Shown here: in pieces, positions 1 to 64,000 of the stretch
Numbering within the stretch: the stretch's first letter is position 1
How the letters are laid out: each line of letters begins with the position of its first letter
Assembly: GCA_016744185.1 (NCBI GenBank)
Contig: JADGEY010000003.1
Coordinates: 169 to 64,168, forward strand
DNA: 64,000 bases
Source: Emcibacteraceae bacterium
GTDB taxonomy: Bacteria > Pseudomonadota > Alphaproteobacteria > Sphingomonadales > Emcibacteraceae
Reading direction: 5' to 3'
Translations under genes and position numbers: made by a program
The notes under the pieces: generated by a model
Databases searched by the model: none
Told to the model about the DNA's origin: nothing
Seen by the model: the letters and a program-made list of their open reading frames with translations, nothing else

Positions 1-92
1 TTTGCCAGCCGTTTAATTTTTATGATTTGTTCAGGCTCAATTAAATATTGTTTTCGAATAAGTTTTTCTGATGTTTGAGAGACGGCTTCCAT
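1..92 (-). CDS. hypothetical protein, N-terminal part only (gene runs off the window start)
   Basis: Reverse-strand frame is open from ATG (90-92) to position 1 and reads MEAVSQTSEKLIRKQYLIEPEQIIKIKRLA. AAAGG lies 8 nt upstream; alternative ATGs at 126-131. Too short in-window to assign a family. Confidence 0.3.
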   Translation of the reverse strand, partial: MEAVSQTSEKLIRKQYLIEPEQIIKIKRLA

Positions 93-214
93 TTTATGAC
101 CTTTCATCTTACGTATGAAGATATCCATCATACACACACAAGAGCATACACAAGAGCATACACAAGTTATTTTTAAATATTCTGAGGGGTAAATATTATT
201 AAAATATTTTTTAT

Positions 215-1495
215 TTATGTGCCGTCATAAAAGGCAAGTTCATAATCCATTTCTGGTTTTGATACAGGGAAATCAAGCCCATCCTTTGCATTTAAGATAT
301 CATCAGAGGGGATAACGGCGATATGTTTCTGAAGCTCAATAGCCGTTCTCATGCTAAGGTCTGCTCGCCAAGTAACGGCGCAAATCCGGATTGCTTTCTT
401 TGATGACATAATTTTCCGAACGGAAGCTATGGGAATTTTTGATAATTGCGCAAGGCAGTGCATGATGAGTTCTCTCTGACAATTATTCACAGCATTTTGG
501 ATAAAATCATCATCTAGAACGCCTTTAAGATATAAGTCTTCTGCTTGCTGGGCGACTGTTGCGTCAGCCGCTTTGTCAAAAGGAGTTGTCTGAATTTTTT
601 TGCGAACAATGATCAGCAGATCATCGGCGAGATCTTTATCAAGATTACATTTATCGATCATTTGGGTCACAAGAGAAGAAGCGACAAACCCTGCAATTCG
701 TTTAAGCGCACGAATAGAAAGATTTGGGCGCATGGTAAGGGGGGTATGAAGAGGCTTAGAATCTTCAGCCTGTTCAATAATAAGATCTAACGTATCTTCT
801 CTGATTTGAGCATTTTCATTGGTCAGAAGAGCGGCAATGGCTGGGATGTCTTGTGATGATGCAAGAGCCTGTGATGTGTTTTCATCAATAAGATTACGTT
901 TTGCAATAGCGCAAAGCGCACCGCTTAATGTGGTTGCTGCGATTATTTCACGTAGATCAGTTTGGCTAAGCAAGGGTGAATATTCAAGCATCGGCTCGCA
1001 GACAAGTAGATCACTATCAAAAGCAAGCTTGAGAGCAATATTCTTAGGTATCAATTGACTTTCTTTTAATTCTTCCGCAATAATCCTTCGAACATTAACA
1101 AATTGATCTTCTGCAAGCCCATCTAACACTTCAATGGCTTTATCACAAATTTGATGTGCGCCATTTTCGTTAATATCAGGAAATATTCGTGATATTTTAC
1201 GGGCAAGTTCTTCTCGTACTTCTGAGTTTTTATCTTCAGCTAAAATTTGATCTGCCAGAACGGGTGTATTCGGATTTGCTGCAATGGCGGCTCTTATTTT
1301 TGGATCTTTATCACTTGAGAGGTAATAAAGAATTTCAGGCTCTGTATCAGGATGATTAGCAAGCGTCTCTTTTTCGAAACGCTGGCTGTTTTTTAAAATT
1401 TCTTTGGCTTCAGAATAATTGAAATATTTTTCTACTTCTTTTTTCTTTTCTTTATCACTAGTATTTATAAAATTACTAATAAGTTTTTTAAGCAT
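215..1495 (-). CDS. HEAT/ARM-like repeat protein, probably DUF2336 family
   Basis: Long ORF with repeated helical segments (PKIRAAIAANPNTP, SEVREELARKI, VNVRRIIAEEL). Start moved to ATG 1493-1495, which overlaps the upstream cyclase stop as ATGCTTAA. Family call is from memory of DUF2336 in alphaproteobacteria. Confidence 0.5.
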   Translation of the reverse strand: MLKKLISNFINTSDKEKKKEVEKYFNYSEAKEILKNSQRFEKETLANHPDTEPEILYYLSSDKDPKIRAAIAANPNTPVLADQILAEDKNSEVREELARKISRIFPDINENGAHQICDKAIEVLDGLAEDQFVNVRRIIAEELKESQLIPKNIALKLAFDSDLLVCEPMLEYSPLLSQTDLREIIAATTLSGALCAIAKRNLIDENTSQALASSQDIPAIAALLTNENAQIREDTLDLIIEQAEDSKPLHTPLTMRPNLSIRALKRIAGFVASSLVTQMIDKCNLDKDLADDLLIIVRKKIQTTPFDKAADATVAQQAEDLYLKGVLDDDFIQNAVNNCQRELIMHCLAQLSKIPIASVRKIMSSKKAIRICAVTWRADLSMRTAIELQKHIAVIPSDDILNAKDGLDFPVSKPEMDYELAFYDGT

Positions 1496-3254
1496 TCTTG
1501 TCATCCCGTATTGCAAAAGAGTAATTATTTTTTCCCGAGTTTTTAACATGATATAGGGCGCGGTCAGCTTTTTCTAATATATCATGAATAGTAAATTTTT
1601 CTTCTGGTTTGCTCATGGCAATACCGATTGAAAGAGAGAGTGTAGGTTTTATCTTGCAGGCTATTTTTTGAAGCATTGGCACGGCATCAAGAATAGCTTT
1701 GGCTTTCTTTTCTGCTCCTTCTTCTGTAATGTTATTTAGCCATATGGCAAATTCATCACCTCCAAGACGGCTTGCATAATCACCAATGCGGATATTATCT
1801 TTTAATATTTTTGAGAGTTTAGCAAGAATTTTATCGCCTCTTGCATGCCCATGCGTATCATTTACCGCTTTAAAATTATCAATATCAATATAAAGTAGTG
1901 CGCAGTCTTTTTTGGAACGTTTTTGATGTCGAAGGCGTTTATTGATGTCAAGATGGAAAGCGCGCCTATTAAGAAGCCCCGTCAGCTCGTCCGTTAGAGA
2001 TATTTTTTTAAGAATTTCTTGGGATTTTAAAAATTCCATAGCAAGACCTAATTGGCAAATAATACCCCTGAAAAGGGAAAGGTCATTATCTGACCAAGCA
2101 GGGTCAGTTTTGTTCCTGAGAAGGAATAATGTTCCATTAATTTTACCATGATGTTGGGTAATGCCCATTAAAAATTCATATTCGCCAATCTTCTCATAAA
2201 TGGTTGAAATAGGCTGCGTTCGGTGGGGGTCTTGCCAAATTTTAACGGCTTTATGGCATAGCTCATAAAATATTTTTTTATCTACTTTGCAGCCTATATT
2301 ATACTTTAGATCGGCAACCGTTGTGCCATCTTCTTTTTCATTCATTTGTAAAATGCCACAATGAGCTGAAGGGATGCCTTCTAATGTAGAGTTCACTGCG
2401 GATTTAAGCATATCTTTTGGCTCTACCGTATCGCGGAATGAAGAAATGATACGGTTTAAAACCTGTTCTTTGGTTTTTATGCGGCGCAGAGTAGCTTCAT
2501 GTTCTTTTTTTTCTGTAATGTCGCTACAGGTACCCCGTGCGCCTTGCCAAGTAGAGCTATTGTCAATAATAGGCACCGCAGAAACAAGAATACAGGCTTT
2601 AGAGCCATCAGAACGTTGAAGCCAGATTTCCATATTATGAACTTTATCTAGCGTATCAAATGGATTGCTTCCTCCGCTATCAATAATAAGGTCAGCAGCA
2701 TTTTTACCATTAAGCTCATAAGCTGTATATCCGAGGATTCCCCGAGGAGAAATATATTTGAAACAGCCTAAATTATCTGTTTCCCATGAAAAATCACTAG
2801 AACATTCCACAAGATCTTTAAACATTCGGCGGCTATCGACAAGAGCTTTCGTAAGATTCTGCTCAATCGTAATATCTTTGCCAATTAATAAAACTCTTGC
2901 TTTTCCATCATTATTACTGGGGCTTGCAGGAAGGGCAAGGAGATCAAAATGCCTTGTACCGTTGATATTTTCTAATATAATTTTTTGATTTTCAGGGTTT
3001 TTTGTTGCAACGCAGCGTTTAACCATATTAAGCAGAACAGTCTTTTTTTCGCTAAGAGACTGAACAAAACTTTCAGCTTGAATATTTTGTGATAAGACTT
3101 GCATTTGAAGATTGGTGAGCAGGGCAGGGCCAGAGAATTTATGGATGATTTCTTCAGGAAACAAATAACAATCAGGAAGAAATTGCTGATTGTTATTTGT
3201 TTTATTCTGAACAATATTTGTATTTTTTAAAATACGTGTAATACTCGCATCCAT
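1488..3254 (-). CDS. diguanylate cyclase with PAS and GAF-like sensor region
   Basis: C-terminal GGDEF domain: RLGGDEFAIW active site, with an RIGD (RxxD) I-site 5 residues upstream. PAS-like segment SWETDNLGCFKYISPRGILGYTAYEL. 588 aa. Confidence 0.85.
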   Translation of the reverse strand: MDASITRILKNTNIVQNKTNNNQQFLPDCYLFPEEIIHKFSGPALLTNLQMQVLSQNIQAESFVQSLSEKKTVLLNMVKRCVATKNPENQKIILENINGTRHFDLLALPASPSNNDGKARVLLIGKDITIEQNLTKALVDSRRMFKDLVECSSDFSWETDNLGCFKYISPRGILGYTAYELNGKNAADLIIDSGGSNPFDTLDKVHNMEIWLQRSDGSKACILVSAVPIIDNSSTWQGARGTCSDITEKKEHEATLRRIKTKEQVLNRIISSFRDTVEPKDMLKSAVNSTLEGIPSAHCGILQMNEKEDGTTVADLKYNIGCKVDKKIFYELCHKAVKIWQDPHRTQPISTIYEKIGEYEFLMGITQHHGKINGTLFLLRNKTDPAWSDNDLSLFRGIICQLGLAMEFLKSQEILKKISLTDELTGLLNRRAFHLDINKRLRHQKRSKKDCALLYIDIDNFKAVNDTHGHARGDKILAKLSKILKDNIRIGDYASRLGGDEFAIWLNNITEEGAEKKAKAILDAVPMLQKIACKIKPTLSLSIGIAMSKPEEKFTIHDILEKADRALYHVKNSGKNNYSFAIRDDKNA

Positions 3255-3335
3255 AGTTTATGCCACTTTAGTTAATATTTATTTTTAGGATATAACAAGA
3301 CCCTTAACAACTCGTTTAAAATAGAATAAAATTGA

Positions 3336-4052
3336 ATGGAAAAAGGAAGAATAAATTTAAAAATAATGAGCAAAAAAAACCTTAAAAAAACAGACCATTG
3401 GGTATTTGATCTGGACAATACGCTTTATCCTGCACAGACGAATTTATTTGATCAGATTGATCATTTAATGGGAAAATTTATCAGCAGAGAATTTAATCTG
3501 GATTTAAAAGAAGCTCGGAAAATTCAGAAAGGCTATTATCATAAATATGGCACAACTCTTCGGGGGCTTATGAATGATTATGATATAGAGCCAGAAAGTT
3601 TTTTGAAATTTGTGCATAACGTTGATTTATCTGGCTTAGAGAGGGATGAAGCTTTAATCAAGGCTCTTGATAGCTTACCTCAAAAAAAGTTTATTTATAC
3701 TAATGCTTCAGAAAAATATGCTCTGCGTGTATTAGAAAAACTGGGCGTAGCAGGTAAGTTTGAGTTAATATTTGATATTCATAAGGCGAATTATAGACCA
3801 AAGCCTGAAATTCAGAGTTATCATAAAATGGCAGATTATTTTAATATTGATTTACAGAAATCTGTGATGGTTGAAGATTTGGCAAAAAATTTAACGCCTG
3901 CCTATAGGCTGGGTATGATAACGGTTTGGCTTGAAGATAAAACAGAAACGTTGCAAGAAGAAGACTTAAAAGCCATACAGGATGGTAATATTGATTATAA
4001 AATAAGCGATTTGCCAAAATGGCTCTTAAAAATCAGCCAAAGTGACGAATAA
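3336..4052 (+). CDS. HAD-superfamily pyrimidine 5'-nucleotidase-like hydrolase
   Basis: HAD motif I in WVFDLDNTLY, with a downstream motif (IYTNAS) and VEDLAKNL. Commonly lies next to dapD in alphaproteobacteria. Alternative start ATG 3366 (MSKKNL). Confidence 0.7.
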   Translation: MEKGRINLKIMSKKNLKKTDHWVFDLDNTLYPAQTNLFDQIDHLMGKFISREFNLDLKEARKIQKGYYHKYGTTLRGLMNDYDIEPESFLKFVHNVDLSGLERDEALIKALDSLPQKKFIYTNASEKYALRVLEKLGVAGKFELIFDIHKANYRPKPEIQSYHKMADYFNIDLQKSVMVEDLAKNLTPAYRLGMITVWLEDKTETLQEEDLKAIQDGNIDYKISDLPKWLLKISQSDE

Positions 4053-4155
4053 AATAGTCAATAAAGTGCTTGTGAGCGTTCAATAGGGATTGACAGCAAC
4101 AGGTGAATGCTTATTGTCCGTTTTATAAAGTAGAGCCACAATTCAAGGAAAGAAA

Positions 4156-4992
4156 ATGTCACTAGAACAGATTATTACCGCCGCTTGGGAAAGCCGCAGC
4201 GAAATTAACATAAATACGAAGGGAGAGCAGCGGGAAGCTGTAGAAGAAGCCCTTCATTTATTAGATTCAGGGCAGGCGAGGGTTGCATCGAAACAGGATG
4301 GTAAATGGGTGACGCATCAATGGTTAAAAATGGCTGTTCTTCTCTCTTTTCGCCTTAATGATACGCTTGCGATTGCGGGCGCACCAGGGAAGCATTCAAA
4401 TTGGTACGATAAAGTACCGTCAAAATTTGAAGGCTGGGAAAAAGCTGATTTTGATAAAGCAGGATTTAGAGCCGTTCCAGGATCAATTGTGCGTCATAGT
4501 GCTTTTATTGCAAAAAATGCCGTTCTGATGCCGTCTTTTGTCAACCTAGGGGCTTACGTTGATGAAGGCACGATGGTGGATACATGGGCAACGGTTGGCT
4601 CATGCGCCCAGATTGGTAAAAACGTTCATCTTTCGGGCGGAATTGGTATTGGCGGCGTGCTAGAGCCTGTGCAAGCAGGGCCCGTGATTATCGAAGATAA
4701 TTGCTTTATCGGCGCACGTTCAGAGGTTGCAGAAGGCGTTATTGTCGAAGAAGGCGCTGTGCTTGCTATGGGCGTTTACCTTAGCGCATCGACAAAAATC
4801 ATTGATCGTTCTACGGGTGAGATATTTATAGGGCGCGTGCCGTCTTATTCTGTTGTCGTTCCGGGGAATCTTCCGGGAAAGCCGCTTGCTGACGGCTCGC
4901 CGGGCCCAGGGCTTTACTGCGCTGTGATTGTAAAACGGGTTGATGCTCAGACCAGATCGAAAACCTCCATCAATGACTTATTAAGAGATTAA
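4156..4992 (+). CDS. dapD: 2,3,4,5-tetrahydropyridine-2,6-dicarboxylate N-succinyltransferase
   Basis: Hexapeptide-repeat region ([38 protein letters not shown]) and DapD-type N-terminus. Followed by dapE. Confidence 0.9.
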
Positions 4993-4998
4993 TTTAGA

Positions 4999-6174
4999 AT
5001 GTCCCCAGCCCCAAAGATTATTGATGCTGTTAAATTAACGCAGGATTTAATTCGCTGCCCTTCTGTCACGCCCGATGATGGCGGTGCGCTTGATGTTCTG
5101 CAATCTGTTTTAGAAAACCTAGGTTTTAAATGTACAAGGCTTGTTTTTAAAGAAGCAGGGACGGCAGATATTGATAATCTTTATGCAAGGCTTGGCACAT
5201 CTGCGCCCAATTTTTGCTTTGCAGGTCATACAGATGTTGTTCCTGTGGGAGATAAAGCGGATTGGACGGCGCAGCCTTTTGCAGGCGATATTATAGACGG
5301 GCAGCTTTTTGGACGGGGCGCAGTGGATATGAAAGGAGCAATTGCTTGTTTCGTTTCTGCTGTGTCACATTTCCTTAATAAGGATAATTTTGAGGGTTCG
5401 GTCTCATTTCTGATTACAGGTGATGAAGAGGGGCCTGCGATTAATGGCACGGTAAAAATGCTTGAATGGCTTAAAAAATCGGGCGAAAAACTGGATTACT
5501 GCCTTGTGGGCGAGCCAACGAATGTGGAAAAACTAGGGGATATGGCAAAAATTGGCAGACGGGGCAGCCTGAATAGCCATTTAAGAGTAAAAGGGGTGCA
5601 GGGTCATGTCGCATACCCTCATTTAGCGGATAATCCTATCCCAAGATTAATTAAATGTCTGGATTCTTTATCATCGGAAGAGCTGGATAAAGGAACAGAT
5701 CATTTCCAGCCCTCAAACCTAGAAATTGTCACCGTTGATGTGGGCAATGCTGCATCAAACGTTATTCCTGCGGCGGCGGAAGCGAGATTTAATATTCGTT
5801 TCAATGATGAACAATCGGTGCAAGTCTTAAAAGACTGGATTACAGCGACCTGTGATGATCATGCAGGGGATTATGATCTGGATATGAAATCTTCAGGAGA
5901 TGCATTTCTGACCGCCCCCGGTATTTTAAGCGATCTGATTACTCGTGCTGTAAAGGGCGTAACGGGTCATGATACTGATCTTAGCACATCGGGCGGTACG
6001 TCAGATGCACGTTTTATCAAAGACCATTGCCCCGTGTCAGAATTTGGTCTAGTGAATAAAACCATGCATAAAATAGATGAAAGAACAGATGTTTCTGATC
6101 TTGAAATGCTTACTAAAATTTACCTTGAAATGTTAAAGTTATTTTTTAAAGATAACGCAGAAGAGCGATCCTAA
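4999..6174 (+). CDS. dapE: succinyl-diaminopimelate desuccinylase
   Basis: M20 peptidase motifs ([25 protein letters not shown]). Synteny with dapD. Confidence 0.9.
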
Positions 6175-6176
6175 AT

Positions 6177-6815
6177 ATGGCTTCTAAAGATTCTTTATTT
6201 AAATATAGTGTCGTGCATTTGCGCGGCGCAGTGGATTTACTGCTTTGTAGGTTTCAAAAAGCGGTAAAATATTTTGATTTTTCAGCAGAAGGCTATTGGA
6301 AATCTTTTCTGGCAGTCTTTTTCGCGCTATTTTCGCTTCTTTTTTCTATGGTTATATTTGACGAGGGAAAGGGGGTTTTTACGGCTTTAAATAATGCTAA
6401 AATCACATTTTATATTTTAAGCCTTCCGCTTTTTGCCTTGGTGATGGTTTATTTTACAAAATGGCTTAAAATAGACCAATATTATTCCCCAATGATTATT
6501 ATTTATAATTGGTACTGGGGGCTGAAAAGCATCGTCCTTATTTTTGTACAAATCATAATGATAAAATTTCTTTCCATAGAAGCTATCGGCAGTATATTGA
6601 CTGTCTTTTCTGTTTATTTGAACATCTATCTTTTATGGTATGTATTAAGAAATAGCTTGAAAATTTCAGCTCTTCTCGCTGCGGGGGTTACGTTATTTGC
6701 GTTTGTTCTTAATATGGTATTTTTCATGGGGTCTTTATATTTAATTGCCCCCGATGATATGAAAAAAATAAAAGTCCAATTAGAAGTAGAGATGCAAAAG
6801 AATCAAAATCAGTAA
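6177..6815 (+). CDS. hypothetical multi-pass membrane protein
   Basis: 212 aa ORF with about 5 hydrophobic helices. No recognisable motif. Confidence 0.5.
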   Translation: MASKDSLFKYSVVHLRGAVDLLLCRFQKAVKYFDFSAEGYWKSFLAVFFALFSLLFSMVIFDEGKGVFTALNNAKITFYILSLPLFALVMVYFTKWLKIDQYYSPMIIIYNWYWGLKSIVLIFVQIIMIKFLSIEAIGSILTVFSVYLNIYLLWYVLRNSLKISALLAAGVTLFAFVLNMVFFMGSLYLIAPDDMKKIKVQLEVEMQKNQNQ

Positions 6816-7597
6816 TCCGCTTTGACAAAATATAGCCCATCTGGTGGTGCGTTATAGCCAAGTTCTTTACGGTCAGCGGCTTTTAAAGCAGCCTTTAAAT
6901 CATTTTTAGACCAGCGGCCCGTGCCAACAAGATACAGGCAGCCAACCATAGAGCGGACTTGATGATGTAAAAAGCTCATGGCGGAGGTTTCAATATAAAT
7001 ATTGTCCCCTTCACGCCAAATATTGATTTCATCAATGCTTTTAACGGGGCTATCTGATTGACACCGAGAAGACCGAAAAGTGGTAAAATCATGAAGCCCC
7101 ACAAGAACCTGCGCTGCGTCATGCATGGATTTTTCATCTAATGCTCGGCGAACTTGCCAAGCCTGTCCTTTACGCAAAGATAAGGGAGACGGGCGGTTTA
7201 CAATATGGTAGCGGTAATAACGTTTAAGGGCAGAATAGCGAGCATGAAAATTCTCATCCACTTTAACGCAGTCTAAAATGACAATAGGATGAGGTTTTAA
7301 ATGAAAATTAAGAGCTTCTCTGACTTTAAACGCCTCTATTTCTTTTGGCAGGTCGGCATGACATGTCATGGCAAGACCATGAACGCCCGCATCTGTTCTT
7401 CCTGCGCAATGAATCCGCACGTCTGACTGGCAAAATGCTTTAATCGCCTTTTCAATTTCCCCTTGGATAGAAGGGACATTCTCTTGATATTGCCAGCCAT
7501 GAAAGCCCGAACCATTAAATTCCACCGTTAATTTATAGCGGTAAATTTCAGGTGCAGTACCATCTTTTTTAGCAGGAGGGATATATTTTCCAGTCAT
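6809..7597 (-). CDS. truA: tRNA pseudouridine(38-40) synthase
   Basis: GRTDAGVHG catalytic Asp motif. 262 aa. truA-fmt-def synteny. Confidence 0.9.
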   Translation of the reverse strand: MTGKYIPPAKKDGTAPEIYRYKLTVEFNGSGFHGWQYQENVPSIQGEIEKAIKAFCQSDVRIHCAGRTDAGVHGLAMTCHADLPKEIEAFKVREALNFHLKPHPIVILDCVKVDENFHARYSALKRYYRYHIVNRPSPLSLRKGQAWQVRRALDEKSMHDAAQVLVGLHDFTTFRSSRCQSDSPVKSIDEINIWREGDNIYIETSAMSFLHHQVRSMVGCLYLVGTGRWSKNDLKAALKAADRKELGYNAPPDGLYFVKADY

Positions 7598-8523
7598 AAA
7601 AACTTAGTCCCAAGATCAATAGATATGCCCCGCAGAAAGTCTTCACTCATCATTGGACGTTTGCTCGCTTTTTGAACTTTCAGGATAAGAAGAGCATTTT
7701 CTTTACAAGCAATGGTAAAGGGCGCAGCAATCATTTCTCCAGCCTCACCGCTCATTTCGCTCTCGCTCATTTCACTCTCACGGACTTCTAATATTTTAAG
7801 CCTCTCGCCCTTAAATTCTGTCCATGCCCCGGGGAAAGGGTTTAGGGCGTGAATATGTTGGCGTACTTCTGCGGCTGTTTTATTCCAGTTAACTTTGGCT
7901 TCTTCTTTGGTAAGTTTCGCCGCATATGTAACGCCTTCTTCTGGCTGTGCATGGGGCGGTAATGATCCATGATGTAGACCGATTAGGGCAGGGACAATAT
8001 GACGTGCGCCCATAATGGATAATCTATCATGAAGGCTTCGGGCGGTGTCCGACTTTGAAATTTTTGTTACTTCTTCGATAAGAACGTCCCCTGTATCTAG
8101 TCCTTCATCCATTTGCATAATGCCGATGCCTGTCTGCGTATCTCCTGCCATAATTGCTCTCTGGATAGGAGCAGCTCCTCGCCACCTTGGCAATAAAGAC
8201 GCATGAACATTAAGGCAGCCGAGCCTTGGCGCATCTAAAATAGCCTTTGGCAGGATAAGCCCGTAAGCGACAACCACGGCAGCATCAAGCTTTAAATCTT
8301 TAAATTTTTGCTGTTCTTCTGCGGATTTAAGGCTAAGGGGCGTAAAAATAGGAAGATTATTTTGAATGGCAAATTCATGCACGGGGGTCATGCGATCTTT
8401 TTTTCCCCGTCCCGCCGGTCTTGGCGGCTGTGAATAAACGGCGGTAATATCATGCCCTGCATCTATTAAAGCCTTTAAGGTGGGGAGTGAGAAATCAGGC
8501 GTTCCCATGAAAGCAATGCGCAT
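7594..8523 (-). CDS. fmt: methionyl-tRNA formyltransferase
   Basis: MRIAFMGTPDFS N-terminus and HASLLPRWRGAAPIQRAI motif. Overlaps the truA start by 4 nt. Confidence 0.92.
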   Translation of the reverse strand: MRIAFMGTPDFSLPTLKALIDAGHDITAVYSQPPRPAGRGKKDRMTPVHEFAIQNNLPIFTPLSLKSAEEQQKFKDLKLDAAVVVAYGLILPKAILDAPRLGCLNVHASLLPRWRGAAPIQRAIMAGDTQTGIGIMQMDEGLDTGDVLIEEVTKISKSDTARSLHDRLSIMGARHIVPALIGLHHGSLPPHAQPEEGVTYAAKLTKEEAKVNWNKTAAEVRQHIHALNPFPGAWTEFKGERLKILEVRESEMSESEMSGEAGEMIAAPFTIACKENALLILKVQKASKRPMMSEDFLRGISIDLGTKFL

Positions 8524-8535
8524 AAAGAGACCTTT

Positions 8536-9057
8536 TTATTCAGTTTGTTTTTTAATTTTTTTAATAATCATTTTTCGTTTTAGGTTTGAGAGATAATCAA
8601 TGAAAACTACGCCTTCTAAATGATCCATTTCATGCTGAATGCAGGTGGCAAGCATTCCAGTGCAGTGGATATTTTGTGCTTTGCCATCATAATCTAAATA
8701 AGAAACCTTACATTCAAGGGGGCGTTCGATTTCGGCATATTGTTCGGGAACGCTGAGGCAGCCTTCATTATAAATGCCGATCTCTTTTGAAACCCATGTG
8801 ATTTCTGGGTTAATATAATAATGCGGTTCTGGCTTTTCACTATCTTCGGATAAATCCATGACAAGAACTCTAATAGTGCGGGAAACTTGCACAGCGGCAA
8901 GACCAATTCCAGGGGCATGATACATAGTTTCCAACATATCATCCATGAATTTACGCAGTTCATCATCGACTTTTCCCACAGGGGTGGAAATTTCTTTCAA
9001 TAAGGGGTTGGGAACTGTTATAATCGGTAATATCGCCATAAAGAGAGCCTCTATCAT
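8536..9057 (-). CDS. def: peptide deformylase (canonical)
   Basis: All three catalytic motifs are intact: GIGLAAVQ, EGCLS, HEMDH. Confidence 0.92.
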   Translation of the reverse strand: MIEALFMAILPIITVPNPLLKEISTPVGKVDDELRKFMDDMLETMYHAPGIGLAAVQVSRTIRVLVMDLSEDSEKPEPHYYINPEITWVSKEIGIYNEGCLSVPEQYAEIERPLECKVSYLDYDGKAQNIHCTGMLATCIQHEMDHLEGVVFIDYLSNLKRKMIIKKIKKQTE

Positions 9058-9127
9058 TTTATCTGTATATTTGTTAGGTAATAGGTAGAAGCGTTAAGGT
9101 CAAGTCTATAAAAGGGATAAAAGTAAA

Positions 9128-10306
9128 GTGGTCATAAGCACGGGGATGATAATTTTAGGGGCGGCAGCTGTTTTAGGAGCTGTTTTAGGAGCTGTTTTTC
9201 TGGGGATATTTAGTCTTTATCAGGTGCGCCAGAATAAAGAAATCCACCTAAGAATGGAACAAAACCGCAGAGCAAGTGAAGAATCCATGCTTCATGTAAC
9301 CAAAAGCTCCCATGCTTTAGAGGGTGGGCTTGTCCAGCTTCAAAAAGCCCAAGTGGAATCCCAAAGTGCCTTTACCCGCGCGCTAGAAGAGCGGCTTGAT
9401 AAAGTATCGCACCGAATGGGGCAATCTTTGGAAAGCAATAATAAAAACACGGTAGAATCTTTAAGCGAGCTTAGAGAGAGGCTAGCGGTGATTGACAAAG
9501 CGCAAAAAAATATCTCGAACCTTTCAGAACAAATGGTTGGATTGCAAGATATTCTATCGAATAGGCAGGCACGGGGGGCATTTGGTGAAATCCAGATGAA
9601 TGATCTTATTTCGTCTATCCTGTCGCCGTCAGCCTATGAATTTCAACATGTTCTAAGCACGGGAAAGCGTGCGGACTGTTTGATTAAGCTGCCAAATCCT
9701 CCGGGGTCTATTGTGGTGGATAGTAAATTCCCTCTTGAAAGCTTTCAAAAGATGAGAAATGCTGAAAATGAAATAGAGCGCAAACTTGCTGCGAAAAGCT
9801 TTCAGGGCGATATTTTAAGGCATGTGAAAGATATATCTGAAAAATATATTATTTTAGGGGAAACCGCAGAATCAGCTTTGATGTTTCTACCCAGTGAGGC
9901 GGTTTATGCAGAGCTTCATGCTAATTTCACTGATATTGTTGAAAAATCTTATAAGGCACGGGTTTGGATTGTCAGTCCAACCACATTAATGGCAACGCTT
10001 AATACAGTTCGGGCGGTGCTGAAAGATGCGGTCATGAGAGAGCAAGCTGGAGTTATCCAAAAAGAAGTTGGCAAGCTATCCGAAGATATTGACCGCCTTG
10101 ATACAAGAGTTGGTAATCTTCGTAAGCATTTTAAACAAGCGGATAAGGATATTGATGAAATTGTAACGTCAAGCCGTAAAATTTCATCGACCATGGGGCG
10201 GATTGAAAAACTGCAATTGGAAGACGCTAAAGAAGAAATAAGGGTAGATATTACTGAAACGCTTGTTTCTGATCTTACTTTAACGTCGCTGCCCCCTGAA
10301 GAATAA
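9128..10306 (+). CDS. rmuC: DNA recombination protein RmuC
   Basis: N-terminal TM helix, coiled-coil, and RmuC nuclease-like core (ADCLIKLPNPPGSIVVDSKFPLESF, MFLPSEAVYAE). GTG start. Confidence 0.85.
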   Translation: MVISTGMIILGAAAVLGAVLGAVFLGIFSLYQVRQNKEIHLRMEQNRRASEESMLHVTKSSHALEGGLVQLQKAQVESQSAFTRALEERLDKVSHRMGQSLESNNKNTVESLSELRERLAVIDKAQKNISNLSEQMVGLQDILSNRQARGAFGEIQMNDLISSILSPSAYEFQHVLSTGKRADCLIKLPNPPGSIVVDSKFPLESFQKMRNAENEIERKLAAKSFQGDILRHVKDISEKYIILGETAESALMFLPSEAVYAELHANFTDIVEKSYKARVWIVSPTTLMATLNTVRAVLKDAVMREQAGVIQKEVGKLSEDIDRLDTRVGNLRKHFKQADKDIDEIVTSSRKISSTMGRIEKLQLEDAKEEIRVDITETLVSDLTLTSLPPEE

Positions 10307-10338
10307 GGCATAAAATGAAGAATAAGGAATAAAATCTA

Positions 10339-11772
10339 TTGAAGGTTGAAGCTAAGGCGCAAAAATCTGCTAAATGGTCATTGCTGGGAAAAGGGCTTTC
10401 TCAATTATTGAGTTGGGCGATTACTTTTTTCTTATTCAGTATCCTTGTTCCAGAGGATTATGGGTTTTTGGCATTAGCCGTTATTCTGGTTGCCTATTTT
10501 GTTGAAATTAATGATTTCGGTATGAGCGCTGCGCTTGTACAGCGAAAATACTTGCCTCATAATTTGATGAGAGCGGCGTTTGGTTTTATTTTAATCATGA
10601 GCGTTATCTCTAGCATTATTATTCTATTTGCCGCCCCTTTTGTTGCTGATTATTATGATATGCCAGAGCTTGTTCCTCTTATTCGCTTTACATCTTTACA
10701 AATTCTTGTTGGTGCATTTATGGTTCTTCCTAAAGCCCAAGTTATAAGAGAGCTTAATGGTAAGAAAAAAGAAATTATATTCATCTGCCGTAATGTTATT
10801 TTATCAATCGTAACGTTAATTCTTGCCCTTTCAGGGTTTGGGGTTTGGTCTTTTCTCATTGGTAATCTTATGGGAACTTTGACTGCAACGGTTCTTTTTA
10901 ATATTTATGCTCCCGTACATTATTTGCCGCTGTTTAGTTACCGCAAGGTTCGTTTATTGCTTAATTTTGGTTTCAATTCGATAGCCCAGAATATCATAGG
11001 AATGCTTAGCAGAACGGTAGATGTGCTTCTTTTCGGTAAATATGTAGGCAGTATAACGCTTGGATTTTATTCTGCTGCTAAAAATCTTGCGAATTTACCA
11101 TCGGAAAAATTTGGAATGGTTATTAAAGAAATTTCCCTTTCTGGCTTATCTCGTTTTAATGAAGACCCGAGTGCTTTTTCTTACCTGCTTATTCGGGGCA
11201 TTCGTTTGATGTCTTTTATTTTATTCCCTGTTTATATTGGCATAGCGTCCGTTGCCCCTGATCTTATATCATTTGCATGGGGAGATAAATGGGCTGATCT
11301 TATTATTCCGCTTCAAATATTATCTCTTGTCATGCCTTTGCAAATGTTCCTCGTGCCTTTTGGCGAGGCTTTGAACGCTTCTAATAACCCTTCTGTTTTT
11401 ACAGTGAATGGCTTTATTGTTCTTATTATCATGAGCATCTGTTTTTATTTTGGGGCAAGTCATGGCATTGTTGGTATCTCGCTCGCTTGGGCCTTTGGAC
11501 TTCCTATCGCTTTTTCTATTTCTATCTTTCGGGCTGGAAAATATCTTGGCGTAACCTTGTGGCAAGTTATAAAAGAATTTATGGGCCCCTTTACAAGTGC
11601 ATTATTAATGGCAGCAGGCATTTATTTTTTCAGGTATTTCATAGATGGATCATTAGGTTTTGGTCTCATGACCCTTTTAGATATTCTGCTGGGCGTTCTG
11701 ATTTACACCATATGCAGTTATTTTTTGTGCCGAAAGATTTTTTATGAATTTATATCCTTTGTGAAGAAATAA
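10339..11772 (+). CDS. polysaccharide/LPS biosynthesis flippase (MOP/Wzx-like)
   Basis: 477 aa with about 12-14 predicted TM helices and a typical Polysacc_synt N-terminal pattern (LLGKGLSQLLSW...FGMSAALVQ). TTG start per ORF track. Confidence 0.6.
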   Translation: MKVEAKAQKSAKWSLLGKGLSQLLSWAITFFLFSILVPEDYGFLALAVILVAYFVEINDFGMSAALVQRKYLPHNLMRAAFGFILIMSVISSIIILFAAPFVADYYDMPELVPLIRFTSLQILVGAFMVLPKAQVIRELNGKKKEIIFICRNVILSIVTLILALSGFGVWSFLIGNLMGTLTATVLFNIYAPVHYLPLFSYRKVRLLLNFGFNSIAQNIIGMLSRTVDVLLFGKYVGSITLGFYSAAKNLANLPSEKFGMVIKEISLSGLSRFNEDPSAFSYLLIRGIRLMSFILFPVYIGIASVAPDLISFAWGDKWADLIIPLQILSLVMPLQMFLVPFGEALNASNNPSVFTVNGFIVLIIMSICFYFGASHGIVGISLAWAFGLPIAFSISIFRAGKYLGVTLWQVIKEFMGPFTSALLMAAGIYFFRYFIDGSLGFGLMTLLDILLGVLIYTICSYFLCRKIFYEFISFVKK

Positions 11773-11808
11773 CCTGCCCTTGATGAAGCCCCTATTGTTG
11801 ATGAACCC

Positions 11809-12753
11809 CTATTTTTGATGAGGGAGAGCATTACGATAAACGTCCATAAGATAGGCTGTATCCACATCCGTATAATTCTGCGTTGAGCTAAGATTTTCAT
11901 GCCCTAAAAGCTCTTGCAAAGACCTAAGATCGCTGCCCGCTGTTAAAAGATGGGTGGCAAAACTATGACGCAGAGCATGGGGCGTTGCACTAGAGGGAAG
12001 CCCCAAATTTGCCCTGACCTTTTGCATGGCAAGCTGAATGATACGGGGGCTTAAACGGCCGCCTTTTGCCCCTAGAAAAAGAGCGCCATCTTCCATTATT
12101 TTATAGGGGCAGGCATGGATATAGGCTTCAATAGCTTCTTTAACCACGGGCAGCAATGGTACAAGCCGTTCTTTATTACGCTTGCCTAGAACTTTTATCA
12201 TTTCCCCACCGCCGAGGCTTTGACCATTTAAAGATAAAGCTTCCGAAATACGCAGCCCCGACCCATAAAGCAAGCTTACCACAGCGCAGTCCCGCAGCCC
12301 TATCCAGCTTTCTAAGGAATATTTATGAATATCTTTTAAGGCTTCTTTTGCTGCTTTCTCCCCTAAAGGGCGGGGCAGGCGGGGGGGCAGTTTTGGGCTG
12401 CGGATTAAATCAATAGCGTCATTGTGAAAGATATTATTTTTACGGCAAAATTTAAAAAATGCTCTCACCGCACTTAAAGACCGTGCCATGCTGGCAGGGG
12501 TAAGTCCTGCCCTGTGCCTGCTTGATAGGTAAGCTCTAAAATCTTTTGCTTTTAGATGCTGCAATGATTCCAAACTTAAAGAAGAGCCTAGATGCAGGGT
12601 AAGAAACTGTAAAAAATATTCAACGTCACGGCTATAGGCATTGATGGTATGAACCGATGATCTTTTTTCAGAAGTTAAATAATCATGCCATCTTTTAAGA
12701 GATGATCTAATCTTAGGCTGATATATTTTATCTAGGTTTTGATGATCTTCCAT
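11809..12753 (-). CDS. xerC: site-specific tyrosine recombinase XerC
   Basis: Catalytic residues in LRISEAL, HALRHSFATHLL and LGHENLSSTQNYT. Preceded by a DUF484 gene, as is typical for xerC. Confidence 0.8.
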   Translation of the reverse strand: MEDHQNLDKIYQPKIRSSLKRWHDYLTSEKRSSVHTINAYSRDVEYFLQFLTLHLGSSLSLESLQHLKAKDFRAYLSSRHRAGLTPASMARSLSAVRAFFKFCRKNNIFHNDAIDLIRSPKLPPRLPRPLGEKAAKEALKDIHKYSLESWIGLRDCAVVSLLYGSGLRISEALSLNGQSLGGGEMIKVLGKRNKERLVPLLPVVKEAIEAYIHACPYKIMEDGALFLGAKGGRLSPRIIQLAMQKVRANLGLPSSATPHALRHSFATHLLTAGSDLRSLQELLGHENLSSTQNYTDVDTAYLMDVYRNALPHQK

Positions 12754-12783
12754 AAAATTTAAGCTTCTTTCTTGGGCTAAATA

Positions 12784-13530
12784 TTACAGTCTCTTATTTC
12801 TTATATGTTGCAGCATGGTTGCTTTAAAACTATTTGCCATAAAGCATAAAAGTTCAGTCCCTTGCCCTGCATGAAAATAATCAGGGTCTCTGCTGCCAAA
12901 GGCAAGGATTGCTTCGGGTGAAAATTCTGTTGCTGCGATTCTAATGAGGGCTTCTGAATGAACAAGGCTGCTTGCCGAACCAAAAATATCTAACGAGACT
13001 TTCACATCGCCTCGTAAAATATTAAAACAAGCCTCGCCAAAATAATCACTAACCGTATTTTCCGTTAGGATTCGAATATTTTCAGATTTTAAATAGGAGA
13101 AATTTTCAGAGCGATCAAAACAGATGCTAACACAATCAATTTGTAGATTATCTGCCCAATCTTGCTTTACAATATGAAAAAGATGCTCTAGGTTTTCGGC
13201 TTCTAATAACGTAAGAACGGCCTCATGAATACGGGCCTGCGTAGAAAGATTATTACGGCTCGCATCAATGATTGATCCTTGATCAGATCGCAGGGTAATC
13301 ATTTGTTTTTGAAGTTTTCGTAAAATCATAGATTGCAAATCAACAACATTGTTATTTTTTTCTGCGAAAGCCTGATTTTCCGTAAAGGGCTGGGTCAGAA
13401 GAGATAAAAGTTCAGAATTTTTCTGAATAAAATCTGGATGGATTTTAAGATAATCTTTAACCATAGCAGCCGTAACATTGGCGGCACTATTTTTTGAATG
13501 GTTCTTATCGTTAGAATTATGCTTTGTCAT
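12784..13530 (-). CDS. DUF484 family protein
   Basis: 248 aa GAF-like protein in the conserved position immediately upstream of xerC. N-terminal VKDYLKIHPDFI is typical of DUF484. Confidence 0.65.
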   Translation of the reverse strand: MTKHNSNDKNHSKNSAANVTAAMVKDYLKIHPDFIQKNSELLSLLTQPFTENQAFAEKNNNVVDLQSMILRKLQKQMITLRSDQGSIIDASRNNLSTQARIHEAVLTLLEAENLEHLFHIVKQDWADNLQIDCVSICFDRSENFSYLKSENIRILTENTVSDYFGEACFNILRGDVKVSLDIFGSASSLVHSEALIRIAATEFSPEAILAFGSRDPDYFHAGQGTELLCFMANSFKATMLQHIRNKRL

Positions 13531-13549
13531 TTTATTTATTCAAAATAAT

Positions 13550-14203
13550 CTATGCGATTGTTTGACCTGTTTTTTCCCAGTCTTTTAAAAACCCTGCAAG
13601 ACCATTGTCCGTCAAAGGATGTTTGAAAAGCTGGTTTAAGACTTTGGCAGGTAAAGTTACAACATCTGCGCCGATCAGGGCTGAATCTGTGATGTGAACA
13701 GGATGGCGGGTGCTTGCCACAAGGATTTCTGTTTGGAAATCATAATTATCATAAATTTGGCGAATATCTGCGATAAGTGCCATGCCATTTTGCCCAATAT
13801 CATCATGCCGTCCGACAAAAGGCGAAATAAATGTTGCGCCCGCTTTTGCAGCAAGAAGAGCCTGAGCCGCAGAAAAGCAAAGCGTTACATTGACTTTAAG
13901 ACCTTGATCTGCAAAATGCTTGCAGGTTTTAATGCCGTCAACCGTAAGCGGCACTTTAAGGCAGATATTATCAGCGATATTATAAAGAGCGGCTGCCTCA
14001 CGCACCATTGTTTCATAATCAAGAGCGGCGACTTCTGCGCTAACAGGCCCATCAACAAGGTCGCAAATTTCTTTGGTTACTTCAAAAATATCTCGTCCTG
14101 ATTTCATAATAAGAGAGGGGTTTGTGGTCACCCCATCGACAAGCCCCGTATCATAGAGGGCGCGAATTTCATCAATTTCTGCGGTATCAAGAAAGAATTT
14201 CAT
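13550..14203 (-). CDS. tal: transaldolase / fructose-6-phosphate aldolase (type 3B)
   Basis: [13 protein letters not shown]...GVTTNPSLI signature. Start moved to ATG 14201-14203; the longer track ORF adds a non-conserved 28 aa leader. Confidence 0.88.
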
Positions 14204-14378
14204 TTTACATTTTCTCTTCATTAAAATAAATAATATAAGGGATTTGATTGTTTTTTTCAGGCTTGCCGATAAAATCATTAAGCCCATATTGCCCTATTTC
14301 ATTTTTAACATATATTAGGCACTCAGGTTTAGCAATTACTGCTTTTATAAAAGACAAAGAAAAGGTTTAAATATTTAA

Positions 14379-16589
14379 GTGTCACTCTTTATTCAATCAC
14401 GGGTTCAAATATTGCTGCCTTTGCCTCTTGGCATGCCTTTAGGCGGCGCGCTTGATTATATTTTAGAAGGGGATTTGGCAGAGCTGGACGCGGTAAAGCT
14501 TGGTGATTTTGTAACTGTGCCGCTATCAGGGCGCACCGTGCAAGGGGTGGTGTGGGATTTAAACCCTAGTGCTGATGGCTATGATATGGCAAAATTAAAA
14601 CCTGTGTTGTCAAAGTTAGAGCTGCCCCCCCTGCCCGATCTCTTAAGAGAATTCATTGATTGGGTATCAGCTTATTCTTTGGCGGATAAAGGCTCTGTTC
14701 TTAAAATGGCGTTAAGCGTTCCTAGAGCGTTTCACAGTGAGAAAAAGATCACTCTTTATAGGCTTGCGCCCAGCCTGCCTGAAAAATTAACCGCTGCCCG
14801 CCGCACGGTTGTTGATGCTGGGCAAGGCATATCTGGCTTAAGCATTAAAGATTGGGCTTTAAAGGCAGGGGTTAGCACGGGCGTTATTCGGGCAATGGTT
14901 AAAGCAGGAATGATGCAGGGGGAGGAGATTTCAGGGGAAAAGCCCTTTGCCGAGCCTCATGCGGATCAGGCAGGATATTCATTATCTAAGGAGCAGCAGC
15001 AGGCAGCAGATCATATGAGCGAGCTTGTAAGAGCGGATAAATTCAAAACTATTCTGCTCGAAGGCATTACAGGTTCGGGCAAGACAGAGGTTTATTTTGA
15101 AGCGGTAGCCGCCGCTCTTCAGCATTCAGAAAAGCCGCAAATCCTTGTGCTCGTGCCTGAAATTTCTTTAACTGCCCAGTGGCTAGAAAGATTTGAAAAG
15201 CGTTTTGGCGTAGAGCCGATTAATTGGCATAGCGAACTGACCCCCGCTCAAAGGCGGCGGGCATGGTGGTCGGTGATGACGGGGCAGGGCAGAGTTGTTG
15301 TGGGGGCAAGGTCTGCGCTTTTCCTGCCGTTCCAGAATTTGAAATTAATTATTGTTGATGAAGAGCATTCTGCAACCTTTAAACAAGAAGAAGGCGTGAT
15401 ATACCACGGGCGTGATATGGCGGTGGTTCGGGCGAGGGGGGCGGACTGCCCTATTGTCCTTGCTTCCGCAACCCCATCGTTAGAAACACTAATGAATGCG
15501 GATAGCGGCAAATATGATTGGCTCTATATGGGGTCACGTCACGGCGAAGCGGTGCTGCCCGATATGCATATTATTGACATGAGGCGTTATAAATTAAAAT
15601 CGGGGACATGGCTTGCAGAGCCGCTAAAAAATGCCATTCAGAAAACATTGGATAATAAAGAACAGACCCTGCTTTATTTAAATAGAAGAGGCTATGCCCC
15701 TCTAACTCTATGCCGTACATGCGGTCATAGAATGGAATGTAAAGAATGTTCTGCTTGGCTGGTGGAACATAGGAAGTTTGATAAATTAGAATGCCATCAT
15801 TGCGGCTATCATCAAAAAAAGCCCTCTTCATGCCCTTCTTGCGCAGCAGAGGGAGCAATGACCGCCTGCGGACCGGGAATTGAACGGCTTGCAGAAGAAG
15901 TAGAAGGGCTTTTTCCAGAGGTGAGAATAGCGGTAATGGCAAGTGATGAAATAACCAGCCCTGCGGCTATGCGAGAGATTATACATTCGATAGAGAATCA
16001 CGAGGTTGATATTATCATCGGCACGCAAATCGTCACCAAGGGCTATCATTTCCCTCTTTTAACTTTAGTGGGCGTGGTGGATAGTGATCTGGGGCTTGAC
16101 GGCGGCGATCCGAGGGCGGCGGAGCGGACGTGGCAGCAGCTAGAACAAGTGGCAGGACGGGCAGGGCGGGCAGAGCATAGGGGAAGAGTAGTGTTTCAAA
16201 GCTATATGCCAGATCACCCCGTTCTAAAGGCGCTGGTATCGGGAGACAGAGATGCTTTCTTGCAGCAAGAAGCGGATAATCGAGAGAATCAGAATATGCC
16301 GCCTTTTGGCAAGCTCGCAGCGATTATCATATCGGGCAGAGACAGAGACGCTGTGCTAACCGCATGCCGCATGCTCGCAAGATCTGCACCAAAGGGCGAT
16401 GGCTTTACAATTCTAGGGCCTGTCCCTGCGCCCATGTCGTACTTAAGAGGGCAGCACCGCTATAGGTTTTTGGTAAAATCGGATAAGAAAATTAATATTC
16501 AAAAGCTCATTCGTTTTTGGCTAGAGAATAATGGCAAGCCTAAAGCTGTGCGCATACAAATAGATATTGACCCCTATAGTTTTACGTAA
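14379..16589 (+). CDS. priA: primosomal replication protein N' (PriA helicase)
   Basis: Walker A GITGSGKTEVY, DEEH box, and Cys-rich zinc-binding insert (CRTCGHRMECKECSAWL...CHHCGY...CPSC). GTG start. Confidence 0.92.
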   Translation: MSLFIQSRVQILLPLPLGMPLGGALDYILEGDLAELDAVKLGDFVTVPLSGRTVQGVVWDLNPSADGYDMAKLKPVLSKLELPPLPDLLREFIDWVSAYSLADKGSVLKMALSVPRAFHSEKKITLYRLAPSLPEKLTAARRTVVDAGQGISGLSIKDWALKAGVSTGVIRAMVKAGMMQGEEISGEKPFAEPHADQAGYSLSKEQQQAADHMSELVRADKFKTILLEGITGSGKTEVYFEAVAAALQHSEKPQILVLVPEISLTAQWLERFEKRFGVEPINWHSELTPAQRRRAWWSVMTGQGRVVVGARSALFLPFQNLKLIIVDEEHSATFKQEEGVIYHGRDMAVVRARGADCPIVLASATPSLETLMNADSGKYDWLYMGSRHGEAVLPDMHIIDMRRYKLKSGTWLAEPLKNAIQKTLDNKEQTLLYLNRRGYAPLTLCRTCGHRMECKECSAWLVEHRKFDKLECHHCGYHQKKPSSCPSCAAEGAMTACGPGIERLAEEVEGLFPEVRIAVMASDEITSPAAMREIIHSIENHEVDIIIGTQIVTKGYHFPLLTLVGVVDSDLGLDGGDPRAAERTWQQLEQVAGRAGRAEHRGRVVFQSYMPDHPVLKALVSGDRDAFLQQEADNRENQNMPPFGKLAAIIISGRDRDAVLTACRMLARSAPKGDGFTILGPVPAPMSYLRGQHRYRFLVKSDKKINIQKLIRFWLENNGKPKAVRIQIDIDPYSFT

Positions 16590-16834
16590 AGTGATATAGG
16601 GATTAACTCTATGAAAAATATATATTTTATTTTTAGAATGCTCTATTATTTTTTGTGCTGGACGACCTATTCTTATAAAAAAGCTCATGGAGTCAAAATG
16701 CATCCTTGAAACCTCTAGTTTCTTATGCTAATCAAGGCTCGACTATATGTGAAATATATGTCTTTTAATCTAAAGGCATGATAAACTTCAGTTATAATCG
16801 CAAAAGTAAAATTCTAATTCAAGGAAGACATCAC

Positions 16835-17419
16835 GTGTCATCTGAACAGATCTTAAATATTGCTTCTGAAAGCCTTGTTATGTCGGGTCTTGCGGGTCGT
16901 TATGCGACTGCCATTTTCGATTTGGCGAAAGAAGCGAAAAAGCTAGATAAAGTTGCGAAAGAATTAAATTCTTTAAAGGCTATTTTAGCTGAATCTGCTG
17001 AGTTAAAAGACTTTACAATGAGCCCTATTATTTCTGCTGAATTAAAATCTAAAGCCATGGCAGCCGTTGTTGCAAAGGCAAAATTCAGCGATCTTGTGGC
17101 TCATTTTGTAGGAGTCGTTGCCGCCAATGGGCGACTTGATAGGCTCAGTAATATTATCTCGGAATTTTTGAGTATTCATGATCACCATAAAGGTATAATG
17201 AATGCTCATGTAGCGTCGGCACATGCGCTTACAAAAGCACAAATGACGGCGTTAAAATCTAAATTAAAATCACTGGTTGGAAAAGATGTTAATCTTGAAG
17301 CTGATACTGACGAAAGCCTCCTTGGGGGAATGGTTGTTCGTATCGGCTCTAAGATGATTGATACATCTTTGAAAACTAAACTTGCTAATCTTGAAGAATC
17401 AATGAAAGAGGTTGGATAA
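16835..17419 (+). CDS. atpH: F0F1 ATP synthase subunit delta (OSCP)
   Basis: [16 protein letters not shown]-terminal signature, first gene of atpHAGDC. Start set at GTG 16835, preceded by AAGGAAG 7 nt upstream; alternatives are ATG 16880 or the track start 16778. Confidence 0.85.
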
Positions 17420-17420
17420 T

Positions 17421-18950
17421 ATGGACATCCGCGCATCGGAAATTTCCAAAATCCTGAAAGAGCAAATTGCTAATTTTGGCGGCGACGCTGAAATTTCAGA
17501 AGTTGGTAAAGTACTATCGGTTGGTGATGGTATTGCTCGTGTTTATGGTCTAGATAACGTACAAGCTGGTGAAATGGTCGAATTTCCTGGCGGCGTTAAG
17601 GGCATGGCACTTAACTTAGAAGCTGACAATGTTGGTATTGTTATTTTCGGAAGTGACGCTGCTATTAAAGAAGGCGACACTGTTAAGCGTACGGGTAAAA
17701 TTGTGGAAGTGCCAACAGGTAAAGGTCTGCTTGGGCGCGTTGTTGATGCGCTTGGTAATCCTATCGATGGCAAGGGTCCGCTTAAAGATGTGAAGATGTC
17801 TTTGGTTGAGGTTAAGGCCCCTGGTATTATTCCTCGTAAATCTGTGCATGAGCCTGTTCAGACAGGTCTTAAAGCGATTGACGCTCTTGTGCCTGTTGGG
17901 CGGGGACAGCGTGAACTTATCATTGGTGACCGTCAAACGGGTAAAACAGCGGTTGCAATCGATACTTTCCTTAATCAGAAAAAAGCACATGACGAGAATA
18001 ATGAAAACGAAAAACTTTACTGTATTTACGTTGCGGTTGGACAAAAACGTTCAACAGTTGCTCAAATTGTAAAAACTTTGGAAGAACGTGGTGCGATGGA
18101 ATATTCTATCGTTGTCGCAGCGACCGCTTCTGAGCCCGCTCCGCTTCAGTTCCTTGCACCATACACAGGTACAGCGATGGGCGAATATTTCCGTGATGGC
18201 GGCATGCATGCTTTGATCGTTCATGATGATCTGTCCAAGCAAGCGGTAGCCTACCGTCAAATGTCACTTCTTCTGCGCCGTCCTCCTGGACGTGAAGCTT
18301 ATCCTGGTGACGTTTTCTATCTTCATTCACGCCTGCTTGAGCGTGCGGCGAAAATGGGTGATGCGGCTGGGAATGGCTCTCTTACAGCTCTGCCTATTAT
18401 TGAAACGCAGGCGGGTGACGTTTCTGCCTATATTCCGACAAATGTGATTTCAATTACAGATGGTCAGATTTTCCTTGAAACTGAACTTTTCTACCAAGGT
18501 ATTCGCCCTGCGATTAACGTTGGTCTTTCCGTGTCCCGTGTGGGCTCATCAGCGCAGGTTAAGGCGATGAAACAGGTTTCAGGAACGATTAAGCTTGAAC
18601 TGGCTCAATACCGTGAAATGGCAGCTTTTGCACAGTTTGGATCAGATCTTGATGCCTCAACGCAGCAGCTTCTGAACCGCGGCGCACGCCTTACTGAACT
18701 TCTTAAGCAAGCTCAATATTCACCAATGACCGTTGCAGAGCAGGTTGTTTCAATCTTCTCAGGCGTGAATGGTTATCTTGATGATATTGCGGTAGATGAC
18801 GTAAGCCGTTTTGAGCAAACTTTTGTTGCCGAGATGCATGCTAAACATAAAGATGTGATGGATGCTATTGCAAATGAAGGTAAGGTTTCTGACGAAACTA
18901 AATCAAAACTGAAAGAGATCTTAGGCAATTTTGCAAAAGATTTCGTTTAA
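17421..18950 (+). CDS. atpA: F0F1 ATP synthase subunit alpha
   Basis: P-loop GDRQTGKT, highly conserved alpha sequence. Start set at ATG 17421 ([12 protein letters not shown]), just after the atpH stop. Confidence 0.95.
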
Positions 18951-18986
18951 TATTAACAATTGGTAAGACAAGGGATTTAAGTCAAA

Positions 18987-19865
18987 ATGGCTAATCTTAA
19001 AGATCTTAGAAATCGGATTACAAGCGTTCAATCAACGCAGAAGATCACGAAAGCCATGAAAATGGTAGCTGCTGCTAAACTGCGCCGTGCGCAAGAATCG
19101 GCGGAAGCGGCACGCCCCTATGCTGAACGCATGGAAGCTGTTTTATCTTCGCTTGCAAGTTCTATGGTCGGGGCAGAGGGCGGACCGAAATTATTAGCAG
19201 GCACAGGGTCAGACCAAGTGCAAATGGTGGTTGTTGCAACGTCAGAACGGGGTCTTTGCGGCGGATTTAATACTAATATTGTCAAAGCGGCTCGGATTAA
19301 AATCAGAGCTCTTTTGGCTGAAGGTAAGACTGTAAAAATTGTCACGGTTGGTAAAAAAGGGGCTTCGGCTTTAAGCCGTGAATTTGGCAGTATTACCGTG
19401 AAACATTTTGATATGTCTCATGTGAAACGCCTTGTTTTTACAGATGCATCGCCGATTGGTGATTATTTGATCGCTTCATATGAGGCTGGTGAATTTGATG
19501 TTTGCTCGCTTTTCTTTGCCAAGTTCCAATCTGCTTTGACGCAAATTGTCACGGACTTACAGCTTATTCCTGCAACGTTTGATGCGGATAATACGGCGGA
19601 TCTTGGCGGCGCGTCATATGATTATGAGCCAGATGAAAATGAAATCTTAGAAGATTTATTACCTCGCAATGTTGCGGTTCAAACTTTCAGAGCGCTCCTT
19701 GAAAATGCTGCGTCAGAGCAGGGTTCTCGAATGACGGCGATGGATAGTGCGACCCGTAATGCTGGTGATATGATTGATGCCCTGCGCACGACCTATAACC
19801 GAACCCGACAGGCGGTTATTACAAATGAATTGATTGAAATTATTTCAGGCGCGGAAGCGCTCTAA
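18987..19865 (+). CDS. atpG: F0F1 ATP synthase subunit gamma
   Basis: MANLKDLRNRITSVQSTQKITKAMKMVAAAKLRRAQ N-terminus and ITNELIEIISGAEAL C-terminus. Confidence 0.95.
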   Translation: MANLKDLRNRITSVQSTQKITKAMKMVAAAKLRRAQESAEAARPYAERMEAVLSSLASSMVGAEGGPKLLAGTGSDQVQMVVVATSERGLCGGFNTNIVKAARIKIRALLAEGKTVKIVTVGKKGASALSREFGSITVKHFDMSHVKRLVFTDASPIGDYLIASYEAGEFDVCSLFFAKFQSALTQIVTDLQLIPATFDADNTADLGGASYDYEPDENEILEDLLPRNVAVQTFRALLENAASEQGSRMTAMDSATRNAGDMIDALRTTYNRTRQAVITNELIEIISGAEAL

Positions 19866-21311
<1,446 letters not shown>

Positions 21312-21335
21312 CATTTTTAAGTTTAAGGATTAAAG

Positions 21336-21749
21336 ATGGCTGATAAATTGCATTTTGAACTTGTTTCTCCTGAAAGACTTGTCCTTGCCCAAGAGGCTGA
21401 TATGGTTGTTGTACCAGGGACGGAAGGTGATTTTGCTGTTCTTAAAGATCATGCCCCTACCGTCTCTACGCTTCGGGCTGGAATTTTGCAGGTCATGGAT
21501 AGCGAAGGTGGTGATGCTAAGCTTCTTATCGTTGGCGGCTTTGCAGAGGTGAGCGGTGAAGGGCTTACCGTTCTTGCAGAAGAGACCTTTGCTTTAGATG
21601 GTATTGACCGTGCTTCTATGGAAGCTGAACTGCATGATTTGGAAGAAGATATTCGGGATGCAAAGTCAGATAATGACCGCAATATTGCGGCAAAAGCAGC
21701 GGATCGTATCAAGTCCATTTTTGATGTTTTGGATAAAATAGCAGCTTAA
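21336..21749 (+). CDS. atpC: F0F1 ATP synthase subunit epsilon
   Basis: 137 aa, last gene of the operon. LHFELVSPERLV N-terminus is typical of epsilon. Confidence 0.9.
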   Translation: MADKLHFELVSPERLVLAQEADMVVVPGTEGDFAVLKDHAPTVSTLRAGILQVMDSEGGDAKLLIVGGFAEVSGEGLTVLAEETFALDGIDRASMEAELHDLEEDIRDAKSDNDRNIAAKAADRIKSIFDVLDKIAA

Positions 21750-21776
21750 AAAAGACCCTATTATAGTATTGAAAAA

Positions 21777-21806
21777 ACCTCGTAGTTCCATCTGCGAGGT
21801 TTTTTA
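21777..21806 (+). terminator. rho-independent terminator of the atp operon
   Basis: 9-bp stem ACCTCGTAG / CTGCGAGGT (one G-U pair), 6-nt loop TTCCAT, then a T6 run. Confidence 0.8.
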
Positions 21807-21869
21807 TTGTTTAGTTAATTTTTTTCATTACTATAAAATCAATATTTATTTTAGAAAGAAAACTCAATC

Positions 21870-22964
21870 ATGAAATTATTTAAATTTTTTATCGTTCTTC
21901 TACTTTTTACAAGCCCTGTTTTGGCTGATGATCTTAAATTAAAGTATATTGGTGAAGAAATTATTCCTTGGAATAAAAAATTTGAGGGTACAATTATTGG
22001 TGGGCTTTCTGGAATTGATTATGATGCTAAAAATGACCGATTTGTCGTTATTAGTGACGACCGATCGCAAAAAGGTAAAGCTCGTTTTTATGAGATCACT
22101 TTTGATTATGACCTTAAATCCATTGGAAATATCCAGTTTAAAAAGACTCATTTTTTAAAAAATGCTCAAAATGAGGTTTTTAAAAAACCAAACCTACTGG
22201 GCAGGACAACGGTTGATCCTGAATCTATTCGGCTTGCGAAGGGCGGTAAAAGTTATTTTTGGTCAAGCGAAGGAGATGTTAAGGCAGGTCTAAACCCAGA
22301 AATTTTTCAAATGAATCTTAAGGGTGATTTCAGAGCAAATTTCAAAGTTCCAAAGCATTTCTTAGTCTCAAAAGACAAAAAAACAGGCATTAGAAATAAC
22401 GCCGCTTTTGAGGCAATGACATTGGATGCAGAGGGTAAAAACCTCCTTGTGATGACGGAAGGCCCTCTTTTTCAAGATGGCATGGAAGCGACCGCTGAAC
22501 ATGGTGCAAGCGTTCGTATAAGTCGCTATGATATTAATTCTAAGAAAATGATCGCTGAATACCGTTATAAAATTGACCCTGTCCATAAAAAAACACTTTC
22601 GATTGACCTGTTTTCTGTTAATGGTGCTGTTGAGATTCTAAACATCACAGGAAGCCGTTATTTGGTTATGGAGAGGTCTTTTGCAGCAGGGTGGGGGCTT
22701 GATGTCAGACTATATGAGATTGACTTAAAAGATATTAAAAACAACCGAGTACCTGTCCCCAAAAAACTAATTGCAAATTTGGCAGATTTTGGAATTATGG
22801 TGGATAATGTTGAGGGAATGAGCTTTGGCAAAAATTTAGCAGATGGGCGCAAAAGCCTTATTCTTATTTCAGATAATAATTTTAGAGGTAGTCAAAAAAC
22901 TCAGTTTTTGCTTTTTGCTGTTTCTTCTTCTTCTTCTTCTTCTGTTTCTTCGGGGCTTGAATGA
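21870..22964 (+). CDS. secreted esterase-like (phytase-like, PF13449-type) protein
   Basis: Signal peptide MKLFKFFIVLLLFTSPVLADD. GLSGIDYD...DRFVVISDD and LILISDNNF patterns recall the esterase-like activity of phytase family. The C-terminal poly-Ser tail is encoded by the (TTC)7 tract. Confidence 0.5.
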   Translation: MKLFKFFIVLLLFTSPVLADDLKLKYIGEEIIPWNKKFEGTIIGGLSGIDYDAKNDRFVVISDDRSQKGKARFYEITFDYDLKSIGNIQFKKTHFLKNAQNEVFKKPNLLGRTTVDPESIRLAKGGKSYFWSSEGDVKAGLNPEIFQMNLKGDFRANFKVPKHFLVSKDKKTGIRNNAAFEAMTLDAEGKNLLVMTEGPLFQDGMEATAEHGASVRISRYDINSKKMIAEYRYKIDPVHKKTLSIDLFSVNGAVEILNITGSRYLVMERSFAAGWGLDVRLYEIDLKDIKNNRVPVPKKLIANLADFGIMVDNVEGMSFGKNLADGRKSLILISDNNFRGSQKTQFLLFAVSSSSSSSVSSGLE

Positions 22965-23809
22965 TATCCAGCCTCGCAATAATGATAAAAATGTGAGGTG
23001 ATGGCAGCAATCATAGCAATGGGCAGCATGATGAGAGGGGCGGTTATAAATATTGCGATATAGCCCGCAGATAGCCCTTTTACTGTATTAAAAAAAATAC
23101 CGAAATTTAAGTGGTGGTCTGCTAATAAATACACCCCGTAGAGTATTAAGAGGATGGGAAGAGTGGTAAGAAGATGAGCGGCAAACATTAAAATGCCTTT
23201 ATCTTTGGTAAGCTGCCAGCTTTTAACAAACCCTGTATCACAGCCAACGGCGCGCCCTGAAAAGGCGAGGCTGAAACGAATAAGAAAATAAATTACAAAA
23301 ATAATAATGCAAAAAATAACAGCAGGGTAGGGAGTTTTTCCTGTCTCTAAATAATATTCCGCTGCCTTAACAAGCCCCATATGCCCTGCATGTCCAAAAA
23401 CAAAGTAAGCGGTAAAAAGAAAAACCATAGTGATGATTAACGCCATACCGAGAAGAATGAGACTATAGGTAATCATAGAAGAAGACCGTAAAAATATCTG
23501 CCAAAGTTTTTTATCTGAAAAATTAATAGAGCCTTTTAAATAAAGCCTATGCCATAAAACCCCGCAAGGGATAATCCATATAAAACTGCTAAAGATAAAA
23601 ATAAGAGCTGCGAGAATATAATTTTCAGGAAGGGCATTTAAAGAAGATGAAATCTTAAAATAGGGACGGAACACGCCTAAAATTCCAAAAAAACAAAAAG
23701 GGGCTAGGGCTAAAAAAGAAAGCAGGCAATGTATAGACCAGCTTTTACCCAGAGCCTTATAAGAATTAAATATCGCATTTCGAAAGCAGTTTAAAGTCGG
23801 TTTGCTCAT
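22901..23809 (-). CDS. hypothetical multi-pass membrane protein (paralog of the next gene) with acidic C-terminal tail
   Basis: 302 aa with 6-7 TM helices. Shares NSYK, RLYxxG and F(V/K)xSWxxT(K/T) blocks with the 23811-24620 product. Tail is SPEETEEEEEEETAKSKN. Confidence 0.55.
   Translation of the reverse strand: MSKPTLNCFRNAIFNSYKALGKSWSIHCLLSFLALAPFCFFGILGVFRPYFKISSSLNALPENYILAALIFIFSSFIWIIPCGVLWHRLYLKGSINFSDKKLWQIFLRSSSMITYSLILLGMALIITMVFLFTAYFVFGHAGHMGLVKAAEYYLETGKTPYPAVIFCIIIFVIYFLIRFSLAFSGRAVGCDTGFVKSWQLTKDKGILMFAAHLLTTLPILLILYGVYLLADHHLNFGIFFNTVKGLSAGYIAIFITAPLIMLPIAMIAAITSHFYHYCEAGYHSSPEETEEEEEEETAKSKN
22922..22942. repeat. (TTC)7 trinucleotide repeat inside the overlap of two convergent ORFs
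   Basis: Seven perfect TTC units. They read as poly-Ser on the + strand and poly-Glu on the - strand. Confidence 0.95.
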
Positions 23810-23810
23810 T

Positions 23811-24620
23811 TTATGATTTTAGCTCATTTATAAAATTTTTGGAAATTTCTTTATAAATCAGACTTCCTGCAGAGCAGCCGAGGCTTATGCTAAATGTCAT
23901 AATTGGTATCATTAAAATGCTAATCGTAAAATCTTGATCAGGGAAGGAATTAGAAATCAGAATTTTAGTTATGATTGTAATGATGTAAGGTATTATCATT
24001 GTAAAAAAATAGATGGTCATTATAGACCTGATATGTCCTGTCGTGTAATACCATGAGTCTTTAAATGTAATAATTTTTCCCCCCCTAGCGATACTTATAA
24101 ATGTCAAATTAAGCTTGCAAGAAATAAGGACAAAAAGGATAATTCCACCAAGAAAAACGAATATCATTAATAAATCTTTTAAGCTCTCTGATCCTAGGCT
24201 TGCAGTGATAATACTAACTATTATTATCATGAGTACGATAGCGGTAATCTCTGCGAGGATTAAAACTAAGAAAAATAGAATATAATAGGCGCTAGACCAC
24301 CCTAGGATTTTAAAAGTTTCTTCAAAAGAAAGTTCTAGGAAATTTTGCCTGCCAAGGGAATAAAGGCGAAAGAGGAATATGGTAAATAACATGATCAAGA
24401 ACATGATAGAAGAGAGCGATAGAAAAACAGCTATCCCTGCACCTTCGATTATTTGGTTTGTCTCTGGATCTGTTAATTCACCCGTTGTTAGCCCAGATGT
24501 ATGACCAATGAACATAAGAGGAAGAATGAAGATATAGGAGAGAAAGGCATGGGTTTCAAAATGTTTAAAAACCAGTTTATAGGAATTTTGTGTAATTGAA
24601 ATAATATCTAATTTTTTCAT
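23811..24620 (-). CDS. hypothetical multi-pass membrane protein (tandem paralog)
   Basis: 269 aa with 6-7 TM helices. Conserved blocks shared with the 22901-23809 product. Only 1 nt separates the two genes. Confidence 0.55.
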   Translation of the reverse strand: MKKLDIISITQNSYKLVFKHFETHAFLSYIFILPLMFIGHTSGLTTGELTDPETNQIIEGAGIAVFLSLSSIMFLIMLFTIFLFRLYSLGRQNFLELSFEETFKILGWSSAYYILFFLVLILAEITAIVLMIIIVSIITASLGSESLKDLLMIFVFLGGIILFVLISCKLNLTFISIARGGKIITFKDSWYYTTGHIRSIMTIYFFTMIIPYIITIITKILISNSFPDQDFTISILMIPIMTFSISLGCSAGSLIYKEISKNFINELKS

Positions 24621-24629
24621 GGATTTTTT

Positions 24630-25112
24630 CTACTGGTTGGAATATTTTTTAAAATGCTTGCTAAGAGTTTGGTAAAGGTCACGTTTAAATGGAACGATTA
24701 AATCTGCTAGGTCTTTCATCTCAGCCCATTTCCATTCAGAAAATTCGGCATTTTTAGTGAAGATATTAATCTCATTATCACCCCCCATAAGCCGCAGGGC
24801 AAACCATTTCATTTTCTGACCTCGGTATTTTCCGCCCCAGATTTTCCCCATCAGCTCATCTGGTAAATCATAAGAAATCCAATCTGGATATTCTTCTAAT
24901 ATTTCAGCATTTTTAACTGATGTTTCTTCGAATAATTCACGCAGCGCACCGTCTCTTGGACTTTCACCTTTATCAATGCCGCCTTGGGGCATTTGCCATG
25001 CATCATAATCGCTATCATTGCGTTTGGCAACAAAGACCTTCCCTGCGTCATTCAACAGCATAATGCCTGCGCAGGGGCGGTAGGGGAGCTGATCTTTTAA
25101 AAGAGCTGTCAT
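24630..25112 (-). CDS. rppH: RNA pyrophosphohydrolase (NUDIX)
   Basis: Nudix box GGIDKGESPRDGALRELFEETSV. RppH-type N-terminus LPYRPCAGIMLLN. Confidence 0.88.
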   Translation of the reverse strand: MTALLKDQLPYRPCAGIMLLNDAGKVFVAKRNDSDYDAWQMPQGGIDKGESPRDGALRELFEETSVKNAEILEEYPDWISYDLPDELMGKIWGGKYRGQKMKWFALRLMGGDNEINIFTKNAEFSEWKWAEMKDLADLIVPFKRDLYQTLSKHFKKYSNQ

Positions 25113-25124
25113 ATAATAATGAGC

Positions 25125-26378
25125 CTACTTAACAATTTGGCGGTTGATGATAGCTGTAACAGGAACAAGCTGAAAGCCTTTTTCTTTAAGGGAGGTTGCC
25201 CATTGATTAACTATTTTAATGCTTAGGGGATATGTATTCATAATGCCAACAGATGCGCCATAAGTACGGGCTGAATTTTCAAGAGCCTTTAATTGTTTGA
25301 GAATATGAGCCTCATTGACCTCATTATCAATATATCTTGTATTGCTCACGCGGGGCATACCAATTTTTCTCGCTTCCTTAGCCAGCAGACTATAACGTGA
25401 TGTTCGTCCATCCAAAATCATTAATCCTCTGTCATGTAAATCACTTATGATCGGCTCAACCGCTTTACGGCTTGCGGTAAATTTTGACCCCATATCATTA
25501 ACCACACCAACATATCCTGTAAAGCGAGAGAGCAGCCATTCAAGGCGGCGAATATTATCACGGACGGTATAATCCGCCATTAAAGTATGAGGACCTGGAT
25601 CATTTGCAGGATAAGAAAGCGGCTCCATTGGCAGCATTAAAAAAACTTCATGCCCCTTCGTGCGTGCTTTTGCAACCCATTTTTGCGGCTCTTTTCCATA
25701 AGGAGAAATTGCAACAGAGATTTCAGGAGGAAGGTTTTTAACAGCGGCATTGCTCATATGCATATTAAGAGCAATCCCTTTAACTAATATGGCAATGCGA
25801 GGAAGCTTTGATGTATCTTTAAAAGGACGAGCATAATGTTTAAAAGCTTTCAGACCATCAGGACCAAGCACAGGTAAAGGGCCTATTTTACTAAATAAGA
25901 TAAGTGCGTCATTAGGAACGGGCGCAAGGGGCGTTCTTTTAATTTTTACTGCTTTAGAGATATTTAAAGCAGGTTTTTTTGTTACAACATGATCTTTTGT
26001 TTCAGGCTCTTCATCATCAATAGGCTCTTCGCTATCAATAGACTCTGTTCTTTTTGAGGCTAAATCTTCTTGATGAGATGCGGGGTCTTTTGCGGAGTTT
26101 TTATTTTTAACAGGATCATTATCATGGCTCTCTTCTGTCATTTGATCCGTGCTATGAAGATTAGAATCTTTTTTCGCAGCTAATAATTGTTCTTTTAAAG
26201 CTAATTTTTGCGCAATTTTATGGGCTTCATCTCCCATCATATTTGTCCAATAAACCACAGCGCCTATAGCGGCAATAATAAGAACCCAAGAAATAGTAAG
26301 GGGTCTAATTAATGATTTTTTACGAGAAATAGATTCTGATGATTTTTCTATTTTAGAGGTAAAATTAGAGAGAGCCAA
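25125..26378 (-). CDS. divergent polysaccharide deacetylase family protein (YibQ-like)
   Basis: N-terminal TM helix, low-complexity linker, and a C-terminal domain in the conserved gpmI-envC-ctpA-yibQ context (IAILVKGIAL..., LMLPMEP). Confidence 0.65.
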   Translation of the reverse strand: MALSNFTSKIEKSSESISRKKSLIRPLTISWVLIIAAIGAVVYWTNMMGDEAHKIAQKLALKEQLLAAKKDSNLHSTDQMTEESHDNDPVKNKNSAKDPASHQEDLASKRTESIDSEEPIDDEEPETKDHVVTKKPALNISKAVKIKRTPLAPVPNDALILFSKIGPLPVLGPDGLKAFKHYARPFKDTSKLPRIAILVKGIALNMHMSNAAVKNLPPEISVAISPYGKEPQKWVAKARTKGHEVFLMLPMEPLSYPANDPGPHTLMADYTVRDNIRRLEWLLSRFTGYVGVVNDMGSKFTASRKAVEPIISDLHDRGLMILDGRTSRYSLLAKEARKIGMPRVSNTRYIDNEVNEAHILKQLKALENSARTYGASVGIMNTYPLSIKIVNQWATSLKEKGFQLVPVTAIINRQIVK

Positions 26379-26442
26379 GGGATATTCCTAAATATGAAAA
26401 ACAAAATGAGCGTTAATATTATGAACGCTCATTTTAGCCACA

Positions 26443-27792
26443 TTATTGTTTTCTGGCAATAGCCATTCCACGCACCAAGTTAAGGGCGTAGTTTAATTGG
26501 TAGTCTGTTTGAGCTGTTGTGATAATAGGCGCAGGCTTTTTTACCTCTTCTTTAGAGCTTTTGTCTTTTTTAATGGTTTTTTTGCCTTTGATATTAGAAG
26601 CTTTCGCTTTTTTATCATTCGGGTTTTTTAAACTTCCCCGCAAGGTTGCTTCGCTGCGGCGGCGTGGTTTTATTTTTTGTGCATCGTTAAGGTTTAATTG
26701 TTCCACAATCACATCAGGCGTGATGCCCTTGCCTTGGATTGAATTTCCAGAAGGCGTAAAATAATATGCCGTTGTCAGGCGCATAGCAGCCTCTTGGTCT
26801 AACGGCATGACAGTCTGGACAGAGCCTTTACCAAATGATTTTGTTCCAACAATAACGCCTCTTCCATGATCTTGGATTGCGCCTGCAACAATTTCGGATG
26901 CAGATGCAGAACCGCCATTGATAAGAACCACAAGAGGTTTGCCGTTAATAGCGTCGCCCTTTGTTGCTGTTTCTCTTGTAATATGGTCATCATTACGGGT
27001 ACGGGTTGATACAATTTCTCCCCGCTCTAAAAATTGATCAGAGACATATATTGCTTGATTAAGAAGCCCGCCAGGATTCCTGCGAAGATCAAGAACAACG
27101 CCTTGTAAGTCTTTCCCTAAGTCTTTTTTGATAGCTCTAAGAGCTGCTTTTAGACCACTTTCCGTTTTTTCTGTAAAACCTGCAATACGAATAAGACCAA
27201 CGTTTCCCTCAGTGTGGTAAGACACTGATTTAACTTCGATAATCGCGCGGGTAATTGTCATCTCTAGCGGCTCTTTCGCACCCTTACGGTAGATGATAAG
27301 ATCAACCGATTCCCCAGCTTTTCCTGTCATTTTTGAAACCGCTTCATTAAGGGTAAGCCCCATAATTGTTTCATCATTAATGCGGGTAATATAATCCCCA
27401 GCCCGAATGCCCGCTTTAAAAGCAGGGGTGCCGTCCATGGGGGCAACAACTTTAACCACGCCATCTTCCATTGTGACGTTCATACCCAGTCCACCGTATT
27501 CCCCTTTGGTTTGGCTCTGCATTTTTTTGAAATTTTTCGCTGTCATAAAGCTTGAATGGGGATCAAGAGATGTCAACATTCCGTTAATAGCAGCTTCAAT
27601 GAGTTCTTCATCGCTGACCTCACGAACATATTGAGAACGGATTCTTTCAAAAACATCACCAAAAAGATTAAGCTGTTTGTAAGTATCAGAGCTTGCCGCT
27701 TGGCTAACAGGTGTAAAGCCACGTTCTATTAATACAATAGCAAAAAGTCCAATTGCACATAAAGTCGCTGCAATTATTTTTTTCATATTCAT
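26443..27792 (-). CDS. ctpA: carboxy-terminal processing protease (S41)
   Basis: PDZ domain plus S41 core (GGSASASEIVAGAIQDHGRGVIVGTKSFGKGSVQ). Signal peptide present. Confidence 0.9.
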   Translation of the reverse strand: MNMKKIIAATLCAIGLFAIVLIERGFTPVSQAASSDTYKQLNLFGDVFERIRSQYVREVSDEELIEAAINGMLTSLDPHSSFMTAKNFKKMQSQTKGEYGGLGMNVTMEDGVVKVVAPMDGTPAFKAGIRAGDYITRINDETIMGLTLNEAVSKMTGKAGESVDLIIYRKGAKEPLEMTITRAIIEVKSVSYHTEGNVGLIRIAGFTEKTESGLKAALRAIKKDLGKDLQGVVLDLRRNPGGLLNQAIYVSDQFLERGEIVSTRTRNDDHITRETATKGDAINGKPLVVLINGGSASASEIVAGAIQDHGRGVIVGTKSFGKGSVQTVMPLDQEAAMRLTTAYYFTPSGNSIQGKGITPDVIVEQLNLNDAQKIKPRRRSEATLRGSLKNPNDKKAKASNIKGKKTIKKDKSSKEEVKKPAPIITTAQTDYQLNYALNLVRGMAIARKQ

Positions 27793-27888
27793 TTTTATTA
27801 CTTTCCGTTCAACCGTTATTTTATTTGTATTATAGAGGGTTTTTAATAATATTCTTTATTCTTTTTTATTTCATTAAAATTCAATCAA

Positions 27889-29193
27889 TTAGCTCTTTTT
27901 TACCCATTTAATAGGGTTTATGGGCTGTCCTTTTTGTCTAAATTCCACATATAATCTTTGGCTTGAAGCTCCCGCGGCGATTTTTTTGGTGGTAAGCTCT
28001 TTTTTCATTAAGCCTACAGGCTCTCCTGCTGATATTTGCTGTCCAACGACAGTATTAATATGATCCATTCCTGCAAGTAATGTATGATATCCATCCCCAT
28101 GGTCAATGATTAATAATAGACCATAAGTTCGAAATTTACCAGCAAACATAACGCGCCCTGCATGAGGGGCAATAACGACTGCCCCTGCTCTAGTATTGAT
28201 GGTGATTCCTTTGGATTTTTGACCTTGAGGATTTACATAGCCAAATGAAACTTTAATATCCCCCCTTGCAGGCATTGGCATTTTTCCTTTTGCAGAATAG
28301 AATTTCTGGGCTCCTTGAGGAAGAGTAGAAAGAGTGGCTAATGTTTCTTTATTGGGTTTCCCTCTGGGCGTTTTCCCTTTGGTGAGAGCAAGCTTTTTTT
28401 GCACTAAGGTTCTTTTTTTACGGGCAATTTTTTCTTTTTCAATTTTCGTAATTAATTCTTTAATTGTTTCCGATTTTTGGGCAAATCTTTTGAGCTTCTG
28501 GCGTTCTTTTTTAGTAGCGATTATAATTGCTTTTTGTTGAAGGCGGCGGGTTTTAAGTATCGCATTAATTTCAGTTTCATTTTTAGTTAAGAGAATGAAT
28601 GATTTTTTTAACTCACTTTTTCGCTCTTTAATAAGATGTTTAAGCTGGTTAATCTGATTAACGTCTTTTTTAATATTTTCCGCTTTTTGTTTTAGCGAAG
28701 GCATGATTTTTTTTAGAAGAATATTGACCCGTAAATTATCGAGTGATTTTCCAGGTCTTATCGCGGCAAGATTAGCAGGCTGTCGACTAAGGCGCTGCAT
28801 TGCGGCGAGCGTTTTAGACATTTGCTTATAGCGTGTTTTTAAATTTTTGCGAAGAGCAGCAGATTTAAAATCAAGTTTTTGAAGAGATTTTTCTTGATGA
28901 GTAATTTTTTCTTCTGTGACCTGTATTTTCTGAGCAGAGGAAATAATTTTCTCTCGCAGCGCTGTTAGTTCTTTTTTAATTTCCCTTTCTGCAAGTTTAA
29001 GACGTTTTGCTTCGGTCTGTGATTTCTTTATTTGAGCTTTAAGTTCTTTAAGTCTATTTTTTTCTTGGTTACTCGTTTGGGCGTAAACTCCATTAGGCAG
29101 AATTAAAAAAACGAAAAGAATAAGAGCAAATCTTTTTAAAAGAAATTGCAACATATTTTCTAGTTGTTTCGGTTCTGTTTTTTTTATAACCAA
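27889..29193 (-). CDS. envC: murein hydrolase activator EnvC-like (coiled-coil plus M23/LytM domain)
   Basis: Long Lys/Glu-rich coiled-coil followed by an M23-like C-terminus (IDHGDGYHTLLAGMD...GEPVG). Synteny with gpmI. Confidence 0.8.
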   Translation of the reverse strand: MVIKKTEPKQLENMLQFLLKRFALILFVFLILPNGVYAQTSNQEKNRLKELKAQIKKSQTEAKRLKLAEREIKKELTALREKIISSAQKIQVTEEKITHQEKSLQKLDFKSAALRKNLKTRYKQMSKTLAAMQRLSRQPANLAAIRPGKSLDNLRVNILLKKIMPSLKQKAENIKKDVNQINQLKHLIKERKSELKKSFILLTKNETEINAILKTRRLQQKAIIIATKKERQKLKRFAQKSETIKELITKIEKEKIARKKRTLVQKKLALTKGKTPRGKPNKETLATLSTLPQGAQKFYSAKGKMPMPARGDIKVSFGYVNPQGQKSKGITINTRAGAVVIAPHAGRVMFAGKFRTYGLLLIIDHGDGYHTLLAGMDHINTVVGQQISAGEPVGLMKKELTTKKIAAGASSQRLYVEFRQKGQPINPIKWVKKS

Positions 29194-30818
29194 TTTTTAT
29201 ACTCTACTAAATTTTTATGCTCTACTAATGGTTTATTTTTTTCCATTATTTGTATCAGATTTTTTCCCGTCATGGCAGAAGGTTTTTCTTGCCCCATTAA
29301 ATAAAGCAAAGAAGGGGCTATATCACAAAGCGCACCGTCCTTTAAAAAAAGACCATATCCCTCAGGAAAATCTTTGCAGGCAGCCTCGCCGCCGACTAAA
29401 ATAAGCGGCACTAGATTCGTTGTATGAGCCGTATGAACGCCGCCTGTTCGCTCATCAACCATTGTTTCAATATTACCGTGATCTGCGGTAATCAGCATCG
29501 TGCCGCCCGCCTTTATAATTGCTTCTTGCAGCTGCGCTAAAGAATGATCTATGGTTTCGACAGCTTTAACCGCCGCGCTTAAAACCCCCGTATGCCCAAC
29601 CATATCTGGGTTTGCAAAATTAACGATAATCAGATCAAATTTTAAAGATTTAATCGCCTCAGTTAGTTTTAGGGTGACTTCTGGTGCAGACATTTCAGGT
29701 TTTAGGTCATATGTTTTAACATCAGATGAAGGGATTAGGATCCTCTCTTCTCCTTCAAAAACCTCTTCTATGCCGCCATTAAAAAAGAAGGTGACATGAG
29801 CATATTTCTCGGTTTCTGAAATCCGCAGCTGTTTCAGCCCCCTTTGCGAAACCACGGCTCCTAAAGTATCTTCGATTACGGGAGCGGCAAATAAAACGTC
29901 AAAATATTGATTAAGCTGAACAGAAAAAGGAACCATGCCAAGGCAGGATGCAAAATTAACAGCCCGTTTTCTTGCAAAGCCGTCAAAGTCGGGGTCGGCA
30001 AAAGCAAGCAGTATTTCACGGGCGCGGTCAGACCTAAAATTTGCCATGATTAGCCCGTCGCCGTCTTTCATTCCCTCATAATCCGAGAGGGCGTAAGCTG
30101 AGGTAAATTCGTCTTTTTCTCCTGCGCTGTAGGAATGTTCAAGAGCCTCTATACCGCCGCTCATTTTAATGCCTTTTGCATCAAGCATTAAATCATAGGC
30201 TTTTGCGACCCGATCCCATCTATTATCACGGTCAAGGGCAAAATAACGCCCAATGAGGGTCACAAGAGAGGTGTTTTTTAATTCTTTTAAAGAGCCTTGC
30301 ATCATTTCAATAAAAAATTCAGCCGATTTTGGTGGTACATCACGCCCATCAAGAAAGCCATGCACGGCAACTTTAATGCCTTCATCAGCGTAATTTTTAG
30401 CAAGAGCGACAATATGATCTTGGTGACTATGAACGCCGCCGGAAGATAAAAGTCCTAATATATGAGCCGTGCCGCCAGAAGCTTTAAGAGCCGCCACAGA
30501 TTTTTTAAATTCAGGGACATTTACGACCTGATCCTCTGCAAAAGCTTTATCAATGCGGGGCAGATTTTGCAAAATAACCCGTCCGCCGCCAATATTCATA
30601 TGCCCGACTTCTGAATTGCCCATTTGCCCATCGGGAAGCCCCACATCTTTACCCGAAGTGCGAAGAGTAGCGGTAGGACAGCCTTTAATCATAGCATCAT
30701 AATGAGGCGTTTTTGCCATCGCAATCGCATTATTCAGCACTTCATTTCGAATGCCCCAGCCATCAAGAATACAAAGCAAAACAGGTTTTGTGGGCTTAAT
30801 TTCAATATTTTGTGTCAT
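29184..30818 (-). CDS. gpmI: 2,3-bisphosphoglycerate-independent phosphoglycerate mutase
   Basis: LCILDGWG, NSEVGHMNIGGGR and TADHGN motifs. 544 aa. Confidence 0.93.
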   Translation of the reverse strand: MTQNIEIKPTKPVLLCILDGWGIRNEVLNNAIAMAKTPHYDAMIKGCPTATLRTSGKDVGLPDGQMGNSEVGHMNIGGGRVILQNLPRIDKAFAEDQVVNVPEFKKSVAALKASGGTAHILGLLSSGGVHSHQDHIVALAKNYADEGIKVAVHGFLDGRDVPPKSAEFFIEMMQGSLKELKNTSLVTLIGRYFALDRDNRWDRVAKAYDLMLDAKGIKMSGGIEALEHSYSAGEKDEFTSAYALSDYEGMKDGDGLIMANFRSDRAREILLAFADPDFDGFARKRAVNFASCLGMVPFSVQLNQYFDVLFAAPVIEDTLGAVVSQRGLKQLRISETEKYAHVTFFFNGGIEEVFEGEERILIPSSDVKTYDLKPEMSAPEVTLKLTEAIKSLKFDLIIVNFANPDMVGHTGVLSAAVKAVETIDHSLAQLQEAIIKAGGTMLITADHGNIETMVDERTGGVHTAHTTNLVPLILVGGEAACKDFPEGYGLFLKDGALCDIAPSLLYLMGQEKPSAMTGKNLIQIMEKNKPLVEHKNLVEYKNWL

Positions 30819-30918
30819 CTTTAGAACGTCCAGTTTGAGGCTATTTTTTCCAGTTTACGGCTATTTTTTAGAAGCTGTCATTGCATCATATCATATTTTA
30901 ATCTCATAAAAAATCTAG

Positions 30919-31377
30919 TTAATCTTTATGATATGGGTGGTTTGATAAAATGGCAGAAGCACGGTAAATCTGCTCACACAGCATTGCCCGAACCATCATG
31001 TGAGGCCAAGTCATCTTGCCAAAAGAGATGAGCATATCGGCTCTTTTTTTAACAGAAATATCATAGCCCTCTGCGCCGCCAATAATAAAGGTGAGGGTTT
31101 TGACACCATTATCTGCAATATTTCCAAGTTTTTTAGAAAATTCGGTAGAACGCAGGTCTTTCCCTCTTTCATCCATCACGATAACATACGAGCCTTCTGG
31201 AATGGCTTTCAGAAGAAGAGCCGCTTCTTTTGCCATACGCTCAGACCCTTTAAGAGGGCGGCGTTCTTCCACTTCGGTAATTTTAACAGACCAAGGGCAT
31301 CTTTTTGAATAGGTTTCAATAAGTTCCAGCTCTGGACTGTTTTTAAGTTTCCCCACGGCGATAATGACAATTTGCAC
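30919..31377 (-). CDS. rlmH: 23S rRNA (pseudouridine1915-N3)-methyltransferase
   Basis: SPOUT fold signature (FIIGGAEGY...SFGKMTWPH). 152 aa. Follows rsfS. Confidence 0.9.
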   Translation of the reverse strand: MQIVIIAVGKLKNSPELELIETYSKRCPWSVKITEVEERRPLKGSERMAKEAALLLKAIPEGSYVIVMDERGKDLRSTEFSKKLGNIADNGVKTLTFIIGGAEGYDISVKKRADMLISFGKMTWPHMMVRAMLCEQIYRASAILSNHPYHKD

Positions 31378-31380
31378 AGG

Positions 31381-31854
31381 TTATTCTTCAGATAAATGTT
31401 TAAAGTCTTCTTCGCTCTGGGCAATAGGCTCTGCATTAATTGCGTCGGGGCTATCAGCGATAGACTGGGCGTTAGGAAGTTCTTTATTTTCGGGACGAAA
31501 ATGAGCTTGCCACATTTTTTCCAGATTATAGAAACTACGCACTTCTGGACGAAAAACATGGACAATGACGTCGATCGCATCGACAAGAACCCAGTCATTT
31601 GTTTTTTGACCTTCTAAATGACAATTTTCATAGCCATTTTGTTTTAGGGCGCGGTACAGAGTATCTGCAATTGCAGAAACCTGTCTTGATGAACGCCCTG
31701 AACAGATAATCATCGAATCAGCGATTCCTGATTTACCCTTTAGATCAATGGTAATGATGTCTTCTGCTTTACTATCCTCGATTGAATTAATGACTATTTC
31801 AAGGAGCTTTGCTGAAGGATTATTTCCTTTAGCGACTTTTTTAGTGTTTGGCAC
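31381..31854 (-). CDS. rsfS: ribosome silencing factor
   Basis: DWVLVDAIDVIVHVFRPEVRSFYNLEKMW signature. Has a C-terminal extension of about 40 aa. Confidence 0.88.
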   Translation of the reverse strand: MPNTKKVAKGNNPSAKLLEIVINSIEDSKAEDIITIDLKGKSGIADSMIICSGRSSRQVSAIADTLYRALKQNGYENCHLEGQKTNDWVLVDAIDVIVHVFRPEVRSFYNLEKMWQAHFRPENKELPNAQSIADSPDAINAEPIAQSEEDFKHLSEE

Positions 31855-31879
31855 TTGTTTTTATGTAACCTCTTGGTAT

Positions 31880-32515
31880 TTATTTGTTTTTTCGAAAAAA
31901 CTCATGTGTTTTTCGAACTTCTGTTGCCGAAATTGGATTATCTGTCCCCAGGCAGAAAACCCAAACAGGCGGTGATAATTTAGCAATTTCAGCGGCTCTG
32001 TTCTCTTCAATTTCATAGGCCCGAAGAGAGCATGCCGCTTTGCTTGATAATTTTGCAGTAGAATACAACGGACGATCAAAAACTGCAATGGGAAGATGAT
32101 TTGAAATTTCTTTCCAGTCTCGCCATTGGTCAAATTCTTCTAAATTATCCGCTCCCATAAGCCAGACAAAATGACTTTTAGGATATAAAGAAGTGATTTT
32201 TTTAATCGTATCGACCGTGTAACGAGTTTGGATTTTTGCTTCTATATCTGTTACAAAAATTTGGGCGTGAGAGGATTTTTCTTTCGCCCATTCAAGACGT
32301 TTGTCAAGAGGAGCAATCGTGCCTGAATCTTTCAAAGGATTCTGGGGCGAAACTACCCACCAAATATAATCCAGTTTAAGCTTTTCAAGCGCCGCTAGCG
32401 AGATTTCCACATGGGCATCATGGGCAGGGTTAAATGATCCGCCGAGCAGACCAATTTTCTTGCCCGCCCAAAAATTTGGCTCAAGATTTCCTTCAAAGCG
32501 GTCTGATCTGTCCAT
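31880..32515 (-). CDS. nadD: nicotinate-nucleotide adenylyltransferase
   Basis: GLLGGSFNPAHDAH (HxGH-type) motif. 211 aa. Overlaps the proA end by 23 nt. Confidence 0.88.
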   Translation of the reverse strand: MDRSDRFEGNLEPNFWAGKKIGLLGGSFNPAHDAHVEISLAALEKLKLDYIWWVVSPQNPLKDSGTIAPLDKRLEWAKEKSSHAQIFVTDIEAKIQTRYTVDTIKKITSLYPKSHFVWLMGADNLEEFDQWRDWKEISNHLPIAVFDRPLYSTAKLSSKAACSLRAYEIEENRAAEIAKLSPPVWVFCLGTDNPISATEVRKTHEFFRKNK

Positions 32516-33758
32516 TGCCTCTCACTTGATATTTATAGCTGGTTAATTGCTCTAATCCCACGGGGCCTCTTGCGTGCATTTTCCCTGTAGAAATTCCGAT
32601 TTCTGCGCCCATACCAAATTCACCGCCATCGGCAAACTGCGTAGAAGCATTATGCATAACAATAGCAGAATCCACTTCATTTAGAAACTTTTCTGCATGC
32701 AGGGGATTTTCGGTAATGATGCAGTCTGTATGATGCGATCCATAGCGGGCAATATGGGCAATAGCCTGCGCAGTATTTTCCACCGTTTTAATAGAAAAAA
32801 CTGCTTCTAAATATTCTGTTTTCCAATCTTCTTCAAAGGCGGGCAGAATTTTTGGGTTTAATTTTTGAACGTCACTATCCCCCCTGATCTCGCAGCCAGA
32901 AGAAATAAGGCGGTCTAAAATAGCAGGCAAATGGCTGCTAAGGGCTGCCCGTTCAACCAGTAAAGTTTCCGCTGCCCCGCAAATTCCTGTACGGCGCATT
33001 TTAGCATTATGGATAATATCGACCGCCTTATCTATAGCGGCGGAGCTTTCGAGATAAATATGACAAATACCGTCAAGATGAGCAATGACAGGGATACGGC
33101 TTTCTTCCTGCACCCGCTTGATTAGCCCCTTGCCGCCTCTTGGGATAATAATATCCACATAATCTTGCAGCTTAAGAAGCTCGCCCACCGCCTCTCTATC
33201 CTGCGTTGGAATAAGCTGTATGGATTCTTTAGGCAGCCCTGCGGCGATTAGACCTTCTACCAGAGCTTTATGCAAAGCCCTAGAGGAGTATTTACTTTCA
33301 CTGCCGCATCTTAAAACCGCTGCGTTCCCTGATTTAAGGCATAAGATGCCAGCATCTGCCGTCACATTCGGGCGGGATTCATATATGATGCCAATAACCC
33401 CAAGAGGGACTCTAATGCGGCTAATATTAAGCTGGTTGGGACGCTGCCACCGATCCATAATATGACCAACAGGGTCATCTAGCTTAGCGATGGCTTCGAT
33501 GCTTGCAGCGATATTTTCGGTGCGAGCATCATCTAATAATAAACGGTCAATCAGAGCAGGGGATAGGCCGCGCTCTTTAGCACGGTCGATATCTTTTTTA
33601 TTAGCGGCTAGGATTTTCTCTTTATGATTACGGATAGCCTGCGCAGCTTTTAGCAGGGCGTGGTTTTTCTGCTCGCAGCTTGCAAGGGCTAATATTTGTG
33701 ATGCAGATTGTGCTTGTGCGCCGATTTCTTGCATCATGGCTTTAATATCTTGTGGCAT
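32493..33758 (-). CDS. proA: glutamate-5-semialdehyde dehydrogenase
   Basis: Full-length ProA-like, 421 aa (RIRVPLGVIGIIYESRPNV, catalytic Cys context GICGAAETLLV). Confidence 0.92.
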   Translation of the reverse strand: MPQDIKAMMQEIGAQAQSASQILALASCEQKNHALLKAAQAIRNHKEKILAANKKDIDRAKERGLSPALIDRLLLDDARTENIAASIEAIAKLDDPVGHIMDRWQRPNQLNISRIRVPLGVIGIIYESRPNVTADAGILCLKSGNAAVLRCGSESKYSSRALHKALVEGLIAAGLPKESIQLIPTQDREAVGELLKLQDYVDIIIPRGGKGLIKRVQEESRIPVIAHLDGICHIYLESSAAIDKAVDIIHNAKMRRTGICGAAETLLVERAALSSHLPAILDRLISSGCEIRGDSDVQKLNPKILPAFEEDWKTEYLEAVFSIKTVENTAQAIAHIARYGSHHTDCIITENPLHAEKFLNEVDSAIVMHNASTQFADGGEFGMGAEIGISTGKMHARGPVGLEQLTSYKYQVRGNGQIRPL

Positions 33759-33767
33759 TATATATTC

Positions 33768-34901
33768 CTATTTCATGACAAGGTCATTTCTGTGGATAAG
33801 CTCATCTGACCCTTCAAATTTTAGTATTTGTAATATTTCAGAGCTTTGCCGCCCTTTTATTTTTTTTGTGTCGATGTGATTGTAAGAGGTTATCCCCCAT
33901 GCGATTATAGTACTGTCAAAAATAACATCAACGGTATCTCCTCGGTCAAACTCTCCATCGGTTTTTAAAACGCCCGCAGGTAAAAGGCTTTTTCCGCCCG
34001 TAAGAGCCTTTACTGCTCCCGCATCAATATGAACCTTTCCAGCGGATTTAAGAGTCCCTGAAATCCATTTCTTTTTTGCCATAACAGGCGTGGCAGATGC
34101 TTTAAACCATGTGCCATGCTCTTGATCTAAATAGCGTGAAATAGGGTTTAATTCAGTACCGTTCAAAATAACCATATGACAGCCCGCTTTAGTCGCAATA
34201 TGAGCCGCCGCAATTTTTGTAACCATACCGCCCGTGCCAATGTCATTATTTGGCTTGCCCGCCATTTTTTCTATTTCAGGCGTAATTTTATCAACAGTTT
34301 CAATAAATTTAGCGTCAGGATTCTCGGTAGGGTTCGTTGTATATAGCCCATCAACATCTGAAAGCAAAAAAAGAATATCTGCGCTGCACATTCCCGCAAC
34401 TCTCGCCGCTAGCCTGTCGTTATCGCCAAATTTCATCTCCCCTGTAGAGACCGTATCATTTTCATTAATCACGGGGACTGCGCCAAGTTTTAACAGGCGT
34501 AAAATGGTGTTCCTTGCATTAAGATAGCGCCGCCTATTTTCTGTATCTTCGAGGGCAAGCAGGATTTGCGCCGCCGCTATATCATGATGCCCAAGATATT
34601 TACGGTAAGAGGCGGCAAGCTCTATCTGTCCCACAGCGGCGCAGGCTTGGCTTATTTCTAGTTTCTTGGAAGAAGGGAGATTTAAAATAACGCGCCCCAA
34701 AGCAATAGAGCCAGAAGAGACAAGAATAACATCTTTTCCCATGGCTTGAAGTTTGGCGATATCATGGGCAAGAGCTGCGAGCCATTTTTCTCGCAGCTGT
34801 CCTTTTGCTCCTTCTTTTTGGTCTGCTTTGGGCAGATCAACCAAAAGAGAAGAGCCAATTTTAATGACAATTCTTTGGCAGTCTATAATGGCTTTATTCA
34901 T
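33768..34901 (-). CDS. proB: glutamate 5-kinase
   Basis: AAK domain (VIKIGSSLL, VPVINENDTV, FGDNDRLAA) plus C-terminal PUA domain. Confidence 0.92.
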   Translation of the reverse strand: MNKAIIDCQRIVIKIGSSLLVDLPKADQKEGAKGQLREKWLAALAHDIAKLQAMGKDVILVSSGSIALGRVILNLPSSKKLEISQACAAVGQIELAASYRKYLGHHDIAAAQILLALEDTENRRRYLNARNTILRLLKLGAVPVINENDTVSTGEMKFGDNDRLAARVAGMCSADILFLLSDVDGLYTTNPTENPDAKFIETVDKITPEIEKMAGKPNNDIGTGGMVTKIAAAHIATKAGCHMVILNGTELNPISRYLDQEHGTWFKASATPVMAKKKWISGTLKSAGKVHIDAGAVKALTGGKSLLPAGVLKTDGEFDRGDTVDVIFDSTIIAWGITSYNHIDTKKIKGRQSSEILQILKFEGSDELIHRNDLVMK

Positions 34902-34948
34902 CTGTGGCTCTTCATGTTTAAGGGTGGCTCTTAAATTTCAGATATCGT

Positions 34949-36034
34949 TTAAAGCGGTGACCAACTTTCTTCTTCTGGAGTCATGCCTGTTTCTTTTTCT
35001 AAAACTTTGGCTATTTGCTTTTCTACTATGATTTTTTCTTGCTCCCGAATATCATCAATATTGCTTAGAAGCTCTCTTAGAATTAAATCAGTGCCTTCGC
35101 CCGTTACGCCCGACATGGGAATAATAGGAGAATCTGTGACGGCTTTTAATTCTTCTGTCAGCATCTGGATCAGCTCATCATCAAGAGCATCGATTTTATT
35201 AAGGGCGATGACTTCTTTTTTGCTCTCCAGCCCTTCGCCGTAGGCCTCTAGTTCTGTGCGAATGGTTTTGTAAGCATCAACCACATCTTCGCCCGTAGCA
35301 TCAATAACATGCAGCATTGTTGCGCAGCGTTCCACATGACCAAGGAAGCGGTCACCAAGACCATGCCCTTCATGCGCCCCTGCGATCAGCCCTGGGATAT
35401 CGGCAATGACAAATTCTCTTCTATCCACATAAACCACGCCGAGCTGCGGTTTGAGCGTGGTGAAAGGATAATCAGCGATTTTAGGTTTTGCCCTAGAGAC
35501 TGCGCTCAGGAATGTTGACTTCCCTGCATTGGGCAGCCCCACAAGACCTGCATCTGCCATAAGTTTTAGGCGAAACCAAACCCACATTTCTTCCGATGCG
35601 CCGCCTGGTGTTGTCTGGCGGGGCGCACGGTTTATGGAAGATTTAAAGGTAGCATTCCCCCGTCCGCCGTTGCCGCCTTCCAGCATCATCACGCTCTGAC
35701 CAGATTGGGTAAGGTCGGCGAGCATAACATTATATTCTTCATCAAAAATTTGCGTACCAATGGGAACTTTTAAAACCACATCTGCGCCCGATGCGCCCGT
35801 GCGGTTCTGCCCCATGCCATGACCGCCTGTTTTGGCTTTAAAATGCTGAGCATAGCGGTAATCAATAAGCGTATTTAGCCCGTCAATGGCTTCTATTAAA
35901 ATATGTCCGCCTCTGCCGCCATTACCGCCGTCAGGCCCGCCAAACTCGACGCATTTTTCACGCCTAAAGCTCATTGACCCTGCGCCGCCTGTACCAGATT
36001 TTATGTATATCTTACATTGATCTAGGAATTTCAT
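34949..36034 (-). CDS. obg: GTPase Obg/CgtA
   Basis: [27 protein letters not shown] Obg fold and G1 motif GLPNAGKST. Confidence 0.93.
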
Positions 36035-36164
36035 TGCCTAATATCCGCCATGATGAAAATTACAAATTACCCTGCTGTTATATGTTTGTTATAAAACATA
36101 CCCATAAAAAAGGGAAATGACTTTACTCATCTCCCTCTTTCGAAATATTAAATTTCAGATATCT

Positions 36165-36416
36165 TTAATTTTCAACAGTAATAAAACTACGGTTTTTCTT
36201 ACCTCTAAAGAATCTTACTTTCCCTTCTGTAAGAGAGAATAACGTGTGGTCTTTACCCATTCCAACATTTACGCCCGGATATACTTTCGTGCCGCGCTGT
36301 CTGATGAGGATATTGCCAGGGATAACGGTTTCACCCGCATATTTTTTAACGCCAAGACGACGCCCAGCTGAGTCGCGTCCGTTATTGGTAGAACCACCAG
36401 CTTTTTTATGAGCCAT
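36165..36416 (-). CDS. rpmA: 50S ribosomal protein L27
   Basis: [16 protein letters not shown]... Confidence 0.95.
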
Positions 36417-36428
36417 ATCAAATTCTCC

Positions 36429-36899
36429 TTATGATTTCTTTGCCGCAGGGGTTTTCTTTGCTGCTGCTTTTTTAGGAGCTGCCTTTTTAGGAGCTGCTTT
36501 CTTAGGGGCTGCTTTCTTAGGAGCCTCTGTTTTAGCGGCTTCTGCTTTAGGAGCTGCCTTTGCCTTCGGAGCTGCTTTTTTAGCGGCTTCCTTACCGATT
36601 GAAACAACTTTTAACACTGTCTGATGTTGACGGTGACCTGCTGTGCGGCGGTAATTATGACGGCGTTTCTTTTTGAATATGATGATTTTTGCGCTGCGTG
36701 AATGCTCTAGAATTTCAAGAGTTACGCTTTTTCCTGCAACGAAAGGTGATCCGACTTCTACGCCTTTTTCATCACCGATGATAAGAACTGTATCAAGAGT
36801 AACCTTTGTTCCCGCTTCGCCTTCAAGTTTTTCAACTTTAATAATATCGTCTTTGGAAACCTTATATTGTTTCCCACCTGTTTTGATGACTGCAAACAT
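36429..36899 (-). CDS. rplU: 50S ribosomal protein L21 with Lys/Ala/Pro-rich C-terminal extension
   Basis: MFAVIKTGGKQYKV core of about 103 aa, followed by about 50 aa of AAPKKAAPKK-type repeats. Confidence 0.93.
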   Translation of the reverse strand: MFAVIKTGGKQYKVSKDDIIKVEKLEGEAGTKVTLDTVLIIGDEKGVEVGSPFVAGKSVTLEILEHSRSAKIIIFKKKRRHNYRRTAGHRQHQTVLKVVSIGKEAAKKAAPKAKAAPKAEAAKTEAPKKAAPKKAAPKKAAPKKAAAKKTPAAKKS

Positions 36900-37221
36900 T
36901 TCTGTTCCTTATTTTATCTTCTGGCTATAGTAGGCAATGATTAAGTGAAATCATGTTTTATTAAAGGCCTATTTACAGCGAATTGTCATCTTTTATATGA
37001 AGGATTTTAGATAATTTTAGAATCATCATAAAGACCAACAGTAAAAGTGGGCGAAATATAGCGTGAGACAGCGTAAAGTCAAGGAGTTTATTGAAAGATT
37101 CGAGCTCTAAAAACTTCCCTCTAAAAACCATTCAGAAAATATTGATATTAATCAATGTGCCAGAGGCTAAGAGGGTTATTCTTAAACGTAAGATAAACTT
37201 AAAATTAAAGAGGAGGATAAT

Positions 37222-37686
37222 ATGAATAATGTAAAAAATAATCCATGCTATATTGTTGGTTTTGATGGAGAAACCCAGTCTGAAAAAGCATCTGCTCTTG
37301 CGGCGGAAAACTTAAAAAATGGTGGCGGCGGCAAGCTTGTCTTGCTTTATATTGTGGATTGGTCTGATTTTGGCATTTTATCAGTAGAAGAGCTTTCTAT
37401 GCGTCATAAGCAAAAACTAGATGAAATCGAAGAGGCAAAAGACAATATTTTAGCGCCTGAAAGAAACCGCCTTGAAGAGATGTTTAAAGGCGCAAATATT
37501 GAATTTGAGCTTACCGTAAAAATGGGCAGTGCATCAGAAGTTATTTGCGATGTGGCAGCTAAAGAAAATGCGAGTCATATTTTTATTGGGCATAGAACAA
37601 GCGGTATTCTTACAGGATTTGGGCTTGGCTCTGTTGCTTATGGAGTGCTGCAAAAATCAAAAATCCCGGTTACTGTTTTCCCTTAA
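37222..37686 (+). CDS. universal stress protein family
   Basis: USP C-terminal ATP-binding-like pattern IGHRTSGILTGFGLGSVAYGVLQKSKIPVTVFP. GAGGAGG RBS upstream. Confidence 0.75.
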   Translation: MNNVKNNPCYIVGFDGETQSEKASALAAENLKNGGGGKLVLLYIVDWSDFGILSVEELSMRHKQKLDEIEEAKDNILAPERNRLEEMFKGANIEFELTVKMGSASEVICDVAAKENASHIFIGHRTSGILTGFGLGSVAYGVLQKSKIPVTVFP

Positions 37687-37710
37687 ATATGTTACTGTTT
37701 TCCCTTGAAT

Positions 37711-38217
37711 TTAAGCCTTCTTATTGTGTTTTTTCATTTTTTTAATAAGAAGCCCCCGCCGCACGGATGAGACATAATCTAGAAATATAATGCCGTTTAG
37801 GTAATCAATTTCATGCTGAATAACGGTTGCAAAATAGCCATCTGCTTCTAGTATCTTCTTTTCGCCCTCTAAATCAAGATAGCTTATCGTGACTTTAGAG
37901 GGGCGGGTTACTTTTGCGCTGATTCCTCGAAAACAAATAGAAGCCTCGGTAAAGCTCTGGGTCTCATCTGACGTTTTAGTAATGGTGGGATTAATCATTG
38001 CGATGTGAGGGGGCTGATTTTCATCTTGCATATCAATCACAATAATATTTTTCGAAATGCCCACCATATTTGCGCTAATGCCAACCGCTTTTTCATCAAT
38101 GATTGTATCATGAAGATCGCCTGCCAGAGCAACCAATTCAGGCGTGACTTTTTTTTCTAAACTAACTTTTTCAGAAAAAATAGGATCAGGAGCAAAGGTT
38201 AAAGGAAGAATAGTCAT
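37711..38217 (-). CDS. peptide deformylase-like paralog with degenerate active-site motifs
   Basis: Alignable along its whole length to the window's canonical Def. The motifs read GISANMVG (vs GIGLAAVQ), EASIC (vs EGCLS) and HEIDY (vs HEMDH). Confidence 0.75.
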   Translation of the reverse strand: MTILPLTFAPDPIFSEKVSLEKKVTPELVALAGDLHDTIIDEKAVGISANMVGISKNIIVIDMQDENQPPHIAMINPTITKTSDETQSFTEASICFRGISAKVTRPSKVTISYLDLEGEKKILEADGYFATVIQHEIDYLNGIIFLDYVSSVRRGLLIKKMKKHNKKA

Positions 38218-38357
38218 TTTTAAATGCTTTCATCATAGGGAATAATATGGGGCTTTATACCGTGAAATCTGCTTAGAAAGATAGATTAAAATTACTTATT
38301 TTTAATATTTAAGAAAGAGGTAAGGAGGAATATAAACTTAACGTAATGTTTTGTAAA

Positions 38358-38395
38358 AATAACCTAATGTTAAATACTCTTTACATTAGGTTATT
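38358..38395. promoter_or_regulatory. perfect 13-bp inverted repeat, candidate operator
   Basis: AATAACCTAATGT (38358-38370) and ACATTAGGTTATT (38383-38395) separated by 12 nt. Lies about 50-85 nt upstream of the membrane-protein/XRE gene pair. Confidence 0.5.
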
Positions 38396-38442
38396 AATTC
38401 TGTACAAGAAAACCATAAGCGATTCGTAACATTAATTAAGGA

Positions 38443-38907
38443 ATGAAAATGAATTTATCGGCAAGAGAAAGAAATATTTGGATTGATGTCATTACAAGCC
38501 TTATCATTGGGCTGTATTATCTTAAATATTTATTGAAAATAGAAAATTGGTCAGGCATTTGGACAGGTGATATAAAGAGCTTTATTTATGTGGTTGTTGC
38601 TGTTGCGATTGCTTCGTCGGTTTTGAAGTTTGCGGGGATTTCTAAAAAAGACGCTATGGAAGCGGCTGATGAAAGAGATATTTTAATGGCAGCGAAAGCA
38701 GCGGCAGCGGCTTATTATACTCTTATGACGCTCATTATAGCCTTTATAGGGCATTTGGTTTTTGCCCATACTATTTGGCAAATATTTGCTTTTGCAGAAT
38801 TTTTAAATTCCCCTGTTGCTGTGGCACATGTTTTATTGTTAATTGTTATGATTACCTCAATTGTAAAAGGTTTCTCGCAGCTTTATTATTATAAAAGAGG
38901 TCATTAG
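38443..38907 (+). CDS. hypothetical membrane protein (4 TM helices)
   Basis: 154 aa hydrophobic ORF. Its stop lies 2 nt before the XRE regulator start, so co-transcription is likely. Confidence 0.55.
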
Positions 38908-38909
38908 AG

Positions 38910-39140
38910 ATGCCTAAAACTTTGAAAAACTCCAAAATTTTGAAAAATAGCATACGGTTAAGGCGGTTTATGGCAGATGAAATGACCCAGTCGGCTCTTG
39001 CCAAATCTGTTGGGGTTACCCGTCAAACCATAGCGGCAATAGAGGCAGGGAAATATTCCCCGTCTCTAGAGCTTGCCTTTAAAATAGCCGATATTTTTGA
39101 GCTGGATTTACAAGTGCTTTTTAGCTATGAGCTGGATTAG
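38910..39140 (+). CDS. XRE-family helix-turn-helix transcriptional regulator
   Basis: HTH_3 signature [40 protein letters not shown]. 76 aa. Confidence 0.85.
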
Positions 39141-39141
39141 C

Positions 39142-41241
39142 TTAGAAATTATAATGCACTGAAAGCTTAATGTTTCGGCTAGGCATCGGCAGCAGGTCTT
39201 TTAGAAAAGAGGTATGCTGGCGCATTTCTGCATTAAACAGGTTTGTTGCTTGAAGCCTTATGGTTAAGTCTTTATCTGCGCCGAAAGGACGGTATGCTAT
39301 TTCTGCATTTACTTTTGTATATCCTTCTGTTTTAAGCTCATGCTTTGTTATTTTTGACTGTTGGTCTGTGATTTTAATATCTGTCGCAAGCGTAAAATAT
39401 TCTGTTTCATAATGAAGAGAAATAGCGGCAGATTTAGCAGGAATCCTAGGGATATATTCTCCCGAAGTAAATTTCGCATTCACAAAGTCAGCAAAAGATT
39501 TTAGCGATAACCTATCTAACCCCTCTTGAAATATGACATAATTAAGCTCAATTTCTGCTCCATAAAAACGAGCGTCTTTTTGGCGGTATTCAAAGACTTC
39601 GAGACCATCTTTCTTTTCCCCCGTTTCATGGGAATAAATAAAATCATTAAACCATGTATGATAGAGATTTAGGCTTGTGCTGAAGTCTCCACTTTCTTTT
39701 TTAAAAGTAAGCTCCATGCTTCGGGCGGTCTCTTTACTTAGGTTTTGTGAGCCCAGTTCATAAGAAGCGGTGGCAAAGTGAGGACCATTTGAATATAGCT
39801 CTTCTGTAGTTGGCGCACGTTCTGTATGGCTTAAAGAAAATCCGATGAGGTTGTTTTGCATGGGGTGAAGCGCTGCGCCTGCGGAAAAGCTTAAGTTATT
39901 ATAGGTCAGGGACTTTGCCGCCAGGTCTGAAATGATTTTACTTTTTTGGTAATCATAACGTGCGCCAAATTCTAACGTAGCGACATCAAGAGAAAGCTCT
40001 TCCACAAAAAACATGCCCATCTGGAAATTATTGGTCGGCGGAATAAAAGCTTCTTCTCCCACGGCTGAAAAATCTCGGTCTTTCATCTGAAACCCTGCCG
40101 AGCCATGCCAGTTATTTGTTTCTTTTTGAACCAGTTCTACCCGTGCTTCCCATTCTTTATTTTTAAAATGAGTTGCAACGCCGCCTTCTTCGAGTTCTTT
40201 ATGGTTATAATCAGCAAGACCAAACCTAAATTTTACAGTCTCATAAATTAGAAAACCGGCATTAAGTTCTGCCTTTAAATCAAGGCGTTTTTGGTCAAGT
40301 TTAATGCGGACATTTTCTTCGCCTTCTTCATGTTCTTCTTCCCCTTCATGCTCTTCATGTTCATCTCCGTGACTATGGACAGGAACGCCGTAATGGCTAT
40401 TATTAAAGCTAAGAGATCCCCCAAAAGAAAAAACATCGCTGATATAACTTAGACCTGTTGCAGCGCTGTAATTTTCGACAGAGCTATTTTTAGCCTTGCC
40501 TGTATCTTCTTCCTCTTCTTCATGCTCTTCGCCTTCTGATGCTTTTAAAATCTCTGATTCTGCGGAGCTTGGAATATTAAAATCACCTGCATTACGGTAC
40601 GCCCCATTTAAATGAAAAGCGAAGGTATTACTTAGAGCAAATGTAGCAGCAGCGCCGCCTGAAATATCATTTGCCGCTGTGCCAAATCCAAATCTTGATT
40701 TGAAAGTTAAATCTTCTTCTGGAATTTTGCTTGGAATTCGATCATCAATAACATTGACCACACCGCCAATAGCATTATTACCGTAAATAAGAGTGCTTGC
40801 ACCCCGTAAGATTTCAATTTTTTGAACAGTGAGTATTTCTACAGCCACCGCATGGTCAGGACTTGTATTTCCTGCATCGGCAGTGCCAATACCATTCAGA
40901 AGCATTCGAATGCGCGCCCCGCCCAGCCCTCTTATGATCGGACGGCTTGCCCCTGCGCCAAAAGAGCTTGATGAGACACCAGGAATATGGGACAGAGTTT
41001 CCCCTATAGTTGTTTCAATCATGCGGGCAAGCTCGTCCCCTTTAAGAAGGCTGCTGCCCTGCATAATGTCAAAACGAGCCTTGGCATGAGGCGAACCTGT
41101 AACCATAATTTCTTCTATAGGGTGACCATGGTCATGGGCTTTTTTCTTATCGTCAGTGTTTGCGGCAAAACTACTTGCAAAAAAAGAGGGAGAGAAGAAG
41201 ATAAAAAAGCAGGCGGAGGAGAGGAGTTTAGATTTTTTCAT
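39142..41241 (-). CDS. TonB-dependent outer-membrane receptor with His/Glu-rich loops (ZnuD-like, probable zinc/metal uptake)
   Basis: Signal peptide, plug domain (EEIMVTGSP..., IEILRGASTLIYG) and a C-terminal beta-barrel ending in F. Acidic/His loops EGEEHEEEEED and HSHGDEHEEHEGEEEHEEGEE. Confidence 0.85.
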   Translation of the reverse strand: MKKSKLLSSACFFIFFSPSFFASSFAANTDDKKKAHDHGHPIEEIMVTGSPHAKARFDIMQGSSLLKGDELARMIETTIGETLSHIPGVSSSSFGAGASRPIIRGLGGARIRMLLNGIGTADAGNTSPDHAVAVEILTVQKIEILRGASTLIYGNNAIGGVVNVIDDRIPSKIPEEDLTFKSRFGFGTAANDISGGAAATFALSNTFAFHLNGAYRNAGDFNIPSSAESEILKASEGEEHEEEEEDTGKAKNSSVENYSAATGLSYISDVFSFGGSLSFNNSHYGVPVHSHGDEHEEHEGEEEHEEGEENVRIKLDQKRLDLKAELNAGFLIYETVKFRFGLADYNHKELEEGGVATHFKNKEWEARVELVQKETNNWHGSAGFQMKDRDFSAVGEEAFIPPTNNFQMGMFFVEELSLDVATLEFGARYDYQKSKIISDLAAKSLTYNNLSFSAGAALHPMQNNLIGFSLSHTERAPTTEELYSNGPHFATASYELGSQNLSKETARSMELTFKKESGDFSTSLNLYHTWFNDFIYSHETGEKKDGLEVFEYRQKDARFYGAEIELNYVIFQEGLDRLSLKSFADFVNAKFTSGEYIPRIPAKSAAISLHYETEYFTLATDIKITDQQSKITKHELKTEGYTKVNAEIAYRPFGADKDLTIRLQATNLFNAEMRQHTSFLKDLLPMPSRNIKLSVHYNF

Positions 41242-41293
41242 AAGCTTAAATCAATTCTATAGGCTGGTTTGTTAATGTAAGATTTTTAGTTTA

Positions 41294-41308
41294 TGTTATA
41301 TCATAACT
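41294..41308. promoter_or_regulatory. candidate Zur box
   Basis: TGTTATATCATAACT is a near-palindrome (5 of 6 arm positions) matching the TGTTAT-N3-ATAACA core of proteobacterial Zur operators. Lies 53-67 nt upstream of the receptor ATG. Confidence 0.5.
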
Positions 41309-50351: not shown

Positions 50352-51263
50352 ATGTCAAAAAATATTAGCGATCAAAAAACCTCTTTAAGACCCATTAATT
50401 TTTTGCCTGATGAAAGGCGGCAAGGAGCGGCTAAATTATTGCCTTGGGTTATGGCGGTCATGGTTTATCTAAGTGCGCTTTCTCTTATGGGAGTGATGCT
50501 TTTAGGGACAGGGTTAGAACAGTGGGGAAGAGATTTAGAAACGCATGTTACAGTGCAAATTACTGAAAATGATTATGCAAAATCACAAAAAAGCTATGTG
50601 CAGCTAGAAAGTCTTTTGAAAGAAACAGTGGGTATAAAAAGCTTTCGAAGATTTAACGATCAAGAAATTTCAGCTTTGTTAGAGCCGTGGCTCGGACTTG
50701 GTAATATAAACTCTGATCTGCCTATTCCGATTATGATTGATGTAGAACTCGAAAGCGAAATTACCATAAATCTAGCTGCCTTAGAAAAAAAATTGCAAAG
50801 CATTTCACCCGAAATTCATCTTGACGGTCATCAACAGTGGCTTTCTGATTTAAATGAACTTACAGCTATGGTGCGCATTATTGCGATGGGCGTTTTTTTT
50901 CTTGTGGTGATGGCATCTATTTCAATTATAATCTTTGGTACAAAAGCGGGAATGTCTGAACATAAAAATACCATTAAAATCGTCCATATACTTGGTGCTA
51001 CGGATTGGTTTATTGCGGAATCATTTCAAAAGCGTTTTTTTCGTTATGGGATGAAAGGGGGCATAATTGGGTTTGTAGGCGCTTTAATAACAATTCTTCT
51101 TTTGTTTAATATAGTATCTTCCTTGAGCAAAAATTTTGTTTTAACAGTTGATCTTCCTTGGGCAGAAATATTTATTTTATTTTTATTGCCTCTTGGCTCT
51201 GCTCTTCTTTCAATGATAACTGCGCGGTTTACTGTATTGCGTGCTTTGAAATTGATGCTTTAA
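50352..51263 (+). CDS. ftsX: cell division permease-like protein FtsX
   Basis: 303 aa with one TM helix, a periplasmic domain and three TM helices. Immediately follows ftsE. Confidence 0.85.
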   Translation: MSKNISDQKTSLRPINFLPDERRQGAAKLLPWVMAVMVYLSALSLMGVMLLGTGLEQWGRDLETHVTVQITENDYAKSQKSYVQLESLLKETVGIKSFRRFNDQEISALLEPWLGLGNINSDLPIPIMIDVELESEITINLAALEKKLQSISPEIHLDGHQQWLSDLNELTAMVRIIAMGVFFLVVMASISIIIFGTKAGMSEHKNTIKIVHILGATDWFIAESFQKRFFRYGMKGGIIGFVGALITILLLFNIVSSLSKNFVLTVDLPWAEIFILFLLPLGSALLSMITARFTVLRALKLML

Positions 51264-51829
51264 TGATTAAATTTTTTTTAAGAACCATCACTATTTTAGG
51301 TCTTTTTTGGCTGTTTGGGCTTGCGAATTATATTTACCGTCTTGTGCAAGAGGGCAGTCCAGAATTTTCTCAAAATCAGATGTTGCCGCAGGAGGCCACC
51401 GTGCTTTTAACAGGGGGGCAGAACCGCCTGAAAGTGGTGGCAAATCTTTTAAAAAAAGGAGCGGTTAAAAGACTTTTGATCACGGGGGTGAATAAAAATG
51501 TTGTTAATCAGCAGGTTTTTTCAATTTTAAAGGCAACAAAAGAGCAAATTAAATGCTGCATTGATATTGGCTATAAAGCAAAAGACACGCAGGGCAATGC
51601 AAACGAGGCGCGTGACTGGGTTTTAAAACATGATTTTAAACATATTCGTCTTGTAACCTCTTTAGAGCATATGCCCCGTGCGCTACATGTTTTTTCAGAT
51701 CAAATGCCTGATATTAAAATTTCACCTTACCCTGTTGGAATTTGGCGGAGCGAAAATGTAAATATTTATGGGCTGCTTAGAGAATATAACAAATATCTTT
51801 ATAGTTTACTGCATTCTTATTTTGCTTAA
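51263..51829 (+). CDS. YdcF/ElyC (DUF218) family protein
   Basis: LLTGGQNR...ITG...DTQGNA motifs. Start moved to ATG 51263-51265, which overlaps the ftsX TAA; the track start at 51158 lies inside ftsX. Confidence 0.7.
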   Translation: MIKFFLRTITILGLFWLFGLANYIYRLVQEGSPEFSQNQMLPQEATVLLTGGQNRLKVVANLLKKGAVKRLLITGVNKNVVNQQVFSILKATKEQIKCCIDIGYKAKDTQGNANEARDWVLKHDFKHIRLVTSLEHMPRALHVFSDQMPDIKISPYPVGIWRSENVNIYGLLREYNKYLYSLLHSYFA

Positions 51830-51914
51830 AATAGGGGTGTATTTTTAGTATTTCTTTAATCTTTATAGGGTAACACTCTTTATTTAATACTTAAAATATA
51901 CAGGGATATTTCTA

Positions 51915-52604
51915 ATGATTAATAAAGATTTTTCTAATTTTCTTCTTTCAGCTTCTCTAATTATAATCTCTTCGTCCGCAGCGCATGCTGATGGTATAGC
52001 CGTTGGAGCAAAGGTTAGCACGCTTGGCATCGGACCAGAGATTACTATTAGTCTTACCGATGCTATTAATATTCGTTTGGGGGCAAATTTCTTTAATATG
52101 GATAAGACCTTAACGGAGGGCGGTAATGAATTTGATTTTGCTTTAAAAATGTCAAATTATACGGCTTTTGCTGATTTTCATGTCTTTGGCGGCGGATTTC
52201 GTTTGACAGGCGGAGCGATGAATAACAAGGGCAATATTCTTTCAGGTGTTGCAAATAGTACAAATAATTATGATATTAATGGTATCTCTTACACGAACGT
52301 AGAAGTTGGTGATCTTAAAGGTGAGCTGCGTATGGGGCAGGATATCTCGCCTTATTTGGGTCTTGGCTGGGGCAATAATCTTGGTGCTGCGAGTAATTTT
52401 ACTTTTAATTTTGATCTTGGTGTTTTCTTTACAGGCACTCCAAAAGCAAGCCTGACTACAACAGGGGGAACGTTGGCTTCTAATGCAGCGGCTAATCAAA
52501 TTCTTCAAGATAATTTGGCAAGAGAGCAAGATAAAATTCTAGAGGATATTAAAGATTATAAATATTATCCAATGGTTTCAATTTCTGTTGCTTACCGTTT
52601 TTAA
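51915..52604 (+). CDS. small outer-membrane beta-barrel protein
   Basis: Signal peptide ending AHA-DG, alternating amphipathic strands, and a C-terminal ...VAYRF aromatic terminus. Confidence 0.65.
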   Translation: MINKDFSNFLLSASLIIISSSAAHADGIAVGAKVSTLGIGPEITISLTDAINIRLGANFFNMDKTLTEGGNEFDFALKMSNYTAFADFHVFGGGFRLTGGAMNNKGNILSGVANSTNNYDINGISYTNVEVGDLKGELRMGQDISPYLGLGWGNNLGAASNFTFNFDLGVFFTGTPKASLTTTGGTLASNAAANQILQDNLAREQDKILEDIKDYKYYPMVSISVAYRF

Positions 52605-52625
52605 TAATATAAATATAATATGATA

Positions 52626-52664
52626 AAGGGTGGAGTTTAGAAATAGACACCCCCCTTTTTTTTG
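52626..52664 (+). terminator. possible rho-independent terminator
   Basis: GGGTG (52628-52632) pairs with CACCC (52648-52652), followed by CCC and a T8 run. The loop is long (15 nt), so this is only moderate. Confidence 0.45.
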
Positions 52665-52716
52665 CTAGGATTAAAGCGCAGTTTACTTTTGATGATGGAA
52701 AGTTTATTTTACTTTT

Positions 52717-53844
52717 ATGCAAAATGAAGGCATGAAGAGTAAGGGTTTTAAAATGCGGTTTAAATTATTAGTGATAACGGTTGTTTTTGCGGTGAGCGGC
52801 TATGTTTTTCTATGGCATTATATGGCGGATAAAGCCGAAGGGAAAATGCTTGATTTTATAAAGCAGAAGCGAGAGCAGGGCTATGAGATAAGCTATGATG
52901 AGCTTTTGACAGAGGGCTTCCCGTACCGCATCGTTATTCATTTCCCTGAAATTGATATTGTTATTCCCCCCTCTTTGTCCGAGAATATTCTAGGATTTTA
53001 TAGGGTGAAAAATCTTTTTATGGCGGTGCAGCCTTGGAAATTATCTCATGGAATTATTCTTGCTGATACGCTTTGGGCGGCAAATATTTATAATGCTTCA
53101 GAGGGCTTTTCTGCCAAGATGTCAGATATTAAATCTTCAGTGATTGTCGATGAAGATTATCAAAATTTCTTAAGAATGTCGGTTAAAATTAATCAGTTTT
53201 CTTGGAATTATGATAGGGGAGCAAATGATGAAAAAGCATCTTTTGCTCATAATATAAATTTCCATATTCGCAGTCTTACAGAAGAAAACAGGCTTAAGAA
53301 AGCTAAAACTTCTGGCTTCAATAGGGCGGCAAAAGCGATGAATGCTCCCATTGTAGAATTATTGTTCAAAGCAGAGAAAATAGAGACCGCAGGGTTTCTT
53401 GCAAATATATATGGCGAGAAAATCCATAGGTTTATTTTTGAAGGGCAGCTGAACGGGGAAGAAATTCCTGAACTTACGGAAATATCATTGAAAAATTGGC
53501 GGGACGGCGGGGGGACGCTCTCTCTTCAGAGGTTTGAGATGCAAACAGATGAAATAGGGTTGGTTTTAAAGGGCGATATTGCCTTAGATGATAGCTTTAA
53601 GCCTCTGGGTGCCTTGTCGCTTGACATAAAAGGCATGGATTATCTTTTTTCTATTTTTTCAGCGCAGGAGAGTTTAAAGCAGGGCGAGGGCTTGAAAATG
53701 CTGGAAAAACTAAAGCAAGATGCAGAAATACAAAAAGAGCAGGGAAAATCTCATTATTCCATGAATATCAGTTTGCAAAATGGTTTGTTATTTTTAGGGG
53801 AGATTCCTCTGACCGCACTGCCGTCTTTTGTAGGTCAGGATTAA
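52717..53844 (+). CDS. hypothetical membrane-anchored protein (DUF2125-like?)
   Basis: 375 aa with a single N-terminal TM helix (MRFKLLVITVVFAVSGYVFLW). Family suggestion comes only from size, architecture and alphaproteobacterial context. Alternative start 52753. Confidence 0.4.
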   Translation: MQNEGMKSKGFKMRFKLLVITVVFAVSGYVFLWHYMADKAEGKMLDFIKQKREQGYEISYDELLTEGFPYRIVIHFPEIDIVIPPSLSENILGFYRVKNLFMAVQPWKLSHGIILADTLWAANIYNASEGFSAKMSDIKSSVIVDEDYQNFLRMSVKINQFSWNYDRGANDEKASFAHNINFHIRSLTEENRLKKAKTSGFNRAAKAMNAPIVELLFKAEKIETAGFLANIYGEKIHRFIFEGQLNGEEIPELTEISLKNWRDGGGTLSLQRFEMQTDEIGLVLKGDIALDDSFKPLGALSLDIKGMDYLFSIFSAQESLKQGEGLKMLEKLKQDAEIQKEQGKSHYSMNISLQNGLLFLGEIPLTALPSFVGQD

Positions 53845-54773
53845 TTATTTTTCTCGTCCTGAGGGATATTATGAGAGCGTCCAAAATCGGCAGCGGCTTC
53901 ATCTTGCCCTGCATCGATAATCTCTCTTCTAATGCGGCGGGTTTTATCAAATAATTCAAAAAGAGCCTCGCCATCGCCGTAGCGAATAGACCGCTGCAAA
54001 GCGGTTAAATCCTCGCTAAAACGTCCCAACATTTCAAGAACGGCTTCTTTGTTGTTCAAGAAGACATCACGCCACATGGTGGGATCGGACGCAGCGATAC
54101 GGGTAAAATCCCGAAAGCCCCCTGCTGAAAATTTAATAACCTCGGATTTGGTAACTTCTTCTAAATGGCGCGCTGTGCCAACGATATTATAGGCGATAAG
54201 ATGGGGAACATGGCTGGTGATGGCGAGAACTTGATCATGATGCTCTGGGCTCATAATTTCCACATTACTGCCAAGGGATTCCCAGAATTTTATGAGATCA
54301 GATAATGCTTGAGGATCGGCATCTTCAGGCGTTAAGATGCACCAGCGATCTTTAAATAAGCTGCCAAACCCTGCTTTAGGACCTGACTGCTCCGTTCCCG
54401 CTACGGGGTGTCCTGCAATGGCGTGAACATATTTGGGTATATGGCGTTTAAAAATTTGTGCCACAGATGTTTTAACAGAGCCAACATCGGTAATAACAGC
54501 ATTTTTTTTAAGATGGGGAGCGATTAACTCTACAATTTCTTCAAAAGCTCCCAGCGGCGTTGCAAGAATAATAAGATCAGCGTCCTTAACGGCATCTTTG
54601 GGGCAAGAAAGCATTTTATCGGCAAGCTTAAGCTCTATCGCTGCGCTGCGGCTTTCTTCTGAATTATCACAGCCGATAAGGCATGAGGTTAGGTCATTTT
54701 CTTTAACCGCTCGGGCAAGAGAAGAGCCGATAAGTCCAAAACCAATAATCGCTATTTGTTCGTAATGTGCCAA
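53841..54773 (-). CDS. tyrC: prephenate/arogenate (cyclohexadienyl) dehydrogenase
   Basis: Rossmann motif IAIIGFGLIGSS and GHPVAGTE active-site region. Follows hisC. Confidence 0.88.
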   Translation of the reverse strand: MAHYEQIAIIGFGLIGSSLARAVKENDLTSCLIGCDNSEESRSAAIELKLADKMLSCPKDAVKDADLIILATPLGAFEEIVELIAPHLKKNAVITDVGSVKTSVAQIFKRHIPKYVHAIAGHPVAGTEQSGPKAGFGSLFKDRWCILTPEDADPQALSDLIKFWESLGSNVEIMSPEHHDQVLAITSHVPHLIAYNIVGTARHLEEVTKSEVIKFSAGGFRDFTRIAASDPTMWRDVFLNNKEAVLEMLGRFSEDLTALQRSIRYGDGEALFELFDKTRRIRREIIDAGQDEAAADFGRSHNIPQDEKNN

Positions 54774-54777
54774 TGTC

Positions 54778-55896
54778 CTAGTCCTTTTGTCCCATAAATT
54801 CTTTTAGAAGCGAGATAAGCTTTTGGTTTTCTTCTTCGCTGCCAACGGTTACTCGCAAATAATCGCCAAGCCCTTGATGCGCAAGCCAGCGCAGGATAAA
54901 TCCTCGCTTCAATAAAAATTCATTCGCATTTTGTGCTGATTTCTTGCCTTTTGGAAAGCGCATTAAAATAAAATTGGTTTTTGAAGCAATCGGTTTTAGA
55001 CTTAGTTTTTTAAATTCACTGTTCAGCCATGCAAGCCATTTTGCATTATGGTCAAACGCCATTTTTTCAAATTCCACATCTTTTAAGGCTGCCGTTCCTG
55101 CGACCTGCGCGGAAGTGGGTACATTAAAAGGGTCTCTGATTTTATCAAGACAGTCGATAATATCTTGGCAGGCATAGCCCCAACCAAGCCGTAAAGCGGC
55201 AAGACCATAAAGCTTTGAAAATGTTCGTGTCATTAATATATTTTGAGCTTTTTGAATTATTTCAAGACCAGAATCATAATCCACCTCATCAATAAATTCT
55301 GCATAGGCACTGTCAAGGACAAGCAGGACGCTTGCAGGAATATTTTGCCATAGGCGCAGCACTTCACTTTGCGTAAGGTACGTTCCCGTGGGATTATTAG
55401 GGTTGGCAAGGAAAATAAGCCTCGTTTTATCTGTAAGAGCCGCTAAAATATTATCCACATTGGCGGTATAATTAACGTCATCAACCTCCACAGGCACAGC
55501 GCCTACAGAAGTCGCTGCAATGGGATACATCATAAAACTATGACGGCTAAAGATAACCTCATCATGGGGGGCAAGGTACGCTCTGCAAGCCAGTTTTAAA
55601 ATTTCATCACTACCCACACCGCAAATAATTTGGCGGCTTTCAATATTATATTTTCGGGCTAAAGCATCTCGTAGGTCAGTATAATTTCCATCAGGATAGC
55701 GGTGCAGATTTACCGCAGCCTCCATATAAGCTTTCACCGCTTTAGGGGAGGTTCCGACAGCACTTTCATTAGATGAAAGCTTGATAGGCTTTGAAATTCC
55801 AGAGGCTTTAGATTTTCCGCCAATATAAAGTTCTTGGGTTTTAATCCAAGGTCTAGGCTTTAATGCGGGCTTTGGGTTTATTTTATCTTGCGGCAT
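54778..55896 (-). CDS. hisC: histidinol-phosphate aminotransferase
   Basis: Class II aminotransferase with the PLP lysine in TFSKLYGLA. 372 aa. Confidence 0.88.
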   Translation of the reverse strand: MPQDKINPKPALKPRPWIKTQELYIGGKSKASGISKPIKLSSNESAVGTSPKAVKAYMEAAVNLHRYPDGNYTDLRDALARKYNIESRQIICGVGSDEILKLACRAYLAPHDEVIFSRHSFMMYPIAATSVGAVPVEVDDVNYTANVDNILAALTDKTRLIFLANPNNPTGTYLTQSEVLRLWQNIPASVLLVLDSAYAEFIDEVDYDSGLEIIQKAQNILMTRTFSKLYGLAALRLGWGYACQDIIDCLDKIRDPFNVPTSAQVAGTAALKDVEFEKMAFDHNAKWLAWLNSEFKKLSLKPIASKTNFILMRFPKGKKSAQNANEFLLKRGFILRWLAHQGLGDYLRVTVGSEEENQKLISLLKEFMGQKD

Positions 55897-56013
55897 TTTA
55901 ATCTCTTATTTTAGGGTGGCATAAGCCAAGATTTACACTTTATTTGCTCCTTTCACCACTTAAAAGATGATTATTATTGACATATTCTATAAAATGTAAT
56001 CAAAAGATTACAA

Positions 56014-57183
56014 ATGAAAAATAAAAAGCCCATAAATATGCCACCTAATAAAAGCCAATATGAAAATTGTAAAATCAAACAATTTGATAGAGCCTTAAAA
56101 CTCGATAGCACAGAAGAGCTTAAATCCTTGCAGATTGCCTATAATACATATGGGACTTTAAATAAGGATAAGTCCAATGCGGTTATGGTCTGTCATGCTC
56201 TGACGGGCGATCAATATCTTATTGGTCATAACCCTATTACGAACAACGGCGGTTGGTGGGAATTAATGGTCGGCAGCGGTAAGGCAGTGGATACGGACAA
56301 GTTCTTTGTTATTTGCCCAAATGTTTTGGGCGGCTGCGCAGGGACGACAGGGCCTTCATCACTTAATCCTGAAACGGCTCGCCCCTACGGTCTTGATTTT
56401 CCTGTGATTACAATTTCAGATATGGTGCGCGCGCAAGTTATGCTGCTTGATTATCTTGGGATTGATAGACTTCTTACCGTTATGGGTGGCTCTATGGGCG
56501 GTATGCAGGCTCTTTGCTGGGCAGCGGAGTATCCAGACAGGGTTGCAGGCTGCATTCCAATTGCTTCCACATGGCGCCATAGCGCACAAAATATCGCTTT
56601 TCATGAAGTCGGGCGGCAAGCGATTATGGCTGATCTTGCATGGAATAAGGGAAATTACTACGAAAAAGAACAGCGTCCCTCAGCAGGGCTCGCCGTTGCT
56701 CGTATGGCGGCTCATATCACCTATATGTCGGAAAAAACGCTCACCGAACGTTTTGGACGTAATTTGCAAGACCGTGAGAAACTAGGCTTTGGTTTTGACG
56801 CTGATTTTCAGATAGAAAGCTACTTGCGCCATCAAGGGATTAGTTTTGTCGAGCGTTATGATGCGAATAGTTATCTTTATATTACAAGGGCAACCGATTA
56901 TTATGACCTAAGCGCAGGTCATGGATCACTGTCAGAAGCCTTTGAGGGAACAAAAACCCGTTTTTGTGTGCTGTCCTTCGATACAGACTGGCTCTATACC
57001 ACGCAGGAAAGCCGCACCCTTATGCGGGCTCTTAATGCGTCCAAAGCGCATGTAAGTTTTGCTGATTTAAGCATGGATAAGGGGCATGATAGCTTCTTGC
57101 TTGACTGCCCTGAAATGTTTGACATGGTTTCAGGCTTTCTGTCTGCTACTATGAAATCTTTGGATAGAGGGGGCAACTTATGA
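56014..57183 (+). CDS. metX: homoserine O-acetyltransferase
   Basis: Alpha/beta hydrolase with nucleophile elbow [10 protein letters not shown]. Followed by metW with a 4-nt overlap. Confidence 0.92.
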
Positions 57184-57803
57184 ACAACTCAGACAGAGCA
57201 GCAGACATAAGAATTGATTTTATTCTTATATCCCAAATGATTAAAGAAGGTTCTACCGTGCTTGATGTGGGCTGCGGTGATGGGGATTTGCTCGAATTTT
57301 TATCTTCACAAAAGAACATTGATGCAAGAGGAATTGAAATTACCGCTTCTGGCGTGAAAAACTCTATCTCAAAAGGCTTAAGCGTTATTCAAGGCAATGC
57401 AGAAAAAGATATTAAATTTTATCCCGATAACAGCTTTGATTACGTGCTTCTAAGCCAGACTTTGCAGGCAGTGAACAGACCCGATCTTCTTTTAAAAGAA
57501 TTACTCAGGGTTGGAAAAAAAGCGATTGTTTCTTTCCCCAATTTTGGCTATTGGCGGGTTAGATTTAATCTAATGCTAAAAGGTACGATGCCAATGAATA
57601 AAACATTAAGCCATCCATGGTACTCAAGCCCTAATATTCATTTCTGTACCATTCGGGATTTTGTGGGTTTATGTGATGAACTTGATATGAAAATTATTAA
57701 TCATATGGCAATTAACGCAGGGGGTATAAAAATGAAATTTGATCATTTAGGGATTGCAAACTTCTTTGCGACGCAGGGGCTCTATCTAATTACGAAAGAC
57801 TAA
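57180..57803 (+). CDS. metW: methionine biosynthesis protein MetW
   Basis: SAM-MTase-like [12 protein letters not shown] and conserved MetW C-terminus (FPNFGYWR...HFCTIRDF). Confidence 0.9.
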
Positions 57804-57841
57804 TGAGATCGTTTCATTACTAGACCGAAATAAATAGAGTT

Positions 57842-58624
57842 CTATTTTTTTAAGTATTTAGAATTTGACGTAAATTGGGAAGAAGCGGGAATTATTTTTT
57901 TAGCTTTAATTTTAGCAGGGTTAAGAGGAGTACGAGCATAAATTTGTTTTTCAGCTTCAATAATAAGAGCGCCTGATAGTTTTTTCCACCATTTTAACCC
58001 TGTAGTTTCAAAAGGAGACATGAGTGAGAGCATCGTACGGTTTCTAAAAGGCGGCAGGGCAAGGGCGGCCGCTGAATTTACGGGGGTTAGCATATTATCC
58101 GAAAGCATTTTTTTGATTTGTCTTGTGGAAAAGGGTCTTCCATGACCAAAAGGCGTTTTATCGCTTTTTGTCCAAAACCCTGATCTGTTGGGAACGATGA
58201 CAATCACTCTTCCACCAGGGGACAGGCAGCGCCAAATCTCTCGCAAAAACCGTTTGCTCTGCTCTGTATTTTCAAGGCAGTGCGAGATAATAATACGGTC
58301 CATTGCACCGTCTTTTAACGGCAGATATGCTTCATGAGAAAGGCAGGTTAAATTACCATTAAACCTGCCAAATCTATCTTTTTCATTATGGGCGTTATAA
58401 TGCGGCCAGCGCAGCACCCCTTGCTGGGCAGGCATGATTGAGGCGGTTACCGACGCTTCTAGCCGTAATTTTTCCATTAAAGGGATAGCGTAGCCAAGCC
58501 CAAGTAATGTCATTCCCGTAACGTCGGGCCAAAAACTATAGATTTGCTGGCGTATCAGACGGGCGGTGATGCGCCCCAGAGGAGACTGGTAAAAAGCTCT
58601 AAGATCGGTAACGTCTTGAAACAT
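57842..58624 (-). CDS. class I SAM-dependent methyltransferase
   Basis: LLGLGYA... and GGRVIVIVPN motifs typical of Methyltransf_11-type proteins. Confidence 0.6.
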   Translation of the reverse strand: MFQDVTDLRAFYQSPLGRITARLIRQQIYSFWPDVTGMTLLGLGYAIPLMEKLRLEASVTASIMPAQQGVLRWPHYNAHNEKDRFGRFNGNLTCLSHEAYLPLKDGAMDRIIISHCLENTEQSKRFLREIWRCLSPGGRVIVIVPNRSGFWTKSDKTPFGHGRPFSTRQIKKMLSDNMLTPVNSAAALALPPFRNRTMLSLMSPFETTGLKWWKKLSGALIIEAEKQIYARTPLNPAKIKAKKIIPASSQFTSNSKYLKK

Positions 58625-58732
58625 ATCTTGCTCTTTGTTAAAAGTAAAACAGCAGGATAATTTTTATTTGCCGCTTGGTCTAGTTTTTAATGAAATATTT
58701 TACTTAAACAAAAGACATTAAGCTTTTATTCC

Positions 58733-59314
58733 TCATTTAACAGGGAAATACCGGTAATGCCCTGTAATTTTCGCACCAAACAAGAAATCCTCAAGCTTTG
58801 GTCCCCACCCAATATTATGAATAATAAGGGGGATAGATTTGCTTGATTTTTGATCAACAACAATTCCAATATGAGGAAGATTATTCGCGAGCCTCCAAGT
58901 GACAAGATCGCCTGCTTTATAATCATTTGGATTTTTTGTAATAGGCAAAGAATAGCCTTTTCTTTTTAAAAACCTTCTTATATTTGGTACTCTTCGGTGG
59001 TCAATATTACTATCTGGTTTTTTCAGCCCCCAATTTTTAGGATATGAAGAAAAATGAGATTTCATATCCTCATGAATAAGCTGTTGAAAATCAAGCCCCA
59101 ATTGGCGGTAGCTGCGGATAATAACATCTGTACAAACGCCAGTATTTTTATGAACGTCCCCCATAGGATATTTTAATTTCACATATTTACCGTTATAAAT
59201 GACAAAAGACTTCAATCTTGCATGAGCCGCCTTAACCAAATTTTCAGAATTAACGCCCTTCTGCGCAAAAGCAGTGAAGGGAATAAAAATAATAATAAAA
59301 ATAATTTTTTGCAT
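58733..59314 (-). CDS. secreted DUF1287-family protein
   Basis: Signal peptide MQKIIFIIIFIPFTAFAQ. CTDVIIRSYRQLGLDFQ and GDLVTW...HIGIVV blocks are characteristic of DUF1287. Confidence 0.65.
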   Translation of the reverse strand: MQKIIFIIIFIPFTAFAQKGVNSENLVKAAHARLKSFVIYNGKYVKLKYPMGDVHKNTGVCTDVIIRSYRQLGLDFQQLIHEDMKSHFSSYPKNWGLKKPDSNIDHRRVPNIRRFLKRKGYSLPITKNPNDYKAGDLVTWRLANNLPHIGIVVDQKSSKSIPLIIHNIGWGPKLEDFLFGAKITGHYRYFPVK

Positions 59315-59467
59315 AATTTTACCTTGTAGCTGTTGTTTTCTTTAAAGAAATAATATTTAGAATCTGAAACATCTAATACTTATCCTTTAAAAATGGCATT
59401 TTTAAGATTATTTAGAAAATAAACTAATTTGTAAATCTCTACATCAGACTAGCATATAATTTTATCT

Positions 59468-59566
59468 TTCTTTAGGTGTAAATTTAACGCTGTACCAAAG
59501 GAGAGCTTCGGGCTATTTTTAAAAGAATGTGAAGGGCATTTTAATAACAGTGATCTTTCGAGTTAA
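59468..59566 (+). pseudogene. relic of the C-terminal end of an IS1595-family transposase
   Basis: Frame reads FFRCKFNAVPKESFGLFLKECEGHFNNSDLSS-stop. This matches the conserved IS1595/ISXO2-like tail (K..L..fnGvpke.f.l.LKEcE.RfNnr). In-frame stops lie immediately upstream and no intact transposase ORF is present. Confidence 0.6.
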
Positions 59567-59603
59567 TTAAAATAAAACAAATGGTTAAGCAATAAAAACT
59601 ACA

Positions 59604-60806
59604 TTAACACCCCTCACGCAATAATAATTTTGCTGTTTCTATATTGTAAATATAATTTCCAATAGTGCCATCTACAATTTTATTTATGACCTCATCTATA
59701 ATAAATACGGGCGCTAGAAACCATTCTTGGGGAGAGACAGGGCTGCCAAAGCGGTCGTTAATTTGAATTTCTAACTTGGCATTTGAAAATACTTTATGGA
59801 GCATTTTTTCAATCTTCACTCTATTGATATTGGCGAGTTTATAGGTTGCAATAATTTCAACATCGGCGAGTAAATATGTTGCGTCATTCCTCGCATTGGC
59901 AATACGTCTTTTAACGTCCCCCCCTGTTACGCCAATTTTATGAAGAATTTCACGGTGTTTTTTAACGGTAGGGTGGTCTGACATGCTTCTAAGGACATAG
60001 ATTGTGCCGCTCGGTAAATCATCACTTTCAGCCCTGCCTGAAAAAAGCGGTCCAGAATTAGGGTCGCTGATTAATCTGCTGGTTTCATCTTTATACATGG
60101 CGCGGATAAGCGATCTAAGAAGGATATTACTTTGCGTGCCATTGGAATAAATCACCTGTAACCGTGCATCAGAATCACCGTTTGGGGCTTTAATAGCTTC
60201 TCCTAATTCAGCAATATAAGCCGTCTGCCCACCGACAATAATGAACTGATGTTTCTTGATATCTGTTTTGGCAAAGCCTGCATCTTTTCTGAAAAATATA
60301 GTGTCCCGCACGGCGGTATCAAGCTCATTTTGGACAGCCGTGAAAAGCGGTTTGAATTTTTCAAAATCTTCGCATTTTATGCGGCTGGCAATTTCTTCTG
60401 CGGCTCTTACTTCTGCGCGGGTACGAACATGTTTTAGGACGGTAACATCACCGTCTTTTGCCTCTACCCCTAATTGTGCGAGCAATTCATCGTCAGCAAT
60501 GGCAGAATCTATTTCTTCATGGTTTGCGGGTGATCCTTCTAAAAGATTCTGATGATCCATTTCGCAAATTAATTCATGGCATTCGGGCTGCTTTTTAATC
60601 TGGTCTAATCGGACGGCATAAATTCTCTCAAATATATTTTTATCTTCACCATAAGAGGGCAGGCGAGCATTATCAGTGACAAAGCTCTGAATTTCTTCAA
60701 AACCTGCAATGATGCGTTCTTCTTTTGCTGTGTATTTTTTCTTTTTTTCTTTTTTCTCTTCTACGCCCAGCGCAGTAAGAAGTTCAAGATCGCTCATATC
60801 AGTCAT
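59604..60806 (-). CDS. T5orf172 (MUG113) / GIY-YIG-like nuclease-domain protein with unassigned N-terminal region of about 270 aa
   Basis: C-terminal blocks GTIYVLRS, HKIGVTGGDVKRRI, IEKMLHKVF and QEWF. Start set at ATG 60804-60806, which overlaps the helicase stop within AATGACTGA. The track start at 60845 lies inside the helicase gene. Confidence 0.65.
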   Translation of the reverse strand: MTDMSDLELLTALGVEEKKEKKKKYTAKEERIIAGFEEIQSFVTDNARLPSYGEDKNIFERIYAVRLDQIKKQPECHELICEMDHQNLLEGSPANHEEIDSAIADDELLAQLGVEAKDGDVTVLKHVRTRAEVRAAEEIASRIKCEDFEKFKPLFTAVQNELDTAVRDTIFFRKDAGFAKTDIKKHQFIIVGGQTAYIAELGEAIKAPNGDSDARLQVIYSNGTQSNILLRSLIRAMYKDETSRLISDPNSGPLFSGRAESDDLPSGTIYVLRSMSDHPTVKKHREILHKIGVTGGDVKRRIANARNDATYLLADVEIIATYKLANINRVKIEKMLHKVFSNAKLEIQINDRFGSPVSPQEWFLAPVFIIDEVINKIVDGTIGNYIYNIETAKLLLREGC

Positions 60807-62853
60807 TTTGAGCGTCCTGCGCATTTTGTTGAAGGAAAGCAACACCCTCAGCCATGCGCTGTTCCCACGGGTCAGGGGAATTTATTTCAGGCAGCCGCCC
60901 CCGTTCTTGTTTGAATTTCAATGCACGCAGGGCAAGCTCACGGGCTTCATCATGGGTGAGTTTGGCTTTTTTAGCAGAAATAACCGCTGCAATTTGTTTA
61001 AGGCTTTCCTCTGTCATGGTTTTAGAGAGGATTGAATAGGCTTCACCAAAGGGATTAATACTATCAATTAAATCAATTTCCAAGTCACGGACATCCACCG
61101 CAAATTTACGAACTCCGTCAATAAGGGCAGTACTGCCTCCCTGCTCTATTTCATTGTCACTATTTGCAATATTCTTTGCCTGCTGAGTAAGGTTTAAGGC
61201 AGCAACAGCATGTTGGCGAACGGCTTCTTGATCCGCATCATCTAGATCAGGGTATTTTTCTTTGATAATTTTACCCATGCGCACTTGGGTCAGCTCTTGC
61301 GGCACCATCTCATCATCAAAAAGCCCCCGTTCGAGCGATGTTTTATCTTGAACAAAGGCGGTGATTACCTCATTTAAATCCTGCTTGCAAATCCGCTGTG
61401 CTTCGGCTGATTTGGGATCGGTTAGCCCTTTAATTTCAATTTGAAATTCGCCTGTATTTTTATTAAATCCCACATTTGACTTATGAGGATCATAGCCGTC
61501 TTCGCCGTAATCAAAACCATCTATAGGGGTATTTTGATTTGATTTTGAGATAAAATTAAAACGGGGCGCTAATACTTGTTCCATTAATAAACTGGCAGCA
61601 ATGGCTTTTAGCGTATCATTGACAGCGTCCGTGACCAGATCTTCCGCTGCATCGGGCTCTGCAATTAGATTGGTGAATCTTGCATGGGTTTTACCCTCCG
61701 CATCACGGGTTGAACGACCAATAATCTGAATGATTTCTGTTAAACTAGACCGATAGCCAACCGTTAAGGCATGTTCACACCAAATCCAGTCAAAGCCTTC
61801 TTTTGCCATGCCAAGGGCGATGATAATATCAACATGATCACGGTTAGATTTCATTTCGGGCATTTTTAGAGCATTTTGAACTTTCGATCGTTGTTTTTCA
61901 TCTGTATCATCAACTAAATCGGCAATTTTAATAATTTTCCCGCCTGATGTTTTTATACGGTGGAAACCTGTTTCTTTCTCTACGCCGAGCCATTCGCCTA
62001 ATTCATGAATGATATGTTCTACTTCTTTATATTTGTCCTTTGTGCTTTCACGGGACATGACGCTTGGAATATGAATGATTGTTTTTTCATGAGGGTTTAA
62101 AACTTCCAAAATACTATCAGCGTAAGAATCAGGATAGAAATAATAACCAATATCTAGTTTTTTAAGATGCTCATAACCGTTAAGCTGTTCATAATAAGTG
62201 TAAGTGACGGATTCAAATCTTGCTTCATCTTCTGGCATCATCACCGCCTGTGCGTCCCCTCGAAAATAAGACCCCGTCATGGCGGTAACATGGGTTTTAT
62301 CCCGTGCGATCAGTTCAGCAAGCTGTGCGCCAAGTTTATTATTGGGGTTCGCGCTCACATGGTGAAATTCATCAATTGCAATCAGGCAGCCATCAAAAAC
62401 CTCAACGCCAAATTTTGCGGCGGCATTACGAAATGTCGCATGAGGGCAAATAAGGATCGTATCGTCGCTCTGTAAAAAGCTATGAACCGCATTTGCCTTG
62501 CTGCCATCTTCCCCAGGGGCATTGCAGAGATTCCATTTAGGGTTCACCTTCCAGTCCCAATAAAACCCAAATTGAGTGAGCGGCTCATCATTAAAGCTAG
62601 AGCCAATAGATTTTTCAGGCACCGTAATAATCGCCTTTTTAATCCCTTGGTTATGAATTTTATCAAGCGCAATAAACATCAAAGCCCGACTTTTACCAGA
62701 GGCAGGCGGTGATTTAATCAGCAAATATTGCTCGCCCCGCTTTTCAAAAGCCCTCTCCTGCATCACCCGCATGCCAAGCTCATTAGAACGGGTAGAGCTG
62801 CCATTTGTGGCATAATTCATGGAGACGCTTGGCACTGATTTAATTTTAGTCAT
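60799..62853 (-). CDS. SF2 (ResIII/DExH-type) helicase
   Basis: Motif I SPPASGKS, motif II IAIDEFHH, motif III-like MTGSYF, motif VI QIIGRSTRD. Start moved to ATG 62851-62853 (MTKIKSV); the track start 62898 would run into the repeat element. Alternative ATG at 62820. Confidence 0.8.
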   Translation of the reverse strand: MTKIKSVPSVSMNYATNGSSTRSNELGMRVMQERAFEKRGEQYLLIKSPPASGKSRALMFIALDKIHNQGIKKAIITVPEKSIGSSFNDEPLTQFGFYWDWKVNPKWNLCNAPGEDGSKANAVHSFLQSDDTILICPHATFRNAAAKFGVEVFDGCLIAIDEFHHVSANPNNKLGAQLAELIARDKTHVTAMTGSYFRGDAQAVMMPEDEARFESVTYTYYEQLNGYEHLKKLDIGYYFYPDSYADSILEVLNPHEKTIIHIPSVMSRESTKDKYKEVEHIIHELGEWLGVEKETGFHRIKTSGGKIIKIADLVDDTDEKQRSKVQNALKMPEMKSNRDHVDIIIALGMAKEGFDWIWCEHALTVGYRSSLTEIIQIIGRSTRDAEGKTHARFTNLIAEPDAAEDLVTDAVNDTLKAIAASLLMEQVLAPRFNFISKSNQNTPIDGFDYGEDGYDPHKSNVGFNKNTGEFQIEIKGLTDPKSAEAQRICKQDLNEVITAFVQDKTSLERGLFDDEMVPQELTQVRMGKIIKEKYPDLDDADQEAVRQHAVAALNLTQQAKNIANSDNEIEQGGSTALIDGVRKFAVDVRDLEIDLIDSINPFGEAYSILSKTMTEESLKQIAAVISAKKAKLTHDEARELALRALKFKQERGRLPEINSPDPWEQRMAEGVAFLQQNAQDAQND

Positions 62854-62875
62854 GTTACTAGCCTTATTGGTTTTA

Positions 62876-62971
62876 TTTGTGGAGCGTGAAAACGCCACTA
62901 ATCATTTTGTGGAGCGTGAAACGCAAAATACGCTCCACAAACTATTTTATGGAGTTTCCACGCTCCACAAA
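62876..62971. repeat. dyad-symmetric element with four copies of TTTGTGGAGCGT (two direct, two inverted)
   Basis: Copies at 62876-62887 and 62906-62917 (+ orientation) and at 62930-62941 and 62960-62971 (reverse complement). Spacing is 30 bp within each pair, and the positions are exactly mirror-symmetric about 62923/62924. Confidence 0.9.
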
Positions 62972-62980
62972 ATAAACATG

Positions 62981-64000
62981 CTATCTACCATCAGCTATAT
63001 TAACAAGCTGGGGAAAATATAATACTGCTGACCGACTTCCGCTTGCGGATTGTAAGTCCTTGAGGATACCCACTTCTTTTAATTGTCTTAGTAATCCAGG
63101 GGTTGTTTTTATATGAATATCATGTTTTTCATTTAGTTTCTTAACAAGATCGGAGGCTTTAAAAATAGGCTTATCAAAAATCGCATCAAGCAAATAAACA
63201 GCATATTGTGAGTGGGTTGTTTCTTGAATTTTGATTTTGGTTTCTTCATAAAGAGCCATAATTGATTTAACCCTTGCGCTATTGTCCTTTGCTTGCATAG
63301 TAACCGCTTTTAGGAAAAATATAATCCAGCCCGTCCAATCCCCGTCTTGAGAGATGGATTTCAATCTTTCATAATATTCTTCACGGTGCGCTTCTAAATA
63401 TTCACTCAAATAAAACATCGGCTGCGACAAAGTCTTTTTTTGAAAAAGGAAAAGCGGAATAAGAAGCCGCCCAATGCGCCCATTGCCATCTTTAAAAGGG
63501 TGAAGAAGTTCAAATTGAGCATGAACAATCGCCATCTGTAATAGAAAATCTGAATCGTCATAACAGGTGTATTTTTCCCATTTCTCTAAAAATTCAGTTA
63601 AAATTAAGGGCGAGGGGGGAACAAATGTAGCTTCTTCAATCTTACAGCCTTCTTTTCCAATCCAATTTTGATCAAGCCGAAAGGCACCGGGGGTTTTATC
63701 TTGCCCCCGTACGCTATTTAATAATATTTTATGCAGTTCACAGATAAACCCTAACCGTATCGGATATTCGTCTAAATATTCACGTGATATGAGTAAAGCC
63801 ATGCGGTAATTCAAAATCTCCTGAATATCTTTTTCTTTTTCAGGCTCTTTGATAATGCCCGCTTCATGTTCTAACACTTCATCAACAGTCGCCTGCGTGC
63901 CTTCAATTTTAGAAGATAAGACAGCTTCCTGCGTTGTTAAGGGCGATAACATAACATCAGGGTTCGTAATCCCTTGAAGCAAACCATCATAGCGTGCGAG
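62981..64000 (-). CDS. Fic family protein (class II, AMPylase-type), N-terminus beyond the window end
   Basis: Fic motif HPFKDGNGRIGR (63467-63502). N-terminal inhibitory-helix motif SSKIEG matches (S/T)xxxE(G/N) at 63899-63916. C-terminal winged-helix-like tail. The frame stays open to position 64000. Confidence 0.85.
   Translation of the reverse strand, partial: LARYDGLLQGITNPDVMLSPLTTQEAVLSSKIEGTQATVDEVLEHEAGIIKEPEKEKDIQEILNYRMALLISREYLDEYPIRLGFICELHKILLNSVRGQDKTPGAFRLDQNWIGKEGCKIEEATFVPPSPLILTEFLEKWEKYTCYDDSDFLLQMAIVHAQFELLHPFKDGNGRIGRLLIPLFLFQKKTLSQPMFYLSEYLEAHREEYYERLKSISQDGDWTGWIIFFLKAVTMQAKDNSARVKSIMALYEETKIKIQETTHSQYAVYLLDAIFDKPIFKASDLVKKLNEKHDIHIKTTPGLLRQLKEVGILKDLQSASGSRSAVLYFPQLVNIADGR

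Follow-up and report, generated by a model that had tools for sequence, protein, structure and literature searches.

The helicase gene and the T5orf172 gene that lie side by side on the minus strand of the window (here, the whole stretch of 64,000 nucleotides that was analysed) very probably encode the YeeB-like helicase and the YeeC-like GIY-YIG/T5orf172 nuclease subunits of an MmeI-like YeeA(DnmA)-YeeB-YeeC restriction–modification (R-M) system, whose operon, judged from sequence, runs here in the order MTase-TRD, SoFic, helicase, nuclease, with the methyltransferase (MTase) gene seen in sister contigs. The original prediction had taken the pair for a self-standing, unassigned module outside R-M, and this has to be given up: an MmeI-family MTase-TRD gene is linked to the pair in 26 of 26 informative loci, and a match to an R-M accessory component, the kind of finding that the prediction itself had named as telling against it, is provided by the YeeA/YeeB/YeeC trio. 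The features concerned are as follows.

59480..59566, plus strand: IS1595-family transposase relic, C-terminal end, just 3′ of the nuclease gene (tblastn)
59604..60806, minus strand: YeeC-like predicted nuclease subunit with C-terminal T5orf172/GIY-YIG domain, 400 aa
60799..60806, minus strand: 8-nt overlap ATGACTGA between the helicase TGA (60799-60801) and the nuclease ATG (60806-60804)
60799..62853, minus strand: YeeB-like SF2 helicase/translocase, 684 aa counted from the ATG, placed by ORF and motifs
61702-61728, minus strand: helicase motif VI, QIIGRSTRD
62359-62373, minus strand: helicase motif II, DEFHH
62689-62709, minus strand: helicase Walker A, PPASGKS
62854..62980, minus strand: Fic-helicase intergenic region, nested inverted repeats that would form one long hairpin
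62981..64000, minus strand: SoFic-type Fic (AMPylase) gene, 3′ part, 339 of 368 codons and the stop lying in the window
63990..64000, minus strand: marker for the off-window MTase-TRD gene (YeeA/DnmA-like, ~925 aa), placed from sister contigs

The SF2 helicase of about 684 aa with three motifs, as predicted, is borne out: the ORF is present, PPASGKS (aa 49-55), DEFHH (aa 161-165) and QIIGRSTRD (aa 376-384) are intact, and Pfam returns DEAD (4e-5), ResIII (1e-4) and Helicase_C (2e-3), with no nuclease domain found in the protein by the same search. A C-terminal helical extension of ~260 aa is kept family-wide. The homologs of the helicase number more than 8000, with 73-86% identity across Alpha- and Gammaproteobacteria, and the window copy keeps every invariant column of the alignment. 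The AF2 model of the helicase (pLDDT 58) is too poor for use. When the helicase and the T5orf172 protein were used as queries, the PDB sequence search gave no relative of either, the NCBIfam search gave no family, and the only PHROGs match for the pair was a generic helicase.

The partner of about 400 aa carries the T5orf172/MUG113 domain at its C-terminus as claimed (T5orf172 3e-12, MUG113 2e-12; aa 267-377, positions 59676-60008), and the domain calls of the original prediction hold. Of the GIY-YIG-type residues, G267, I269, Y270, K290-I-G-V-T294, H337 and E361 do not vary among 43 homologs, and the window copy has them all; R301 is near-invariant (at least 90%). The region of aa 1-165 is helical and contains two invariant D-x2-LL-x2-LG motifs (aa 6-14 and 105-113), followed by a small beta-barrel at aa ~169-246. 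In the AF2 model (pLDDT 73), the C-terminal domain resembles viral T5orf172 folds; the N-terminal part has no significant match among PDB folds, and aa ~185-246 show a weak SH3/KOW-like resemblance in the fold search. The N-terminal 262 aa retrieved 1204 cluster representatives; among the 150 representatives listed, the full-length ones (~385-450 aa) have this region N-terminally, and the remaining ones are mostly gene-fragment-like. A 'GRLP' helical motif seemingly shared by the helicase C-terminus and the nuclease N-terminus was considered and rejected as not significant (hhalign E 0.019, probability 2.4%). The overlap of the two genes had been noted in the original prediction and is confirmed at 8 nt; an equal overlap, or a spacing of 0-1 nt, recurs in the homologous loci L002, L004, L036, L095 and L098, and the translational coupling of the original prediction is supported.

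With mean column identities of 85% for the helicase and 71% for the nuclease, the two subunits appear to be under strong purifying selection, and the ATPase and GIY-YIG motifs of the pair are all intact. This bears on the possibility that the locus is a decaying relic, in which restriction has been lost, only the MTase (for epigenetic regulation) and/or SoFic is still selected, and the helicase and nuclease are on their way out. Such decay would agree with the B. subtilis dnmA-yeeB-yeeC genes, which do not restrict plasmid uptake, give no phage protection and can lose dnmA without a growth defect; with the IS1595 relic that abuts the 3′ end; and with the window copies themselves, which depart from conserved columns more often than any other copy (15 times with a median of 6.5, and 31 times with a median of 13) and stand 3-5 points farther from the outgroups than their sisters do. 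However, both ORFs are of full length, all family-invariant residues and the 8-nt coupling are kept, among the matching genes of the three sister contigs, which are only 0.2-0.4% different over this stretch, no frameshifted copy was noted, and the added divergence is slight and may stem from the window's isolated branch or from AT-rich host drift, so that decay is quite improbable as the explanation. The null phenotypes in B. subtilis, the placing of the MTase gene from sister contigs and not from the window's own record, the polymorphism of contig L001 described below and the slightly greater divergence of the window copies were nevertheless counted against the R-M reading.

No MmeI-like gene was found by tblastn in the 64 kb window, and to this extent the earlier statement that no methyltransferase is adjacent stands; beyond the edge it fails, since an MTase gene abuts the Fic start in three contigs of the same population (L095, L096 and L097) that are 99.6-99.8% identical to the window. 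In these contigs, an MmeI-family MTase-TRD gene lies directly upstream of Fic, giving the order MmeI-like MTase, Fic, helicase, T5orf172. Transferred to the window, the MTase gene would run from ~2.9 kb to 87 bp past position 64000; it escaped the first reading because the window ends within SoFic, whose first 29 codons (87 bp) fall outside. Gene 1 of L095 (859 aa or more) and a Pontibacter MmeI-like protein are 63% identical over residues 68-912, and the stop codon of the L095 gene runs into the ATG of Fic (TAATG). L098, the closest genome, repeats the four-gene order on an integrase-flanked island, and its MTase is a full 928-aa copy with the domains MmeI_N/hel/Mtase/TRD/C. The MmeI-like partner matches all MmeI Pfam domains, and in PADLOC it matches REase_MTase_IIG at E 3e-278; its alignment with MmeI (5HR4; E 2e-141) covers nothing before about residue 100, and the ~95 residues at its N-terminus show no conserved ExK. 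Three features described for YeeA(DnmA)-YeeB-YeeC are found here as well: an MTase-TRD without PD-ExK motif in the operon (L095-L097 and L098), a DEAD-like SF2 helicase downstream of it, and a GIY-YIG/T5orf172 third gene coupled to the helicase. An apparent frameshift in the L096 MTase, which might have been read as phase variation, proved to be a 10-N scaffold gap.

An orphan pair without MTase was also considered, initially on the grounds that the window holds no MmeI-like gene and that 55 metagenomic Fic relatives are never found beside this helicase; it was rejected when the exact Fic protein led to L095-L097 and L098, all with the MTase. The same evidence weighs on the original proposal of a stand-alone helicase and T5orf172 module, a new system of Hachiman or Gabija type. 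The intact, coupled ORFs, the 64-kb window devoid of an MTase and the lack of a PADLOC model for either protein speak for such a module, but with the MTase gene 87 bp past the edge in the 99.6-99.8% identical contigs, the MmeI-like gene missing from none of the 26 informative loci, and the only MTase-less copies seen being IS-disrupted fragments in A. baumannii Tn2009-type elements, it is very improbable.

That count covers the other genomes with enough DNA upstream of the helicase: in all 26, the helicase and T5orf172 genes adjoin and follow an MmeI-like gene on one strand. The same order occurs in L036 and in Acetobacter and Niallia plasmids, and the three families are obligately linked across phyla. 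Each subunit forms more than 8000 clusters at 90% identity and is unusually conserved across phyla; in the Niallia (Bacillaceae) plasmid, the trio has 35/45/29% identity (MTase/helicase/nuclease), and the A. baumannii Tn2009/Tn6206 genes to which PMC3691203 gives the names YeeB/YeeC match at 44-53% (helicase) and 35% (nuclease). The settings of the trio include integrase-flanked islands as well as plasmids that are mobilizable or conjugative; the accessory, mobile context seen in the original prediction is supported. That the trio is mainly an addiction or homing cassette that furthers its own horizontal transfer, with a homing-type GIY-YIG nuclease, and not host defence, is scarcely credible: the extraordinarily high cross-phylum identity, the huge cluster numbers, these mobile settings and the frequency of T5orf172 domains in viral and mobile-element proteins would fit it, but no homolog was found in 50,697 phage records, the linkage of a site-specific MTase-TRD to an ATPase motor is the R-M pattern and not that of homing, and there is genetic evidence for phage resistance in Vibrio.

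In the literature, the trio already has a place among the MmeI homologs, as the YeeA/YeeB/YeeC group (PMC2731913; PMC7261158; PMC9973331). Morgan et al. 2009 (PMC2731913) described a group of MmeI homologs 'invariably located next to' a DEAD helicase and a GIY-YIG protein, and proposed a subunit model for the YeeA/YeeB/YeeC group. The synteny of the trio is conserved according to PMC9973331, which also reports C-terminal stretches in the Vibrio proteins that are missing from B. subtilis YeeB and YeeC. V. crassostreae lost its resistance to one group of phages when yeeAB was inactivated (Piel et al., bioRxiv 10.1101/2021.05.05.442762). The literature searches turned up neither a biochemical or structural study of YeeB/YeeC nor a newer name for the system. 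The earlier remark that the split architecture belongs to no named system is right in that PADLOC gives no Hachiman, Gabija, Nhi or Hna match, and wrong in that the trio has been published.

The predicted neighbours of the pair were both verified. The Fic protein, of which P0241 is an exact 368-aa match, has the Pfam domains Fic_N, Fic and SoFic-like_C and matches the PADLOC SoFic model PDLC03963 over residues 1-365 of 368 (E 3.9e-113); its gene sits between MTase and helicase. The IS1595 relic peptide has 64-68% identity to annotated IS1595 transposase C-termini (tblastn, E 3e-4). It has been reported that E. coli SoFic has a small downstream antitoxin, AS1 (PMC12249575); here, a 128-bp hairpin region lies 3′ of SoFic. 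In it, TTGTGGAGCGT occurs four times (62877-87 and 62907-17 on the plus strand, 62930-40 and 62960-70 on the minus strand), the repeat matches number 5 against 0.56 expected, and the RNA folding energy of the hairpin is -58 kcal/mol (z = -10.7). L098 has a palindrome with an equal core at the equal position, TTTATGGAGCGT...ACGCTCCATAAA, in which the changes are symmetrical. The window has no match to an Rfam family and no tRNA, and the promoter and terminator scan stayed at background level.

The gene between MTase and helicase is SoFic here and in L098; elsewhere, the place is taken by a PLD-like nuclease, by BrnT/BrnA or by unknown genes. The population itself is polymorphic at this position, as one of its contigs, L001, has another gene upstream of the helicase in the place of SoFic. 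Most likely, SoFic acts on its own in abortive infection and rides as cargo in a slot of the operon whose content varies. It is also imaginable, though unlikely, that the MTase-helicase gap is a dedicated, recombination-prone cargo slot, perhaps marked by the hairpin, in which second-line defence or toxin genes are swapped, and that the SoFic AMPylase is wired to the restriction complex, for example by being triggered when R-M is inhibited. What is new here is modest: the SoFic gene nested in the operon, the cargo slot of changing content that separates MTase from helicase, and the conserved large hairpin before the helicase.

A mechanism can be sketched after Morgan 2009 and on the pattern of type I, type III and type ISP enzymes. 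In it, the MmeI-like subunit would read an asymmetric site of 6-7 bp through its own TRD and protect the host DNA by m6A on one strand. At an unmodified site, its altered N-terminal domain may recruit or activate the SF2 motor, which would translocate dsDNA with ATP, and the GIY-YIG subunit would cut. A pair deprived of the MTase-TRD subunit should be untargeted and harmless. The defence logic of a translocase paired with a nuclease, put forward in the original prediction, is supported.

The reassignment removes a false 'novel defence system' lead and shows that a window edge is able to hide the defining gene of an operon. Since PADLOC has no models for the helicase and the nuclease, all that it shows of the system is a single 'type IIG' methyltransferase. 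In addition, the well-conserved alphaproteobacterial copy with its nested SoFic is a reasonable starting point for studying, for the first time, the mechanism of a restriction enzyme that would be GIY-YIG-based, ATP-dependent and MmeI-directed, and can be used to ask whether R-M operons hold exchangeable second-line defence cargo.

Compared with known systems, the view that the locus is not canonical type I or type III R-M proves correct, but the placing of the pair outside R-M does not. Genes of HsdS/HsdR type were not seen in the annotated trio loci, and the PADLOC type I MTase models match the MmeI-like protein weakly (E ~4e-5). The features of type III (Mod/Res) are not found either: the MTase is of MmeI type with its own TRD, the helicase has no nuclease domain, and the nuclease is separate. 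Hachiman, Gabija, Nhi and Hna models do not match the pair in PADLOC v2.0.0, where its best matches are PbeA (2e-6, partial, helicase C-lobe) and PDC-S57 (2e-3). PglZ, BrxC and DUF1998 genes of BREX/DISARM are absent from the neighbourhoods examined, and the PglX and DrmMI models match the MTase marginally in comparison with REase_MTase_IIG. With the SoFic single-gene defence system, the Fic protein shares the full-length model match and the three Fic domains; that system stands alone, whereas SoFic is embedded here in an R-M operon.

With type ISP (LlaGI/LlaBIII) and type III (EcoP15I) enzymes, the putative complex would share the logic of a site-specific adenine MTase, an SF2 dsDNA translocase and a nuclease, together with asymmetric sites and, probably, hemimethylation. 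However, type ISP is one polypeptide with an Mrr nuclease, and here there are three separate subunits; type III combines a beta-class Mod dimer with a Res subunit that has a fused PD-ExK domain, and here the nuclease is GIY-YIG and the MTase of MmeI type, the homology of the helicase to Res being at the generic SF2 level only (ResIII E 1e-4). MmeI itself (type IIL, type IIG; PDB 5HR4) has homologous MTase, TRD, helical spacer and C-terminal domains, and single-strand m6A protection is expected in common. In MmeI, an N-terminal PD-ExK domain of the enzyme itself makes the cut, without need of ATP, whereas this region is replaced here and cleavage would presumably be carried out by the separate ATP-dependent motor and GIY-YIG nuclease.

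The V. crassostreae yeeAB locus, likened by annotation, has the same YeeA/YeeB-type methylase and helicase and, alone among the members, a genetic anti-phage phenotype; a SoFic insertion such as the one here is not reported there. Finally, with YeeA-YeeB-YeeC the locus shares the same three families in the same order, the MTase without PD-ExK region, and the same tight, horizontally mobile operon in defence-island contexts. It differs from the Bacillaceae versions by large divergence, as in the Niallia trio, from B. subtilis YeeB/YeeC by window proteins of full family length, and from the group in general by the SoFic gene and the large hairpin between MTase and helicase.

The pair of genes under study is read from the minus strand of the window, and is followed by the remnant of a transposase:

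62853 to 60799, minus strand: SF2 helicase ORF, 684 aa (ORF reading and Pfam)
60806 to 59604, minus strand: T5orf172 nuclease ORF, 400 aa (ORF reading and Pfam)
59480 to 59566, plus strand: IS1595-family transposase relic (last ~28 codons), between the nuclease gene and DUF1287

The octamer ATGACTGA is common to the helicase stop and the nuclease start, that is, the two genes overlap by 8 nt. The Pfam matches of the helicase are weak but coherent for SF2 (DEAD 4e-5, ResIII 1e-4, Helicase_C 2e-3), and the C-terminal T5orf172/MUG113 domain of the nuclease occupies aa 267-377 (E ~1e-12). The gene upstream of the helicase encodes a Fic protein; downstream, the nuclease gene is followed by the IS1595 relic, whose peptide is 64-68% identical to the C-termini of annotated IS1595 transposases, then by the DUF1287 gene and the core metXW block. 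Since ORFs, Pfam domains, cited motifs and flanking genes are all there, the original prediction was correct as a description of the window, and its accessory context at the edge of the metXW block was borne out by sequence matches.

Among 43 aligned nuclease homologs, G267, I269, Y270, K290-IGVT-294, H337 and E361 are invariant and R301 is near-invariant, and in the alignment of 34 helicase homologs the Walker A, DEFHH and QIIGRxTRD motifs are invariant; the window copies keep all of them. Mean column identity is 85% for the helicase and 71% for the nuclease, and both are evidently under strong purifying selection. The window copies are the most deviant of the members sampled (15 deviations at conserved columns where the median is 6.5, and 31 where it is 13) and are more distant from outgroups, by 3-5 points, than the sister copies, as a decaying relic would be; such a relic is possible but weakly supported, for the ORFs, invariant residues and gene coupling are all intact.

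A PDB sequence search gave no relative of either protein. The N-terminal 262 residues of the nuclease have 1204 cluster representatives; in the best 150 of these, full-length matches (~385-450 aa) bear the module N-terminally and most others resemble gene fragments, so on sequence grounds it is a family-specific module. Two invariant D-x2-LL-x2-LG(V/I) motifs (aa 6-14 and 105-113; window 60465-60791) flank a helical hairpin, and the predicted structure contains a small beta-barrel. The motif region has no structural or sequence match to any solved protein; speculatively, the module could have a docking role, with the two motifs perhaps acting as docking peptides.

Homolog searches returned at least 8000 cluster representatives (90%-identity clusters) for each subunit. 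Among the matches listed, from Alphaproteobacteria, Gammaproteobacteria, Bacteroidota and Nitrospinae, identity is 60-73% for the nuclease and 73-86% for the helicase, and annotation goes no further than the generic 'GIY-YIG nuclease family protein' and 'DEAD/DEAH box helicase'. By this measure both families are very large and unusually tight, more strongly conserved than is usual for a mobile defence module. In Pontibacter and Kiloniella, the first contexts inspected, the pair is directly preceded, on the same strand, by a gene for a 918-aa MmeI-family protein. With one genome scanned per species, 31 loci were obtained, 26 with enough upstream DNA, and 26/26 of these informative loci read MmeI-like gene, helicase, T5orf172 gene. 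Co-occurrence of the three genes is thus obligate in these loci, and the pair does not stand alone.

The trio is also found on plasmids of Acetobacter and of Niallia (Bacillaceae), the latter at 35/45/29% identity, and no homolog of the pair occurs in 50,697 phage records. In A. baumannii Tn2009/Tn6206, IS-disrupted helicase/nuclease fragments are annotated YeeB/YeeC; on plasmid p2014BJAB1 (L094, 5414-9890) the fragments are split by ISAba1, are without the MTase and are carried with blaOXA-23, and these Tn2009/Tn6206-type fragments are the genes called YeeB/YeeC in the resistance literature. In the closest metagenomic relative (L036, 7860-11453), two co-directional genes follow the nuclease, the first of 719 aa with weak VRR-NUC and HSDR_N-like matches near aa 543-624 and the second of 476 aa with no matches; that lineage may have them as further accessory components.

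No MmeI-like gene lies within the 64-kb window, which had been read as 'no methyltransferase, not R-M'; that reading is wrong. An orphan remnant without MTase was first suspected, because none of 55 metagenomic Fic relatives adjoins such a helicase; this was overturned via the exact 368-aa Fic protein, which led to three contigs of sister samples from the same study (L095-L097); over the stretch that reaches from the window end to the nuclease gene inclusive, they match the window at 99.6-99.8% identity. In L095 an ORF of at least 859 aa precedes Fic, its stop overlapping the Fic ATG as TAATG, and it shares 63% identity with the Pontibacter MmeI-like protein over residues 68-912. The first 87 bp of the Fic gene fall beyond the window, so the methyltransferase is outside it; the source contig runs 2.9 kb further, roughly the room needed, and on these matches the gene simply lies beyond the window end. 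The closest genome (L098, 2.86-Mb contig) has MmeI-like gene (928 aa), Fic, helicase and T5orf172 in this order, adjoining integrase genes (Fic 81%, helicase 84% and T5orf172 73% identical to the window). A stand-alone helicase-nuclease system is therefore essentially excluded by the MTase upstream of Fic in L095-L097 and L098. The operon consists of MmeI-like MTase, Fic, helicase and nuclease, tightly coupled by 1-nt and 8-nt overlaps. In PADLOC the MTase scores as REase_MTase_IIG (E 3e-278) and Fic as SoFic (E 3.9e-113), and helicase and nuclease have no model, so standard tools would list a lone 'type IIG' enzyme and SoFic, and two of the three restriction subunits would go unnoticed.

The architecture, earlier left unassigned, matches a group already described. 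Morgan et al. 2009 distinguished two groups of MmeI homologs. One comprises the true type IIL enzymes; the other has no PD-ExK motif, departs from them over the first ~100 residues and is 'invariably located next to' YeeB, a helicase of the DEAD family, and YeeC, a GIY-YIG protein; it was proposed that the MmeI-like subunit provides specificity and methylation and that YeeB/YeeC cleave (PMC2731913). The MmeI-like neighbour aligns to MmeI (5HR4, E 2e-141) only from ~residue 100 on, with all other MmeI Pfam domains present, and in six such proteins no conserved ExK is seen within the first ~95 residues. YeeA of B. subtilis, also named DnmA, is an m6A methyltransferase that targets GACGAG; deletion of dnmA, yeeB or yeeC left growth, transformation and phage phenotype unchanged, and the authors therefore called the system a relic (PMC7261158, PMC9973331). 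In Vibrio crassostreae, inactivation of yeeAB abolished resistance to one phage group (10.1101/2021.05.05.442762). Wide horizontal spread is compatible with a purely selfish or homing role, but the MTase-TRD-motor architecture and this Vibrio phenotype are not. In the literature searched, neither YeeB nor YeeC has been the subject of a biochemical or structural study.

SoFic is known as an AMPylating toxin of abortive infection (PMC12249575); its simplest reading here is as a passenger. Genes lie between MTase and helicase in 5/26 genome loci, in L036, in L098 and in the window's own population:

L012:7493-7927, L020:6343-7939, L030:6788-7942, L031:7524-7957 (other trio loci), L036:3731-4621, L098:6701-7810: slot coordinates
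Inserted gene: SoFic
Inserted gene: 296-aa unknown protein
Inserted gene: ~340-370-aa protein, weak PLD-nuclease-like matches (ZacB 4e-6, PbeA 2e-5, SauUSI N-terminus 0.04)
Inserted gene: BrnT toxin with partner
Inserted gene: DUF1016_N fragment

L001, a contig of the same population, is 99.55% identical to the window through helicase, nuclease and DUF1287 and diverges at about 62877, ~24 nt upstream of the helicase ATG (L001:1-165 against window ~62877-62990). There, SoFic and hairpin are replaced by the 3′ end of an unrelated ORF (...EAKKTKGK*) with its stop 1 nt before the helicase ATG, which reflects either a cassette that differs between strains or a branching of the assembly at the outer-repeat edge. 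In the Fic-helicase spacer (62854-62980, about 128 bp), TTGTGGAGCGT occurs four times, twice direct and twice inverted (5 matches, 0.56 expected), forming a nested palindrome that folds as a single long hairpin (-58 kcal/mol, z = -10.7). A palindrome sharing this core occupies the corresponding place in L098 (7842-7895), with symmetrical changes in its two arms (G>A opposite C>T). The hairpin could be an operator, an RNA processing/attenuation element or a recombination scar. Inserted genes, L001 and hairpin suggest that the MTase-helicase junction is an exchangeable cargo slot, which remains a side observation. On Acetobacter pasteurianus plasmid pAPA12-030 (L092:1078-2172), another Fic gene, 30% identical to the window's, lies directly upstream of the trio, a second, independent Fic association with this system.

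The window locus is thus a YeeA-YeeB-YeeC-type variant with a nested SoFic, of a system never characterised biochemically among the literature searched. As read from the motifs, the MTase-TRD is without its own nuclease motif, and the ATPase motor and GIY-YIG site are intact; the predicted defence logic of translocase plus nuclease was right. The MmeI-like subunit would read an asymmetric site and methylate one strand; where the DNA is unmodified, the altered N-terminal domain of this subunit would engage the SF2 translocase, and ATP-driven translocation would bring the GIY-YIG nuclease to cut. The proposed scheme is like the logic of type ISP and type III systems, but is here distributed over three separate subunits.
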